This document shows positions 1 through 64,000 of a stretch of DNA of 64,000 nt, one piece after another (position 1 is the first letter of the stretch; every line of letters starts with the position of its first letter). The notes below the pieces were generated by a model, which worked only from the letters and a program-made list of their open reading frames with translations, made no database searches and was not told where the DNA came from. The position numbers and the translations under genes are program-made. This stretch comes from Defluviicoccus sp. (lineage in GTDB: Bacteria; Pseudomonadota; Alphaproteobacteria; MPNO01). The DNA is taken from positions 42,267 through 106,266 of the forward strand of contig JAJEHI010000048.1 in assembly GCA_022823775.1 (NCBI GenBank). The letters run 5' to 3'.

Positions 1-403
1 CCGTGCCGCCGCTCGCCACCAGAAGGCAGGGAAGCTCCGCGGCGGAATCGGCATGCGCGATGCTGCCGCCGACAGTCCCCCGGTTGCGGATCGCGATATG
101 GGCGACGTTGTCGAGCACTTCGCCGATCAGCGGGTTGGCCGCGTTGGCCGCCCCATGGGCCTCGAGCTCGCGGTGCCGCGTCATCGCGCCGACGCGGATC
201 GAGCCGTTCTCGACCGCGATCCCGCGCAGCGACTCGATCTTTCCCAGGTCGACCAGCCGGCCCGGGGTCGAGAGGCGGAAATTCATCGTCGGGATCAGGC
301 TCTGCCCACCGGCGAGAGGACGCGCGGTCTCGTCCCCGGCGAGCGCCGCCACCGCCGCCTCGACGGTCTCCGGCGCGACGTAATCGAACAGCGCAGGCTT
401 CAC
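1..403 (-). CDS. FAD-binding subunit of a molybdopterin-dependent hydroxylase (CoxM / xanthine dehydrogenase family); only the N-terminal ~134 codons lie in the window
   Basis: Manual minus-strand translation gives VKPALFDYVAPETVEAAVAALAGDETARPLAGGQSLIPTMNFRL...AIRNRGTVGGSIAHADSAAELPCLLVASGGT. The FDYxxPxT N-terminus and the RNRGTxGGSxxHADPAA region are typical of CoxM-family FAD subunits. The GTG start at 403 overlaps the hyuB stop (GTGA). It is absent from the ORF track because its stop lies beyond the window edge. Confidence 0.7.
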   Translation of the reverse strand, partial: MKPALFDYVAPETVEAAVAALAGDETARPLAGGQSLIPTMNFRLSTPGRLVDLGKIESLRGIAVENGSIRVGAMTRHRELEAHGAANAANPLIGEVLDNVAHIAIRNRGTVGGSIAHADSAAELPCLLVASGGT

Positions 404-2310
404 TCCGCCGCCTCCGCCGCGGTCTCGGCCCACCAGCCGGCGTCGGGATCCTGCCAGCCCTCGGGCCAGTCGAGCCCGCCGCCGGCGCGCGCGGCCTCGA
501 CATAGGGGCCCCGGTCGAACATCGGCAGCGCGCCCCGCTTCGCGCGAAGCCGCGCCCGGCGCGCGTCGGTCGCCGCGCGATCGACCGCGGCCCGCGGCCC
601 GTCCCGCTGCAGGACGACGCCGTATTCCTCCTCGGCGGATTGCCGGGAAACCAGGCCGCATTCGACATCGTAGGCGACCAGACTGGGCTCGCGCAGCAGG
701 GGATCGCCCCAGCCGCCTCCCCCGGTGGTCTGGATGCGGACGGTGGCGCCCGCCGGCACCTCGATATTGTCGGCCATGCCGGCGACCTCGCGAAGCTCGC
801 CCGGTTCGTCCTCGATCGCGATCCGGTAGGTCGAGCCGGGCTTGCCGCCGTTGACGCCGTAGGTGTTGACCAGCGCGCGGTCGGCGTTCGACAGCAGCCG
901 GCAGGGTTGCAGCGCGCGGATGCGCTTGTCGTAGCCGAACCCGCCGCGCCGGAAGCCCGCTCCGCCGGAATCGCTGGCAAGCCCGAGCTTTTCGACCAGC
1001 ACCGGATAGCGGGTCTCGGAGAACTCGGCCGGCAGGTTGCGCGAGTTGGGAACGATGTGGACCACGTCCGAACCGTCCGCCCAGGGACGGCCGGGACCTC
1101 CGCCCCCCAGCACCTCGCGAAACAGGAAGAAATCCTCGTTCGAGGCGCCGCCGTGGAGTCCCCAGATACGGATCGTCTCGTGATCGGCCGGCATCTGCCC
1201 GCCCGTCGCCTTGGAGAGCAGCGCCGCGAAAATTCCGAGCGAGCGCAGCAGGATGAAGAACCGCATCCCCGTCGCCTTGCCGAAATTGGGCGTGACCAGC
1301 GTGCCTTTCTCCGGGAATTTCACGTCGATCACGTCGAGGACGCCCTCGTTCATGTCGATCTCGGCCGCACGCTCGGGCGAGGACGCGAGAGACCGCAGAA
1401 CCGGGCCCATCCATTTGCGGACGAATTTGCCGTCGGAATAGTCGATCGCCCAGTTGATCGGGCCCTTGGCCTCCTTGCTGGTGCCGGTGAAGTCGAGCAG
1501 GATCCTGTCGGCGGTCTTGGTCATGGTGACGCGCATCGCGTGCAGCCGGGGCGCATCGACGCCGTCGTTCTCGATATAGTCCTCCCAGGTGTAGACGCCG
1601 TCCTCGATCCTGGGCAGAAGTTCGCGCCGGATCGCCTCGGCGCAGTTCTCGATCATCGCGTCGAACGCCGCCTCGAGCGTATCGGCGCCGTAGCGCTCGG
1701 CGAGCGCCACCACCCGCCTCGAGCCCAGCATGGCGGCGCCGATCTCGGCGTCGAGGTCGCCGCGCAGATGCTCCGACAGGCGGGAGTTGCGCTCGATGAT
1801 GCGGAACGCCGCCTCGTTGACCTTGCCGCGTTCGTAGAGCTTGATCGGCGGGATCACCAGCCCCTCGGTCCACATGTCTTCGGCATGCACGGGCAGGCTT
1901 CCCGGCACCGAGCCGCCGACATCGTCGTGGTGGCCGAAGACCTGGGAGAAGCCGATCAGACGGCCGTCGTGGAAGATCGGCAGGGTCGAGCAGAGGTCGG
2001 GGATGTGGCCGATGCCGCCCGAGGAGTTGTAGGGGTCGTTCCAGAAGAACACGTCGCCCGGCTCGATGTCGTCCTCCCCGAAATACTCGAACACCGGTTC
2101 GACCAGCGCCGAGTAGGAGCGCCCGGTGAGCTTGCGGCCCCTGGCGTCGAACAGGGCGACCCGGTAGTCGTGCTGGTCGCGGATCATCGGGGAACGCGAG
2201 GTGCGTTCGACGGCGGCCTCGATCTCAAGTTCGGCCGACCGGATGGTGCCGGTAATGATCTCGAGTTCCACCGGCCCGAGCCGCCGAGCCTCGTCAGAGG
2301 GCTTGCTCAT
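400..2310 (-). CDS. hyuB: Hydantoinase B / 5-oxoprolinase family protein (HyuB-like)
   Basis: The track ORF 400..3285 carries a ~320-aa arginine-rich read-through in front of the real start MSKPSDEARRLGPVELEIITG at 2310. The body matches the hydantoinase_B family (GGGGWGDP, HIVPNSRNLPAEF). Its ATG overlaps the hyuA stop (ATGA). Confidence 0.85.
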   Translation of the reverse strand: MSKPSDEARRLGPVELEIITGTIRSAELEIEAAVERTSRSPMIRDQHDYRVALFDARGRKLTGRSYSALVEPVFEYFGEDDIEPGDVFFWNDPYNSSGGIGHIPDLCSTLPIFHDGRLIGFSQVFGHHDDVGGSVPGSLPVHAEDMWTEGLVIPPIKLYERGKVNEAAFRIIERNSRLSEHLRGDLDAEIGAAMLGSRRVVALAERYGADTLEAAFDAMIENCAEAIRRELLPRIEDGVYTWEDYIENDGVDAPRLHAMRVTMTKTADRILLDFTGTSKEAKGPINWAIDYSDGKFVRKWMGPVLRSLASSPERAAEIDMNEGVLDVIDVKFPEKGTLVTPNFGKATGMRFFILLRSLGIFAALLSKATGGQMPADHETIRIWGLHGGASNEDFFLFREVLGGGGPGRPWADGSDVVHIVPNSRNLPAEFSETRYPVLVEKLGLASDSGGAGFRRGGFGYDKRIRALQPCRLLSNADRALVNTYGVNGGKPGSTYRIAIEDEPGELREVAGMADNIEVPAGATVRIQTTGGGGWGDPLLREPSLVAYDVECGLVSRQSAEEEYGVVLQRDGPRAAVDRAATDARRARLRAKRGALPMFDRGPYVEAARAGGGLDWPEGWQDPDAGWWAETAAEAAE

Positions 2311-4358
2311 GAGGATTTCTCCAGGATGAGGTTGCCGTAGCGGTCGACGGTCGACCGCCAGCTCTCCGGCACGACGGTCGTCGACCCGTATTCCTCCACG
2401 ATCGCCGGCCCGGTCACCGACGCGCCGACGCCGAGGTCGCGCCGGCGCCAGATGCCGCACTCTATCCAGCCGCCGTCGCGCCAGTAAACCCGGCGGGACG
2501 CGACGGGAGCGGCCCCTCCGCCGCCGGATTCGAGAGGTCGGATTCCCGGCCGGTGCACGCGCCCAACCGCCTGGACCCTGAGGCTCACCACCTCGACATC
2601 CTGGCGGCCCTCGTAATGGAAGCCGAAGGTGCTCTCGTGCACCCGGTGGAAGTCGCGCCACATGGTCGCTACCGCATCGCCGCCGACGGTGCCGGGCGGA
2701 ACCGGTACCGGTACCTCGTGACCCTCGCCCACATAGCGCATGTCGGCGCTGCGGAACAGGTCGATGGCCTCGCGCGCGACGCCCTCGGCCGCGATCTCGT
2801 TCCTGCCGGCATCCTCCAGCGCGGACCAGACGGCTTCGAGCTCGCCCGCGTCGTGCGACGACTGCTGGCGCACGCAGGTCCGGACGTAGTCGCGCTTGAC
2901 GTCGGACACGTGAAGCCCGAAGGCGGACAGGTTTCCCGGGTTGGGCGGCACCATGGCGGTGGCGATCCCGAGGAAATCGGCGACCTCGGCGGCGAACAGC
3001 CCGCCGGCGCCGCCGAAGGCGACCATCGCGTAATCGCCCGGATCGAGGCCGCGCGTGGTGGTGACCCGCCGGATGCCGTGTACCTGGTTGGCCGACGCGA
3101 TCTCCAGCACGCCGGCCGCGGCTTCCTCCGCCGGGATTTCGAGCTCGCGGCCGAGCTCCTCGTATGCGGCCCGGGCCGCGCCGGCATCGAGCTTCAGCCC
3201 GCCGCCGATCAGCGCCTCCGGCAGTCGCCCCAGCGCGAGCCCGGCATCGGTCACCGTCGGTTCGGTGCCGCCGCGGCCATAGCATATCGGCCCCGGATCG
3301 GCGCCGGCGCTCCGCGGTCCCACCTTCAGCGCCCCGTAGTCGTCGATCCAGGCGAGCGACCCGCCGCCGGTCCCCACCGTCTCGATATCCAGCATCGGCG
3401 ACTTGACGGGGTAGTTCTCGATCGTCGCGTGGCTCGTGAGCTGGGGCGTCAGGTTCTGGACCAGGGACACGTCGGTCGACGTGCCGCCGACGTCGAGGGT
3501 GAGCACGTTCCGGTAGTCGGCCAGCCGCGCCATGTGCGTCGCGCCGAGCACACCGCCGGCGGGGCCGGAAACCAGCATCGTCACCGGCTTCTCGGCCGCC
3601 TTGGCGCTGGTCACGATGCCGCCGTTCGACTGCATGATGAGGAACGGCACCGGGCCCGAACGCTCACGGATGCTGCGCTCCGCGTGGCCGAGATAGGTCT
3701 TGCAATAGGGCTTCACCATGACGTCGATCAGGGTCGTCATGGCGCGCTCGTATTCGCGGTATTCCGGAAGCACGACCGAGGAAAGCGAGACGTGGATCTC
3801 CGGGTGCCGTTCGGCCACCAGTTCGCCGACCCGGTTCTCGTGCGCCGGGTTGGCGTAGGAGTGGAGCAGGCAGACGGCGAGGCGGTTTACCCCGAGCGCG
3901 GCCAGCTCGTCCGCCGCGCGGACGACGCTGTCTTCCTCGAGCGGCGCCAGCTCCGAACCGTCGTGGCGTATGCGCCCAGTCACCTCGCGCACCAGATGCA
4001 GGGGCACGAGGCGTTTCGGCTTCACCCAGAAGAACGAGTTGCCGTAACCGTCCGGGACCGACTGGCGCGCGATCTCGATAAGGTGCCGGAAGCCGCTGGT
4101 GACAAGCAGTCCGAGGCCCTCGAACTTGTGCTCCAGCACGGCGTTGGTCGCCGTCGTCGTGCCGTGCAGGATCTGGCCGATTTCGGTCCGCGCGACACCT
4201 GCCGCGTCCAGCACCTCGTCGATGCCGTTCAGCAGCCCGAGGCTCGGATCGGCCGGCGTGCTCGGGGTCTTGATCGCGAACTGGTCGCCCGTTTCCTCGT
4301 CGAGCGCGATCACGTCCGTGAAGGTGCCGCCGGTGTCGATGGCTATGCGGAGCGACAT
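2307..4358 (-). CDS. hyuA: Hydantoinase A / N-methylhydantoinase A family protein (HyuA-like)
   Basis: The 683-aa ORF starts MSLRIAIDTGGTFTDVIALDEETG, the typical hydantoinase_A N-terminus, and has the GGTSTDVSL ATP-binding motif. It is translationally coupled to hyuB. Confidence 0.85.
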   Translation of the reverse strand: MSLRIAIDTGGTFTDVIALDEETGDQFAIKTPSTPADPSLGLLNGIDEVLDAAGVARTEIGQILHGTTTATNAVLEHKFEGLGLLVTSGFRHLIEIARQSVPDGYGNSFFWVKPKRLVPLHLVREVTGRIRHDGSELAPLEEDSVVRAADELAALGVNRLAVCLLHSYANPAHENRVGELVAERHPEIHVSLSSVVLPEYREYERAMTTLIDVMVKPYCKTYLGHAERSIRERSGPVPFLIMQSNGGIVTSAKAAEKPVTMLVSGPAGGVLGATHMARLADYRNVLTLDVGGTSTDVSLVQNLTPQLTSHATIENYPVKSPMLDIETVGTGGGSLAWIDDYGALKVGPRSAGADPGPICYGRGGTEPTVTDAGLALGRLPEALIGGGLKLDAGAARAAYEELGRELEIPAEEAAAGVLEIASANQVHGIRRVTTTRGLDPGDYAMVAFGGAGGLFAAEVADFLGIATAMVPPNPGNLSAFGLHVSDVKRDYVRTCVRQQSSHDAGELEAVWSALEDAGRNEIAAEGVAREAIDLFRSADMRYVGEGHEVPVPVPPGTVGGDAVATMWRDFHRVHESTFGFHYEGRQDVEVVSLRVQAVGRVHRPGIRPLESGGGGAAPVASRRVYWRDGGWIECGIWRRRDLGVGASVTGPAIVEEYGSTTVVPESWRSTVDRYGNLILEKSS

Positions 4359-4406
4359 ATTTTATCTGCTATTTCAATACTCTATCCATCGCCCGCCACG
4401 ATATTG

Positions 4407-5132
4407 TCATGCGCCCACCGGGTCAATCGCACACGTCTCCTCGGGCGCGCCGGTTGCGGTCTGGTCCTCCCATTCCGCGAGCAGGTCCGCGCTGTCCATC
4501 ACCAGCCCCATGTGGATCGACACCATCTTGAGCGCCGCGTCCTCCATCTCGTCGTTGGTGCCCCGAACCAGATCGCGCAGCACGACGACGCGGTAGTCGC
4601 GGTTGCTGGCATCGAAAGCGGCGTTCAGCACGCAGCAATCGGTGAATCCGCCGTTCAGCACGACCGTCCGGATGCCCATGTTGCGCAGCAGGAAGTCGAG
4701 ATCGGTCGGATAGAAGACCGACAGCCGCTTCTTGGTCTCGACGATCTGGTCGCCGGGCTTGACCCGGGTCTCGAACTCGGTCCAGCGGCTGCCCTCGATC
4801 GCGTGGGAGTCAGCATTCGGTATGTCGCCCACATAGAGCGGGAAGACCTGCCGCCATGCCGAACGCAGCCCGTTGACGTCATCGACGCCGCCTTTCCTCA
4901 GCACCGTCCTGACATGGACGACCGGAATGCCGAGTCGGCGCGCCTCGTCGTGGAAAATGTCGATCGGCGCGACGATCTCGCGGGCGCGCGGCGCGGGGCA
5001 GGGGCAATCCGGCGTGTCGGCGAGGTGGCCCCGATGCATGTCGATCGACACCACCGCCGACTTGCCGCGATCGGCATAAAGCTCGAACCCGTCCGGCAGG
5101 ACGCGGCGTTCGCCGTAGACGTAAGCCTGCAT
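4407..5132 (-). CDS. Isochorismatase-family cysteine hydrolase
   Basis: 241 aa. The family fold shows in VVSIDMHRG...IRTVVLNGGFTDCCVLNAAFDASNRDYRVVVLRD, with the catalytic Cys in TDCCV. Confidence 0.8.
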   Translation of the reverse strand: MQAYVYGERRVLPDGFELYADRGKSAVVSIDMHRGHLADTPDCPCPAPRAREIVAPIDIFHDEARRLGIPVVHVRTVLRKGGVDDVNGLRSAWRQVFPLYVGDIPNADSHAIEGSRWTEFETRVKPGDQIVETKKRLSVFYPTDLDFLLRNMGIRTVVLNGGFTDCCVLNAAFDASNRDYRVVVLRDLVRGTNDEMEDAALKMVSIHMGLVMDSADLLAEWEDQTATGAPEETCAIDPVGA

Positions 5133-5145
5133 ATCCGCCCCCTCG

Positions 5146-6507
5146 TCAGTGTTCGCCGCCGTTCTCGCTTTCGGCGTAAGCGGCGATCAGGCGTCGGATA
5201 CGCTCGTCGCGGTCGGCGGCGTCCTGGTGCGCGCCCTCGACGTTGATATCGGTGATCCGCTCGCCCGCCCGGCGAAGCAGCACGTCGTCGCTGCCGTTCC
5301 CGTCCGCCGGGATGCGTACCACCGTGTCGTGGCAATAGGTCGGAATCCGGCCGTCGGCGCGGAAACGCGGCGCTTTCGGATCGCCGCCCGAGGCCACCCG
5401 GCGGATCTCGGCCCTCAGCAGCTTGCGCAGCATCAGGACGCCCTTGTCGGTGGCGGTCATGTGCTCCAGCGCATGGACCGCGATCGGCCGCTGGCTGGTC
5501 TGGGCGTCGAAATCGCCCGGGATGCGCTGGCGGTCCTCGTAGCTCCTGGCGCCGCTCTGGCCGAAGAAGTCGACGCGCTCCGGACCGCACTGGCTCTCGT
5601 CCGCGTTGTTCCCAGGATCGCCGTCGGGGTGGAAATGCCGCCAGCCGATGATACGGCATGTCCGGTTGTCGACCGGCGTGGTCCAGCGCGTGATGCCGGT
5701 CCGCATGTAGAGTTTGGGCTCCTGCCCGTCCTCCCAGATATGCCCGACCTGGGCGATGTTGCCGAAGACGATGTCGTTCGAGCGCACCCAGACGTTGTCG
5801 CCCCAGCGCCGCGTGGTGATGTAGATCATGCCCGTTGGGGTCTCGCGGAACTCGGTGACCGGAAGCTCGCCCCAGGCGTCGGCGAACTGGGAGAAGCTGA
5901 TCCGCGTATGCAGGAACACCGCATGCGCCGGGTCCATCACGTTTTCCTGCACCTGGAGCCAGTTGCAGGGGTAGGTGATGTAGTAGGGCACCAGCCGGTC
6001 ATCCGGCATGGCCAGCGTGTCGTAAGGCGCGAAGTCCGAGCGTTTGTCGGGCGGTCCCATATAGGCGAACACCAGACCGTTGTGCTCCTCGACCGGGTAG
6101 GCGCCGTGATAGAGCCGGTCCTTGAGCGTGCTCGACGGGGGTTCGCCCGGCGTCTCCAGAATCCGGCCGTCCGGCGCGAACAGCCAACTGTGATAACAGC
6201 AGCGAAGGCCGCCGAGCTCGACGACGCCGTATTCGAGCGAGGTTCCGCGATGGCTGCAATGGAGGTCGAGCAGCCCCCATTCGCCGGCGCGACTCCGGAA
6301 CAGCACCAGGTCCTCGCCGAACATGCGCACCTTGAGCGGAAGTTCTCCGACCTCCGAGGCGATGGCGACGGGTTGCCAGAAGCGCCGCAGGTACTCGCCG
6401 CAGGGGGAACCGCGCTCGACATGAGTCAACTCGGTGTCCTCTTGCGGCGTCGGCGGGTTGTGATAGGCGCCATAGGGGGTGCGCAGAAAATGCTTCTGCC
6501 CGGCCAT
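5146..6507 (-). CDS. Aromatic-ring-hydroxylating (Rieske non-haem iron) oxygenase alpha subunit
   Basis: Rieske motif CSHRGTSLEYG...CCYHSWLF; mononuclear-iron region DPAHAVFLHT. Real start MAGQKHFLRTPYGAYHNPP at 6507; the track ORF 5146..6879 includes an upstream read-through. No beta-subunit gene is adjacent. Confidence 0.8.
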   Translation of the reverse strand: MAGQKHFLRTPYGAYHNPPTPQEDTELTHVERGSPCGEYLRRFWQPVAIASEVGELPLKVRMFGEDLVLFRSRAGEWGLLDLHCSHRGTSLEYGVVELGGLRCCYHSWLFAPDGRILETPGEPPSSTLKDRLYHGAYPVEEHNGLVFAYMGPPDKRSDFAPYDTLAMPDDRLVPYYITYPCNWLQVQENVMDPAHAVFLHTRISFSQFADAWGELPVTEFRETPTGMIYITTRRWGDNVWVRSNDIVFGNIAQVGHIWEDGQEPKLYMRTGITRWTTPVDNRTCRIIGWRHFHPDGDPGNNADESQCGPERVDFFGQSGARSYEDRQRIPGDFDAQTSQRPIAVHALEHMTATDKGVLMLRKLLRAEIRRVASGGDPKAPRFRADGRIPTYCHDTVVRIPADGNGSDDVLLRRAGERITDINVEGAHQDAADRDERIRRLIAAYAESENGGEH

Positions 6508-6634
6508 CCGTCGTCTTCCTCCGCAGTGGCTCGGTCCGATGCTACGGCGCGAACGGGCGCGCGGAAACGATAAATTGCCGGCCCGTGGACGCGCTGTTAG
6601 CGTTCGCGCGGCGCGGCGGGGTGTGCGAGGTGGA

Positions 6635-7792
6635 ATGGAGGGCAGGAGGATTCGGTTCGGCACCTTCCTCGCGCCGTTCCATTCGGTCCACGAGAATCCG
6701 ACGCTCGCGTTCGACCGCGATCTCGCGCTGGTGGAGCATCTCGACCGGCTCGGTTTCGACGAGGTCTGGGTAGGCGAGCACCATTCCGGCGGGATGGAGA
6801 TCGTAGCCTCGCCCGAGATCTTCATCGCCGCGGCCGCGGAACGAACCCGGCGGATCGGGCTCGGAACGGGCGTGGTCACGCTCCCCTATCACCACCCGTT
6901 CCTGGTCGCCGAGCGTATCAACCAGCTGGATCATCAGACCAAGGGGCGGACGATGTTCGGCGTCGGCGCCGGCGCGCTGCCCTACGACGCGGACATGCTG
7001 GGGATCGACGTAGCCCGGATCCGCGACATGATGACCGAGGCCCTTGATGTCATCGTTCCGCTGCTCGACGGCGAGACGGTGAGCCGCAGGACCGACTGGT
7101 TCGAGCTCCGCGAGGCCCGGCTACAACTCGCTCCTTTCACCCGCCCGCGCGTCGAGCTCGCGGTTCCGTCGGTGGTCTCTCCGTCCGGGCCCCGCGCGGC
7201 CGGCAAGTACGGCATGAGCCTGCTGTCCACCGCCGCCACGACCCGGGCCGCGTTCGAGGCCCTGCCGGAGACATGGGAGATCTGCGCCGACGAGGCGAAG
7301 GCGCACGGCCGGCACGTGGACCGCGCGCGCTGGCGGCTGGTGGGGCCCGTCCACATCGCCGAAACCCGCGAGCGGGCGCGCGCCAATGTCCGTTTCGGGA
7401 TCCAGGAATGGCTCCATTACTTCGCCTATGTCGGCCATCTGCCGCTCGACGCCACCGGCGAGGGCGACGTCGAGTCCGACATCGACGCGCTGATCGAGTC
7501 GAAGATAGCAACGATCGGCACGCCGGACGACCTGATCGCCCAGATCGAGCGGCTGGAGCGCCAGTCGGGCGTCTTCGGCGTCTTCCTCGACATGGCGCAT
7601 AACTGGGCCGACTTCGCCGAGACCAGGCGCAGCTACGAGCTCATCGCCCGCTACGTCATGCCCCGCTTCGACGGCCGCGCCGGCCGGCAGGAAGAAGCCT
7701 ATCGCCGGGCGATGGAGAAAAAACCGGAACTCGCGGAACGGCGCCAGGCCGGCATCGACAAGGCGATCCGCGACCTCAACCCTCGAACGTGA
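6635..7792 (+). CDS. LLM-class (luciferase-like) flavin-dependent monooxygenase/oxidoreductase
   Basis: MEGRRIRFGTFLAPFHSVHENPTLAFDRDLALVEHLDRLGFDEVWVGEHH is a typical LLM N-terminus. Transcribed divergently from the Rieske operon. Confidence 0.75.
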   Translation: MEGRRIRFGTFLAPFHSVHENPTLAFDRDLALVEHLDRLGFDEVWVGEHHSGGMEIVASPEIFIAAAAERTRRIGLGTGVVTLPYHHPFLVAERINQLDHQTKGRTMFGVGAGALPYDADMLGIDVARIRDMMTEALDVIVPLLDGETVSRRTDWFELREARLQLAPFTRPRVELAVPSVVSPSGPRAAGKYGMSLLSTAATTRAAFEALPETWEICADEAKAHGRHVDRARWRLVGPVHIAETRERARANVRFGIQEWLHYFAYVGHLPLDATGEGDVESDIDALIESKIATIGTPDDLIAQIERLERQSGVFGVFLDMAHNWADFAETRRSYELIARYVMPRFDGRAGRQEEAYRRAMEKKPELAERRQAGIDKAIRDLNPRT

Positions 7793-8648
7793 TCTCCGCC
7801 GACTGGGCGATGCCGCCTGCGGGGGTGAGGGCCCACAGCCGGCCTTCGCCTTCGCCCGGGCCGGGCGCGCCCGCGACGGTGAACGGCGTCCCGTCGAACA
7901 GCGGCGCGAGCGCGCGCACCGCGTAGGTCCTGAGCGTCGCCTCGGGCCGCGAACGGCGGAACAGGTCGAGGAGCAGCGTCGTGATCAGGTTGCCGTGGAC
8001 CAGCAGGCCCGGATAGCCCTCGACCCCGGTCACGTAGTCGCGGTCGTAGTGAATCCGATGGCTGTTCATGGTCAGCGCCGAATAGCGGAACAGCAATACG
8101 GTGGTCGGCTCGATCTCGCGCGACCAGACCTTTTCGACTTCCGGCGCTTCGCGCGGCGTCGGCGCATTGGCCGCGCCGCCCGGATCGGCTTCGCGATAGA
8201 CGGTGGTGTGCTCCTCGTGGGTCGCGAGCCCGTCCTCGCCGAAGATCTCGTGGCGCACGGTCACGAAGCAGAGCGTTCCCGATCTGCCGCTCTTCGGCGC
8301 CACGTCCGTGATCGTGGAGACCCGCCGCGCCGTCTCGCCGACCCGGAGCGGCCGGTCGAAGCGCATCCGAACCCCGGCCCACATGCGGCGCGGCAACGGT
8401 ACCGGCGGCATGAAGCCGCCCTTGGCCTTGTGGCCGTCCGGCCCGGTCTCGCAAAGCTTCACGACCTCCGGGAAATAGTACCAGTGCCAGCCCGGGGGGA
8501 TCGGGTCGCCTTCCCTCAGCGGCGGATCGTCGCGGTCGAAGGTGGCGGCGAGGATGTCGGCCGGAGCGGCGGTGATCGGCCCGGTCGCGGTCTCGCTCCG
8601 CCCGATCCAGTCGCGCGCCCGTTCGAGCGCTTCGTCCGGCGCGTTCAT
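7776..8648 (-). CDS. MaoC-like / FAS1-like (R)-specific enoyl-CoA hydratase (hot-dog fold; mesaconyl-/itaconyl-CoA hydratase-like)
   Basis: Real start MNAPDEALERARDWIG at 8648. The ATG overlaps the CoA-transferase stop (ATGA). The hot-dog hydratase motif region is HRIHYDRDYVTGVEGYPGLLVHG. Confidence 0.7.
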   Translation of the reverse strand: MNAPDEALERARDWIGRSETATGPITAAPADILAATFDRDDPPLREGDPIPPGWHWYYFPEVVKLCETGPDGHKAKGGFMPPVPLPRRMWAGVRMRFDRPLRVGETARRVSTITDVAPKSGRSGTLCFVTVRHEIFGEDGLATHEEHTTVYREADPGGAANAPTPREAPEVEKVWSREIEPTTVLLFRYSALTMNSHRIHYDRDYVTGVEGYPGLLVHGNLITTLLLDLFRRSRPEATLRTYAVRALAPLFDGTPFTVAGAPGPGEGEGRLWALTPAGGIAQSAEITFEG

Positions 8649-9766
8649 GCCGCGAACTCCGCGCGGATCGCTTCGGAATCGGCTCCGGCTTCCGGCACCG
8701 GGCCGAGGTCCCGCGAGGCCCTGTCGATCCGCGCCGGCGGCGCGACGATGTCGATCGCTCCGTCCGGAATGCCGATCCCGCTCCGGCGAAGCGCCGGGTG
8801 GCGCCCGAGGCCGCCGACGTCGTTGACCTCCCCGAAGGCGATCTTGGCCTTGCGCAGCCGTTCGATCAGCGCGTCCCGTTCTATCGACGTGAAGACCTCG
8901 CGGACAACGGCATCGAAAGGCTCGCGGTTGTCCAGCCGGGCGATGTTGCTCTCGAAACGCGGATCCTCCGGCAGCCCGGGGCGCTGCAGCACCTCGGCGC
9001 ACAGGCGGACGAACTCGCGCTCGTTCTGGATCGCGATCAGAATCGGCGAGCCTTCTTTGGTCGGGTAGGCGCCGTAGGGGTGGATCGAGGGGTGGTTGAG
9101 CCCGATCCGGGGCGGTCCCTTGCCGTCCGATTCCCAGTGCAGGAGCGGCACCGTCATCCAGTCGGCCATGCCGGAAAACAGCGAGGTCTCGATGGCGCAG
9201 CCCTCGCCGGTTTCGCCGCGCGCGATCACCGCCTCCAGCACCGCCATGTAGCTGTACATGCCGCAGGCGATGTCGCAGACCGACACGCCCACGCGCCCCG
9301 GCCCTTCCGGCCCGCCGGTCACCGAGCAAAGGCCGGATTCCGCCTGGACCAGGAGGTCGTACGCCTTCATGTCGGCATAGGTTCCTTCCGACCCGTAGCC
9401 GCTGATGTCGACCGCGATCAGCCGGGGGTTGCGGCCGCGCAGCTCTTCGGAGGCGAACCCCGCGCGCGCGGCGGCTCCGGGGGCGAGGTTCTGGATGAAC
9501 ACGTCGGCCTTCCCCAGGATACGGTAGAGCAGCGCCCGGTCGTCCGGGTCCTTGATGTCGGCGATAAGCGACTCCTTGCCGCGGTTGAGCCAGACGAAGT
9601 AGGCGCTCTCGCCGCCGGCGAAATTATCGTATTTGCGCGCGAAGTCGCCGCCCTCGCGCTCGATCTTGATGACCCGCGCACCCGCGTCGGCGAGGCGCGA
9701 CGAGCAGTAGGGCGCGGCCACCGCCTGTTCCATCGACACGACGAGCAGGCCGTCCAGCGGCCGCAT
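8645..9766 (-). CDS. CaiB/BaiF family (class III) CoA-transferase
   Basis: MRPLDGLLVVSMEQAVAAPYCSSRLADAGARVIKIE matches the family N-terminus consensus (L.G..V.D....AGP.c...LAD.GA.VIKVE). 373 aa. Confidence 0.8.
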   Translation of the reverse strand: MRPLDGLLVVSMEQAVAAPYCSSRLADAGARVIKIEREGGDFARKYDNFAGGESAYFVWLNRGKESLIADIKDPDDRALLYRILGKADVFIQNLAPGAAARAGFASEELRGRNPRLIAVDISGYGSEGTYADMKAYDLLVQAESGLCSVTGGPEGPGRVGVSVCDIACGMYSYMAVLEAVIARGETGEGCAIETSLFSGMADWMTVPLLHWESDGKGPPRIGLNHPSIHPYGAYPTKEGSPILIAIQNEREFVRLCAEVLQRPGLPEDPRFESNIARLDNREPFDAVVREVFTSIERDALIERLRKAKIAFGEVNDVGGLGRHPALRRSGIGIPDGAIDIVAPPARIDRASRDLGPVPEAGADSEAIRAEFAA

Positions 9767-9780
9767 CGCGTCGCGCCCCG

Positions 9781-10932
9781 TCAATAGGACCTCGGCAGGC
9801 CGAGAACGTGCTCGGCGATGTAGGAGAGCACGAAATTGTTGGAGATCGGCGCGATCCGGTAGAGCCGGGTCTCGCGGAACTTGCGTTCGATGTCGTACTC
9901 CTCGGCGAAGGCGAAGCCGCCATGGGTCTGCATGCACATGTCGGCCGCCTGCCACGACGCCTCGGACGCGAGGTACTTCGCCATGTTGGCCTGCTCGCCG
10001 CAGGGCTCGCCCGCCTCGAACAGCGCCGCCGCCTTCTTCACCATGAGGTCCGCCGCCTCGGTCTTCGCGTAGGCCTCGGCGATCGGGAACTGGACGCCCT
10101 GGTTCTGGCCGATCGGTCGGTCGAACACGCGGCGTTCGCCGGCATACTCGCTCGCCCTGCCGATGAACCAGCGCGCGTCGCCGATGCATTCGGCGGCGAT
10201 CAGGATGCGCTCGGCGTTCATCCCGTCGATGATGTAGCGGAAGCCCTTGCCCTCCTCGCCGACCAGGCTGTCGGCCGGGATGCGCAGATTGTCGAAGAAG
10301 ATCTCGGTCGTGGCGTGATTGATCATCGTGCGGATCGGGCGGATCTCGAGCCCGTTTCCGAGCGCCTTCCGCATGTCGACGATGAAGACGGAAAGCCCCT
10401 CGGTGCGCCGTTCGACCGCTTCCTTCGGCGTGGTGCGGGCGAGCAGGAGCATCAGGTCGGAATGCTCCGCCCGCGAGGTCCAGACCTTCTGACCGTTGAC
10501 GACATAGCCGTCATTGCCGTCCCGCACCGCCGTGGTCCGGAGGCTGAGGGTGTCGGTGCCGCTGGTGGGCTCGGTGACGCCGAAGGCCTGGAGGCGGAGG
10601 TCTCCCGAGGCGATCTTCGGGAGGTATTCGCTCTTCTGCGTCGCGCTGCCGTGCCGGAGCACGGTTCCCATCGTGTACATCTGGGCGTGGCAGGCCGCGC
10701 CGTTGCCGCCCGATTTCTGGATTTCCTCGAGGATCGCGGCCGCCGCCGAGATGCCGAGCCCGCTGCCGCCATATTCCTCCGGGATCAGGACGGAGAGGTA
10801 GCCGTTATCCGTCAGATCCTCGATGAACGCGGTCGGATAGGTCCGGTCGCGGTCGAGTTCGCGCCAGTATTCGCCGGGATAGTTGGCGCACAGCCTGGCG
10901 ACGGCGTCGCGGATTTCCGTGTACTCGTCCAT
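9781..10932 (-). CDS. Acyl-CoA dehydrogenase
   Basis: 383 aa. It has the FGVTEPTSGTD motif and the C-terminal ACAD domain; it is the first gene of the ACAD / CoA-transferase / hydratase operon. Confidence 0.85.
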   Translation of the reverse strand: MDEYTEIRDAVARLCANYPGEYWRELDRDRTYPTAFIEDLTDNGYLSVLIPEEYGGSGLGISAAAAILEEIQKSGGNGAACHAQMYTMGTVLRHGSATQKSEYLPKIASGDLRLQAFGVTEPTSGTDTLSLRTTAVRDGNDGYVVNGQKVWTSRAEHSDLMLLLARTTPKEAVERRTEGLSVFIVDMRKALGNGLEIRPIRTMINHATTEIFFDNLRIPADSLVGEEGKGFRYIIDGMNAERILIAAECIGDARWFIGRASEYAGERRVFDRPIGQNQGVQFPIAEAYAKTEAADLMVKKAAALFEAGEPCGEQANMAKYLASEASWQAADMCMQTHGGFAFAEEYDIERKFRETRLYRIAPISNNFVLSYIAEHVLGLPRSY

Positions 10933-11029
10933 CTGTCCCCGAACTTCCCGACCGGTCCCGCAGTGGCCCCGTTTGTACGCGCATAGTCACGCCGATCCAA
11001 GGGCCACGCCGGCCTTGAGCCTTGGATAT

Positions 11030-11076
11030 ACATTTTAATATGATATTGTTTGTCAATAGATATTGGAGACGAGACG
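11030..11076 (+). promoter_or_regulatory. AT-rich putative promoter/operator region upstream of vapBC
   Basis: An AT-rich stretch, tatacattttaatatgatattgtttgtcaatagatattggagacgagacg, in an otherwise ~70% GC context, immediately upstream of the vapB ATG. TA promoters are typically autoregulated by the antitoxin. Confidence 0.3.
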
Positions 11077-11307
11077 ATGCTGGTATCCAAGTGGGGCAAC
11101 AGCCTCGCCGTCCGGCTGCCGAGGTCGATGGTCGACGGCCTCGATCTGAAGTCCGGAGACCGGCTGGAAATCGTCTCCGCCACGGCGGAACGGGTGGTGC
11201 TCGCGAAGGACCGGCGGCGGGCGCGAGCGGTCGAGCGGATGCGCGCGCGCGCCTTGCCGCTGCCGGCGGACTATGTCTTCGACCGCGATGACGCCAACCT
11301 CCGGTGA
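11077..11307 (+). CDS. vapB: AbrB/MazE/SpoVT-family antitoxin (VapB)
   Basis: MLVSKWGNSLAVRLPRSMVDGLDLKSGDRLEI is a classic SpoVT/AbrB swapped-hairpin antitoxin N-terminus. Its stop overlaps the vapC GTG start. Confidence 0.7.
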   Translation: MLVSKWGNSLAVRLPRSMVDGLDLKSGDRLEIVSATAERVVLAKDRRRARAVERMRARALPLPADYVFDRDDANLR

Positions 11308-11711
11308 GCGCTTTCCTGGACACGAACCTGCTGATCTACGCGCAGTCCGCCGACCCGAAGGGCGAGATCGCGAGACAGGCGATCCTGACCGGCGGAACGA
11401 TCAGCGTTCATGTGGTGAACGAGTTCAGCGCCGTGCTCCGCCGCAAGTTCCGCCTCGAGTGGCACGAGATCGCGGATGCGGTGGACGACGTGCGGGCCGC
11501 GCTGGATCCGGTTCGCCCGGTCGGCATCGACACCTGGACCGCCGCCGTTGCCCTTGCTCGGCAGCACCGTTTCGAATTCTACGACTCGCTGATCCTCGCC
11601 TCGGCGCTCGAAGCCGGCTGCGATACCCTGTTGACCGAGGACATGCAATCCGGCCGCCGCATCGAGGGCCTGACGATCGTCAACCCGTTCGATACCGCTC
11701 CGAAGTCGTAA
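11304..11711 (+). CDS. vapC: PIN-domain ribonuclease toxin (VapC)
   Basis: 135 aa with the conserved acidic PIN residues FLDTN, NEF, FYDS and TEDM. GTG start, 4-bp overlap with vapB. Confidence 0.8.
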   Translation: MSAFLDTNLLIYAQSADPKGEIARQAILTGGTISVHVVNEFSAVLRRKFRLEWHEIADAVDDVRAALDPVRPVGIDTWTAAVALARQHRFEFYDSLILASALEAGCDTLLTEDMQSGRRIEGLTIVNPFDTAPKS

Positions 11712-11770
11712 GCCCCTCCCGAGCCCGCCCGTCCGCTTGACAGCGCACCCCGCCCCGGGGACCATCCGGC

Positions 11771-12943
11771 ATGCCTATCATCAACCGCATCGCCGAGTTC
11801 CACGAGGAGATGACGGGTTGGCGCCGCGACATTCACGCCCATCCCGAGACCGCCTTCGAGGAGCATCGGACGTCTCAATTCGTCGCCGACCGCCTGACCG
11901 AGTTCGGTATCGAGATCCACCGCGGCCTCGCCGGGACCGGCGTGGTGGGAACGCTGGCCGGCGCTCGCGGGGACGGGCCGTCGATCGGGCTCCGCGCCGA
12001 TCTGGACGCGCTCCATATCGAAGAGAAGAACGACTTCGATCACCGCTCGCAAACGCCCGGAAAGATGCATGCCTGCGGGCATGACGGGCACACGTCGATG
12101 CTGCTGGGCGCCGCCAAGTATCTCGCCGAGACGCGCAATTTCGCCGGCACGGTCCGGTTCATCTTCCAGCCGGCGGAAGAGAACGAGGGCGGCGCGCGGG
12201 TGATGGTCGAGGAGGGTCTGTTCGACAAGTTCCCGATGGAGCAGGTGTTCGGCATGCACAACATGCCGCGGGTCGAGATCGGCGAGATGGCGGTCCGTTC
12301 GGGACCCATGATGGCGGCGTTCGACATCTTCGAGGTCCGGGTCACCGGCCACGGCACCCACGCCGCCGCGCCCCATCTCGGCAGCGACGCCATCGTGGCC
12401 GCGGCCGAGATGGTGACGGCGCTCCAGACCATCCCGAGCCGCGTCGTCGATCCGCAGGAGTCGGTCGTCGTCACCGTCACCCAGATCCACGGCGGCGATA
12501 CCTGGAACGTGATCCCGGAGGACGTGATCCTGCGCGGCACCGTGCGCGCCTTCCTGCCCGAGGTCCAGGAGCTCGCGGAAACCTCGCTCAGGCGCATCGT
12601 CGCCGGGATCGCGGCGACGCACGGGCTCGAGGCAGCGGTCGATTACGAGCGGCGCTACCCGCCCACCATCAACCATGACGCGGAATCGGAACTGGCCGCC
12701 CGCGTCGCCGCCGAGGTGGTTGGCGTGGACAACGTTCATCGCGGCCTCCATCCCAAGATGGCGGCGGAGGATTTCTCCTTCATGCTCAACGAGCGGCCGG
12801 GCTGCTATGTCTGGCTCGGCAACGGCCCTGGCGACGGCGGCTGCCTCCTGCACAACCCGCATTACGATTTCAGGGACGAGGCGCTGCCGATCGGCGCGAG
12901 CTACTGGGCCCGGCTGGTGGAAACCCGCCTCGCGCCGCAGTAG
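11771..12943 (+). CDS. M20D-family amidohydrolase (hippurate hydrolase / N-acyl-amino-acid amidohydrolase-like)
   Basis: 390 aa. It contains the MHACGHDGH metal-binding motif and the PAEE motif typical of M20D peptidases. Confidence 0.85.
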   Translation: MPIINRIAEFHEEMTGWRRDIHAHPETAFEEHRTSQFVADRLTEFGIEIHRGLAGTGVVGTLAGARGDGPSIGLRADLDALHIEEKNDFDHRSQTPGKMHACGHDGHTSMLLGAAKYLAETRNFAGTVRFIFQPAEENEGGARVMVEEGLFDKFPMEQVFGMHNMPRVEIGEMAVRSGPMMAAFDIFEVRVTGHGTHAAAPHLGSDAIVAAAEMVTALQTIPSRVVDPQESVVVTVTQIHGGDTWNVIPEDVILRGTVRAFLPEVQELAETSLRRIVAGIAATHGLEAAVDYERRYPPTINHDAESELAARVAAEVVGVDNVHRGLHPKMAAEDFSFMLNERPGCYVWLGNGPGDGGCLLHNPHYDFRDEALPIGASYWARLVETRLAPQ

Positions 12944-13047
12944 CCGGCCTCCGCGGCGCCGCCGGAAACGTCGAGCGATGTTTGCGGCATTTGTTGCATT
13001 TACGGCACATATACCCCATCTTGCGTACAGATGACAAGGACGCCGCG

Positions 13048-13503
13048 ATGGCGAGAGAGAACGCGACGAGGATGGAACGCGGCCTCCCCAGTGACCGGGA
13101 TGCGGCGCTGGCCGGCCGGGCACGCCGTCGGCTGGCGTCATGGATCGAAGGGACGGATCCTGTGCCCGCACGATTCGGTACCGCGGTGGAGCCCGTCGAA
13201 ATTCCCACCTCCGCGATGCGGCTGCTCAAGGAGATCCTGGATCAGATGGCCGACGGCAACGGTGTCGCGCTGTTGCCGATGCACGCCGAACTGACCACGC
13301 GACAGGCGGCCGAACTCCTGCAAGTGTCGCGGACGCATCTTGTACAGTTGCTCGACGCGGGACGGATCCCCTGCCGAAAGGTGGGAGCGCACCGGAGGGT
13401 CCGCCCCGAGGACATCCTCGCCTACCGCAACGCGACCGAGTCCGGTCGCCGCCAGGCGCTCGACGAAATGACGGCCCGCGATCAGGAACTCGGCCTGCAG
13501 TAG
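13048..13503 (+). CDS. Helix-turn-helix (excisionase/MerR-like HTH) DNA-binding protein, putative antitoxin of the downstream PIN gene
   Basis: The HTH region is ELTTRQAAELLQVSRTHLVQLLDAGRIPCRKVG. A PIN gene follows 4 bp downstream, a known HTH-PIN toxin-antitoxin arrangement. Confidence 0.6.
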   Translation: MARENATRMERGLPSDRDAALAGRARRRLASWIEGTDPVPARFGTAVEPVEIPTSAMRLLKEILDQMADGNGVALLPMHAELTTRQAAELLQVSRTHLVQLLDAGRIPCRKVGAHRRVRPEDILAYRNATESGRRQALDEMTARDQELGLQ

Positions 13504-13506
13504 ACG

Positions 13507-14087
13507 ATGGCCGGCCCCACGGCGTTACTCGACGCCAATGTTCTCTATCCGGCCGGCCTTCGTGATTTCCTGCTTCGGTTGGCGGATCGGCGCTTGTATG
13601 CGCCGCTATGGAGCGCCGACATCCATGCGGAATGGATGCGGAATGGATGCGGAACCTCCTCGCCGATCGGCCCCACCTATCCGCCGATACGCTGGAGCGC
13701 ACACGCGCGGCCATGGACTGGCACTTTCCCGCAGCAGTGGTGACGGGATATGCCGCCCTTGCCGAGATGCTCGATCTACCGGACCCTGGCGATCGCCACG
13801 TACTGGCCGCGGCGATACCGGGGCGCGCGGACGTGATCGTGACTTGGAACCTGCGGCACTTCCCTGCCGACCGTCTCGCGTCCAGCGTCCTCGCGGCACG
13901 CAGCCCCGACGCGTTTATCGCGGGTCTGTTCGAGACCGGTCCCGAAGAGGTCGTGGCGGCCGTGCGCGGGCATCGCGCGGCGCTGAGAAACCCGCCGCGC
14001 TCAGCATCGGATCACTTGACCGCCCTCGAACGCGTCGGGCTGGCGAGGACGGCCGCGCTGCTCCGACCGCACGTGGGCGCCATTTGA
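13507..14087 (+). pseudogene. PIN-domain toxin gene disrupted by a +11 bp frameshift
   Basis: Frame 1 (13507..13743) encodes MAGPTALLDANVLYPAGLRDF...ADIHAEWMRN. The sequence continues only in another frame (13608..14087: ...EWMRNLLADRPHLS...HVLAAAIPGRADVIVTWNLRHF). Removing one copy of the duplicated GCGGAATGGAT restores a single ~190-aa PIN ORF. Confidence 0.65.
13617..13638 (+). repeat. Perfect 11-bp tandem duplication (GCGGAATGGAT x2) that frameshifts the PIN gene
   Basis: The sequence atccatGCGGAATGGATGCGGAATGGATgcggaacc is seen directly. 11 = 2 mod 3, which matches the observed frame change. Confidence 0.8.
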
Positions 14088-14278
14088 TCGGCGCGCGCCC
14101 CGTACGCAGAGGTCCAAGGCTGGATAGCCGCGCCCGCGCCCGGTATGTTCGGAATATTCCCACAGGCGACCGGCCGCCGATGTGCGGACCGTTCCGGTAA
14201 AGTGGAACACTGGCACGGACCGGACCTCGATCGGATGCCGGTCTCCGTATCGCGCCCGCGCAACAGGTGACAGGAACG

Positions 14279-15865
14279 ATGTCGAAGACAGACAGCTTCG
14301 CGGGGACGACGGTCTCCCGCTCTCCGGTTTACGGCACGAGGGGCATGGTGGTCTCCGGCCATTCTCTGGCTTCGCTCGCCGGGCTCCGCACCCTCGAACG
14401 CGGCGGCTCGATGGTGGACGCGATGATTGCCTGCTCCGCCGCGCTCTCGGTGGTGGTGCCGCAGGCGACCTCGCTCGGCGGCGATGCGTTCATCCTCTAT
14501 CACCGGGCGGAGGACGGGCGGACCATCGGCATGAACGCGTCCGGCCACGCGCCCGCAGGCGCGACGCTCGATGTCTACGAGGCGGGAATCCCGCACCGGG
14601 GGCCGCTCGCCTTCAGCGTGCCGGGGATGATCCGGGGCTGGGAGCGGATGCACGAGCGTTACGGCAAGCTCCCCTGGGCCGATCTCTTCGCCGACGCTGC
14701 GGCGCTGGCCGAGGCCCACCCGCTGTCGCGCGTCCTCGCCGGCGCGCTCAACCTCTTCCGCGAGGACGTCGAGGGCGACGCCGGCTGCCGCGACGTCTAC
14801 TACCCGGACGGCAAGCCGCTGCCGGCGGGCGCGATCGTGCGCCAGCCGGCGCTTGCTCGCACGGTGGGTCTGATCGCCGAGCACGGGAGTTCGGTCTTCT
14901 ACGAGGGCGAGATCGCGCAATCTATCGCCGCGTCCGCCCGGGCGCAGGGCGGGGTGGTCGCGGCCGACGACTTCGTCGGTTACGAGCCGGAATGGGTCGA
15001 GCCCGTGGAATCGGGCTACCGCGGGCTCACCATCCGGGTCATGCCGCCCAACTCCTACGGCGTGCTGATGCTGATGCAGCTCAACGCGCTCGACGGCGTG
15101 GACCCGGCGGAATTGAGCGGCGACGAGAGCAGGCGTCTCGCCTACCTGATGCGCGCCCAGCGCGCAGCTTTCGCCGCCGGGCAGAAGCACATCGCCGATC
15201 CGCGCACGAACCCCGCGCCGATCGACCGCCTGCTGGGCGACGAGACGACGGCGGCGCTGCGCGCAGAAGTGATGGGAGCCGCGCAACCCGCGCCCGCCAT
15301 GGCCCATCCCGCCGCCGGCACCTCCTGCATCACGATCGCCGACGGCGAGGGCGATGGGATATCGGTGGTGCAGAGCGTGTTCCACGTCTTCGGCAGCGCG
15401 TTCCTCGACCCCGGCACCGGCATCCTGATGAATAACCGGATGACCGGCTTCAGCATCGATCCGGAGAGCGCCAACGTGCTGGCGCCCAACAAGCGCCCCG
15501 CGCACACCCTCAACCCGGTGGCGGTCCTCGACGGCGACAGGGTTCGCTACCTGCTGACCACGCCGGGCGGGCCGAGCCAGACGCTGTCCCACGTCCAGAT
15601 CCTCAACAACCTGGTCGACCGGGGCATGGAGCTGACGGCGGCCATCGAGGCGCCGCGCTGGTCGATTACCCTGCAGGGCGAGACACTGCTCGACGAAGAG
15701 TTCGACGACGGCGTCGCCGACCGGCTGGCCGACGAAGGCTTCACCGTCAAGCGGGCCGCGGGCGCGGCCTATTTCGGGTCCGCCAAGGTGATCGAGGTCG
15801 CCAAGGACGGCGTGCTGATGGGAGCCGCCGACAGGCGCCGCGAGGCCTTCGCGGTCGGCGCCTGA
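14279..15865 (+). CDS. ggt: Gamma-glutamyltransferase family protein
   Basis: 528 aa. The GGT-family nucleophile region is GTSCITIADGEGDG and the C-terminal small-subunit motifs are present. The stop overlaps the next start (TGATG). Confidence 0.85.
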   Translation: MSKTDSFAGTTVSRSPVYGTRGMVVSGHSLASLAGLRTLERGGSMVDAMIACSAALSVVVPQATSLGGDAFILYHRAEDGRTIGMNASGHAPAGATLDVYEAGIPHRGPLAFSVPGMIRGWERMHERYGKLPWADLFADAAALAEAHPLSRVLAGALNLFREDVEGDAGCRDVYYPDGKPLPAGAIVRQPALARTVGLIAEHGSSVFYEGEIAQSIAASARAQGGVVAADDFVGYEPEWVEPVESGYRGLTIRVMPPNSYGVLMLMQLNALDGVDPAELSGDESRRLAYLMRAQRAAFAAGQKHIADPRTNPAPIDRLLGDETTAALRAEVMGAAQPAPAMAHPAAGTSCITIADGEGDGISVVQSVFHVFGSAFLDPGTGILMNNRMTGFSIDPESANVLAPNKRPAHTLNPVAVLDGDRVRYLLTTPGGPSQTLSHVQILNNLVDRGMELTAAIEAPRWSITLQGETLLDEEFDDGVADRLADEGFTVKRAAGAAYFGSAKVIEVAKDGVLMGAADRRREAFAVGA

Positions 15866-17538
15866 TGGCCGCGCCCGCCGACCTCGCGATCATCCGGGGC
15901 AAGGTGATCGCGGTCGACGCCAAGGGCACGATCGCGGAGGCCGTCGCGGTCGCCGGGGACAGGATCGCGGGCATCGGCTCCGCCGCCGAGATCGAACCGC
16001 TCATCGGTCCGGAAACCGTCCGGATAGACGCCCGGGGCCGCGCGGTCGTGCCGGGACTGATCGACGGCCATGCCCATTTGGACCGCGAGGGGCTGAAACC
16101 GGTCTTTCCCTCGCTCGCGGGCTGCCGATCCATCGACGATGTCCTGGCGCGCATCGAGGCGCTCGTCGCGGACGCCGAGCCCGGCGAGTGGATCGTCACC
16201 ATGCCCATCGGCGAGCCGCCCTATTACTGGGACGTGCCCGACAATCTCGCCGAAAAGCGCTTCCCGACGCGCTGGGAGCTGGACGGCGTATCGCCCGACA
16301 ACCCGGTCTATATCCGGCCGATCTGGGGCTTCTGGCGCCACATCCTGCCGCTCACCTCGGTCGCCAATTCGGCCGCGCTCGCCGCCGCGGGAATCGGGCG
16401 CGACACGCCCGACCCGTCCCCCTCCATCGAGATCGAACGCGACCCCGGCACCGGGGAGCCCAACGGCATAATCCACGAGCACACCTACATGCCGGTGATG
16501 GAGCTCAGCCATTTCAACCGGGCGCCCCGCTTCACCCATTCGGACCGGGTCGCGGGCATCAAGGCGGCGATGGCGATCTACAACCGGACCGGGACAACCA
16601 GCATCTTCGAGGAGCACGGCGCCGCGCAGGAGCTGATCCAGGCCTATCAAGCGGTAAACGCGGCGGGCGAGGCGACGGTCCGCGCCAACCTCGTCTTCAG
16701 CCCGTCCTGGGGACCGGAGCGCGACATCGACTACACCCACGCCCTGCGCTCATGGTCCGGCTGGCTCCGTGGCCGGGGGCTCGGCGACGACTGGCTGGCG
16801 GTGGGCGGTCTCTATACCGAGTTCGGCTTCGACGCGGACGCGCTGCTCCGGGCGCGGGCCTCCCCCTATACCGGCTGGTCGGGGTTCAACTACGATTGCG
16901 GCGTGCCGCGCGACCGCATGGTCGACTTCCTGGTCGAAGCCGCCCGCAACGGCATCCGCATCTGCGCGATATGGTCGGACTTCCTGCCGCTGTTCGAGGA
17001 AGTCGACAGGCGGGTGCCCATCGGCGACATGCGCTGGGTGCTGGGCCACATCAACACGCTGAGTCCGGACGAGATCCGGCGCGTCGCCGATCTGGGTCTC
17101 GTGCTGACCACCCACACCAACCGCTATATCCACAAGCAGTCGCACATCACGCGCGACGAGATCGGCCGCGAGCGCGAGAACGACATCGTGCCGATCAAGG
17201 CGCTGCTCGATGCCGGCGTGCATGTCGCGCTCGCCACCGACAACGTGCCGACCAGCCTGTTCTTCCCGGTCTGGCAGTCGATCGCGCGGGAGAACCTGCA
17301 TACCGGCGAGCGCATCGCCCCCGACCAGGCGCTGTCGCGCGCCGAAGCACTCCGCTGCGCCACCGTCGAGGGCGCCTGGCTTACCTTCGAGGAGGACCGC
17401 AAGGGCTCGCTCGAGGAGGGCAAGCTCGCCGATATGGCCGTGCTGTCCGACGACCCGCTCACCTGCCCGGAGGACGCGATCAGGGACATCGTCGCCGAGA
17501 CCGTCGTGGTCGGAGGCAAAATCGTCCGTGGGGGGTAG
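15865..17538 (+). CDS. Amidohydrolase-family metal-dependent hydrolase (Amidohydro_3 / YtcJ-like)
   Basis: 557 aa. PGLIDGHAHLD is the metal-binding HxH and the C-terminal amidohydrolase barrel ends in ...LADMAVLS. Confidence 0.8.
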   Translation: MAAPADLAIIRGKVIAVDAKGTIAEAVAVAGDRIAGIGSAAEIEPLIGPETVRIDARGRAVVPGLIDGHAHLDREGLKPVFPSLAGCRSIDDVLARIEALVADAEPGEWIVTMPIGEPPYYWDVPDNLAEKRFPTRWELDGVSPDNPVYIRPIWGFWRHILPLTSVANSAALAAAGIGRDTPDPSPSIEIERDPGTGEPNGIIHEHTYMPVMELSHFNRAPRFTHSDRVAGIKAAMAIYNRTGTTSIFEEHGAAQELIQAYQAVNAAGEATVRANLVFSPSWGPERDIDYTHALRSWSGWLRGRGLGDDWLAVGGLYTEFGFDADALLRARASPYTGWSGFNYDCGVPRDRMVDFLVEAARNGIRICAIWSDFLPLFEEVDRRVPIGDMRWVLGHINTLSPDEIRRVADLGLVLTTHTNRYIHKQSHITRDEIGRERENDIVPIKALLDAGVHVALATDNVPTSLFFPVWQSIARENLHTGERIAPDQALSRAEALRCATVEGAWLTFEEDRKGSLEEGKLADMAVLSDDPLTCPEDAIRDIVAETVVVGGKIVRGG

Positions 17539-17541
17539 ACG

Positions 17542-18630
17542 ATGAAGATCGCCGAACTCGACACCCCGGTGCTCCTGGTCGACGCCGACGCCTTCGAACG
17601 CAACGTGGCGCGGATGGCCGAGCTCTGCGCCGATGCCGGTGTCGCCTGCCGGCCGCACGCCAAGGCCCACAAGTCGCCCGAGGTCGCGCGGATCCAGATG
17701 GAGGCGGGCGCCGTCGGGATGTGCTGTGCCAAGCTGGGGGAGGCCGAGGTGATGTCGGCGGCCGGGATCGAGGACCTCCACATCACCACGCCGGTGGTGG
17801 GGGCCTCGAAAATCATGCGCCTGCTCGAGGCCGCCCGGCAGTCGCATGTCTCGGTCGTCGTCGACGACGCGGACAATATCTCGGATCTCGCCGCCGGGGC
17901 GCAAACGGCCGGATTGAGGCTCGACGTGCTGGTCGAGGTCGACGTGGGGCAGGGCCGTTGCGGGGTCCCGCCCGGACCGCGCGCGGCCGAGCTCGCCCGG
18001 CTGATCGACGGCCATCCCTGGCTCCATTTCCGCGGGCTCCAGGCCTATCATGGCCCGATCCAGATGCGGGGAGATGTCGCGGAACGTCGCGCGGGCGCCG
18101 CGGAGGCGCTGGAGAAGGCCGAGCTGTCCGCCCGGCCGATCCGCGAGGCCGGGCTGGAGATCGAGGTGCTGACCGGCGGCGGCACCGGCACTTCCGCTAT
18201 CGACGCCGCGGCCGGCGGGCTCACCGAGCTTCAGCCGGGCTCCTACATCTTCATGGACACCAACTACAGCGCCATCGGGTGGGAGGGCGCGCCGGCGCCG
18301 CCCTTCGAGAACGCGCTCACCCTCCTTGCCGGCGTGCTCAGCAAGCCCGCCCCCGGCCGCGCGATCCTCGATTCCGGCATGAAGGCGATCAGCGGCGACG
18401 GCGGTGCGCCGCGCGCGCCCGGTTATCCCGAGGCGGAATTCCGCTTCGCCGGCGACGAGCACGGCCAGCTTTCCTTCCCCGGCGAGGCGCCGCTCGAGGT
18501 GGGCGACAAGGTGACCCTGCTGCCGAGCCACTGCGACACCACGGTCAACCTCCACGACCGCTTCATCGTTACCCGCGGGGACGAGGTGGAGGGGGTCTGG
18601 GAAATCGCCGCGCGAGGGCGCTCTCAGTAG
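17542..18630 (+). CDS. DSD1-family PLP-dependent enzyme (D-serine dehydratase-like / alanine-racemase N-terminal fold)
   Basis: 362 aa. PLP-lysine context RPHAKAHKSPE; the TPVLLVD start is typical of DSD1 / D-threonine aldolase-like enzymes. Confidence 0.8.
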   Translation: MKIAELDTPVLLVDADAFERNVARMAELCADAGVACRPHAKAHKSPEVARIQMEAGAVGMCCAKLGEAEVMSAAGIEDLHITTPVVGASKIMRLLEAARQSHVSVVVDDADNISDLAAGAQTAGLRLDVLVEVDVGQGRCGVPPGPRAAELARLIDGHPWLHFRGLQAYHGPIQMRGDVAERRAGAAEALEKAELSARPIREAGLEIEVLTGGGTGTSAIDAAAGGLTELQPGSYIFMDTNYSAIGWEGAPAPPFENALTLLAGVLSKPAPGRAILDSGMKAISGDGGAPRAPGYPEAEFRFAGDEHGQLSFPGEAPLEVGDKVTLLPSHCDTTVNLHDRFIVTRGDEVEGVWEIAARGRSQ

Positions 18631-18717
18631 ACGGCCGGGCGTCGATCGGAGCGCGGCGCGACGCGTGCGCGGTCCGACGGGGCCGCCGCCGAGACCGCCG
18701 AATGTCGTCTTATCCGC

Positions 18718-19290
18718 TCACGCGGCGTCGGACTGCGGCAGGTCGGTGCCCGCCGACGAGCCGGCTCCGACGACTTTGACGCTGTCGGTCTCCGGTTCGT
18801 AGGTCAGCGTGTCGACCTTGAACAGGTCGGCGCCCGTGACCCGAATGAACCCGGCCTCGTCCTCGAAATGGATCTGGTGGATTTCATGCGGGCCGAACTT
18901 GCCGACCTGGCCCGGTTCGAGCCGGTAGGCCCGGGTCCGTTCGATCTTCGCGTGGCCCTCCTTCGAACCGTCGTCGGTACGGCGGTATTCCGTCATGTCG
19001 GTCACGTTCCAGGCCTGGCCGTAGATCGCCCAGGACGCGCCGTGATCGTGCGGCGGAGAGGTTCGGCCACCGACGCTCTTGTGGGCATAGACGATGAAGC
19101 CCTTTTCGGGGTCCTTGTAGAGTTCCCGAATGCCGAAATCGAACTTCGGATCGCATTCCCGGGCCACGAAATCCGGGTTGTCGCGAATGAGCCGTTCGAG
19201 ATTCGACCGGATCCGCTCAAGATCGGCGACACCGTCCGGACCGTAAGCGCGCCTGTTGTCGGCGCAAAACTCTTCGAAGCTGTATGTCAT
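18718..19290 (-). CDS. Cupin-fold protein, cysteine-dioxygenase-like
   Basis: 190 aa. The cupin motif 1-like stretch is SPPHDHGASWAIYGQ, with HxH followed by Gly. Confidence 0.5.
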   Translation of the reverse strand: MTYSFEEFCADNRRAYGPDGVADLERIRSNLERLIRDNPDFVARECDPKFDFGIRELYKDPEKGFIVYAHKSVGGRTSPPHDHGASWAIYGQAWNVTDMTEYRRTDDGSKEGHAKIERTRAYRLEPGQVGKFGPHEIHQIHFEDEAGFIRVTGADLFKVDTLTYEPETDSVKVVGAGSSAGTDLPQSDAA

Positions 19291-19505
19291 GGCGGTTCCC
19301 TTCCATGAGCGACCGGGATTGGCCGGCGATCATGCTGCGATGCGCCGAATATTCACTCCCCGGAAGCCGGGAATGTCAATGGGTTCGAACGCCTTCAGAA
19401 CGATCGAAGGCGCTCTTCATCGGGCCGCGGTATGATGGGCCGGGCATTTCGGGCCGCGAGAGCGGTTCCCCGTCCCGCGGTGCGTTGCGATAACGGTTAT
19501 GGACA

Positions 19506-20300
19506 TTGGACATGGATGAGTTCGCTCACCAAGAAATCGCCGTGCCGATCGGGCCGGCCGACGTAAGCGCGGAAGAATGGAACGCCCGTGTCGACCTGGC
19601 CGCCGCGTTTCGCGTCGCCGCCCACTTCGGCTGGAACGATACGATTTACAATCACTTCTCCGCGCGAGTGGTCGATGCCCCGGCGACCATGGTGATGAAC
19701 CCGATGGGGATCGACTGGCACGAGGTGACGGCATCCAGCCTGATCAAGTCCGATTTCGAGGGCAACGATCTCTCCGACAGCCCTCTCGCCCTGGCGCCCG
19801 CGGGACGCAACTTCCACAGCGCCATATTCCGGCTGCGGCCCGACATCGGCTGCGTTCTGCACATCCATCCCGTCGCGGGCGTCGTCGTTTCCGCGCTGGA
19901 AGAGCCCTTGCTGCCGATCGATCAAAGCTCCGCGCTACTACAGGGCAAGGTCTCGTATCACGGCTACGAAGGCCTTGCCGAGGAGGCCGATGAGGGCCCG
20001 CGGATCGTCGACGATCTGGGCGAGAACAGGCTGCTGATCATGCGCAACCACGGCCTGTTGACCGTCGGGCGCACCATCGGCGAGGCCTTCGCGGGAATGC
20101 ACATGCTGGTCGACGCCTGCGAGGCCCAGGTCCGGCTGTTCGCGACAGGCCGGCAGGTCAGCGTACTCCCCCAAGATCTGTGCCGTCGCGTGCAGGAGCA
20201 GGTCGCCCGACGGCGCGACGACGCAACGCCCGGCGGCGGGCTTGAATGGAGGATGTACCGCCGCCTCGCGCTTCGCCTCGATCCGGGCTTCCGGACCTAG
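19506..20300 (+). CDS. Class II aldolase/adducin-family protein
   Basis: 264 aa. The family motifs are LHIHPVAGVVVSALE and the FSARV..MNPMG region. Confidence 0.75.
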   Translation: MDMDEFAHQEIAVPIGPADVSAEEWNARVDLAAAFRVAAHFGWNDTIYNHFSARVVDAPATMVMNPMGIDWHEVTASSLIKSDFEGNDLSDSPLALAPAGRNFHSAIFRLRPDIGCVLHIHPVAGVVVSALEEPLLPIDQSSALLQGKVSYHGYEGLAEEADEGPRIVDDLGENRLLIMRNHGLLTVGRTIGEAFAGMHMLVDACEAQVRLFATGRQVSVLPQDLCRRVQEQVARRRDDATPGGGLEWRMYRRLALRLDPGFRT

Positions 20301-21994
20301 CGTCCGAGAGCGACGTCGACGATCGCCGTCTGTCCGCGCTCCACCCTCGCCAGACCGTCCGCCAGCGTTTCCGCCAGCTCGTCGGGGCCCTCGACCCGCA
20401 CGCCATGTGCGCCGAATGCCGCCGCGAGATGACGGTAGTCGGGCGCGGCGATCTGCAGGCCGTCGAATGCGTTTTCCGCGACCGCCACGCCGTCGGGGTA
20501 AGAGCGTTCGTGCTCCCACTGCATGGCCGCGTAGCGGCCGTTGTCGAACACGACGATCAGGATCGGCAGGCCGTAATCCCGGGCGGCGCCGAGACTCTGC
20601 ACGACCGGATTGTAGAGCAGCCCGCCATCGCCCATCAGCGCGACCACCGGCCGCTCTGGCGCGGCGAGTTTCAACCCGAGCGCCAGGCCCAGACCCTGCC
20701 CCAGCCCGCCGCGCGAAGTGAAGTAGCTCTTGGCCCGGCTCCATTCCAGGTGAGCCCGGATCATCCCGCCGTGAAGCGTGGTTTCGTCGACATAGATCGC
20801 TTGTTCCGGAACGGCACGGTTGAGCGATTCGATGAGCCACAGGGGGTCGATGGGCGCGGTCCTGCGAGTCTCTTCGCGGCGACGGTGGAGCGTTTCAACC
20901 AGCGACTGGTGTTCGGCGTACAACCTTTCGCGGCGCACCTCGATCTTTCGTTCGTCCACCGGCAGGGTATCCAGCGCGCCGAGGAGCTGTTCCAGGGTGC
21001 GCGCCGCATCCCCTTCGAGATAGAGATCGGCGGACAGGTTCTGAAACGCCATGTGCGGCCGGTGCGGGTTCTCGTCGATGCTCACCACGGTGGCGGCGGG
21101 CGGGCGGTTCCGCGTCGGGTACCACGGTGCGCGCGTCCGGATTGCGAGAACGAGATCGACATCCCCGGGGAACCGATCGGGACTCATCCCCTGATAGAGG
21201 CCGTCGGTCTTGTCGAAATTGGCGGACGCCGAAGACGCCCCGTCGAAGACGGCGACAGCCATCCGCTCGGCGAGGCGCGCAAGCGCTTCGAACCCGCGCT
21301 CGCTTGCGCCGAGCGTTTCGGCGACGACGACGGGATTTTCGGCCTCGACCAGGAGGCGGGCGGCTTTCTCGACGTCCTCGGCCGCGGACTGCACGGGCGA
21401 AGGGGCGGCGACGTCCCGGACGGCATCCGGAGCCTCCCACTCCGCCAGCATCGTTTCGTAAGGGATACTCAGATAGGTCGGCCCCCGGGGAACGCGCTGG
21501 GCGATTTCTCCCGCCCGTACGACCGACTGGTAGACCGTGTGCGGCGAGGAAACATGGGTTGCCCACTTCGCAATCGGCGCGACGAGGGATTGCGTGCCGC
21601 CGACCACGCTCAGGTTGCGCAGCCACTGGCCGCCCGGATCGAAATCGGGATCTTCGCCATAGGACGACGATTCGCCCGAGAGCACGACCAGCGGAACCTC
21701 CCAATGGGTCGCGCCCATGATACCCATCGCGCCCTGGAGCAGACCCGCCCCGGCGTGGAGCATCACCGCTTGGAGCCGCTCCGTGGCGAGCGCATAGCCG
21801 ATCGCCATGTCGACGGCGAGCGTCTCGTGCCAGCAATCGAGGAATCGGGGACCCTCGGAATTGGCGCGGTTTTGCCGCGCGACGGCTTCCCAGACCGGGC
21901 CGAGCTCGGAACCGGGCGAAGACATGATGCAGTCGACCCGCAAGCGCCTGAGCGCCTCAAGCACGGCTTCGCCGATATCTGCGCGATTGGTCAT
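20297..21994 (-). CDS. Thiamine-pyrophosphate-dependent enzyme (acetolactate synthase / benzoylformate decarboxylase-like)
   Basis: 565 aa. The TPP-binding motif is GDGGLLYNPVVQSLGAARDYGLPILIVVFDNGRY. Confidence 0.8.
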   Translation of the reverse strand: MTNRADIGEAVLEALRRLRVDCIMSSPGSELGPVWEAVARQNRANSEGPRFLDCWHETLAVDMAIGYALATERLQAVMLHAGAGLLQGAMGIMGATHWEVPLVVLSGESSSYGEDPDFDPGGQWLRNLSVVGGTQSLVAPIAKWATHVSSPHTVYQSVVRAGEIAQRVPRGPTYLSIPYETMLAEWEAPDAVRDVAAPSPVQSAAEDVEKAARLLVEAENPVVVAETLGASERGFEALARLAERMAVAVFDGASSASANFDKTDGLYQGMSPDRFPGDVDLVLAIRTRAPWYPTRNRPPAATVVSIDENPHRPHMAFQNLSADLYLEGDAARTLEQLLGALDTLPVDERKIEVRRERLYAEHQSLVETLHRRREETRRTAPIDPLWLIESLNRAVPEQAIYVDETTLHGGMIRAHLEWSRAKSYFTSRGGLGQGLGLALGLKLAAPERPVVALMGDGGLLYNPVVQSLGAARDYGLPILIVVFDNGRYAAMQWEHERSYPDGVAVAENAFDGLQIAAPDYRHLAAAFGAHGVRVEGPDELAETLADGLARVERGQTAIVDVALGR

Positions 21995-22024
21995 CTGGCG
22001 TCCTTTCGAGACCGGACCGGTTTC

Positions 22025-23344
22025 CTAGCCCAGGCGCATCAGCGCCGGCAGCCAGGTCACCGCGCCCGGAACGAGCATCAGCACGATAAGCAGCGCGATC
22101 TCGAGCAAGATGAAGGGCGCGACGGCAAGGTAGATCTGCTGCATCGTGGTGTCCTTGGGCGCGACGCTCTTCATGACGAAGAGGAGCAGGCCGAAGGGCG
22201 GCGTCGTCTGGCCGATTTCGAGCGCCAGCAGCATCAGGACCCCGAACCAGATCAGGTCGAAACCCGCGAAATGCGCCAGCGGGACGAAGAAGGGCAGCGT
22301 GATCAACATGATGCTGAGCGGGTCCATGATGCAGCCCAGGATGAGAGTGATCGCCATCATCCCCGCGATCAGCACCAGCGGCGACGGCTCGACCAGACGC
22401 ATCAGACCGAGCAGTCCGGATGTCGCACCGGAAAATGCCAGGATCTGCGAAAACGTAAGGGACGCGGCGATGATGAACAGGACCATGACCGCGATCCGGC
22501 CGGTCTCCCGCACGGCGGTCAGGAACGACGCCCAGGTGAAGGAGCGATAGGCCATCGCCGCGATCACCGCGCCGATGGCGCCGCACGAGGCCGATTCCGT
22601 CGGCGTCGCGAAGCCGGCAAGAATGCTCCCGATCACCAGCAGGAACAGCCCGAACAGGGGAACTACGTAGATCAGAAAGGGCCTGACGCGCTCCCGAAAG
22701 CTCATTCGCGGCAGATCGTAGGCGGGCGCAAGCGAGGGATCGAACCGGCATCGCAGGATGACGTACGAAAAATGGGTGCACGCCATCAGGAAGCCCGGCA
22801 CCGCGCCGGCGATGAGAATTCCCGCGATCGAGATCTCCGCGAGGCTGCCCAGCAGAATCGCGAGCCCCGACGGCGGGATGAGCATCGCGATGCCGCCGGT
22901 GCCGAGGATGGGACCCATCGTCATCGACCAGTGATAGCCGCGCCGGCGCATTTCCGGCATCAGGGTGGAGCCCAGCATCGCCGTATTCGCCATCGTCGAG
23001 CCGGACAGCGCGGAAAACGTGGTCCCGCCGATCACCGCGACCAGACAAAGCCGGCCCGGCACCCGGGCGATCAGCCGGTCGATGGCGTCGATCGCGCGGA
23101 CCGCGACGCCGGAGTGGTAGAGGACCTCGCCCATCAACAGGAAGCACACGACCGGCGCGAGCGGGAACTTTCCCACCGCTTCGACCGTGTTCCGGACCCA
23201 CTGGATCAGGCCGGGCTCGCCGCCGAAAAAGATCGTCGCGCCGACGATATTGGCCCCGAAGAACGCGAACGCGACCGGAACGCCCATCAGCATCAGGGCG
23301 ATGGACAGGCCGACAAGGAGCAGCAGCGCCAGATACCATTCCAT
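22025..23344 (-). CDS. dctM: TRAP transporter large permease (DctM family)
   Basis: Real start MEWYLALLLLVGL at 23344; the track ORF 22025..23830 has a 162-aa read-through. It is a polytopic membrane protein with DctM-family motifs. Confidence 0.85.
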   Translation of the reverse strand: MEWYLALLLLVGLSIALMLMGVPVAFAFFGANIVGATIFFGGEPGLIQWVRNTVEAVGKFPLAPVVCFLLMGEVLYHSGVAVRAIDAIDRLIARVPGRLCLVAVIGGTTFSALSGSTMANTAMLGSTLMPEMRRRGYHWSMTMGPILGTGGIAMLIPPSGLAILLGSLAEISIAGILIAGAVPGFLMACTHFSYVILRCRFDPSLAPAYDLPRMSFRERVRPFLIYVVPLFGLFLLVIGSILAGFATPTESASCGAIGAVIAAMAYRSFTWASFLTAVRETGRIAVMVLFIIAASLTFSQILAFSGATSGLLGLMRLVEPSPLVLIAGMMAITLILGCIMDPLSIMLITLPFFVPLAHFAGFDLIWFGVLMLLALEIGQTTPPFGLLLFVMKSVAPKDTTMQQIYLAVAPFILLEIALLIVLMLVPGAVTWLPALMRLG

Positions 23345-23346
23345 CG

Positions 23347-23880
23347 CTACAGCCCCTCGCGGCGCGGATCGCCGCGGCGCATTTCGCCGTCTTCGCCCCG
23401 GACGACGTCGCGAAGCCGGCGTACGCACTCGATGCAGAGGAGCAGGGCGGCCACGGGCAGCACCGCGAGCAGCCACCATTCGCGGATTGTGAAGGTCTTG
23501 ACCAGGGCGTAGTTCTCGGCGCGCGAGAGGAGCGCCGCCCGGACGCCGTAGTAGAAAAAGATCGCACAGATGACGAGCAGCAGGATACCGGCGAGGATCG
23601 CGAGGTAACGCCTCGGACGCGGCGGCAGGACGCCCGGAACGATGTCCACCGTAACGTGCCGGCCCAGGCGAAGGACGTAGGCTGTCCCGACGAAAGTCAG
23701 CAGGAACAGGCCGTACTCGACGACCTCGATCATCCACTCGATGCTTCCGACGCCGATGTTGCGCAGCACGACATCGACGGCGATCCCGCAGACGACGAGC
23801 ACGACGATGACGCCGGGAATTTCGCCGCATGCGCGCAGCAGCCCGTCATGGGCGCGGCGGAGGTGATGCGTCATCGCCAA
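23347..23880 (-). CDS. dctQ: TRAP transporter small permease (DctQ family)
   Basis: 177 aa with four TM helices, immediately upstream of dctM. Confidence 0.75.
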   Translation of the reverse strand: MAMTHHLRRAHDGLLRACGEIPGVIVVLVVCGIAVDVVLRNIGVGSIEWMIEVVEYGLFLLTFVGTAYVLRLGRHVTVDIVPGVLPPRPRRYLAILAGILLLVICAIFFYYGVRAALLSRAENYALVKTFTIREWWLLAVLPVAALLLCIECVRRLRDVVRGEDGEMRRGDPRREGL

Positions 23881-23953
23881 ATCGATCCGGGCCGGCCCGC
23901 GGACGAGAACCGTCCTGCGCCCGGCCGGTGCCGGGCGCCGGAACGGAGGCGTG

Positions 23954-24958
23954 CTAGTCGGTCACCAGCGGCTTCAGCGTGCCGGTGAACTCGGGCCCCG
24001 TTTTCATCGCCGCGCCCCAGATCGCATCCTGGGACATCCTGGCCAGCCGGTCCGCCTCCGCCTTGGGCAGCTCGACAAGCTCAAGCCCGAGCTCGAGCAG
24101 CTTCGCGCCCATCTCGTCGTTCTTACGGAAGAAATCCTGGTTGACCTGACCCTCGATAAAGAGTCCCATCCCCTCCATGAAACTCCGTTGAGCGTCGTTC
24201 ATGCGCTTCCACGCGCCCAGATTGACAAGCACCATGACGGCCGGGTTGTAGACGCCCGGATCGACGCGGTATTTGACGACCTTGTAAAGCCGTGTGGGCA
24301 AGACGAAGTTGAACGGCAACACAAAACCTTCCACCACGCCCCGTTCGGTCGCGGTGTATATCTGGCCCAACCCCATCGACACGCCGTCGGCTCCTAGATC
24401 CTGAATCAGCTGGCGGGTCGCCGGCGAACGTCGGATCCTGAGACCCTTGAAATCGCCGAGCGTGCCAACCTTCTTCTTGAGGAAGAAGTGATGCGGCGCG
24501 CCCCATCCGAACTGCGCGAGGAAGTGTATGTTCGTCTTCTTGGCGAAAACCTCGCGCAGATATTTGTAGGCGCCCGCCTTGCGTTGTTCGGCGGGCGGAC
24601 GCGTCGTTGCGTTCAGAACTTCCGATCCCGGTATGAGATTGTTGCACCAGCTGACCGGAAACGCCGCGATCTGGACGATCCCGTTCTTGACCACGTTGCA
24701 CCATTGCTGGCGCGAAACCGTCTCCGGACCGACGACCTTGGGGATCTGCACGACCCCCTTGCCCTTCCGGTTCACCTCGTCGACGAACCGTTGCCAGCCC
24801 ACGCCGTAAAGCGACCGCTTCGCGGCCGTGAAGAATCCCGCGTTGAGGTCCATCGCGGCAGACGCTGCCACGCCGCCGGCCATTGGCGCCGATAGCGCCG
24901 CCAGTATCGCCGCGACGCCCAATTGCCTCGTAAGTCCGGTTCGTGACGCTTTGTGCAT
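23954..24958 (-). CDS. dctP: TRAP transporter substrate-binding protein (DctP family)
   Basis: Real start MHKASRTGLTRQLGVAAILAALSA (signal peptide) at 24958. The RBS GGGAGGAGA lies 8 nt upstream. Confidence 0.8.
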   Translation of the reverse strand: MHKASRTGLTRQLGVAAILAALSAPMAGGVAASAAMDLNAGFFTAAKRSLYGVGWQRFVDEVNRKGKGVVQIPKVVGPETVSRQQWCNVVKNGIVQIAAFPVSWCNNLIPGSEVLNATTRPPAEQRKAGAYKYLREVFAKKTNIHFLAQFGWGAPHHFFLKKKVGTLGDFKGLRIRRSPATRQLIQDLGADGVSMGLGQIYTATERGVVEGFVLPFNFVLPTRLYKVVKYRVDPGVYNPAVMVLVNLGAWKRMNDAQRSFMEGMGLFIEGQVNQDFFRKNDEMGAKLLELGLELVELPKAEADRLARMSQDAIWGAAMKTGPEFTGTLKPLVTD

Positions 24959-25016
24959 TTTCTCCTCCCTTTCTCTTGCGTTGCGTATTCCTTCGACCGG
25001 GATCCGGCGGACGCCT

Positions 25017-26402
25017 TCAAAAGGCGTTCGCCAGGACGCGATCGGCCGCCCGCGCGCCCGCCACACGCCCCGAGGCGAGCGCCCATCCGAGCGCATGGCC
25101 ATGACCGCCGAAATAATGAATCCAGCCCGCGCAGGCGCCGGCCGCGTAGAGGCCCGGGATGGGATCGCCGTCGACGGAGAGGACCCGCATCTCTTCGTCG
25201 ATCGCCAACCCCGCGCCGTCGATCATGAGGTAATTGCGCAGCGGGCCGAGGACGAAATAAGGCGGTTGCGCGAGGCTCGCGCCGCTGGCCCGGAGGTCCG
25301 TGGTCTTGCAGCCCACGAGCTCTGCTATGCCGTCGAGCGTGTCGGTCTCCGCGTACCACTCGAGTGCCTTGCAGTCCTCGAGATAGAAATATCCGACGGT
25401 GGGCGCCGTCGCGATATAGGGCTTGCCCGTCCGTTTCCAGCCGTCGCGGCCGGGGCCGACATCGTCGGCGGCGGAGGCCAGGCGAGCGGCGACCGCGGAG
25501 TCGAAGACGATGAAGATATCCTCCGGCTCCTCGACCTCGGCTTGCGGGGAAGGATGGGTGCGCCCCGAACGACCGATCCGGACCGCGCCCGCGGCGTAGA
25601 AATCCGCCGCGGGCTCCACATGGGGAGCATCGACGAAGCGGCATTGCGGCGCGGGCGGGCGCTGAGGCGGGTTCATTCGCGCACCGGCGCGCATCGCCAT
25701 TTTCTGAACTTCTCCCGAGGCGAAGCTGCGAAAGACCTCACCCTCCACCGCTGTGCCCGTTAGCGCCTCGATCAGCGCGAAATCCGCGGCGCTGTCGCCC
25801 GCGGCCAAGACCGCCGTCCCGGCGCGGATGTGCCGGCTCTCGCCGTTTCGCTCGCAGACGACTCCCGAAACCCGTCCGGCGTGATCGAGGATCAGATCCT
25901 TCGCCGGGCTTTCCCTTACGATCCTGACGCCCAGCTCGCGGCAGCCTTTTTCGAGCGCTGCGACGATGGCGCCGCCGTCCGGCACGACATTGTGCAGTCT
26001 CGGGGTTCGGTGCGGCTTTTCCGGGTGGGGCCCCCTGAACTCCACGCCGAGCGCCGTCAGCTGTTCGAAGGTTTCCGGAGACCGTTCGATCAGGAACCGG
26101 GCCTTCTCCTCCTCGAGCCGGGCGCCCGTCCTGTCGAAATAATCCCTCAGCTCCGCCAGATGATCTTCGTGGCGGTCGTCGATCCCGGCTTGCTTCTGAA
26201 ATTCGGTTTGGGAGGCGGTCAGGATGCCCATCGCCAGTGCGGTCTTGCCGCCGAGAGCCGCTTCGCGCTCGAACAGACCCACCTCGACCCCCTTCTCGGC
26301 GGCGACGAGGGCCGCCATGAGTCCCGCGCCGCCGCCGCCGATGACGACGGCATCCACGGCGTCGTCCCAGATCGTCCGCGAGAGATGCAACGGACCGCTC
26401 AT
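25017..26402 (-). CDS. FAD-dependent oxidoreductase (FAD_binding_2; fumarate-reductase/succinate-dehydrogenase flavoprotein-like, TcuA/KstD-like)
   Basis: Real start MSGPLHLSRTIW at 26402. The dinucleotide-binding motif is AVVIGGGGAGLMAALVAAEKG. It is the first gene of the dctPQM operon. Confidence 0.75.
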   Translation of the reverse strand: MSGPLHLSRTIWDDAVDAVVIGGGGAGLMAALVAAEKGVEVGLFEREAALGGKTALAMGILTASQTEFQKQAGIDDRHEDHLAELRDYFDRTGARLEEEKARFLIERSPETFEQLTALGVEFRGPHPEKPHRTPRLHNVVPDGGAIVAALEKGCRELGVRIVRESPAKDLILDHAGRVSGVVCERNGESRHIRAGTAVLAAGDSAADFALIEALTGTAVEGEVFRSFASGEVQKMAMRAGARMNPPQRPPAPQCRFVDAPHVEPAADFYAAGAVRIGRSGRTHPSPQAEVEEPEDIFIVFDSAVAARLASAADDVGPGRDGWKRTGKPYIATAPTVGYFYLEDCKALEWYAETDTLDGIAELVGCKTTDLRASGASLAQPPYFVLGPLRNYLMIDGAGLAIDEEMRVLSVDGDPIPGLYAAGACAGWIHYFGGHGHALGWALASGRVAGARAADRVLANAF

Positions 26403-26616
26403 TCCGGGACCTGTTTGCCCCGGCCGCCCTCGGCCAGCGCGCCCGGGATCGCGGCGGCGGTCTCGACCGAGCCGATGCCGGGCCGGCTCTCCCCCTCTGC
26501 TGCCATCCCGCCCCTCGACAGCTCCCCGTTGACTCATAAAATATAACCGATCATATTTACTATGACAAGAAATCGCCGTTGACCGATCTGTCCCCGCTTC
26601 CCCGACCGTCATGCCC

Positions 26617-26866
26617 GGAGTCGTGCCACTGCTGTCCGGTTTAATTCCCGTGGACCGAGTGCAAGGCTTGGGCACGCGCGGGTTATCGACCGCTCGGTCG
26701 GATCGATGCCCGGATCGCGCCACGCCGCGCCGCCCGTCGTCGTTGCCCGCTCTTGCCTCCCTCGTCATTTCGACCGGAGCGCGAAATGACGAGAGGGCGG
26801 AGACGGTCTTCCGTATCGGCGCGGAGCCCGGTCCGAAATTTAACCGGACAGCAGTGGCACGAGTCC
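26617..26866. repeat. MITE-like element: ~32-bp imperfect terminal inverted repeats flanking ~185 bp with an internal 14-bp perfect-arm palindrome
   Basis: Left inverted repeat GGAGTCGTGCCACTGCTGTCCGGTTTAATTCC (26617-26648). The reverse complement of the right repeat is GGACTCGTGCCACTGCTGTCCGGTTAAATTTC (26835-26866), with about 4 mismatches. The internal palindrome is CCCTCGTCATTTCG-accggagcg-CGAAATGACGAG(AG)GG. The region is non-coding, between two divergent TRAP operons. Confidence 0.45.
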
Positions 26867-27082
26867 GGCGTGACGATACCAGGGTAGGCGCCGCGTCGAC
26901 CGTGACGGGCGGTAGGAGAGATGCGCGTCCGCCGAGCCGGTCCGGGATCTTCCGGAAGGCCACCGTCGGTGCCGGCATCCTTGTTTCCGCGCGGGAACGG
27001 GTAGGCTACGATGTGCCGGTTGTTACGGCGTGTGCGTTGCGTATCCAGTCCCGGACGTAAATCGCAAAGCGAGGAATGAGAT

Positions 27083-28075
27083 ATGAGCATCGCCAAGACG
27101 CTACTCATGGTTGCCACGGGGCTCGTCTTCGCCACGGGCGTGGCGGCCCAGACGGTGATCAAGATCGGGCACGACCAGCCCGAGCACAGCACCCACCACC
27201 AGGCCGTGCTCAAGTGGAAGCAGGCCGTAGAAACGCGCAGCAAGGGCGCCTACAAGGTGGAGGCCTTCCCGGCCATGACGCTCGGTTCGGGCGTGCAGAT
27301 GGTCGAGCAGGTGCAGGCCGGAGCGATCCAGGCGGTCGCCGTTCCCTCGGCCTGGATCGCCCCCATCGTGCCGGACGTCCAGGTGCTCGACCTGCCCTTC
27401 CTGTTTCCCAGCCGCGAGGTGCTCTACAAGGTGGTCGACGGCCCGGTGGGCGTCGAAATCCTCAAGCCTCTCAACAAGGCCAATCTGCAGGGCATCGCCT
27501 TTTGGGAGAGCGGCTTCAAGCAGTTCACCGGCAATTTCCCGATCCGCCAGCCCAAGGACTACGAAGGCCACAAGATCCGCACCATGCCCGCACCGGTGAT
27601 CATGGAGCAGTTCAAGGCGTTCGGCGCCTCGCCGGTGGCGATCGATTTCAAGGAGCTCTACAACGCCCTGCAGCAGAAGGTGGTCGACGGCCAGGAGAAC
27701 CCGATCGCCACGATCGCGCTCATGCGGTTCTTCGAGGTCCAGAAATACCTGACGCTGAGCGACCACGGCTTCATCGCCTACATCTTCATGATGAACAAGG
27801 CGTTCCTCGACGGCCAGCCGGCCGACATGCGGGAGATCCTGGTCGACGAGGCGCGCGCCGCCGGGCGTTTCCAGCGCGATATCATCGCCAAGAGCGAGGC
27901 CGGCCACCTCGAGACCTTCCGCAAGGCGGGCGTCGAGATCATCGAGCTCTCGCCCGAGCAGCGGGCGATGTTCCAGAAGGCCTCGGGGCGGGTCTATGAC
28001 TGGTACGCCGAGAAGAAGGGCGTGGCGACCCTCAACCTGATCCGCGAGGCGGTCAAGTCCGTCACGATGAAATAG
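27083..28075 (+). CDS. dctP: TRAP transporter substrate-binding protein (DctP family)
   Basis: 330 aa with signal peptide MSIAKTLLMVATGLVFATGVAAQ. Confidence 0.85.
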   Translation: MSIAKTLLMVATGLVFATGVAAQTVIKIGHDQPEHSTHHQAVLKWKQAVETRSKGAYKVEAFPAMTLGSGVQMVEQVQAGAIQAVAVPSAWIAPIVPDVQVLDLPFLFPSREVLYKVVDGPVGVEILKPLNKANLQGIAFWESGFKQFTGNFPIRQPKDYEGHKIRTMPAPVIMEQFKAFGASPVAIDFKELYNALQQKVVDGQENPIATIALMRFFEVQKYLTLSDHGFIAYIFMMNKAFLDGQPADMREILVDEARAAGRFQRDIIAKSEAGHLETFRKAGVEIIELSPEQRAMFQKASGRVYDWYAEKKGVATLNLIREAVKSVTMK

Positions 28076-28113
28076 CCGGCGGCGGCTGGGCGGCGTCCCG
28101 CGACGGCGGTGCG

Positions 28114-28653
28114 GTGGAGCGGAGCGCCAGGGTGATCGGGTCGGTCTTAGCGCGGCTCGACCGGGCGCTCGGCCTCTGCGAAGCGGCCTTCGTCGCCCTG
28201 ACGATGGCGGCGGCGAGCATCCTCCTGTTCGTCAACGTCATCCTGCGCTACGTGTTCCTGTCGGCGCTGTCGTGGGCCGAAGAGGTCACGATGTATCTCA
28301 TCGTGTGGCTGGTCTTCGTCGGCGGCAGCGTCACGCTGCGGATGTTCGGCCACATTTCGATCGACCTGCTGCCGCTCGCTTTGCCGCCGGGCGGCCAGCG
28401 CCGGCTGAAGCTCGCCGTCTCGGCCGCGATGCTCGTCTTCTTCGCGGCCTTCTTCTATTACAGCGGGCAACACACCCTGCGGGTGATGGCGACGGGCCAG
28501 CTCACCCCGGTCCTCGAAGCGCCGATGTGGCTGACCTATCTTGCGATGCCGGTGGGCAGCCTGCTGATGGGCATCCGGACGGCCCAGATTCTCTACCGCA
28601 CGGCCTCGGCCGCGGGCGATGACACGTCGGGCACGACGACGCTCGCCGACTGA
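28114..28653 (+). CDS. dctQ: TRAP transporter small permease (DctQ family)
   Basis: 179 aa with four TM helices. Confidence 0.75.
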   Translation: MERSARVIGSVLARLDRALGLCEAAFVALTMAAASILLFVNVILRYVFLSALSWAEEVTMYLIVWLVFVGGSVTLRMFGHISIDLLPLALPPGGQRRLKLAVSAAMLVFFAAFFYYSGQHTLRVMATGQLTPVLEAPMWLTYLAMPVGSLLMGIRTAQILYRTASAAGDDTSGTTTLAD

Positions 28654-28689
28654 CGCCCCGAACCGGGCGCGTCCGCGCGGAGCCGCCGG

Positions 28690-29979
28690 ATGACGGCCGC
28701 GCTCGTCTTCGGGCTGCTCGCGCTCGGCCTGTTCCTCAGCGTACCGATGTTCATCGTGCTGACCGGCACGGCGTTCGTCGTCTTCGCGCTGACCACGCCG
28801 ATCCCGCTCTCCATCCTGCCGCAGCGCGTGTTCGCCGGGATCGAGAATTTTCCGCTGATGGCGATCCCGTTCTTCGTGCTGGCCGCCAACATCATGGGCA
28901 AGGGCGGGCTTTCGGCGCGGCTGGTGCGGTTCATCGAGTCGCTGGTCGGCCACCTGCCCGGCGGGCTCGGCGTGACGGTGGTGCTGACCTGCGTGCTGTT
29001 CGCCTCGATCACCGGTTCCAGCGCGTCCACCATCGTCGCCGTCGGCGGGATCCTGTACCCGGCGCTGGTGCAGGCGGGCTACTCGGAGCGCTTCTCGATC
29101 GGCGTGATCACCTGCTCGGCCCTGATCGGCATGATCATCCCGCCGAGCAACGCGATGATCGTGTTCGGCGCGGTCGCCGGGGTGTCGATCGGCGCCCTGT
29201 TCATGGCCGGGATCGGCGCGGGCGCGGTGTTCGCGCTGCTCTACGGGGTCTATTGCGTCGTCTGGTCCATCGCCAACCGGGTGGAGCGCCGCCCACGCGC
29301 GACGCTCGAAGAGCGCTGGCGGGCAACGCGCGAGGTGGCGTGGGGCATCGGCCTGCCGATCGTCATCGTCGGCGGCATCTATGGCGGCGTGTTCACGCCG
29401 ACCGAGGCGGCCGCGGTCTCGGTGGTCTACGCCGCCTTCGTCTGCGTGCTGGTGTACCGCGAGCTCGACCTGCGCGGGCTCATGCTGGTCTGTCTGGAAG
29501 CCGGGGTGATCAGCGCGCGCATCCTCATCATGGTGGGCGCGGCGAGCCTGCTGTCCTGGCTGTTCACCCTGTCCGGCATCACCCGCGACATCGTCGCGCC
29601 CTTCGCCGACCTCAAGGAGTCGCCGGGGATCGTGCTGCTGCTGGCGAACGGGCTCTTTCTGGTCTCCGGCATGTTCATCGACGTGTTCTCTAACATCCTG
29701 ATCCTGGTGCCGATCCTGCTCGGCACGGTGACCGCGGCCGGCATCAACGGCGTCCATTTCGGCATCGTCACCTCGGTCAATGTCGATATCGGCAACATCA
29801 CCCCGCCCTTCGGCTTCAACCTGTTCATCGCGAGCGGCACGTTCAACAAACCCTATCTAACCGTGCTGCGGGCGGTGCTGCCGTGGCTTGCCATCGCCTT
29901 GTTCTGCCTCGCCATCGTCACCTACGTGCCGGAGATCAGCCTCTGGCTGCCGAGGCAACTCTACCCGCAGATGTCCTGA
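28690..29979 (+). CDS. dctM: TRAP transporter large permease (DctM family)
   Basis: 429 aa polytopic membrane protein. Confidence 0.85.
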   Translation: MTAALVFGLLALGLFLSVPMFIVLTGTAFVVFALTTPIPLSILPQRVFAGIENFPLMAIPFFVLAANIMGKGGLSARLVRFIESLVGHLPGGLGVTVVLTCVLFASITGSSASTIVAVGGILYPALVQAGYSERFSIGVITCSALIGMIIPPSNAMIVFGAVAGVSIGALFMAGIGAGAVFALLYGVYCVVWSIANRVERRPRATLEERWRATREVAWGIGLPIVIVGGIYGGVFTPTEAAAVSVVYAAFVCVLVYRELDLRGLMLVCLEAGVISARILIMVGAASLLSWLFTLSGITRDIVAPFADLKESPGIVLLLANGLFLVSGMFIDVFSNILILVPILLGTVTAAGINGVHFGIVTSVNVDIGNITPPFGFNLFIASGTFNKPYLTVLRAVLPWLAIALFCLAIVTYVPEISLWLPRQLYPQMS

Positions 29980-30008
29980 GCGGGGCGTCCTTCGACAGGC
30001 CGCTCGCG

Positions 30009-31292
30009 TCAGGCGTCGGGCTTGCGGTTGCTCCAGAAATGCTCGGCGCGGCGGGCGAGGCGTTCGTCGAGCCAGCGCTTCGCGCGGGCGCCGTCGCCGC
30101 TCCTGAGCGCCGCCTCGAGCAACGTGTCGTGGAACGCGTCGCGCTGGGTCTTGCTGCCGCCGAGCCGGATAATCTCGTCCCAGATCGGCTCGGTCTTCGC
30201 GACGACCCGGTCCCACTCGCCCCGGACGAAGGCGTGCTGCGCCTCGTTGAGGGGGATCACCACCCGCTCCCAGATGTCGTTTCCGGACGCCCGGCCGCGC
30301 GCGCGCAGGATGTCGAGATGCCGCTCCGCGGTCTCCCAGTCGCGCCCGCCCGCGAGCGCCATGCCGACATGCGAATGGTGGAACGGCGAATCCTCGGGCC
30401 GGTCGAGCTGATCCCTGAGGATGTCGACGAAGGGCTGCCAGCGTTCGCCGACATCCATGCCGAAGAGTTCGAAGCGCCACAGCGTCGACACCGTGTTGCG
30501 CAGGTCCAGCCCGCGCGGCGACGGCTCGCGCTCGAACCAGTCGCGGCACATCTCCGAGGCCGCGTCGTAGCCGCCGACCGCGACCCGGAACAGCACCAGA
30601 TGCCACAGCATGTGGTTGCGGTAGTAGTTCATGTGGACGCAGGCATCGAGCGCCGGCGGCACCCGCTCCAGCGCCTCGTCGTAGGCCTCGAGGTCGTAGA
30701 GGGCGTGCGTCAGCGCGTGAACGCCCCAGGTATCCTCGGGATTTTGCGAGATGCAGCGCTCGGCCCAGCGCACCGCCTCCTCTCCCTCTCCCTGCTCCTC
30801 CAGGACGAAGGCGAGGAAGCCGTGCACGAAGGAATCCTCGGGCAGCGCCGTCAGCAGCGTCTCCGACAGTTCCCGCATGTCGGCGAAGCGCCCCTGGAAG
30901 AACCACATCAGATAGAGCCGCTGCGCGATCGCGAGGTCCGCCGGCCAGGCGCCGAGATGGGCGCGCATCGCCGCCTCGGCGTCGCGGGGCCGCAGGTTCA
31001 CATAGTGGTCGAGCGCGGCCACCAGGCTTCGTTCGCGCTCCGAACCCGTGCCGGCGGCTTCCCGGGCCGCCGACATGGCGGCACGCGCCTCGGCGAATTC
31101 CTCCTCGACGAAATGGGCTACCGCGAGCCCGGCATGGGCGGCGGCGAGCCCGGAATCCCCGGCCACCGCGTCGCGGAAGCAATCCACCGTGCGTCGGTCC
31201 CACGACAGCAACCCGTCGACGCCCCGGTCGAACGCGGCGGCGGCGTCGGACGAACCGGTCGACAGGGGAAGCCGATAGGCATCGAGCTGCAT
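30009..31292 (-). CDS. Tetratricopeptide-repeat protein
   Basis: 427 aa, entirely alpha-helical with a TPR-like repeat pattern (A/L/Y/W periodicity); cytoplasmic. Confidence 0.55.
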   Translation of the reverse strand: MQLDAYRLPLSTGSSDAAAAFDRGVDGLLSWDRRTVDCFRDAVAGDSGLAAAHAGLAVAHFVEEEFAEARAAMSAAREAAGTGSERERSLVAALDHYVNLRPRDAEAAMRAHLGAWPADLAIAQRLYLMWFFQGRFADMRELSETLLTALPEDSFVHGFLAFVLEEQGEGEEAVRWAERCISQNPEDTWGVHALTHALYDLEAYDEALERVPPALDACVHMNYYRNHMLWHLVLFRVAVGGYDAASEMCRDWFEREPSPRGLDLRNTVSTLWRFELFGMDVGERWQPFVDILRDQLDRPEDSPFHHSHVGMALAGGRDWETAERHLDILRARGRASGNDIWERVVIPLNEAQHAFVRGEWDRVVAKTEPIWDEIIRLGGSKTQRDAFHDTLLEAALRSGDGARAKRWLDERLARRAEHFWSNRKPDA

Positions 31293-31409
31293 GATGTCGT
31301 CCCCGCCGATTTGCTGTAGTCTGAATCAGTTTAGCGGCGCCCGAAAAAGGCGATCAAGCAGGATGGCGGCCGGCCGCGCGCCGCCGTACGGCCGCGGGGA
31401 GGTGTCGCG

Positions 31410-32225
31410 ATGGATGGGTTGATCGGCTCGGCCCGGCTTTACGAATGGTCGCCCGGCCTCGCGGCCGCCTGGGGCGACCTGCTGCGCTGGGTGAGCGAGA
31501 CGGCCGGCGTCGCCTACGAGGTTATTCCGCGCGACGTGCCGATGGGGCTCGACGAGCTTTGGGCGCGCGGCGACATGGGCTGCGTCGCGATGTGCGGCTA
31601 CCCCTGGGCGCTGGCCGTGGAACCGCCCCGCCTGCTCGCCGCCCCGGTGCCCGCGCCGCCGCGCTACGGAGACCGGCCGGCTTATGTGAGCGACTTCGTG
31701 GTGCCCGCCGACAGCCCGTTCGAGACCCTGGAAGACACGTTCGGCCACCGCTTCGCCTACTCCACCACGCACTCGCAGTCGGGCTACAACGCGGCGCGCT
31801 ATCATCTGCTGCCCTACCGGACGGCGGACCGGCCGTCGCTGTTCGGCGAGGTGCTGGGGCCCTATATGCGCCAGGGCGCGGTGCTCGACGCGCTCGCCGC
31901 CGGCGAGGCGGATGTCGCCGCGGTCGACGGGTTCGCGCTCGACCTGCTGCGTCATCACGAACCCGATTCGGCAGGCCGCGTGCGCGTGGTCGCCACCACC
32001 GAGGCGGCGCCGATCCCGCCCATGGTGACCTCGCTCGCCGCGGTCGACGCGGGCCGACGGCGCCTCGTCGAAGCGCTGCTCGCCGTCGGCGATGCGCCCG
32101 GGATGGCGGCGACGAGGGACGCGCTGCTGCTCAGCCGCTTCGAGACGGTGCCGGGCGAGGCGTTCGACGAGCTGATCGACCGCCAGCGCGCGGCCGAGGA
32201 CGCGGGCTACGCCAGCATCGCCTGA
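31410..32225 (+). CDS. PhnD/SsuA-like periplasmic-binding-fold protein (no signal peptide evident)
   Basis: 271 aa. It resembles phosphonate/phosphite ABC substrate-binding proteins; the N-terminus is not hydrophobic. Confidence 0.45.
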   Translation: MDGLIGSARLYEWSPGLAAAWGDLLRWVSETAGVAYEVIPRDVPMGLDELWARGDMGCVAMCGYPWALAVEPPRLLAAPVPAPPRYGDRPAYVSDFVVPADSPFETLEDTFGHRFAYSTTHSQSGYNAARYHLLPYRTADRPSLFGEVLGPYMRQGAVLDALAAGEADVAAVDGFALDLLRHHEPDSAGRVRVVATTEAAPIPPMVTSLAAVDAGRRRLVEALLAVGDAPGMAATRDALLLSRFETVPGEAFDELIDRQRAAEDAGYASIA

Positions 32226-32276
32226 CGCCGGCCGGGCGGACGCCCGGCGGAAGTCGCGCCGCCTCGACGGCCCCCT

Positions 32277-33446
32277 TCAAAGCCGCGCCTCCAGCCAGTC
32301 GAGCATCAGCGGCACGTTGTGGGCCCAGGCGTCGTGGGCGCAATGGGCGATACCGCCGTTCTTGGGGTCGTCGTAGATCTTGAGCGTCTTGTCGGCCGCG
32401 CCGGTCTCGGCGAACAGGCGTTCCGCGCCCTTGACGTCCATCAGCCGGTCGGGCCGCGGGTGGACGATCAGGGTCGGGCAGGTAATTTTTTCGGCGAGCC
32501 CCTCCATGGTGTAGGCCTTGAGCCGCTCCAGCGCCTCTTCGTGGCTGACGCCCCCGAGGAGCCGTCTCAGCGTGGGCTTGAGCCCGTCGTAGAACAAATA
32601 GATGTCGTCGAGCAGCGAGTAGCAGCCGCACCAGGCTATCAGCGCCCTCACCCGCTCGTCGAAGGCGGCGACGCGCGGCGCATAGTAGCCCGCCATCGAA
32701 ATTCCCATCAGGCCGATCCGGTCGGGGTCGACCTCGGGGCGCGACACCAGCCAGTCGATGGAAGCCATGCCGGGGACCTCGTAGTCGGGCCGCGTCGGGA
32801 TGCCCTTGAGATACATCGACGAGCCGCGCCCCGGCGTGTCCACCAGCAGCATGGCGATGCCGCGCTCGCACATCTGCCTGCCGGAGAAATAGATTTCCTC
32901 CGCGTAGGCGTCCGCGCCGCCGATGAAGAACACCGCCGGCCATTTCTTCCCCGGCGCCGGATCGGCCGGGTGGCAGAAATAGCCGTCATAGGTCTCCTCG
33001 CCGCAGGCGACCTCGACGATCTCGATCCGGGGCGAATGCAGCTTCGCCGCCTCGCGGAAGCAGGCCTGCGCCTTGGAGAACCGCTCGGCCCGGTCGGCCG
33101 CGCGGTCCTCGCCCAGGAACACGTCGGCCATGCGCCAGTACTGGTTGGCATGGAAGAAGTACTTCATCGCCGTCGTGTTCCGCCCGTCGGCGAGCGCCCC
33201 GCGCGCAAGGCCCTCGATCCTCTCGGCGAGCCCCACCCACGCCCGTTCCCAGCTGTCGGTGTCGCCCTCCTCGATCTCGCGGCAGCAGCGCGCGATATCG
33301 AACACGTCGCCGCCGCCCTGCTGGGCTTCCGCGACCAGACGCAGCGTCTGCGAGCCGAAGGCGTGGCTCGGAAACAGAAAATCGAACACGTCGTTCTCCC
33401 TCGATTGGCGCGCCGCCATATTCTCCCTAGACTCGGCCGCGCGCAA
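32277..33446 (-). CDS. Alpha/beta-hydrolase-fold enzyme (dienelactone hydrolase / S9-like)
   Basis: The nucleophile elbow is GISMAG (GxSxG); the helical N-terminal cap plus C-terminal hydrolase core resembles the 2,6-dihydroxypseudooxynicotine-hydrolase family. Confidence 0.7.
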   Translation of the reverse strand: MRAAESRENMAARQSRENDVFDFLFPSHAFGSQTLRLVAEAQQGGGDVFDIARCCREIEEGDTDSWERAWVGLAERIEGLARGALADGRNTTAMKYFFHANQYWRMADVFLGEDRAADRAERFSKAQACFREAAKLHSPRIEIVEVACGEETYDGYFCHPADPAPGKKWPAVFFIGGADAYAEEIYFSGRQMCERGIAMLLVDTPGRGSSMYLKGIPTRPDYEVPGMASIDWLVSRPEVDPDRIGLMGISMAGYYAPRVAAFDERVRALIAWCGCYSLLDDIYLFYDGLKPTLRRLLGGVSHEEALERLKAYTMEGLAEKITCPTLIVHPRPDRLMDVKGAERLFAETGAADKTLKIYDDPKNGGIAHCAHDAWAHNVPLMLDWLEARL

Positions 33447-33466
33447 ATCCGGGGACGGAGAGGGCG

Positions 33467-34507
33467 ATGTTTCTGCGGAACTGCTGGTACGTGGCGGCGT
33501 GGAGCCACGAGGTCGGGGAAGAACCGCTGGGCCGCACGCTGCTGAACGATCCGGTCGTGCTGTTTCGCACCGGGGACGGAACGCCGGTCGCGCTGGAGGA
33601 CCGCTGCTGCCACCGGGCGCTGCCGCTCTCGCTCGGGAGGGTGGAGGGCGGCAATCTGCGCTGCGCCTATCACGGCCTCCTGTTCGATCGCGACGGCGCC
33701 TGCGTCGAAGTGCCGGGGCAGACCCGGATGCCGCCCGGAAGCGCGGTCAGGTCCTACCCCCTGGTCGAACGGGCCGGCTGGATATGGATCTGGATGGGGG
33801 AGGAGACGCCCGACGAAGGCCTGCTGCCCGACTGGTGGTGGATGGACCGTCCCGACTGGAAGACCGTGCCCGGGAACAACGGGAAGCCCCTCTACTCGCG
33901 TTGCAGCCACCGGCTAATCGTCGACAACCTGCTCGACCTCTCGCACCTCGCCTTCGTCCACACCGACACCATCGGCAACGACGAGATCACCCGCTTCCCC
34001 TGCCGGACCGAGCGCGAGGCGCGTGCGGTTCGAATGGTGAGGCTGATGCCCGGTGTCGAACCCCCGCCGTTCTACAAGGCGGCCGGCGGGTTCGCGGGCA
34101 AGGTCGACCGCTGGCAGATCGTGGACGCGACCCTGCCTTGCTATGTCGACGTCGATGTCGGTTGCACCGAGGTAGGGCGCGGCGCGCTCGACGGCGACCG
34201 GGTGCAGGGGACCGCCTTCCACGTCCCCAACTGCCCGACGCCCGAGACCGAGCGCACGACCCACCATTTCTACGCCCATACCCGCCTGTTCCATACCGAC
34301 AGCGCAGAGATGGACGAGGTGTTCCGCACCGACTTCCTGCGGGTGTTCCACGAGGATCTCGCGATCATGGAAGCCCAGCAGCGCGTGTTCGATTCCCGGC
34401 CCGACGCGCCGCTGGTCGACATCAACGTCGACGCGCCCGCGCTCACCTTCAGGCGGATGCACGAAGACGCGCTCAAGGCGGAGGCCGGGGCGAGAACCGC
34501 CGCCTGA
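33467..34507 (+). CDS. Rieske non-haem iron oxygenase, alpha-only class (VanA / phthalate-family demethylase-monooxygenase-like)
   Basis: Rieske motif CCHRALPLSLG...CAYHG; NCWYVAAWSHEV is a typical VanA-like start. 346 aa. Confidence 0.8.
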   Translation: MFLRNCWYVAAWSHEVGEEPLGRTLLNDPVVLFRTGDGTPVALEDRCCHRALPLSLGRVEGGNLRCAYHGLLFDRDGACVEVPGQTRMPPGSAVRSYPLVERAGWIWIWMGEETPDEGLLPDWWWMDRPDWKTVPGNNGKPLYSRCSHRLIVDNLLDLSHLAFVHTDTIGNDEITRFPCRTEREARAVRMVRLMPGVEPPPFYKAAGGFAGKVDRWQIVDATLPCYVDVDVGCTEVGRGALDGDRVQGTAFHVPNCPTPETERTTHHFYAHTRLFHTDSAEMDEVFRTDFLRVFHEDLAIMEAQQRVFDSRPDAPLVDINVDAPALTFRRMHEDALKAEAGARTAA

Positions 34508-34528
34508 GCCGACAGGGAGAATGTTCGC

Positions 34529-35878
34529 ATGCCCATGAAGCCGCTCTGGGACCTCGCCGGGGATCTGGCCGAGGGCCGCACGACCTCGGCCGCGCTGACC
34601 GCCGAATGCTTCGACCGGATCGACGACCCGGACGGGGAGGGCGCGCGCGCCTTCATCCGCCTGTTCCGGGACGCCGCGATGGATGCGGCGCTCGCTTCCG
34701 ACCGGGCGCGGGGTCACGGCATCGTCCCTTCGCCGCTCGCCGGGATCCCGGTCTCGATCAAGGACCTCTGCGACGTGCGCGGCTACACCACCCTCGCCGG
34801 ATCGAAGGCGCTGGAAGGCCGCCCGCCCGCGACCGAGGACGCGCCGGTCGTCGCCCGACTCCGCGCCGCCGGCGCGGTCGTCCTCGGCACCACCAACATG
34901 ACCGAGTTCGCCTTCGGCGCGCTCGGCCTCAACCCGCACTACGACACGCCGCGCAACCCGTGGGACCGGGCGACGGGGCGTATTCCCGGCGGATCGTCCT
35001 CGGGCGCCGCCGTTTCGGTGACCGACGGCATGGCGGCGGTCGCGCTCGGCAGCGACACCGCCGGGTCGGTGCGAATGCCGGCGGGATTCTGCGGCATTAC
35101 GGGCTTCAAGCCGACCACGGGGCGCATCCCGATCGACGGCCTCGTGCCGCTAGCGGCCACCCTCGACAGCGTCGGCCCGCTCGGCAACAGCGTGCGGTGC
35201 TGCGCGCTGGTCGATGCGGTGTTCGCAGGGGAGAAGCCCGAACCGGTCGTCGTCCATCCGGTCGAACGCGCGACGATCGCGGTTCCGAAACGCCTCGTCT
35301 GCGACGATCTCGACGAAGCGGTCGCGAGCGGCTTCGAGTCGGCGCTCGACCGCCTGTCCGCGGCCGGCGCAAGGATCGTCGAGATCGAGTTCGCGGAGCT
35401 CGACGAGATCGCCCCGCTCAACGCCAGCGGGACCCTGCCGATCATGGAGGGCCATGCCTGGCACCGCGAATTGCTGGCCGAGAGGGGCGACCTCTACGAT
35501 CCGATCATCGTGCAGCGGCTGCGGGCCGGGGCGGAAATCCCGGCGCACGTCTATCTCGACCTGCTGGCCGCGCGGCGCGACCTCATCGCCCGCGCCGACG
35601 CGGTGACCGCGCCCTACGATGCCGTCGCGATGCCGACGCTCGCCTGGGTCGCGCCGCCGATCGCCTCGATCGGGAACAGCGCGGAGGAATGGCTGGCCGC
35701 CAACGCGCGCACGCTCCGCAACACCTTCGTCGGCAATTTCCTCGACCGCTGCGCCATCACCATGCCCTCCCACGAGCCCGGCTCCGGGCCGGTCGGCCTG
35801 ATGCTGATGGGCACCAGAGGCGGCGATGCCGCGCTGCTCAGCCTTGCGGCGGGGGTAGAGGCGGCGCTGGCGCGCTGA
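34529..35878 (+). CDS. Amidase (amidase-signature family)
   Basis: 449 aa. The amidase-signature motif is GGSSSGAAVSV, together with the Ser-cisSer-Lys triad context. Confidence 0.85.
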   Translation: MPMKPLWDLAGDLAEGRTTSAALTAECFDRIDDPDGEGARAFIRLFRDAAMDAALASDRARGHGIVPSPLAGIPVSIKDLCDVRGYTTLAGSKALEGRPPATEDAPVVARLRAAGAVVLGTTNMTEFAFGALGLNPHYDTPRNPWDRATGRIPGGSSSGAAVSVTDGMAAVALGSDTAGSVRMPAGFCGITGFKPTTGRIPIDGLVPLAATLDSVGPLGNSVRCCALVDAVFAGEKPEPVVVHPVERATIAVPKRLVCDDLDEAVASGFESALDRLSAAGARIVEIEFAELDEIAPLNASGTLPIMEGHAWHRELLAERGDLYDPIIVQRLRAGAEIPAHVYLDLLAARRDLIARADAVTAPYDAVAMPTLAWVAPPIASIGNSAEEWLAANARTLRNTFVGNFLDRCAITMPSHEPGSGPVGLMLMGTRGGDAALLSLAAGVEAALAR

Positions 35879-35880
35879 GC

Positions 35881-36657
35881 TCACCTGCCGGTGAAATTCG
35901 GCTTCCGCTTCTCGACGAAGGCGGTCATGCCCTCGCTCTGGTCGGCGGTCCCGAAGGTCGCCTGGAACAGGCGGCGCTCGAAACGGACGCCTTCGCTGAG
36001 CGTCGCCTCGTAGGACCGGTTGACCGCTTCCTTGACCATCAGCGCGATGGGGAGCGACATTCCGGCGATCTTCTGCGCGGTCTCGACCGCCTCGTCGACC
36101 AGCCGGTCGACGGCGACGACGCGGCTCACCAGACCCGAGCGCTCGGCCTCTTCGGCATCCATCGTCCGCCCGGTCAGGCACATTTCCATCGCCTTGGACT
36201 TGCCGACGAAGCGGGTCAGGCGCTGCGTCCCGCCGGCGCCCGGGGTGACGCCCAGCTGGATCTCCGGCTGGCCGAACCGCGCGTTGTCCGCGGCGATGAT
36301 GAAGTCGCACATCATCGCAAGCTCGCAGCCGCCGCCCAGCGCATAGCCCGCCACCGCCGCGATCACCGGCTTGCGGCAGCGCAGGATGTATTCCCAGTCG
36401 GCCGTGATGAAGTCCTCGGTGTAGGTGTCGGGCCAGCTCTTGGACTGCATCTCCTTGATGTCGGCGCCCGCCGCGAAGGCCTTTTCCGAGCCGGTGACCA
36501 CCATCGCGCCGATCGCGGAATCCGCCTCGAACGCGGTCAGCGCGTCGCGGAGCTCGCGAACCAGCGGGGTGGAAAGCGCGTTGAGCGCGGCGGGGCGGTT
36601 GAGCGTGATCAGCCCGACATTCTCGCGGGTCTCGATGACGATGTTCTCGTATGCCAT
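35881..36657 (-). CDS. Enoyl-CoA hydratase (crotonase family)
   Basis: 258 aa. LNALS...[19 protein letters not shown] is canonical crotonase. Confidence 0.85.
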
Positions 36658-36685
36658 GGACGCCTCGTCCTATTGGGGTTGGGGA

Positions 36686-37060
36686 CTATCGGGTGAGCAG
36701 GAAGCGGGCCGTGGTGTCGCCGCGCTCGGACACGAGCTCAAGCTCCAGCGACTCGCCGTCGCGCGCGTACCGGTCGGGCGGGTCGCACGGGGGGGCCGCG
36801 CATTCCGGCACCCAGCCGAGCGGTGGCAGGGTAAGGCGGTAGAACCGCCTGATCGCGGCCGGCTCCACCGGCCCCGACGCGACGGCGGTCGCCACCTGTC
36901 CGGTGGCGTGGTCGAACACCACCGCCGCCTCCGGCCGTTCGGTCAGCCCCGGCATCAGCGGAAGATCGGGAAACCCGTCGAAGAAATCGCCCGCCCGGAC
37001 GGCCGATGCGGCCAGAAGGACGGCAAGCGCGAAGAAAACCGCGAGACGAACCGGCCGCAT
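36686..37060 (-). CDS. Small exported hypothetical protein
   Basis: 124 aa with signal peptide MRPVRLAVFFALAVLLAASAVRA. It is the C-terminal part of track ORF 36686..37921, whose upstream part is antisense to mutM. Confidence 0.45.
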   Translation of the reverse strand: MRPVRLAVFFALAVLLAASAVRAGDFFDGFPDLPLMPGLTERPEAAVVFDHATGQVATAVASGPVEPAAIRRFYRLTLPPLGWVPECAAPPCDPPDRYARDGESLELELVSERGDTTARFLLTR

Positions 37061-37068
37061 GTCCCCCC

Positions 37069-37914
37069 TCAACGCTGCCGCGCGGCGCAATAGAAGGTCG
37101 AGCGTCCCGACTGCACGATCCGCCGCACCGCGCCGCCGCAATCGCAGCCCGGGCAGGGCTCGCCCTCGCGGCCGTAGACCTTGAACCGGTGCTGGAAATA
37201 GCCGAGCTCCCCATCGGGCGCGACATGGTCTCGGAGCGTCGAGCCGCCCGCGTCGATCGCCGAGGCGAGGGTCTCCCGGATGGCGCGGGCCAGCCGGCCG
37301 GCGCGCGCGGGCCCCACATTGGCGGCGAGGCGGCGGGGCGATATCCGGGATTCGAACAGGCTCTCGCAGACATAGATATTGCCGAGCCCGGCGACCACCC
37401 GCTGGTCGAGCAGAGCCGCCTTGATCGGGGTGCGCTTGCCCTCGAGCAGCGCCCGGAGCCGGTCCCCGTCGAATTCCGCGCCGGTGGGCTCGGGGCCGAG
37501 ATGCGCGATGAGCGGGTGGTCCGAAAGCCTGCCGTCCGCGATCCAGTCCATCATCCCGAAGCGCCTCGGATCGGCGAAACGGACGAACGTCCGGTTGCCC
37601 AGCACGAAGGTGACGTGCTCGTGGTTCGCGAGCGGGTGGGACGAAGCCCCGTCGGGGCCGTTCTCGTCCACGATCATGCGTCCCGACATGCCGAGATGGG
37701 CGAGCAGCACGCCGCCGTCGTCGAGGCCGATGGTCAGATATTTCGCCCGGCGGCCCACCGCGGTCACGGTCCGGCCGGTCAGGCGTTCCTCGAAATCCGG
37801 GGGCAGCGGGCGCCTGAGATCGCGACGCGCCACGCGCACGCCGTCGATGCGCCGACCCTCCATCGCGCGCGCGAGCCCGCGGCGGACGGTTTCGACCTCG
37901 GGAAGTTCGGGCAT
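37069..37914 (-). CDS. mutM: Formamidopyrimidine-DNA glycosylase
   Basis: [14 protein letters not shown] is the invariant N-terminus; the C-terminal zinc finger is CPGCDCGG...FYCAARQ. Confidence 0.9.
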
Positions 37915-37997
37915 GACGCAAACTAGCGCATTTTCATGCGAAGTCGAATGGCATCGCCGGGCGGGAACCGCGTTGGCGACCGGGCGCGCATGGGATT

Positions 37998-38771
37998 ATG
38001 GTCGACGCGATGGCGAAGAAACCCGGCACTGCGGAAGCGGGCGAGGCGCTGTTCGGATTCCGGAAGCTCGGCGCGGAAGAGCACGCCGAGCGGGTGCGCG
38101 GCGTCTTCGCCGCCGTCGCGCCGCGCTACGACCTGATGAACGACCTGATGAGCGGCGGCCTCCACCGGGTGTGGAAGGCGCTGATGATCGACTGGCTCGA
38201 TCCCCGACCTGGCTGGACGGTGATCGATATCGCGGGCGGCACGGGGGATGTCGCGCGCGGCATTCTCCGCCGCGCCGACGTCGAAATCGTCGTCTGCGAC
38301 CCGAGCGTCGAGATGCTGGAGGTCGGAATCGACCGGACGGTCGACAGCGGGCGGCTCTCCGGCATCCGGTTCGTCGCGGGCCGCGCCGAGGCGCTGCCTT
38401 TTCGGTCCGGTGGCGCGGATGCGTGCACCGTCGCCTTCGGTCTCCGGAACGTCACCGACCGGGCGGCCGCGCTCGGCGAGGCGCGGCGGGTCCTGAAGCC
38501 CGGCGGCCGGCTGCTGTGCCTCGAATTCAGCCGACCCGTCGCGGCGGCGTTGCGCCCGCTCTACGACGCCTATTCCTACGCGATCCTGCCCCGTCTCGGC
38601 GCCGCCGTGGCAGGCGATGCCGGCGCCTACCGCTATCTGGCCGACAGCATCCGGACCTTCCCCGACCAGGAAGCGCTTGCCGAGGAGTTTCGCGCCGCCG
38701 GCTTCGGGGCCGTTCGCTACCGTAATCTCAGTGCCGGCATCGCCGCCCTGCACTCCGCCTGGCGGACCTGA
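37998..38771 (+). CDS. ubiE: Ubiquinone/menaquinone biosynthesis C-methyltransferase
   Basis: The family motifs are YDLMNDLMSGGLHRVWK and the SAM-binding DIAGGTGD. Confidence 0.85.
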   Translation: MVDAMAKKPGTAEAGEALFGFRKLGAEEHAERVRGVFAAVAPRYDLMNDLMSGGLHRVWKALMIDWLDPRPGWTVIDIAGGTGDVARGILRRADVEIVVCDPSVEMLEVGIDRTVDSGRLSGIRFVAGRAEALPFRSGGADACTVAFGLRNVTDRAAALGEARRVLKPGGRLLCLEFSRPVAAALRPLYDAYSYAILPRLGAAVAGDAGAYRYLADSIRTFPDQEALAEEFRAAGFGAVRYRNLSAGIAALHSAWRT

Positions 38772-38774
38772 GCG

Positions 38775-40340
38775 ATGTTTCACGGTCTTCGAAACCTCCG
38801 GCGCATATGGCGCATCCTGCGCACGCTCGCCCGTCACGATGCGCTCTCGGCGTTCGAGCCGGTCAAGGCTCATGCGAGCCTCCGGATGGCGTTGTGGCTG
38901 CTCGGCAGGCCCCGGATCGACGGCGCGCGGTCGAGACGTCCCGGCGAGAGGCTGTCCGCGGCGTTTCAGGAGCTGGGACCGGCCTTCGTGAAGCTCGGCC
39001 AGGCGCTGTCGGTGCGTTCCGATCTGGTCGGCGAGGAGCTGGCGGCCGATCTCTCCCGTTTGCAGGACAGGTTGCCTCCGTTCCCGAGCGCGGAAGCGCG
39101 GAAGACCATCGAGGCCGAGCTCGGCTGCGGCCTAGACGAAGTGTTCGCCGGGTTCGACGACGAGGCCGTCGCCGCCGCCTCGATCGCCCAGGTGCATCGT
39201 GCCGTGACCGCCGACGGCGACGAAGTCGCGGTCAAGGTGCTGCGACCGGGGGTCGAAGCGGCGTTCAACCGCGATCTCGACCTCATCCGCTGGCTGGCGG
39301 GCATGGTCGCCCACCTGCGCGGCACCTTCGACCGGCTCAAGCCGGTGGAGGTGGTCGAGACCTTCGCGGAATCGGCGCGGATCGAGATGGATCTCCGCCT
39401 CGAAGCCGCGGCCGCGCAGGAGCTCCAGGCCAATTTCGAGGACATGGAGGGCTTCGAGGTGCCGACGGTCGACTGGCGGAGGACCGCACGCCGCGTGCTT
39501 ACCTCGAGCTGGGTCGAAGGCGTGCCGATCCACGACCGGGAAAGGCTGGAGGCCGAAGGGCACGATCTGGCGGAAATCGTGGCGCTGATGGCCTCGGTCT
39601 TCTTCTTCCAGATCTTCCGGGACGGTTTCTTCCATGCCGATCTCCACCCGGGAAACCTACTGGTCGACAGCGAGGGCCGGGTGCACGCGGTCGATTTCGG
39701 CATCATGGGGCGGGTCGACCGGCCGACCCGCCGCTACCTCGCGGACATGCTCTATTCGTTCCTCGTCCGGGACTACAACCGGGTTGCCGAAATCCATGTC
39801 TCGGCGGGGCTGGTGCCCGCCGATCAGTCTGTGGACGGTTTCGCCCAGGCGGCCCGCGCGATCGCCGAGCCAATCCTCGGCCTGCCGCTCAACCAGATCT
39901 CGCTGGCGCGGCTGGTGGGCCAGCTCTTCCAGGTCACCAAGCGCTTCAGGATGGAGGTGCAGCCCCAGCTCCTGCTGTTGCAAAAGACCATGCTGGTCGC
40001 CGAGGGGGTGGGCAGGCGGCTCCACCCCGAAACGAACATGTGGGAGCTCGCCCGTCCGTTGATCGAGGAATGGATGGCCGAGCAGATGGGGCCGCAGGCG
40101 CGCGTCCGCGAGACCGTGGAAACGCTGTCGGAGGCGCTTGCCCGGCTGCCCAAGGCGCTCGGAGACCTCGAACGGACGGTCGACGTGCTCGCCCAGAACC
40201 GCGTCCAGCTCGACCCGGATACGGTCGCCGCGCTCCGCTCCGAGATGGCGGGGCGCCGCGATGCGCGGGGGCTGTGGATCGCCATCGCCGCGCTCGCAGC
40301 CCTCGCGGCGGTCCTCGTCTGGACGCAGGCCGGAGGGTAG
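38775..40340 (+). CDS. ubiB: Ubiquinone biosynthesis protein kinase-like regulator UbiB (ABC1 family)
   Basis: 521 aa with the ABC1 kinase-like motifs AAASIAQVH, HADLHPGN, VDFG and a C-terminal TM segment. Confidence 0.85.
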   Translation: MFHGLRNLRRIWRILRTLARHDALSAFEPVKAHASLRMALWLLGRPRIDGARSRRPGERLSAAFQELGPAFVKLGQALSVRSDLVGEELAADLSRLQDRLPPFPSAEARKTIEAELGCGLDEVFAGFDDEAVAAASIAQVHRAVTADGDEVAVKVLRPGVEAAFNRDLDLIRWLAGMVAHLRGTFDRLKPVEVVETFAESARIEMDLRLEAAAAQELQANFEDMEGFEVPTVDWRRTARRVLTSSWVEGVPIHDRERLEAEGHDLAEIVALMASVFFFQIFRDGFFHADLHPGNLLVDSEGRVHAVDFGIMGRVDRPTRRYLADMLYSFLVRDYNRVAEIHVSAGLVPADQSVDGFAQAARAIAEPILGLPLNQISLARLVGQLFQVTKRFRMEVQPQLLLLQKTMLVAEGVGRRLHPETNMWELARPLIEEWMAEQMGPQARVRETVETLSEALARLPKALGDLERTVDVLAQNRVQLDPDTVAALRSEMAGRRDARGLWIAIAALAALAAVLVWTQAGG

Positions 40341-40513
40341 GCGGAGGACCCTGGGTTGCGACGCGCTCCGAGGCTGCGCGCGGCTGCCGCGCGCGTTCTC
40401 CTCACCGCTGCCCCCCGAACGAGTCGGGAGCTCCGGTCGAAACGCCCGACAGGTATAGGAAGAGACGCGATGGCTATGAAGATCGGTCGGCGCGATGCCG
40501 GAACGGCCCGCCC

Positions 40514-40852
40514 GTGATCCCCCGTATCAAGGCGTCGATCTGGGTGGCTGCGGAAATCCGGCGCTGCCGGGTGAACGGTATCGACGCCTATCTGGTGCGT
40601 CGGGGCGACGAGCATGCCGGCGCGATCCTGATCAAGCACAACCGGTTCGAGGCGGGCTGCACCGTCTATACGCCGGCCACCCCGCCCGACGGCGGCCGGG
40701 CGTGGCGCCGCGGCATCGGCGACGATCCGGTTCCGGAGGCCGAGGCCGACGCCTATATCGTTCGCCAGCGCGGCTACGATCCCGATCTATGGGTGCTGGA
40801 GATCGAGGACCCGCGCGGCATCTGGGCGCTCGCCGAGCCGGTGCTGTCGTAA
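40514..40852 (+). CDS. Conserved hypothetical protein, DUF1491-like
   Basis: It is the last 112 codons of the alternative-frame track ORF 38807..40852. GTG start, VIPRIKASIWVAAEIRRCRVNGIDAYLVRRGDEHAGAILIK. A conserved small protein in alphaproteobacterial ubiB-coaBC neighbourhoods. Confidence 0.5.
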   Translation: MIPRIKASIWVAAEIRRCRVNGIDAYLVRRGDEHAGAILIKHNRFEAGCTVYTPATPPDGGRAWRRGIGDDPVPEAEADAYIVRQRGYDPDLWVLEIEDPRGIWALAEPVLS

Positions 40853-41007
40853 GGCGGTGCCGTTTCGGCCGGCCGGCCGCCCACTCTCCCCCGGCCCTCC
40901 CGCAAGCGGGAGGGGAGAAGAGTCGGAGCGGTAAGCCCCCTCGCCGCCCAACCGATTTCTTCCGATTGCTTCCCCGGGGCGGGTATTATGGCGGGGTCGC
41001 TCGAACC

Positions 41008-42240
41008 ATGCGGAGCGGGGCCGTGCTGGACGGCAAGCGCATACTCCTGATCGTCGCGGGCGGGATCGCCGCCTACAAGACGCTCGAATTGACCCGCCGC
41101 CTCGTCGAGCGCGGCGCCCGGGTGCGTTGCGTGCTGACCGAGGCCGGAGCGGAGTTCGTCACCCCGCTGTCGCTGTCGGCGTTGAGCGGCGACAAGGTAT
41201 ACCGGGACCTGTTCTCGCTCACCGACGAGCACGAGATGGGGCACATCCGGCTCTCGCGCGAAGCCGACCTCGTCACGGTGGCCCCGGCGACGGCCGACAT
41301 GCTCGCGAAAATGGCGGGCGGGCTCGCCAACGACCTCGCGACCACGCTCCTGCTCGCGACCGACAAGGATGTACTCGCCGCGCCCGCCATGAACGTTCGG
41401 ATGTGGGAGCACGCGGCAACCCGCGCCAACGTCGCGCTCCTGCGCGAACGCGGCATCCGCTTCGTCGGACCGGACGAGGGGGAGATGGCCTGCGGCGAAT
41501 ACGGCCCCGGCCGTATGGCCGAGCCCGCCGCGATCCTCGACGCGATCGAGGCGTATTTCGCGTCGCGCGGCCGGCTGGAGGGGCGCGCCGCGCTGGTCAC
41601 CAGCGGGCCGACATACGAGGCGCTCGACCCGGTGCGCTTCCTCGGCAACCGCTCGTCCGGCAAGCAGGGCCACGCCATCGCCGCGGCGCTCGCCCGCGCC
41701 GGCGCGCGGACCCGCCTGGTGACCGGGCCGACCGGCGAGCCCGACCCGGCGGGGGTGGAGGTCGTCCGCGTCGAATCGGCGCGCGAGATGCTGGACGCCT
41801 GCCGCGCCGCCCCGCCAACCGATGTCGCGGTGTTCGCGGCCGCGGTATCGGACTGGCGCCCGGCCAGCGAGGCCGGGCGCAAGATCAAGAAATCGGACGG
41901 CGCGCCCAAGCCGATCGAGCTGGTCGAGAACCCGGACGTGCTGGCCTCGGTCGCCGCCGCCGGCAACGCCCGGCCGGCGCTCGTCGTGGGCTTCGCCGCC
42001 GAGACCGACGACCTCCTCGGCAACGCGCGGCGGAAGCTGGAGGCCAAGGGCTGCGACTGGATCCTCGCCAACGACGTCGCGCCGGGATCGGGGACGTTCG
42101 GCGGCGAGGCGAACACGATTCGCCTGGTGAGCGCCGATGGGGTCGAGGACTGGCCCACCCTCGCCAAGGGCGCCGTCGCCGAGAGGCTGGCGGCCAGGAT
42201 CGCCGACTGGTTTGACGCCCGCGCCGAGGCGGCCGAATGA
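41008..42240 (+). CDS. coaBC: Bifunctional phosphopantothenoylcysteine decarboxylase / phosphopantothenate-cysteine ligase
   Basis: Real start [24 protein letters not shown] at 41008; the track ORF 40495.. has a 171-aa read-through. It contains both the flavoprotein and CoaB domains. Confidence 0.9.
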
Positions 42241-42698
42241 GCGATGTCGCGGTCGCGGTGACCCGGCTTCCGGGAAACGACGACATCGCGTTGCCCCGCT
42301 ACGAGACCGAGCAGTCCGCCGGGCTCGACCTCGCCGCGGCGGTGCCGGCCGCGGTGATGCTGGCGCCGGGCGGGCGGGCGACGATTCCCACCGGTCTCGC
42401 GATCGCCCTGCCGCCGGGCTACGAGGCGCAGATCCGCCCGCGCTCCGGGCTCGCCGCGCGGCGCGGAGTCACGGTGCTGAACGCGCCCGGCACGATCGAC
42501 GCGGATTACCGGGGCGAGATCAAGGTGGTGCTCGCCAATATGGGCGCCGAGCCGTTCGCGGTGGAGCGTGGCATGCGCATCGCCCAGATGGTTGTCGCGC
42601 CGGTGACGCGGGTCGCCTGGAACGAGGTTGGGGCGCTGCCGGAGAGCGCCCGCGGCGGCGGCGGGTTCGGCTCGACCGGCACCGGGCCGGCCGGCTGA
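42237..42698 (+). CDS. dut: dUTP diphosphatase
   Basis: 153 aa. Motifs SAGLDL, RSGLA and [10 protein letters not shown]; its start overlaps the coaBC stop (ATGA). Confidence 0.9.
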
Positions 42699-42721
42699 GC
42701 GCGGCCGCGGGCGCCTCGAAG

Positions 42722-43480
42722 ATGCTGACCGAAGACCAGCTGCACCGCTACGCGCGGCACATCGTCCTTCCCGAGGTTGGAGGCGTCGGCCAGGAAAAGC
42801 TGCTGCAATCCCGCGTGCTCGTGGTCGGCGCGGGCGGGCTCGGCGCGCCGCTGCTCCTTTATCTCGCCGCGGCCGGGGTCGGCACCATCGGGGTGGTCGA
42901 CGACGACGCGGTCGACCTTTCCAACCTGCAGCGTCAGGTGATCCATGCCACCGACCGGATCGGCATGCCCAAGGTCGACAGCGCGGCCGAGGCGGTCGCG
43001 GCGGTCAACCCTGGAGTCCGGCTGGTGACGCACCCGACGAGGCTCGATGCCGGTAACGCCGCCGGGCTGATCGCCGGTTACGATGTGATCGCCGACGGCA
43101 GCGACAATTTCGAGACCCGCTTCACGCTCAACGACGCCTGCCACGCGGCCGGCAAGACCCTCGTCGCCGCCGCCCTGCTGCGCTTCGAAGGGCAGCTCGC
43201 CACCTTCAAGTCGGGGCTCGACCCGGCCCTGCCGTGTTATCGCTGCCTCTACCCGTCGCCTCCGCCGCCCGGGGTCGTCCCCAGCTGCGCCGAAGGCGGC
43301 GTGCTCGGCGCGCTCGCCGGCACGATGGGCTCGCTGCAGGCGACCGAGATCCTCAAGGAGGCGATGGGGATCGGCGAAAGCCTCGCCGGCCACCTCCTGA
43401 TCTACGATGCGCTGACCACGACGGTCCGCAAGATGGCGCTCAAGCGCAACCCGCGCTGCGCGACCTGCGGCGATGGCTAA
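42722..43480 (+). CDS. moeB: Molybdopterin-synthase adenylyltransferase (MoeB/ThiF/HesA family)
   Basis: Real start MLTEDQLHRYARHIVLPEVG (the track ORF 42137.. reads through). Motifs VVGAGGLG and CxxC...CxxC. Confidence 0.8.
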   Translation: MLTEDQLHRYARHIVLPEVGGVGQEKLLQSRVLVVGAGGLGAPLLLYLAAAGVGTIGVVDDDAVDLSNLQRQVIHATDRIGMPKVDSAAEAVAAVNPGVRLVTHPTRLDAGNAAGLIAGYDVIADGSDNFETRFTLNDACHAAGKTLVAAALLRFEGQLATFKSGLDPALPCYRCLYPSPPPPGVVPSCAEGGVLGALAGTMGSLQATEILKEAMGIGESLAGHLLIYDALTTTVRKMALKRNPRCATCGDG

Positions 43481-43856
43481 GCTCGCGATAATCGTGCAGT
43501 CGGGCGCTTTCGACCGGGTGCATTACGCGCTGGTGATGGCGAGCGCGGCGGCTGCGATCGACCGGGAGGTGACGCTGTTCTTCACCATGGAGGGCTGCCG
43601 CGCGCTGCGTCCCGCCCAGGCGCTGGGAGACTGGGCGGCGCCGGAGCGAGGGTTGCGCGAGAAGGGGCTCGCCACGCTCGAGGAGCTTCTCGCGGCGGCC
43701 GCCGAACTCGACGTGCGCTTCACGGTCTGCGAGCTCGGACTCCGGGCCGTCGGGCTCGCGCTCGAGGATCTCCGCGACGATCTCGGCATCCGCGAGACCG
43801 GCGCGGTCACCTTCCTCAACGACGCCGGGCCCGACGCTCAGATGGTGTTCGTTTAG
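43473..43856 (+). CDS. DsrE/DsrF/TusD-like small protein
   Basis: 127 aa; MAKLAIIVQSGAFDRVHYAL is DsrE-family-like. It overlaps the moeB stop. Confidence 0.5.
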   Translation: MAKLAIIVQSGAFDRVHYALVMASAAAAIDREVTLFFTMEGCRALRPAQALGDWAAPERGLREKGLATLEELLAAAAELDVRFTVCELGLRAVGLALEDLRDDLGIRETGAVTFLNDAGPDAQMVFV

Positions 43857-43890
43857 GGCGGTCGTCCGCGCCCGGGACCGCCCGGCCGGT
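43856..43890 (+). terminator. GC-rich hairpin after the DsrE-like gene (putative terminator, no U-tract)
   Basis: GGGCGGTC-gtccgcgcccg-GACCGCCC has perfect 8-bp arms immediately after the stop codon. An AT-rich non-coding region follows. Confidence 0.3.
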
Positions 43891-44019
43891 CCGCCCCAAA
43901 CACTGCTTCGGGGGATCGAGGGCAACTCAATCACAAATTGTTTATCAAGTGAAACGTGCAGTCTAGCTGTAATACTGATACCGTTCACGCAGATTTGATG
44001 GCACTGAGATGATATAAGC

Positions 44020-44039
44020 CCATCTCATTATTGAGATGG
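44020..44039. promoter_or_regulatory. Perfect palindrome CCATCTCA-TTAT-TGAGATGG in an AT-rich intergenic region; candidate LysR-type (ATC-N10-GAT) operator
   Basis: Seen directly about 45 bp upstream of the LysR ATG. The 43.90-44.08 kb interval is strongly AT-rich compared with the rest of the window, and TGAGATG recurs at 44005. Confidence 0.35.
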
Positions 44040-44081
44040 AAAGCAGTAATACTTTTGAATATTTCATCTCTAAGAGTGCCT

Positions 44082-44996
44082 ATGGTTGGTCGCTCCCGAG
44101 TACGCATCCCGGCGGTAAGCACTCTGATCGCGTTCGAGAGTGCCGGCCGGCTCGGCAACTTTTCTCGTGCGGCCGAAGAGTTGCAGACTTCCCAGTCCGC
44201 GATCAGCCGCCACATCGCGAAACTTGAGGAACAGCTTTCGACACGGGTGTTCCATCGGTCCCGGACCGGCGTAAGCCTGACCGAGACGGGAAGCGACCTT
44301 TACGACGCCGTGGCGGCCGGGCTCAAGACGATCGACAGCGCCATCGTCAGGGCCGGAGAGGCGTGCGACGAAGAGCACCTGTCGATCGCGTGTTCGCACG
44401 ACGCTTGGCAGTTCGTGTTCATGCCCCGGCTCGATGCGCTCCAGGAGTTTGTCGGCGAGAATTTCCCGATCCGTTTCACGCTTTACCCTCAGGACTCCCG
44501 GCATGTACCGCTGGATCCGGATGCCGACGTGGTATTCACCTGGGACGCGAGCGGCGCCGGTCCGGACACGCTGACAATCCCGGAAGCCGTCAGACCGGTC
44601 TGCTCGCCCCGATACGCGGAGGCCAACCCGGAAGTATTCGAAGGGCCGGCCGGCGGATGGAGCGGATTGACCCTGCTCGACTTCTCGATCCCGGACGGGG
44701 GTTGGGCATCCTGGGCGGACTGGTTCGGGATCGCCGGACGACCCGATCCCATGCCCCGCATCGTGGATCTCGACAGCTATGGCGATATCTTGCGAGCGGT
44801 GGCCGTCGGCAAAGGCGTGGCGCTCGGTTGGCGCTACTGCGTCGAACGATATATCGAAGCGGGTGCGTTGGTCCCGCTGGGCGATGACTTTATCGAATTC
44901 GACAATTTCTTTTGCGGATTGCTGACCGAGAAGGGACGAAAAAGGCCGGCCGCGCGCAGCTGTCTCGGTTTCATCGACGCGGCCATCGGGACCTGA
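44082..44996 (+). CDS. LysR-family transcriptional regulator
   Basis: N-terminal HTH LIAFESAGRLGNFSRAAEELQTSQSAISRHIAKLEEQL and a C-terminal substrate-binding domain. 304 aa. Confidence 0.8.
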   Translation: MVGRSRVRIPAVSTLIAFESAGRLGNFSRAAEELQTSQSAISRHIAKLEEQLSTRVFHRSRTGVSLTETGSDLYDAVAAGLKTIDSAIVRAGEACDEEHLSIACSHDAWQFVFMPRLDALQEFVGENFPIRFTLYPQDSRHVPLDPDADVVFTWDASGAGPDTLTIPEAVRPVCSPRYAEANPEVFEGPAGGWSGLTLLDFSIPDGGWASWADWFGIAGRPDPMPRIVDLDSYGDILRAVAVGKGVALGWRYCVERYIEAGALVPLGDDFIEFDNFFCGLLTEKGRKRPAARSCLGFIDAAIGT

Positions 44997-45026
44997 GCGC
45001 GAACCGGGCGTCCGCCCGCCGGGGGA

Positions 45027-46649
45027 TCAGTAAATCCGGCGGATCGTCCTCAGCTGTCTCGCAATATCCGAAAACGCCGCCCGGAGCGTTTCGGGGTCCC
45101 GGTTTTCCAGGAAAACGTATGTTCCATCCGGTTTTTCCGCCTCGCTGGAGCACGCGCGCAGCGCCGTTCCCAGGGTCCCGGATACATTGTCCGGATGCAT
45201 CGCCGCGATGACGAAGATCTCGGTCCCGGCGGCCTTCGCGGCGTTACACGCCACGGCGCGATCGATGCCGACATCGTTGGTCTCGCAAGCCGGATCGTTA
45301 AGCCCGCACGGGTTGTCCTCTCCGTCCGTAAGCAGCACGATCGCTTTTCGGGTACCGGCGTTGCCCGAAGCGTCGGTGTCTACCGGATGGACGCCGCCGC
45401 CCCATGCATCCGTCCAGGAATGCGACAGCAGCCTTTGCCCCCACAGGACCCCGAGCGTGGAATAGGTCCGGAATCCCACCGGCGCGAGCGAGTCGATCGC
45501 CGCGCGGACCGCCGCGGCGTCGGATGTCAGCGGCAGAATGGATGGAATGACGGTGCCGTCATACGGCGATGTGCAGCCTCTCTGGGCGGACGTGCGGTCG
45601 TAGACCCCCCGCAGGTCGGCGGGGTCGTCGCCGTAACAGACCTGGTAGTTGAAGTTGTCGGGCAGCGGCGACTGCAGGCACTCGTACGCCACCCCCTGTA
45701 CCGACGGGAAGATCGCTTGAGCGAAAGGGTGCGACGACGGGGGGGCGAGCAAATCGGAGACGGCGGGCAGGGACGCATGATCCCCCGGCCCGGAGATCCG
45801 ATGCTCGTCCAGGCAGCCCTGCCAGGTCTCGTCGAATGTGGGCGGGAGCGTGTGGTCGACATCGAAAGCCGTGCAATTGCCCTCCGGTCGGCACGCGTAG
45901 GAGGCGGCATAGTTGCGGCTTTGCGGGTATTTCGCCCAACCGTCGGCTGCCCAGCCGGCCTGCATCGTTGCCGGCAGCCGGACCAGGATGTGCCACGGCA
46001 CCAGCCCCACCGCCACCCGGCTTTCTTCGCGCGGATCGAGAATGTCGACCAGGTCGAGGGCTGCCTGCCTTACGATATTCATCCGGCTGGGATCCTCGCC
46101 CCAGGCCGGAGAGCCATCCAGCCCGTCCCGCATCGACGCGCTGATGTCGATGGCAAGCACCACCTCGACGGCGTTCCTGACACTCTCCACCGCGCTCTCC
46201 CGCGCCACCGGACCCGGTCCGGAATAGCCGAACAGCCGTTCGGATATCGCCGTCCGCCCGATATCCGCCTGGACCGACGCGCCGACCGTTCCCGCCGTCC
46301 GGTCGATATCCAGCGTCACCGAGATATCCCCGGCCTCCAGATCGGGGTCGTTCGTGTTTCCCAGGACGTTCAGAACGGCATATTTTCGCGCGACGGCCAT
46401 AAGCCGTTCCTCCACGTCGCCGTCGGACATGGAGCTCGGCAACCCGCTCAGTTCCAGCGTCGCGGACATCGACACGGCGTCGGCCGCGCTCTTCAGGAGA
46501 TCGCGCCGATCGACGAGCCGATCATGATCGACGATCACGGCCGCGCCGCCCACCGTCATGATGACGACCCCGATGGCGACATAAGCGGTCGCCGCGGCGC
46601 GCCTGTTGCGAAGAAAGCGGCGAACGGGGCGGGTCGAATTCCGGAACAT
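45027..46649 (-). CDS. tadG: TadG-like Flp-pilus assembly protein with von Willebrand factor A domain
   Basis: The N-terminal Tad-like membrane anchor is RRAAATAYVAIGVVIMTVGGAAVIV and the vWA region is VVLAIDISASM...IVLLTDGEDN. Confidence 0.7.
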   Translation of the reverse strand: MFRNSTRPVRRFLRNRRAAATAYVAIGVVIMTVGGAAVIVDHDRLVDRRDLLKSAADAVSMSATLELSGLPSSMSDGDVEERLMAVARKYAVLNVLGNTNDPDLEAGDISVTLDIDRTAGTVGASVQADIGRTAISERLFGYSGPGPVARESAVESVRNAVEVVLAIDISASMRDGLDGSPAWGEDPSRMNIVRQAALDLVDILDPREESRVAVGLVPWHILVRLPATMQAGWAADGWAKYPQSRNYAASYACRPEGNCTAFDVDHTLPPTFDETWQGCLDEHRISGPGDHASLPAVSDLLAPPSSHPFAQAIFPSVQGVAYECLQSPLPDNFNYQVCYGDDPADLRGVYDRTSAQRGCTSPYDGTVIPSILPLTSDAAAVRAAIDSLAPVGFRTYSTLGVLWGQRLLSHSWTDAWGGGVHPVDTDASGNAGTRKAIVLLTDGEDNPCGLNDPACETNDVGIDRAVACNAAKAAGTEIFVIAAMHPDNVSGTLGTALRACSSEAEKPDGTYVFLENRDPETLRAAFSDIARQLRTIRRIY

Positions 46650-46837
46650 TTACGATCGAAACCTTAATTTCTCGGTCGGGGAATGAATGGTCGGCAGGCC
46701 GGTCCGCATGGGGCAGCGCTGATATTCGGCGCCGTGAATCCCGTCAAGCGAATGCCCCCGCGACGGATCGCCGCGCCCCGCCGCCGGTCCGGGGCGCCGG
46801 ACGCACAATCCTCCCCGGCCAACGCGCCGTTTCCGAC

Positions 46838-48952
46838 TCAATAGTAGTAGCCGCCAACCAGCGCCGGGGCGGGTTCGTCCCGCTCTTCCGGAGACCCGCC
46901 GGTCCGGACCAGCCGGGCCGTGACGATCACCACCAGCTCGAGGTCCTCCGATCGTATCGAGCGATGCCCGAACAGCGGTCCCAGCAACGGGATGTCCTTG
47001 AACACCGGGAGGCCCGCCTCCCGCGTGTCGGACGCGTTGCGGAACAGCCCGCCTATCACGATCGAGTCTCCGTCGCCCACTTCGACCGTCGTCTCCGCGC
47101 GGCGCACGTTGATCACCGGGATATTGACGCCCACCACCTGGACCGCCTGGTTCAGCGACGGCTCCGACACTTCGGGCCTGACCTTCAGCACGATCCTGCC
47201 GGCGTCTATGACCGTGGGGACGAAGTCGAGCAGGACGCCGTATTTCTTGTATTCGAACAGGATGACCCCGTCCTCGAACCCGGTCGGCAGCGGGTATTCG
47301 CCACCCGAGAAGAACGACGCCGCCTCGCCCGACACGGCGGTGAGGTTGGGCCTGGCCAGCACGTTCGCCGAGCCGGCCCTGGCAAGCGCGTCGATCATGC
47401 CCGAGATGCGCGTGTCCTTCGTATGCCTGCCGAAGAAGAGACCGGGGGAGGGCTGACCGTCGACGAGTGACGGAGCGAAGGCGCCGATCGCGCTTCCCGC
47501 GACCGACGGGACGCTCGCCAGCCGGCCGATCCGGAAGCCGAACACGTTGTCGCCCGGGGTCCGGAATGCCTCCCAATTGATCCCGAGGTCCTCGCTGAGC
47601 GAGCGCTGGACCTCGGCGATCTGGACTTCAAGGCTCACCTGCTGCGCGCCGGCCACACGCAGTTCGGTTTCGACGACGGTGTCCTTCGGCAGAGCCGCCG
47701 CCGCGAGCCGGAGGGCGCGTTCGGCGAGAGCGGCGGAGGCGACATCGCCCGACAGCGCTATTCCCCGCGCGACCCGCCTCGCCCGTACGCCGCGCAGATC
47801 GGGCTCTCCGGCCAGGTTCGCACGAACGGGTTCGAGGTCGAGCATGACGGACACGATCCAGTCCCGCACCCGACCGTCCTCTCCGAGCACCGCGACGGAG
47901 GTTCTGCCGACGCTCTTGCCGACGATGTACAGCACGTCGGGCGATAGCAGCTGAACGTCCGCCACCTCGGGCGCCGCCACCAGCAGCGAGGTCGCGCTGG
48001 AATCGAGCCCGAGGCGCCTGCTCTGCCCCAGCGAAAGGGTCATCGTCGCCGGCAGGGGGACGCCCGGCGTTCGGTCCGCGGCCGCCTCCGCCTCCGGGAC
48101 CGGCGGCGCCTCCCGCTCCGTTCCGGGACCCTGCGGGGAGGGCCGTTCCGCAATGCGAAGCAGGGCGCCCGTGGACCCCGGCAGCGCCGCTTCGCGGGCC
48201 GCGGGGCCGTCCCCTTCCCGCGCCGGCAGACGCATCGCGAGGCTCGGATGGACCGCACGCGCCGCGGCCTGGCGCCGCCGCTCCCGCCGCGCTTCCTCGA
48301 TCAGATGCCACAGCGAAGAACCGTCCTCGCCCAGCCAGAAGGACGGATCGTGCCGCGCGTGAACCTCCGCCGCGCTCTCTTCCTTCCCGGCCGCCAGCAG
48401 CATGCGCACGAAATTCGCGGTGATCCCCGGATGGCCCGAAGACAGGCGGAGAGCCCGGCGGTATTCCGCCTCGGCCGTCTCGTAATCGCCTTCGAGGCTG
48501 GCGAGGACGCCGATGCCGTTGGCGACCCAGGCCGCCGAGGGCCCCCGTCCCGCCGATTCGCGCGCGCTCCCGAAGTGCCGCCGCGCGTCGTCCAGCGTGC
48601 CTTGGGCGAGCGCCGTCCGCCCCGCGCCGAGGAGCGCTTCCGCCTTGATGGCCGGCGCCTCCTCCGCCAGCGCCGCGGCCCCGAGGAAATAGTCCTTCGC
48701 GGCCGGCAGGTCGTTGTCGAGGGACGCGATATATGCCAGCCCGAGGAGCGGTTCGGGAGCCTCGTCGAAGCGTTCGGCCAGGGAGCGGTATAGCCTGCGG
48801 GCGACCGACGGCTGGCCCGCGGTAAAGGCGGCGGCCGCGACGGACAGGTTGTTTTCAAGAAGATCCTGGCGGCCGGCGGGATCGTCCGACGACGGGCCGG
48901 TCGCGCATGAGGCGACCGCCGCGACCGAGATGAAAACGGCAGCGGCGCGCAT
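46838..48952 (-). CDS. cpaC: CpaC/RcpA-type secretin fused to an N-terminal TadD-like TPR domain; lipoprotein signal
   Basis: Real start MRAAAVFISVAAVASC at 48952. The first ~270 aa are TPR-like. These are followed by the pilus-formation N-domain (LSLGQSRRLGLDSS...VLYIVGKSVGRTSV) and the secretin core (ARPNLTAVSGEAASFFSGGEYP...FKDIPLLGPLFG). Confidence 0.75.
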   Translation of the reverse strand: MRAAAVFISVAAVASCATGPSSDDPAGRQDLLENNLSVAAAAFTAGQPSVARRLYRSLAERFDEAPEPLLGLAYIASLDNDLPAAKDYFLGAAALAEEAPAIKAEALLGAGRTALAQGTLDDARRHFGSARESAGRGPSAAWVANGIGVLASLEGDYETAEAEYRRALRLSSGHPGITANFVRMLLAAGKEESAAEVHARHDPSFWLGEDGSSLWHLIEEARRERRRQAAARAVHPSLAMRLPAREGDGPAAREAALPGSTGALLRIAERPSPQGPGTEREAPPVPEAEAAADRTPGVPLPATMTLSLGQSRRLGLDSSATSLLVAAPEVADVQLLSPDVLYIVGKSVGRTSVAVLGEDGRVRDWIVSVMLDLEPVRANLAGEPDLRGVRARRVARGIALSGDVASAALAERALRLAAAALPKDTVVETELRVAGAQQVSLEVQIAEVQRSLSEDLGINWEAFRTPGDNVFGFRIGRLASVPSVAGSAIGAFAPSLVDGQPSPGLFFGRHTKDTRISGMIDALARAGSANVLARPNLTAVSGEAASFFSGGEYPLPTGFEDGVILFEYKKYGVLLDFVPTVIDAGRIVLKVRPEVSEPSLNQAVQVVGVNIPVINVRRAETTVEVGDGDSIVIGGLFRNASDTREAGLPVFKDIPLLGPLFGHRSIRSEDLELVVIVTARLVRTGGSPEERDEPAPALVGGYYY

Positions 48953-49254
48953 GCGCCGGACGAGATGTCGACATGGTTGCCGGATCACGAGCATTTCCAA
49001 TCCGGCCCCGTTGTCAGCGAACGAAGCACGACCGCTCCATCTTCCGTCAAGATTTCGAACCCGGGCGAAGAATGAACGCGGTTCCCGAATTCGATCCTAT
49101 CGATCCAGAGACCGCGAACCTGGGTGTATCCCCGCGATCCGGACGCTCGATCCGGCACCGCCGCAACCGGCGAACCCATAAGCGAACTTGGCAGAATATG
49201 CCTAACACGATATGAATTGTGAACAGAAGTGAGATATTTTGTCGCCCTCGCCCC

Positions 49255-49743
49255 ATGCGGAGGCGGCGTTGTTGCATCGCGCGGAAGGTTCTTTTCCGCG
49301 CGTCGTTTCGGAGACGATCCGTGTTCGAACCCGGGTGCCTGCGGCGGGGCATATTCGTCGCCGCGGCGTTTCTGCCGCTGTTGTTTTCGGCTGGATGCCA
49401 GCAACCCCTCGCCGTCCACGACCCGTATTTCAGGCCGGGCAACACGACTGCCGCTGCGCAAGGCGCCGAAGCGAGACGGGTCGTCAGATACCGCCGGGCG
49501 CTGCAGACCGCGCGGAGATCGTGTCCGACCGATGCGTCCGCCGAGGCCGGCACGCGGGACGGTCCGGTCCCGGCGGACAAGGCGGGCCGCGCGGCGCTCG
49601 CGGCGCTTTGCGCCGATTTGCGCGAGCCGTCCACGGCCGCGCATGGCGGGACCTCGAACGCCTATCGGCGGTGGGTGGAAGACAGGATCCGCGAGCTGCC
49701 GAAGGCGGCGGCGACCGGCGCCGGCGCCGCCGGCGGCTCATGA
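49255..49743 (+). CDS. Putative exported/lipoprotein (possibly a CpaD-like pilus assembly lipoprotein); start uncertain
   Basis: Signal-like segment GIFVAAAFLPLLFSAGCQQ. GC3 is very high in this frame; two other overlapping frames are also open (49229.., 49239..) and are judged spurious. Confidence 0.4.
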   Translation: MRRRRCCIARKVLFRASFRRRSVFEPGCLRRGIFVAAAFLPLLFSAGCQQPLAVHDPYFRPGNTTAAAQGAEARRVVRYRRALQTARRSCPTDASAEAGTRDGPVPADKAGRAALAALCADLREPSTAAHGGTSNAYRRWVEDRIRELPKAAATGAGAAGGS

Positions 49744-49788
49744 CCCGACCGGTCGAAACGTCCCCGCCTCCGGCCGGTTGAGCCCGGG

Positions 49789-50919
49789 ATGGCGGCGTCT
49801 TCCAAGGCTCACTATGCGCGCGGGTTCGCGGCCGACGCCCGGACCGAGCGGGCATTGCGCGCCGGACTTGCCGGCCGCGACGCGAAGGTCCAGCGAGGAC
49901 GCCTGGAAATCGCGCTCCGCACTCTGGCGGCCGAGCCCGCCTCCAGTCTGGTGTTCGTCGACCTCGACGGCAATTCGGACCCGGAAACCGCGGCCAGGCG
50001 ACTGACCGAAGTTTGCCCTTTCGAGACTGCGGTGGTCGCGATCGGTTCCACCGATTCGGCGCGGTTCGGCCACGCGCTCCTGCAACAGGGGATGGCGGAC
50101 TATCTGGTCAAGCCGCTGTCGGCCGCGGTCGTGCGCGAGGCGGTCGCCGCCCTCAGCGGGGAGGCGCCCGAGCATCTCTACGCGGGAGACGTCATCGCTT
50201 TCGCGGGAAGCCCCGGCAGCGGCGTCTCCACCCTGGTCGCCGCGGTCGCGCACGCCGCCGCCGCCGACGGCCGCACCGCTTCCGTCGTCGACCTCGACCC
50301 GGTTTGCGGCAAGCTCTCCGCGCGGCTCGGCGTCGAACCCGGGGACGGCCTGCGCCCGCTCCTTGCTTCGATCGGCGCCGGCGCGGCCGATGACCCGGAC
50401 CCTCATATCGACCCCGACAGGATCGACCGAATATCGACGCCGGCGGCTTCCGGCATTTCGCTGATCGCTTACCCGAAGGCCGAGGCGCCGCCGGAAAGCG
50501 CCGACGCGGCGGCGCTCTCCGCCCTCTTCAGGCATCTCGCCAACCGGACCCATCTCGTGCTGGCGACCGGGATGCCGGATCCCGAGACGCAGCTTCTGCT
50601 GATGCGGGACGCCGATGCTCGGGTTCTGGTCTACGAACCGACGATAGCGAGCGTCGGCGCCGTGGTGCGTCGGTTGGCGCGGCTCGGCCCCGACCGGCCC
50701 GCCACGCTGGTCCAGTGCTCCACGCGGGGTCGCCGTTACACGCTGTCCTCCGCCCATGTCCGCTACGCGTTCGGCGACCGGCGCCCGGACGTCGTGCTTC
50801 CCTTCGATCCGGCGCTCCACGCGGCCGCCACCGGCAAGCCATCGGGCCGCCCGGGAAAGGCCTACCGCAAGGCGCTGCGCCAGGCGATAGAGCTGGTCGG
50901 ACAAGATCATCGTTCGTGA
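49789..50919 (+). CDS. cpaE: CpaE/TadZ-family pilus assembly protein (receiver-like N-domain + MinD/ParA-like domain), paralogue 1
   Basis: The receiver-like part is LVFVDLDG...ADYLVKPL. The deviant Walker A, IAFAGSPGSGVSTLVAA, lacks the conserved lysines. Confidence 0.7.
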   Translation: MAASSKAHYARGFAADARTERALRAGLAGRDAKVQRGRLEIALRTLAAEPASSLVFVDLDGNSDPETAARRLTEVCPFETAVVAIGSTDSARFGHALLQQGMADYLVKPLSAAVVREAVAALSGEAPEHLYAGDVIAFAGSPGSGVSTLVAAVAHAAAADGRTASVVDLDPVCGKLSARLGVEPGDGLRPLLASIGAGAADDPDPHIDPDRIDRISTPAASGISLIAYPKAEAPPESADAAALSALFRHLANRTHLVLATGMPDPETQLLLMRDADARVLVYEPTIASVGAVVRRLARLGPDRPATLVQCSTRGRRYTLSSAHVRYAFGDRRPDVVLPFDPALHAAATGKPSGRPGKAYRKALRQAIELVGQDHRS

Positions 50920-51265
50920 CCGCGAAGGCCGCATTTCACGCGTCGGGAAGAGTCGGAACTCCGATTTTCCCGGTCTTGGGAGCGGGCATTGCGCGTCGTG
51001 CGTCAATCCGCCGCAACGGCGGTCGTAGACGGGAGTCGGCGGTCGGGCAAAGATAAGCTCCATTAACGGTTTAGGCGGGGTGAGGGCGGTTTCGCTTATC
51101 GCCCTCCAGCTTGCGGCGAACCGTCCCGACGCGCCGATTTCGCGCTCCGCAACGCAAAATATCGTTGACGCTTTTCGCCCCGGCGAATAGATGACCGCAC
51201 CGATATGGCGGCATGACCCGGATGAGATCGATATCGATCCGCGCGGGGGCCGCTGCATCGTCCGC

Positions 51266-51291
51266 CGGCCGGACAAGCCCGTCCGGCCGGG
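51266..51291. promoter_or_regulatory. Perfect 10-bp-arm hairpin CCGGCCGGAC-aagccc-GTCCGGCCGG, 15 bp upstream of tadE-like gene
   Basis: Seen directly. It lies in the 388-bp intergenic region, where a candidate -35/-10 (TTGACG-N17-TAGATG at ~51166) is also present. Confidence 0.3.
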
Positions 51292-51306
51292 CTTGATCGC
51301 AATTCG

Positions 51307-51849
51307 ATGCGGAGCGGGTGCGTGAACCGGATCGTCAGACATGGCTGGCTTGCAGCGCGGGACTTCTGGCGCGCCCGGCGCGCGGCGGTCGCGCTGGAAA
51401 CGGCGATCGCGGTGCCGGTTCTCCTCTTCGCGTTCGCGGGCCTGATGGAAATCGTGCACTCGGCCTATGTCAGCGACAACATGAACCGCGCCGCCCGCGC
51501 CGCCGCCCGAGCGATCGCGATCGCGCCGGACAGCGCGGCGGGTAGCGGCGCGCTCGACAGCGTCGCCTGCACGGCGATCCGGCGCGAACTCAAGCTGGTC
51601 GAGAGTTTCGACTGCGGCGCGAGCTGGACGCTCACGGTCGACACGGATCTCACTCCCGCCGCCTTGCTGGCCGGCGGAGACGGGGGCGACGGCGAGGCGG
51701 ACGGGGACATGGTGGTCGTGCGGATCGCCTGGAGCCGGGAGCCCTGGGAGATCGGCCAGCTCATCGCCTCGCTCGACGAGGGAGACGGCGAGCCCGACCG
51801 CCGGATCGCGGTCGGCGTCGCCCGCCGGGAACCGGTGGCGGGGAGCTGA
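51307..51849 (+). CDS. tadE: TadE/TadF-like pseudopilin-type protein
   Basis: The N-terminal TadE motif is AAVALETAIAVPVLLFAFAGLMEI; 180 aa. Confidence 0.65.
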   Translation: MRSGCVNRIVRHGWLAARDFWRARRAAVALETAIAVPVLLFAFAGLMEIVHSAYVSDNMNRAARAAARAIAIAPDSAAGSGALDSVACTAIRRELKLVESFDCGASWTLTVDTDLTPAALLAGGDGGDGEADGDMVVVRIAWSREPWEIGQLIASLDEGDGEPDRRIAVGVARREPVAGS

Positions 51850-51856
51850 TCCGCCC

Positions 51857-52528
51857 GTGACCGCGCTCCCGTCCCTCCCGCTCCGGTCCTTCGTCCGCGA
51901 CACGCGCGCCCTGGCCGGTATCGAGCTCGCGTTCGGATCCGTGGCGCTCGCGACGATCGCCACGCTGTGCTTCGACCTCTACTCGCTGGTCGGCGTCACC
52001 AGCGCCAGCGCGCGTAGCGCCGTCGCCATGGCGGAGTACGTTTCGCGCGACAGCGCCCCGGACGGGGATCAGGTGACGGCGCTGGGCCGGTTCCTGCACC
52101 GGGAGGAGTTCGGCGCCCCCGCCGATCTGGTCTACGTGATCTCCGCCGTCCGGCGTCCGCCGGGGGACGAGCCCGCGGAAGTCCTGTGGGTCGACGACAC
52201 GATCCGGTTCGGCGACTCCGCGACGACGGCGGCCCTCGCCGGCGAGTGCGCCCGCCGCGGCAGCGCGGGCTGGCGGGCCGGGCTGCTTGGCGCGCCGGGC
52301 TCCCTCGGCATGAGCGAGGGGGAGGTGGCGATCGTGGCCGAGGTCTGCGCGCGTCCCATGCGCGAGGGCATGCTTTCCGGCCGCCTGGTCACCGGAGACA
52401 TCTACCGCGTTCATATCCTGCCGTCCCGCGATCCCCGGCAGGCGCCAGAGCCGCCAGTCCATTCGACCTCGGCGGAGGACACGGACAGGACGGGCGCCGG
52501 TCCGCCGCACAAGGTTTCGATTTCATGA
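51857..52528 (+). CDS. tadF: TadE/TadF-like protein (second copy)
   Basis: GTG start; N-terminal LAGIELAFGSVALATIATLCFDLYS; 223 aa. Confidence 0.6.
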   Translation: MTALPSLPLRSFVRDTRALAGIELAFGSVALATIATLCFDLYSLVGVTSASARSAVAMAEYVSRDSAPDGDQVTALGRFLHREEFGAPADLVYVISAVRRPPGDEPAEVLWVDDTIRFGDSATTAALAGECARRGSAGWRAGLLGAPGSLGMSEGEVAIVAEVCARPMREGMLSGRLVTGDIYRVHILPSRDPRQAPEPPVHSTSAEDTDRTGAGPPHKVSIS

Positions 52529-52682
52529 TCGCCGGGGCCGACGGCAACGGCGATTCCGCTCACGATCGATAACGCAACGGGAGAACCGAGACATCGAGTA
52601 GACCGACCAGATAGTTGCCGATGCAACCAAGCCGGCACGGTGCGCCGGCGACCGTTTTTACCGACCCAGAAGGGATTCCAAA

Positions 52683-52922
52683 ATGAATACTCGATTTGCA
52701 ACCCGCCTGTTCAGGCGCTTCGCGCGCGACAACAAGGCCGTCTCCGCCCTCGAATACGCCATCCTGGTGGGTGTCATCACCGCCGGCGTCGGCGCAGCCG
52801 TCGCGGCGTTCACGGACCAGATCGACGACATGATCGATCAAATCGCCACCAACGTGACCGCCAACGAGGCCAACATCGGCACCGGTGGCGCCGGCGGTGG
52901 CGGCGGCGACGCCGCCGAGTGA
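52683..52922 (+). CDS. flp: Flp/Fap-family type IVb pilin
   Basis: 79 aa. The Flp motif ...DNKAVSALEYAILVGVITAGVGAAV has G/A before the EY; the C-terminus is a Gly-rich acidic tail TGGAGGGGGDAAE. Confidence 0.75.
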   Translation: MNTRFATRLFRRFARDNKAVSALEYAILVGVITAGVGAAVAAFTDQIDDMIDQIATNVTANEANIGTGGAGGGGGDAAE

Positions 52923-53110
52923 TCGATACCGCCTGGAGCGCCGGTCGCCGTGCCCTCGGGGCGGCGGCCGGCGCGGCTGTCCCGCTACCGTAACGGACAT
53001 GGCCGCCCCCGGCTCCGGGCGGCCGTTTCCGGCATCCGGCGGGCCTGACCGCGGGTCCTCCGGATTTTCGGGGCCGCGGCCGAACCGGTTCCTTTCCGAA
53101 AAAGCCCACA

Positions 53111-54612
53111 ATGACTCTCGACGCTTCTCCGAACGGCCGCGATCGTCCGGCCGGGCCTCCCCCGGAACGCGCGCCCGACTTCGACCTCGATTTCGACGTC
53201 GATTTCGAGGCCCTGCTGCGGGCCGGGCTTCCGGACGATCCGGGCGAGGGCGAGGACGCCACCGCCGCCGACCTGGCGAGCGCTCTCTCCGCCGGCCCCT
53301 TGGACGATCCATCTCCGCCGCCGGCCGATCCGGACCTGCCCGACCTCGCGGACCTTTCCGGCATCGCGGCGGACCTGCCGGGTCCGGGCGCCGCGATCGA
53401 CGCCGGCAGCGATGAGGACGCGGACGACACGGCTTCCGAGTCGACGCCCGAAGGTCCCGCCGCCGCGCTCGCCTTCGCGGCCGATGCGGAGACCGAGAAC
53501 GCCCTGCGCGAGGGTCTGATGCATTTCGAAGGGGCGATGCCGGACTGCGACGATCCCCAGGTTTGGCCGGGCGGCCTGCGAGCGGCCGTCGCGGCGCTCG
53601 CCGACGGGCATTCCTCCGGTCTCGTCATCGTCGATATCGACGGTATCGCCTACCCGTCGGGCGCCATTCACGAGCTTGCCGAGGTCTGCGAGATCGGAAC
53701 CGTCGTCATCGCGGTCGGCTCGAACGGCACCGCCCGTTTCAGCCGCGAAATATTGCTTGCCGGGGTCAGCGACTATCTGGTGAAGCCGCTCACCCCGCAG
53801 ACGGTGAGGGAGGCGACACGCCGCGCGGCCGCGTCCCGGGCGGACGCCCCCGCGAGGGGATGCGTCGCCGGGTTCGCCGGCACCGGCGGCAGCGGCGCGA
53901 CCACCCTGGCGGTGGCGACCGCGCTCCATGCGGCGGAGACCGGCCGTTACGTTTCTGTGCTCGATCTGAACCGGACCGTCCCCGTCGCGGCGCTTCTGCT
54001 CGACGTGCAGCCGGCGGCCGGGCTGGAACAGGTCATCGAGGTCGCCGGCGACGCGCCGCTCGAGGCAAACACGCTGGACGGCGTCCGGGCGCAGCGCTCC
54101 GAGCGGGTATCGATCTACGCCTATCGCTGGTCTCCCGTGCTGCCCCCGGCGCCGTCGGGCCCGGCGCTCGCCCGCCTGCTGGGCGAACTGAAGAGCCGGT
54201 CCCAGCTCGTGCTCGTCGACGGGATCGACGATCCGCCGACCCAATTCGCCCTGCTGTCCGAGGTCGATGTCCCCGTTCTGGTGGCGGAACCGACGGCGGA
54301 CGGCGCAACCCGCGCGGCCCGTATGCTGGAGCTTCTCCCCGGCGACGCCCCGGCCGTCGCGGTGAAGAACCACACGCGCGCGTTCCGGCCGGACGCGGGG
54401 GCGCGGGCGCTCGTCGACGCCGGGATGGAGGCCGCGCCGGACATCCTGGTTCTGTACCTTCCGTCGCTGCCGGAAATCGCCGACCGGGGCTGGCCGCGCG
54501 GCAGGCTTCCCCGCCGCTTGCGCAAGCCCGTCGCGAGCCTTCTCGAACGGATCCTCGCATCGGCCCGCCTCGCCCGTGTCGTCCCGGACGGGCGCCTCGC
54601 GGAGGCGGCGTG

Positions 54613-54613
<1 letters not shown>
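53111..54613 (+). CDS. cpaE: CpaE/TadZ-family protein, paralogue 2, with a ~140-aa acidic/Pro-rich N-terminal extension
   Basis: The receiver-like region is LVIVDIDG...SDYLVKPL. The MinD-like domain has the Walker A-like GFAGTGGSGATTLAVA, again without lysine. Confidence 0.7.
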
Positions 54614-56006
<1,393 letters not shown>

Positions 56007-56010
<4 letters not shown>

Positions 56011-56966
56011 CGCACTTCCTGATCGTCGTGGGCACGGCCCTGGTGGCGACGCTGCCCGGGGTCGCCTTCCTGCTGCTGCTGTGGAACCGCGACCGGCGGT
56101 TGCGCGGCCGGCTTCAGGGCGCGTCCGCTTCGCATATCGACGAGGCGGTCTCCGAGGACGATGCGACCGAGGCCATCGTCTTTCGCTCCTCGGCCGGATC
56201 GCGGTCGGCTCGCCTCCGGCGCGCGATCGAGAGCCGGTATCCCCTGCTCGACGCCCGGCGGGCGGTTCCGCGCGCGGTTCTCGCGGGCGGCGCGGCGGCG
56301 GCCGGCCTGTGGGTTTCGATGTGGTTCCTGAAGATCCCCTCCGGCTGGTGGACGATGCCCCTCGTCGGGTTGGGCGGCGTGGGCGGCATCTGGTACGCGC
56401 TGTCGTGGTTTCACTCGCGGCAGGCGACCGAGTTCACCCGCCAGTTCCCCGAAGTCATCGACCAGATCGTGCGGCTATCCGCGGCGGGGCTGCCCGCGCT
56501 TGAGGCGATCCCTGTCGCCGCCGAAGACGCCCGGGCGCCCGTCAAGCCGGTGCTGAACGCCGTCTGCGACGGGCTTAGCGGCGGGCTCGATCCCGACACC
56601 GCTCTTCGAACTGTCGCCACCCGCGTCCGCCTCGCGGACTTCACCTTGTTCGCCGCGGTGATACTGCTGCAGCGCCGCGCCGGCGGCGGTATCTCCGCCG
56701 CGTTCGCCACCCTCTCCCGCACGCTTCGCGATCGTCGCAACACCGCGCTGAAGGCGCAGACATCCACCGCGCAGACCCGCCTGACCCTTATGGTGCTGTC
56801 CGTGATGCCGGTGGTGATGCTCAGCATCCAGAAGTTCATCTCGCCCCAATCCGCCGCGATCCTCTTCGAGACCGAACGGGGGACGACCCTCCTGCATTGG
56901 GGCGTCGGCCTGATCGTCGCCGGCCTTCTGGTCGCGAAGGCTATCGCTTCGCGCGTCGAGCAATAG
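56007..56966 (+). CDS. tadB: TadB (T2SS-F-domain inner-membrane platform protein)
   Basis: GTG start overlapping the cpaF stop (GTGA); 319 aa with a T2SSF domain. Confidence 0.8.
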
Positions 56967-56983
56967 GGAAGGGCGGGCCTCTC

Positions 56984-57955
56984 ATGCAGAACGCCTTCAT
57001 ACCGGTCGCCGGACTCGTCCTGGGCGCCGCCTACGTGCTGCTTCTCGCGCCGCTGATTATCCGGGAAACGCGGCGGGCGCAGCAAATGGACAGGCGGTTG
57101 ACCGCGTTGCGCGATTCCCCGTTCGGCTACGCCGCCGGACACGCGGCCCGCGACGGCGGCCGGGGCAAGGCCCTGATCAGGGCGCTCGGCCTGACGGCCA
57201 TGCGTGTGGCGTCGATGCTGGTCCCGATCGGCGCGGCCGAGCGCGAGAAACTCACCCGCATGCTCCGCGCGGGCGGCTTCGGGCAGCACGAAGCGCTCTC
57301 CGTTTTCCTCTCCGCGAAGCTCGGCGGCGCGTTCCTCCTCGCCATCGGCGCCGGGCTCTGGGCGACCTCTTCGGAGACGGTCGGACAGCACGCGTTTCTC
57401 GCCCTGTTCGCCGCGCTGGCGGGCTTCGTGATCGGCGGTGTCATCCCGGAATACGTGCTGCGTGCGCTGGTGGCCCGAAGGCTGCAACGGATGACCGCGG
57501 TCCTGCCCGACGCGCTGGACATGCTGGTGATGTGCCTCGAATCCGGCCTGACGGCGGAACGGGGAATCCTGACGGTCGCCGACACGCTGGCGCCCATCGA
57601 GCCCAATCTCGCCAGGGAGTTCCAGCAGATCGAGGCGGAGCTGCGGGTCGCGTCGGACCGCCGCGCGGCGCTCACCGAGTATTACCGGCGCACGGAGATC
57701 GACGGTCTGCGCGACCTCGTGATGGCGCTCATACAGGGCGACCGGTACGGCACCCCGCTGTCCCAGTCGATGAAGAACATCGCGGCCGACGAACGGATGC
57801 AAAAGGCGGCGCGCATCGCGACCCAGGCCGAGCGCCTGCCGGTCCTGATGACCCTGCCGATGATCATTCTCGTGGTTCCCGGAACCATGCTCCTGGTGGC
57901 GGGCCCCGCCGTTCTGGGCGCGCTTACCGGGCTGGCAAAAATGAGTGGCGGATAG
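56984..57955 (+). CDS. tadC: TadC (T2SS-F-domain inner-membrane platform protein)
   Basis: Start MQNAFIPVAGLVLGAAYVLL; 323 aa with a T2SSF domain. Confidence 0.8.
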   Translation: MQNAFIPVAGLVLGAAYVLLLAPLIIRETRRAQQMDRRLTALRDSPFGYAAGHAARDGGRGKALIRALGLTAMRVASMLVPIGAAEREKLTRMLRAGGFGQHEALSVFLSAKLGGAFLLAIGAGLWATSSETVGQHAFLALFAALAGFVIGGVIPEYVLRALVARRLQRMTAVLPDALDMLVMCLESGLTAERGILTVADTLAPIEPNLAREFQQIEAELRVASDRRAALTEYYRRTEIDGLRDLVMALIQGDRYGTPLSQSMKNIAADERMQKAARIATQAERLPVLMTLPMIILVVPGTMLLVAGPAVLGALTGLAKMSGG

Positions 57956-57956
57956 G

Positions 57957-58943
57957 ATGTACAAGACGCGCGGTCGCTCTTCCGCCGGACGGGCGGTTTC
58001 CCTGCTTGCCACTTTGGCCGCGGGCCTCACGTGGCTCGCCTGCGGCGATCTCCGCGCCGAGGAGCCGATCCTGCCGATCCCCGAAAATGTCGACGTCGAT
58101 CCGGCCAAGGTCGAGCTGGGCCGAAAGCTGTTCCACGACCCGATATTGTCGAAGGACGGCACGATCTCCTGCGCTAGCTGCCACGATCTGGCGGGCGGCG
58201 GCGATGACGGCCGCAAGATTTCGCTCGGCGTCGACGACAAGCCGGGAATGGTCAACTCGCCCACCGTGTTCAACGCGGGCATGAACTTCAAGCAGTTCTG
58301 GGACGGCCGCGCGAGCACGCTCGAGCATCAGATCGACGGTCCGGTGCAAACCGCCTTCGAGATGGGCAGTCTCTGGCCGGACGTCGTCGCCAAGCTCTAC
58401 CGCGACGGCGCCTATCCCAAGCTCTTCAAGAAGAGCTATCCCGACGGGATCAATCGCAAGAACGTCAAAAACGTCATCGCCGAGTTCGTAAGGTCCCTCA
58501 ACACTCCCAACAGCCGCTTCGACCGGTGGCTGAAAGGCGACAAGAACGCTCTCAACGCGCAGGAAAAGCGCGGCTACGCATTGTTCAAGGACTATGGCTG
58601 CTCGTCGTGCCACCAGGGCGCGAACGTCGGCGGGAACATGTTCCAGGTGTTCGGCGTCCTGAACGACTACTTCAAGAAACGCGGCAACATCACGGAAGCC
58701 GATCTGGGCCGCTACAACATCACCGGAAACGAAGAAGACCGGCACGCCTTCAAGGTTCCCAGCCTGCGGATGGCGGCGATGACGGCACCCTATCTGCATG
58801 ACGGAAACGCGGCCACGCTCCGCGACGCCGTCGACGCGATGTTCGAATTTCAACTGGGGCGCGAAGCCCCCGACAAGGACAAGGAAGCCATCGTGGCGTT
58901 CATCGAGACGCTGGTGGGCGAATCCAAGGAGCTATCGAAATGA
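57957..58943 (+). CDS. ccpA: Di-haem cytochrome c peroxidase (CcpA/MauG family), periplasmic
   Basis: Two CxxCH haem motifs (CASCHD, CSSCHQG), a signal peptide, and the conserved FKVPSLRMAAMTAPYLHDG. The track begins at a GTG at 57945; the ATG at 57957 is preferred. Confidence 0.85.
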   Translation: MYKTRGRSSAGRAVSLLATLAAGLTWLACGDLRAEEPILPIPENVDVDPAKVELGRKLFHDPILSKDGTISCASCHDLAGGGDDGRKISLGVDDKPGMVNSPTVFNAGMNFKQFWDGRASTLEHQIDGPVQTAFEMGSLWPDVVAKLYRDGAYPKLFKKSYPDGINRKNVKNVIAEFVRSLNTPNSRFDRWLKGDKNALNAQEKRGYALFKDYGCSSCHQGANVGGNMFQVFGVLNDYFKKRGNITEADLGRYNITGNEEDRHAFKVPSLRMAAMTAPYLHDGNAATLRDAVDAMFEFQLGREAPDKDKEAIVAFIETLVGESKELSK

Positions 58944-60733
58944 GGTCTGGCGCAGTCATTCTCGGCATTGCCGTCTCCGCCGTCCTGCTGGCCGTCGCGG
59001 GCGGTCTTTATGTGCTGGCGGGCAATAACAGCGGAGACGGTTATCGCAAGGCGATCGATCTCGTGCGGCAGATCCAGCTGCTGTCGTCGGAATGGAGCAT
59101 GGAAGTCACGCGCGTGAAATCCGATCAGTTCGCCGATTTCGACTCGCTGGCCGCCTTCCTGCCGCGCATGGCGCGGCTGAAGGACGAGCTTGCCGACACG
59201 GCCCAGCGCATCCCCCAACTTCCCGACCGGATCGCCAGCGACATGCAGGCCTATCTCAACGCGATCGAAGCGAAGGAAGAGCGCATAGAACGCTTCAAGA
59301 CGGGCTACGCCGTGGTGCGCAACTCCAACCGCTACCTGCCGCTGGCCGCGACCAACGTCCTGCAGCAGGCGCAGAACTCGAGGGACGACGCGCTGGTCCG
59401 GAATATTTCGAGCCTGATCCGGGATGTGAACCTCTATCTCGCCACGCCGACGGACACGTCCCAGTCCCGGCTGACCGCCGAGATCAAGAAGCTCCGCGAA
59501 TCCAGCGTCTCCTATCCGCCTCCGCTCGCCAACGCGCTGGCCAATCTGTTCTCCCACGCCGAGGTGCTTGTGGCCAAGCAGGGGCCGACGGAGGAGCTGT
59601 TCAAGAGGGCCACGTCCGGCGAAGTCTCCGACCTGACGGAGCAGCTGAGCAGCAATCTGCAGTTCGAGCTCGGCAAGAAGGTGCTCCTCGCGACCTATTA
59701 CGACCGGGGCATTCTCGTGGTGTTCGCCGCGCTGATCCTGTTCTGGATCCTGCTCGCGCTGCAGCAGCGGATTCGCGGCGGCTCCGCCGTGACCCGGGTC
59801 GCTTCCCGCCCCTCGGCGATCGAGATCGCACCCGCGCCCGCCGGCGCCGGGGAGGCCGTCGTCGCGGCGGAGGAGACGCATCCGGCGCCGGTGCGGCCCG
59901 CGCCCGTCGAGGCGGAAGCCATCCGTCTGCCCGACGAACCCGAATCCCTGCCCGTCGCGGCGGCGGCTTCGTCCCCGGAACCGAGCGCCGAATCCATCCT
60001 GATGCAAGGGTTCGTCGTCAAATGCGTGGCCGGAATCATGGCCGCCTCGGCCGACGAAATCGCCGGCCGCATGGAGTATCTGCGCCGAACCCAGAACAGG
60101 ATCCAGGACGCCTTCCGAAACAGCGACGGTATCGCGGAAACGTCCGATGGAACGGATGTCGACGAAGAGATCGAAACGATCTCCGCCATCGCGCTGAGCG
60201 TCCGCCAGAGGATGAACGGCATCGCCGATCTCGCGAAGCGGCTCGACTCCTATTCCAACGGTCACGCCAACGGGGCGGACCGCGGAATGATCGACCTCAA
60301 CGCCTGTGTCGAGAACGTCATCGAGACCGCCGGTGCCGCGAACCGGGCGACGGTCGTGAGGAACCTGGGCGACATCCCGGAGATATTCGCCTCCAGGACC
60401 GAATTTCAGCTGCTCCTGTCGGAACTGATCGACAACTCGATGGTCGCGGTCGAGGGACTCGACGACAGAAAGGGCATCATCAAGATCGATACCGCGCGGA
60501 AGAACGACGAAATCCTGATCACCGTCATCGACAATGGCGACGGTATCGCCCCCGACAAGCGCGCGAACATCTTCAAGCCGTTCTACACGTCCCGCGACGG
60601 GGCGATGGGCATCGGCCTGACCCTCGCCGGTCACCTGGTCAAGAAATACGAGGGGGTCATCAAGATCAATTCGTTGCCCGGCCAGGGGACGGTGGCGCGC
60701 GTCACGCTGCCGGCCGGCGTGTCGGGGGCGTAG
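58940..60733 (+). CDS. Membrane sensor histidine-kinase-like protein (two TM helices, periplasmic domain, C-terminal HATPase_c); no canonical H-box recognised
   Basis: N-box LLLSELIDNSMVA, G1 DNGDGI, F FKPFYT, G2 GMGIGL. TM1 AVILGIAVSAVLLAVAGGLYV and TM2 ILVVFAALILFWILLAL. The ATG overlaps the ccp stop. Confidence 0.65.
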   Translation: MRSGAVILGIAVSAVLLAVAGGLYVLAGNNSGDGYRKAIDLVRQIQLLSSEWSMEVTRVKSDQFADFDSLAAFLPRMARLKDELADTAQRIPQLPDRIASDMQAYLNAIEAKEERIERFKTGYAVVRNSNRYLPLAATNVLQQAQNSRDDALVRNISSLIRDVNLYLATPTDTSQSRLTAEIKKLRESSVSYPPPLANALANLFSHAEVLVAKQGPTEELFKRATSGEVSDLTEQLSSNLQFELGKKVLLATYYDRGILVVFAALILFWILLALQQRIRGGSAVTRVASRPSAIEIAPAPAGAGEAVVAAEETHPAPVRPAPVEAEAIRLPDEPESLPVAAAASSPEPSAESILMQGFVVKCVAGIMAASADEIAGRMEYLRRTQNRIQDAFRNSDGIAETSDGTDVDEEIETISAIALSVRQRMNGIADLAKRLDSYSNGHANGADRGMIDLNACVENVIETAGAANRATVVRNLGDIPEIFASRTEFQLLLSELIDNSMVAVEGLDDRKGIIKIDTARKNDEILITVIDNGDGIAPDKRANIFKPFYTSRDGAMGIGLTLAGHLVKKYEGVIKINSLPGQGTVARVTLPAGVSGA

Positions 60734-60857
60734 CGAGACCGGAAGCGGGCGGGGAGCGGGATCGCCCCGACCCGTCGATAGACGCGTTACCAGCAACCTT
60801 TCAGCGAGTCGGAACCATGGAAAACCGTTACGACAACCCAATCCCGAGGGCGTTTCG

Positions 60858-62177
60858 ATGACTTCGCGGGGAGATCGAAACAGCAGCCTGCGGATGCAGC
60901 TGGTGTCCAACGCGCTCCTGAGCGTCGCGCTGCCGATCCTGATCGTCGGCGGATTGACCTTCTTTCTGCTCGCGTATCATCTCGACATCATCGAGACGAG
61001 CTTCGCGCGGAGCCGGGATGCGGTAACCAACGACATCGCGCGGACCGACCTCGTGTCGCGGGCGACAACCACCGCGAGCCAGATCGATACTTTCCTGGTC
61101 AGCCGTATCACCGAAGCCAAGGCCTGGGCGACGTCGAAGGCCGTCGTCGAGGCCGCCCGGTCGGCCGGCGCCAGGCACGCGGCCGAGGGGTTCGTCAAGA
61201 CCCCCGCCGCCGAGGTCGAAAGGAGATTCCGCATCGAAAAGAGCCTGGGCCTCTGGCCGGAAGCCGATTCCTTCCTGCGCCAGCAGGTCGCGGCGTCGCC
61301 TTACTTCGCGGAACTCTTCTTTACCGACAGCAACGGTTTCAACGTCGCGCTCACCAACCCCACCAGCGATTTCATCCAGTCCGACGAGGAATGGTGGAAG
61401 CGAGCCTGGAGCCAGGGGATTTCCGTGGGCGAGGTCGAGTACGACGACTCCGCCGGGGTCTGGTCCGTGGAAATCTCGGTCCGGATAGACAACCCGACCG
61501 GGAAAAAGGCGCTCGGCGTCATGAAGACGGTGCTCGCCATCGAGCCCATTCAGAACATCGCCGACAGGGCGGCCCAGTCCGTTCCGGGCGGCCGCGTCCA
61601 GGTCGCGACGGGGCGCGGCGCGCTGATCGCCGAGACGGCCTCCGGCCACGCCCGGGAACGAATTATGAATGGCGAAGTCAACGTGCAGGAACAGGGCGAA
61701 CCGTCGGTGCGGGCCGGTTTCGGCGGTGAACAGACGGGGTTCGCCACCGACCGGGAATGGCTCACGGGGTACGCCCGGACCGGCGGCCGCGAGACCTATG
61801 CTTCCGCCGTCGGCCGGTTCGCGGGTTTCGACTGGATCGTGATCGTCCAGAAACCGATCGCCGCCATCCACGAGCCGATCACGGCGCTTCGCGGTATCGA
61901 GGACGCGCTGCGCGATTGGCGCCTCATTCTCGCGCTGGCCCTGGGCGGCATGGCGTTGCTGAGTTCGGTGCTGGCGATTTCCCTCGCCGTCGGGGCCGCC
62001 CGGCGTTACGCGAACGCCCTGGGCGCGGTCACCGAGATGGCCGAACGTTCGGCCCGGGGCGAACGGGTCAGTCCCGCGGTCATCCGCAACCCCCAGGAGA
62101 TCGTTCGCGTGAACGACGCCGTCCATCGCCTGGTTCAGGTGTTCGCCGGCGTCCGGGAGCGACCGCGAGCGACGTAG
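60858..62177 (+). CDS. Cache-domain sensor with two TM helices and a C-terminal HAMP domain, lacking any output domain
   Basis: TM1 LLSVALPILIVGGLTFFLLA, a ~300-aa periplasmic Cache-like region, TM2 LILALALGGMALLSSVLAISLAV, then HAMP-like NALGAVTEMAERSARGERVSPAVIRNPQEIVRVNDAVHRLVQVF, followed by the stop. Confidence 0.6.
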   Translation: MTSRGDRNSSLRMQLVSNALLSVALPILIVGGLTFFLLAYHLDIIETSFARSRDAVTNDIARTDLVSRATTTASQIDTFLVSRITEAKAWATSKAVVEAARSAGARHAAEGFVKTPAAEVERRFRIEKSLGLWPEADSFLRQQVAASPYFAELFFTDSNGFNVALTNPTSDFIQSDEEWWKRAWSQGISVGEVEYDDSAGVWSVEISVRIDNPTGKKALGVMKTVLAIEPIQNIADRAAQSVPGGRVQVATGRGALIAETASGHARERIMNGEVNVQEQGEPSVRAGFGGEQTGFATDREWLTGYARTGGRETYASAVGRFAGFDWIVIVQKPIAAIHEPITALRGIEDALRDWRLILALALGGMALLSSVLAISLAVGAARRYANALGAVTEMAERSARGERVSPAVIRNPQEIVRVNDAVHRLVQVFAGVRERPRAT

Positions 62178-62262
62178 GTCCGGTCCGCCGCCCCTTTGCG
62201 AACCGACGGGACCCGTCGAATGACGATCCCGCGAGGATGCGCGGAGAGGCGCGCGCGGCAAG

Positions 62263-62745
62263 GTGGAGAGCCGTTCGATGGCGAACGCAACCGCATGGAT
62301 CGTCTGGCTGGCGGGGTGGGCCGCATGCGGCCTGTTCGTCGCCGCCGCGGTCAGCGACCTTCGGACCCGCCAGGTGTCGAACGCGATACCCCTGCTGCTG
62401 CTCGGGCTTTTCGCGGTGTACGCGGCGGCCGGCGCGGTCCGGCCCGCAACGTCGCTCTGGCAGCATCTGGCGATAGGCGCCGTACTGCTCGCCGCCGGTT
62501 TCGCGCTCTACACGACCGGTCGCTTCGGCGGGGCCGATGCGAAGCTGATCGCCGTGGCGGGGTTGTGGGCCGGTCCGAACGACCTGGCGGCGTTCCTGTT
62601 CGTTCTGGGCGGGTGCGCTTTGTTGCTGAGCCTGTATGCCTTGCTGCCTCACGCGGGGGCGCGGCGTCTGCGGTCGGAACTTCCCTTCGCCCTGGCGATC
62701 GCGCCGCCGAGCCTGGCGGTCATCGTCCCGCGCGCGCTGCCATGA
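62263..62745 (+). CDS. cpaA: Prepilin peptidase CpaA/TadV (A24 family)
   Basis: 160 aa polytopic membrane protein; the catalytic Asp contexts are AAVSDLRTRQVSN and GGADAKL. Confidence 0.75.
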   Translation: MESRSMANATAWIVWLAGWAACGLFVAAAVSDLRTRQVSNAIPLLLLGLFAVYAAAGAVRPATSLWQHLAIGAVLLAAGFALYTTGRFGGADAKLIAVAGLWAGPNDLAAFLFVLGGCALLLSLYALLPHAGARRLRSELPFALAIAPPSLAVIVPRALP

Positions 62746-62783
62746 CGTCCCCGGGACGGCGCTAGAACGGGAGATCTTCCCCG

Positions 62784-64000
62784 ATGCAAAGATACCGTAC
62801 GGTTATCGTCCTGCTTCTCCTGGTGGCCGTGCCGCTTGCCGCGGCGGTGGTCGCGGCGCGCTTCTTCATGCCCGGAACCGGTGCCGAGCCGGGTCGGGCG
62901 GAAGCGAAGCAGGTGGCTCCCGGCCCCGCCGAGAAGCCGAAGATGCGCAAGATCTTCGTGGCCGCCCGCAGGCTTCCGGTGGGCACGCTGTTGACCGATG
63001 ACGATCTGACGACGCTCGATCTGCCGGAAAATGAGATCAGGCGCGCCCATCTCGCGATGGACGGCCCGAAGGCGGTCGACGGGCTGCGCGGCCACGCGGT
63101 GCGCGAGCCCGTCGCCGCGGGTGCGCCGCTCGTCCGGTCGGCGGTCGTCGGACCGGGCCAGCGGGGCTTCCTCGCGGCCGTTCTCAAGCCCGGCACGCGC
63201 GCGGTGACGATCCGGCTCGGAAAGGGGGCGAGACATGCCGGCCTGATCGATCCGGGCGATCGGGTGGACGTGATTCTCACCGCCAAGCTGCGGCTCGAAG
63301 GTCGGGTGCAGACGGTGTTCGCGCGGACCATCCTGGAGGACGTGCGCGTCGTCGCCGTCGACCGCCAAGTCGGGGCGAGCACCGAAACGCCCGAGGGCGG
63401 CAAGCGGGTCAAGCGGACCGAAATCCTCACCGCGACGCTGGAGGTCTCGCCGGCCCAGGCGGATCGTCTGGCGCTGGGCGAACACGAGGGCGAGCTCTCG
63501 CTCGCGGTGCGCTCCCTCATCGGTGCCGTGGAGCGGGTGCGAAACGAAGCGGTGGACCTCCAGGAGCTGTTGTCCCTGACCAAGGAGGCGCCGCCCTCCT
63601 CCGAGCCGGCCGCGCCCGCCCCGCCGCCGCCGATCGTCGAGGAGCCCGCGACACGGGCGGTTCTCGCGGCGGCCCGGGCGCTGCCCGTGGGGACGCTTCT
63701 CACGGGCGAGGACTTCGCCGAAATCGAGATCGCGGCGGAAGACGTCCGGCGCGAGCATGTCGTCGCGGCCGACGGCGCGGCGATCGAATCGTTGCGCGGA
63801 TATGCCGTCCGCGAGCCGGTCGGTGCCGGAGCGGCTCTCACCTGGTCCTCCGTCGTCGGACCCGGTCAGAGAGGCTTTCTCGCGGCCGTTCTCGATCCCG
63901 GCACCCGCGCGGTGACGATCCAGCTCGGAAAAGGAACGAGGCATGCCGGCCTGATCGATCCGGGCGATCGCGTGGACGTGATCCTGACCGCGAAGCTGGC
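62784..64000 (+). CDS. cpaB: CpaB/RcpC Flp-pilus assembly protein, 3'-truncated by window edge, containing an internal tandem duplication of the SAF-RcpC module
   Basis: Manual translation of frame 0 from the ATG at 62784 gives MQRYRTVIVLLLLVAVPLAAAVVAARFF..., with the block KIFVAARRLPVGTLLT...VVGPGQRGFLAAVLKPGTRAVTIRLGKGARHAGLIDPGDRVDVILTAKL occurring twice. It is not in the ORF track because there is no stop in the window. Confidence 0.75.
   Translation, partial: MQRYRTVIVLLLLVAVPLAAAVVAARFFMPGTGAEPGRAEAKQVAPGPAEKPKMRKIFVAARRLPVGTLLTDDDLTTLDLPENEIRRAHLAMDGPKAVDGLRGHAVREPVAAGAPLVRSAVVGPGQRGFLAAVLKPGTRAVTIRLGKGARHAGLIDPGDRVDVILTAKLRLEGRVQTVFARTILEDVRVVAVDRQVGASTETPEGGKRVKRTEILTATLEVSPAQADRLALGEHEGELSLAVRSLIGAVERVRNEAVDLQELLSLTKEAPPSSEPAAPAPPPPIVEEPATRAVLAAARALPVGTLLTGEDFAEIEIAAEDVRREHVVAADGAAIESLRGYAVREPVGAGAALTWSSVVGPGQRGFLAAVLDPGTRAVTIQLGKGTRHAGLIDPGDRVDVILTAKL
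63060..64000 (+). repeat. Intragenic tandem duplication, period 708 bp (236 codons), within cpaB; last ~150 bp of each copy about 85-90% identical at the nucleotide level
   Basis: Seen directly: gtcgtcggaccgggccagcggggcttcctcgcggccgttctcaagcccggcacgcgcgcggtgacgatccggctcggaaagggggcgagacatgccggcctgatcgatccgggcgatcgggtggacgtgattctcaccgccaagctg at ~63144 against a near-identical run at ~63852. Confidence 0.7.

Follow-up and report, generated by a model that had tools for sequence, protein, structure and literature searches.

The window, the whole 64-kb stretch of DNA that was analyzed, ends within a cpaB gene that belongs to a full Tad (Flp) pilus locus with a prepilin peptidase, CpaF, TadB and TadC, a secretin, and a candidate Flp pilin. 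The genes of the locus, with the evidence for each, are as follows.

46838..49000, minus strand: secretin (CpaC/RcpA type) with an N-terminal TPR extension (Pfam Secretin, E = 2.6e-40; T2SS-T3SS_pil_N, E = 3e-16; TPR)
49789..50919, plus strand: TadZ/CpaE-like ATPase, other than the gene at 53111-54613 (weak P-loop and CpaE_hom matches)
51307..51849, plus strand: TadE-like pseudopilin (Pfam TadE, E = 7e-6)
52683..52922, plus strand: candidate Flp-type pilin (…AVSALEYAILVGVI…; tblastn relatives in related loci)
53111-54613, plus strand: TadZ/CpaE-like protein (tblastn to called genes of the related locus L001)
54613-56010, plus strand: CpaF ATPase (tblastn to L001 genes bearing T2SSE/T2SSF Pfam matches)
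56007-56966, plus strand: TadB (tblastn to L001 genes bearing T2SSE/T2SSF Pfam matches)
56984-57955, plus strand: TadC (tblastn to L001 genes bearing T2SSE/T2SSF Pfam matches)
57945..62177, plus strand: insert in the tad operon with a di-heme cytochrome c peroxidase/MauG-like protein, a DAHL-domain histidine kinase, and a dCache protein (Pfam; syntenic in related loci)
62263..62745, plus strand: cpaA-type prepilin peptidase (A24), directly 5' of cpaB (Pfam Peptidase_A24, E = 6e-15; syntenic in all related loci)
62784..64000, plus strand: cpaB/rcpC with two modules (5' part, 405 codons, no stop before the window end)

No HMM matched the ORF at 52683..52922, which we take to be a Flp pilin candidate by a sequence motif of the Flp pilin kind. 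The peroxidase/DAHL kinase/dCache insert is unusual, yet it is conserved across related tad loci. On orthologous contigs, cpaB is followed by a gene for a 650-aa protein and then by one for a TPR+SPOR protein. The 650-aa protein had no match in Pfam, NCBIfam, or PDB sequences, and it also accompanies single-module CpaBs.

The cpaB reading frame opens with an ATG at 62784 that has GGGAGA just before it. Its 405 codons contain no stop, and on orthologous contigs the gene has 584 to 589 codons, with full-length orthologs of 584 to 586 aa, which bears out the first-pass annotation in that the gene continues past 64000. The encoded protein was divided into the following parts.

62787..62867, plus strand: N-terminal inner-membrane helix, residues 2-28, one per chain (AF2 helix and hydrophobic sequence)
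62868..62942, plus strand: L1 linker, residues 29-53, 25 residues (low pLDDT over 29-44; equal length in single- and double-module proteins)
62943..63146, plus strand: D1 (SAF) of module 1, residues 54-121 (Pfam SAF 58-120; module HMM envelope)
63147..63518, plus strand: D2 (RcpC) of module 1, residues 122-245 (Pfam RcpC 128-243; block conservation)
63552..63578, plus strand: L3 helix motif of module 1, VDLQELLSL, putative counterpart of the RcpC alpha7 motif LSLDQLL (motif comparison with 9gzr and PMC12307814)
63582..63650, plus strand: Pro-rich inter-module linker, residues 267-289 (sequence; pLDDT <50 over 247-278)
63651..63854, plus strand: D1 (SAF) of module 2, residues 290-357 (Pfam, module HMM, and tblastn)
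63855..63998, plus strand: D2 (RcpC) of module 2, first 48 residues only, the rest being cut by the window end (complete domain seen in the orthologs P0001 and P0002)

The N-terminal helix has the sequence MQRYRTVIVLLLLVAVPLAAAVVAARFF, with hydrophobic residues at 7-28. Module 1 (residues 54-266, 62943-63581) is a complete SAF+RcpC unit, and within its D2, positions 63148-63290 hold VVGPGQRGF...DPGDRVDVILTAKL, the core that is conserved throughout the family. Module 2 begins at residue 290 (63651), and 116 of its residues lie inside the window. A repeat search recovered an in-frame direct repeat (63016-63290 and 63724-63998) with a spacing of 708 nt (236 codons) and 76% nucleotide identity, and tblastn of module 1 against the 64-kb window returned exactly two copies (62943-63581 and 63684-63998); the 708-nt unit is absent from the Tandem Repeats Finder results, as that program goes no further than a period of 500. 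The NCBIfam CpaB equivalog TIGR03177 scored 262.6 bits (cutoff, 71) over two matched stretches. Pfam SAF (53.8 bits) and RcpC (130.7 bits) also matched two stretches each, with the second RcpC stretch cut by the window end; in a full-length ortholog, RcpC reached 173.6 bits over two stretches. Direct repeat, tblastn, Pfam, and TIGR03177 thus agree on a SAF-RcpC module that occurs twice in frame, 236 codons apart, as had been read from the sequence initially, and the Pro-rich stretch noted at that time between the modules, EAPPSSEPAAPAPPPP, was found at residues 268-283. The C-terminal hairpin lies beyond the window; the 97% orthologs P0001 and P0002 carry it as KTVRVIRGSELTRQTF, with two predicted strands at 533-548.

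The gene product is a member of the CpaB/RcpC family by its SAF→RcpC order, N-terminal helix, fold, locus, and ring-contact residues. A further defining trait of the family is self-assembly as a dodecamer, giving a ring whose pore measures about 5 nm. The only relative among PDB sequences was RcpC of Pseudomonas aeruginosa (9gzr; phmmer E = 1.2e-8), and the best Foldseek matches for the AF2 model were 9gzr_B (E = 3e-13) and 9gzr_A (E = 4.9e-12). RcpC runs in the order TM helix, L1, D1, D2, L3, beta-hairpin (Evans et al. 2025, PMC12307814). Its D2 domains form a C12 ring and its D1 domains form six dimers, giving C6 symmetry overall; the amphipathic L3 helix alpha7, which is required for oligomerization, packs on the D2 of the neighbor, R130 and D153 form an inter-D2 hydrogen bond, and the hairpin binds the secretin (PMC12307814). 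The protein described here shares with RcpC the domain order (the hairpin as seen in its orthologs), the fold (E = 3e-13), the R130/D153 contact, an alpha7-like motif, and the tad locus. It differs in that RcpC has one D1-D2-L3 unit in 303 aa, while the window protein has two in about 585 aa (∼28% identity), and the secretin of the present locus carries the N-terminal TPR extension. The flagellar P-ring chaperone FlgA, which combines SAF with a beta-clip, gave weak ChapFlgA/TIGR03170 matches to the SAF region, and its structures 3frn and 3tee gave Foldseek E values of about 0.03 to 0.07. An identity as FlgA was rejected, as both scores fell below their cutoffs (TIGR03170, 31.4 versus 54.65 bits; PF13144, 23.4 versus 23.8). 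The genomic context here is that of a pilus and not of a flagellum, and FlgA has neither the membrane anchor nor the hairpin.

The first-pass annotation had suggested a comparison of CpaB lengths in related genomes, and this showed that the doubled gene recurs. Double-module proteins made up 36 of the 120 best homologs, with 45 to 97% identity to the window protein; most were full length at 514 to 590 aa, and four were fragments. A clade of uncultured Alpha- and Gammaproteobacteria has kept the two-module architecture. To count modules more widely, all 1.84 billion representatives were scanned with HMMER, which yielded 8,651 CpaB-like proteins. Among the best 150 of these (50%-identity representatives), a list skewed toward multi-module proteins because the query itself has two modules, there were 96 representatives with one module, 31 with two, 5 with three, 2 with four, 1 with five, and 1 with seven. 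The counts of four, five, and seven are for proteins of close and more distant relatives that were taken without their loci, and the five- and seven-module proteins are only 36 to 37% identical to the window protein. Within one locus type, CpaB has one module (L010-L034 and L041), two (L001-L006, L009, and L014), or three (L007), and the double L004 and the single L010 occur in one MAG. The single-module CpaBs of this locus type (P0034/L041 and L010-L034) have 316 to 347 aa and are 55 to 85% identical to module 1. Their loci share the order TadZ, CpaF, TadB, TadC, peroxidase, DAHL kinase, dCache, CpaA, CpaB, 650-aa protein, and TPR/SPOR, and the visible partner genes in the related loci compared are the same whatever the module number. 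In PLSDB plasmids, tblastn found 146 records with CpaB, all single-module and none covering at least 80% of the query, and this collection thus gave no double on a plasmid of a cultured organism.

Next, the modules were compared with the parts of RcpC needed for ring formation. In the AF2 monomer model (21-sequence alignment; pLDDT, 68.9; pTM, 0.60), both modules were confidently folded and the linkers were disordered; residues 2-28 form the TM helix and residues 533-548 the hairpin. RcpC R130 and D153 align with R139 and D162 of module 1, their module 2 counterparts are R375 and D398, and all four residues are invariant in 21 aligned doubles. Each module ends with a hydrophobic-x-L-x-x-L-L motif (VDLQELL and VNLRQLL), the equivalence to alpha7 being one of motif only. 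In the alignment of the 21 doubles, each chain has one TM helix and one hairpin, the latter (KTVRVIRG..LT.Q.F) conserved in 21 of 21. Across the clade, dN/dS of module 2 is about 0.1 in the core and 0.3 elsewhere, and the substitution patterns indicate that both modules are under purifying selection.

A working model for the protein can be outlined from these features. The product would be a functional subunit of the alignment complex that serves the Tad pilus, in which the D1(SAF)-D2(RcpC)-L3 helix unit occurs twice in series between a single N-terminal inner-membrane helix and a single C-terminal, secretin-binding beta-hairpin. Since the N terminus of the chain would be anchored in the inner membrane and the C terminus would lie at the secretin, rings in series would be the simplest arrangement. 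Two modules would then give two coaxial RcpC-like rings along the pilus axis, built from 12 chains and 24 modules, and the stacked rings would lengthen the closed periplasmic conduit. We lean slightly toward two stacked coaxial rings as the structure suggested by the sequences, with a single ring of six chains as the main rival. The functional idea put forward at first, that a doubled subunit changes the spacing between secretin and platform, is plausible and is essentially the same as this mechanism.

In the single-ring alternative, six chains would supply 12 modules to one pseudo-dodecamer, modules 1 and 2 would be locked into the A and B conformers, in alternation, and the D1 domains would pair as six heterodimers. 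This has a precedent in the RcpC dodecamer, which is C6 and not C12, with six D1 dimers and protomers that alternate between two conformations. Between the two modules, identity is 92% in the D2 core and only 47% in D1, as would be favored if D2 formed a symmetric ring and D1 paired asymmetrically; however, the D2 core is conserved family-wide, singles included, and this pattern is therefore not discriminating. The predicted beta2 strand differs between the modules (LTTLDLP versus FAEIEIA). With 28% of its residues disordered, the monomer model has a pTM of 0.60, a hint that its modules are packed together. On the other side, a shared ring would present just 6 anchors and 6 hairpins to a 13- to 14-mer secretin, the inter-module gaps are as short as 4 to 5 residues (in P0020, P0028, and P0036), and a 12-module ring cannot be tiled by arrays of 5 and 7. 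Because 5 and 7 do not divide 12, stacking is favored over a shared ring, with the reservation that the five- and seven-module proteins (36 to 37% identity) may assemble differently. On this evidence, we consider a six-chain single ring unlikely.

Stacked rings must themselves be reconciled with observations that speak against them. The linkers are not shorter in doubles than in singles (median L1, 53 versus 53 aa; tail, 30 versus 30 aa), and the comparison of lengths thus gave no sign of compensatory linker shortening; an extra ring must therefore fit the same periplasm. In P. aeruginosa, the RcpA:RcpC model already spans 21 of the about 24 nm of the periplasm (PMC12307814), which counts against stacking. 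The constancy of the partner genes across module numbers also means that no co-adaptation backs a changed geometry. A known system with several coaxial rings spanning the periplasm is that of Caulobacter, where a mid-periplasmic ring of CpaI links CpaB with CpaC; many Tad systems are without CpaI (PMC13170226, PMC12637624). The extra ring in Caulobacter is a separate protein akin to the secretin N-domain, whereas here the candidate for such a ring is part of the CpaB chain itself, its second module. A second CpaB ring may take the bridging role of the Caulobacter adaptor CpaI.

A further alternative to stacked rings is that module 2 is a passenger with no role in a ring, either a flexible spacer or a decaying copy. 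Single-module genes occupy the same locus type (L010 and L041), one of them in the same MAG as the double L004, and the partners do not change with module number, as might be expected if the second module were dispensable. Yet module 2 is under purifying selection (dN/dS of about 0.1 in the core and 0.3 elsewhere), it keeps the invariant ring-contact residues and an L3 helix motif of its own, and the architecture is kept down to 45% identity. A passenger module is accordingly improbable.

The two modules were then compared with each other to date the duplication, which in the first-pass annotation was suggested to be recent or subject to ongoing gene conversion because the 3' ends of the copies appeared nearly identical in DNA. 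This description was overstated: the 3' tracts match at 126 of 143 nt (88%) and at 90 of the last 100, and in their 5' parts the modules agree at 56 to 64%. Protein identity between the modules is 62% overall. It is 47% in the SAF part (dN, 0.43; dS, about 1.1) and 92% in the 50-codon D2 core (dN, 0.04; dS, 0.39). No stretch is better conserved in the CpaB family as a whole than this core, VVGPGQRGFLAAVL.PGTRAVTI.LG.G.RHAGLIDPGDRVDVILTA. Its conservation is equally strong in single-module CpaBs: in the most conserved 25-column block, module 2 and the single-module P0061 have 96% identity, and randomly paired single-module proteins have a mean identity of 76 to 78%. Comparing module 1 of the window with the module 2s of other genomes gives core dS values that are just as low (0.50 to 0.56) at a GC3 of 85%, so the core is simply slow or codon constrained. 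Identity at the 3' ends is thus explained mainly by purifying selection and codon bias, with old conversion of the core at most.

In neighbor-joining trees of modules, which were used only for a qualitative separation of module 1 from module 2, the module 1s and module 2s of close relatives (P0001-P0013) group apart; exact module 1 and module 2 clades had 0 of 100 bootstraps, with the modules of P0122 and P0012 and some singles nested among them. The separate grouping indicates that the duplication is older than the P0001-P0013 clade. A recent origin or ongoing conversion does draw some support from core dS below flank dS in the same pair (0.39 to 0.48 versus 0.95 to 1.3), from the use of the same codon at 74% of identical residues in the core (51 to 67% across genomes), and from clear inter-module recombination in relatives. 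It is opposed by the 62% overall protein identity of the modules, by separate module 1 and module 2 orthologs in relatives at 65 to 83% identity, by a SAF dS of 1.1, and by cross-genome core dS values that are just as low. In the 97% ortholog L001, no conversion tract was found by a GENECONV-like test (length of the longest matching run over polymorphic sites, assessed by permuting sites; P = 0.90), a test that is confounded by the conserved core and not sharp, giving low P values in controls too. The same test gave P values of ∼0.003 to 0.05 in some other genomes, and this signal was set aside since cross-genome control pairs reached 0.004 to 0.012. The duplication in this lineage is, by these comparisons, old and not recent, and we regard a recent event or continuing conversion as very unlikely.

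That the second module is an expansion error of assembly in a genome with only one, a concern raised at first reading, has a negligible chance of being right: although tandem repeats of ∼700 nt can be misassembled, and the four identical units of P0121 might be such a case, the copies here differ at 24% of nucleotides over the 275-nt repeat, and by more at their 5' ends, and are therefore not a single copy assembled twice, and two-module genes with the same paralog-specific differences are found in NCBI, ENA, and Logan assemblies and in contigs of 1.9 to 5.3 Mb. The doubles come from different samples, with JGI assemblies also represented. In a scan of GTDB species genomes, the Mb-scale contigs included the 4.79-Mb chromosome OZ220750, and the doubled gene was also present in Defluviicoccus, Thalassobaculaceae, and other alphaproteobacterial MAGs.

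Relatives with other arrays provide further insight into how module number changes. The modules of P0015 have 98% DNA identity over 707 nt, with a unit of 699 nt, and P0015, P0017, and the single-module P0043 form a clade with 100% bootstrap support, which points to a duplication independent of that in the window. P0121 consists of four identical 233-aa units whose boundaries fall within the short sequence TEVEPVVAAAPPEK, present on both sides of the module. By their sequence identity, some arrays in relatives are very young. In the three-module protein of L007, the middle module is chimeric: its 5' 240 nt share 85 to 88% identity with module 3, its 3' 300 nt share 78 to 92% identity with module 1, the switch point lies in the conserved D2 core, and two linkers share a 73-nt exact repeat. 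This pattern reads as the signature of unequal crossing-over. The alignments indicate that unequal recombination, in the conserved D2 core or in the linkers, is how arrays gain modules. The core is likely a substrate for recombination in relatives that has not recently recombined here.

Taken one step further, the stacked-ring arrangement leads to a tentative view of CpaB as a ring stack of variable copy number, in which each D1-D2-L3 unit would form one dodecameric ring, the number of units (1 to 7 seen among metagenomic proteins) would set the length of the sealed conduit, and arrays would change by unequal crossing-over in the D2 core or in repeated linkers. We offer this as a possibility, rather than as the probable outcome. 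If true, such a ring stack would give lineages a fast route to retune a trans-envelope machine to their own envelope.

It was only in 2025 that RcpC/CpaB came to be recognized as the alignment complex of the Tad pilus, and species differ in how the secretin and the inner-membrane platform are connected, which is still under study. The syntenic one-, two-, and three-module loci, together with relatives of up to seven modules, form a natural copy-number series for a recently solved structure. This series could be used to test (i) if the ring acts as a spacer or ruler of the periplasm and (ii) if gene fusion can hard-wire the dodecamer's C6 (A/B) asymmetry. In addition, it presents a component of a trans-envelope machine that evolves through tandem-repeat dynamics. 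The protein belongs to a known family and carries a domain duplication; in the literature searched, no description of a tandem or multi-module CpaB/RcpC was found, nor a published account of the variation in module number itself. For annotation, "CpaB" calls of 500 to 1,700 aa are real and not misassemblies, and the NCBI name for such proteins is already "Flp pilus assembly protein CpaB."

Several features of the genes around the doubled cpaB were observed. They are as follows, by position in the window or, beyond its end, in the related locus L001, which carries a 97% ortholog of the window CpaB.

46838-49000 (minus strand), Tad secretin with an N-terminal TPR region fused to pil_N and Secretin domains
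49789-50919, TadZ/CpaE-like protein of 376 aa
53111-54613, TadZ/CpaE-like protein of 500 aa
57945-62177, genes for a di-haem cytochrome c peroxidase/MauG-like protein, a histidine kinase with a DAHL domain and a dCache protein
L001 11796-13748 (just past the window end), conserved protein of about 650 aa, also found in L003-L034, L041 and L042
L001 13901-15100 (downstream of the window), TPR protein whose C terminus carries a SPOR domain, the last gene of the locus

The peroxidase/MauG-like, DAHL kinase and dCache genes separate tadC from cpaA. This insert is syntenic in alpha- and gammaproteobacterial MAGs, across which its peroxidase is 75 to 88% identical; it is an unusual and conserved sensory/redox block within the tad operon.

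The TPR region of the secretin, ∼250 aa in length, may be a built-in TadD/pilotin-like module, and the TPR-bearing secretin is kept in related loci at 35 to 66% identity. The same locus encodes two TadZ/CpaE-like paralogs, each with weak P-loop or CpaE-homolog matches and none stronger. The N-terminal ∼130 aa of the 500-aa paralog are acidic, Pro rich, and of low complexity.

Almost every locus of this type has, adjoining cpaB on its 3' side, the protein of about 650 aa, which occupies the usual position of cpaC and accompanies single-module and double-module cpaB alike. Searches of Pfam, NCBIfam, and PDB sequences returned no match to it, and neither a signal peptide nor a membrane helix was obvious. 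The SPOR domain of the TPR protein at the locus end is of the peptidoglycan-binding type, and this protein may couple the Tad apparatus to the cell wall. Such a tie would bear on the accommodation of the longer periplasmic conduit proposed for two-module CpaB.

Two further CpaB relatives were observed. At L008 (10001-11638; MAG CBDAUF010000001), a doubled cpaB is broken: the ORF from the start codon ends after 74 codons, while tblastn still covers 560 residues, and the 448-aa database homolog P0018 is a truncated call of this gene. The break is either an assembly frameshift error or a pseudogene. The second relative, P0183 (1,768 aa), whose members P0264 and P0265 sit on Mb-scale contigs, has one full module at each chain end and a third in between, along with about a dozen SAF-sized segments (∼70 aa apiece) standing alone in tandem. 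P0183 is a repeat expansion of another kind within the CpaB family.
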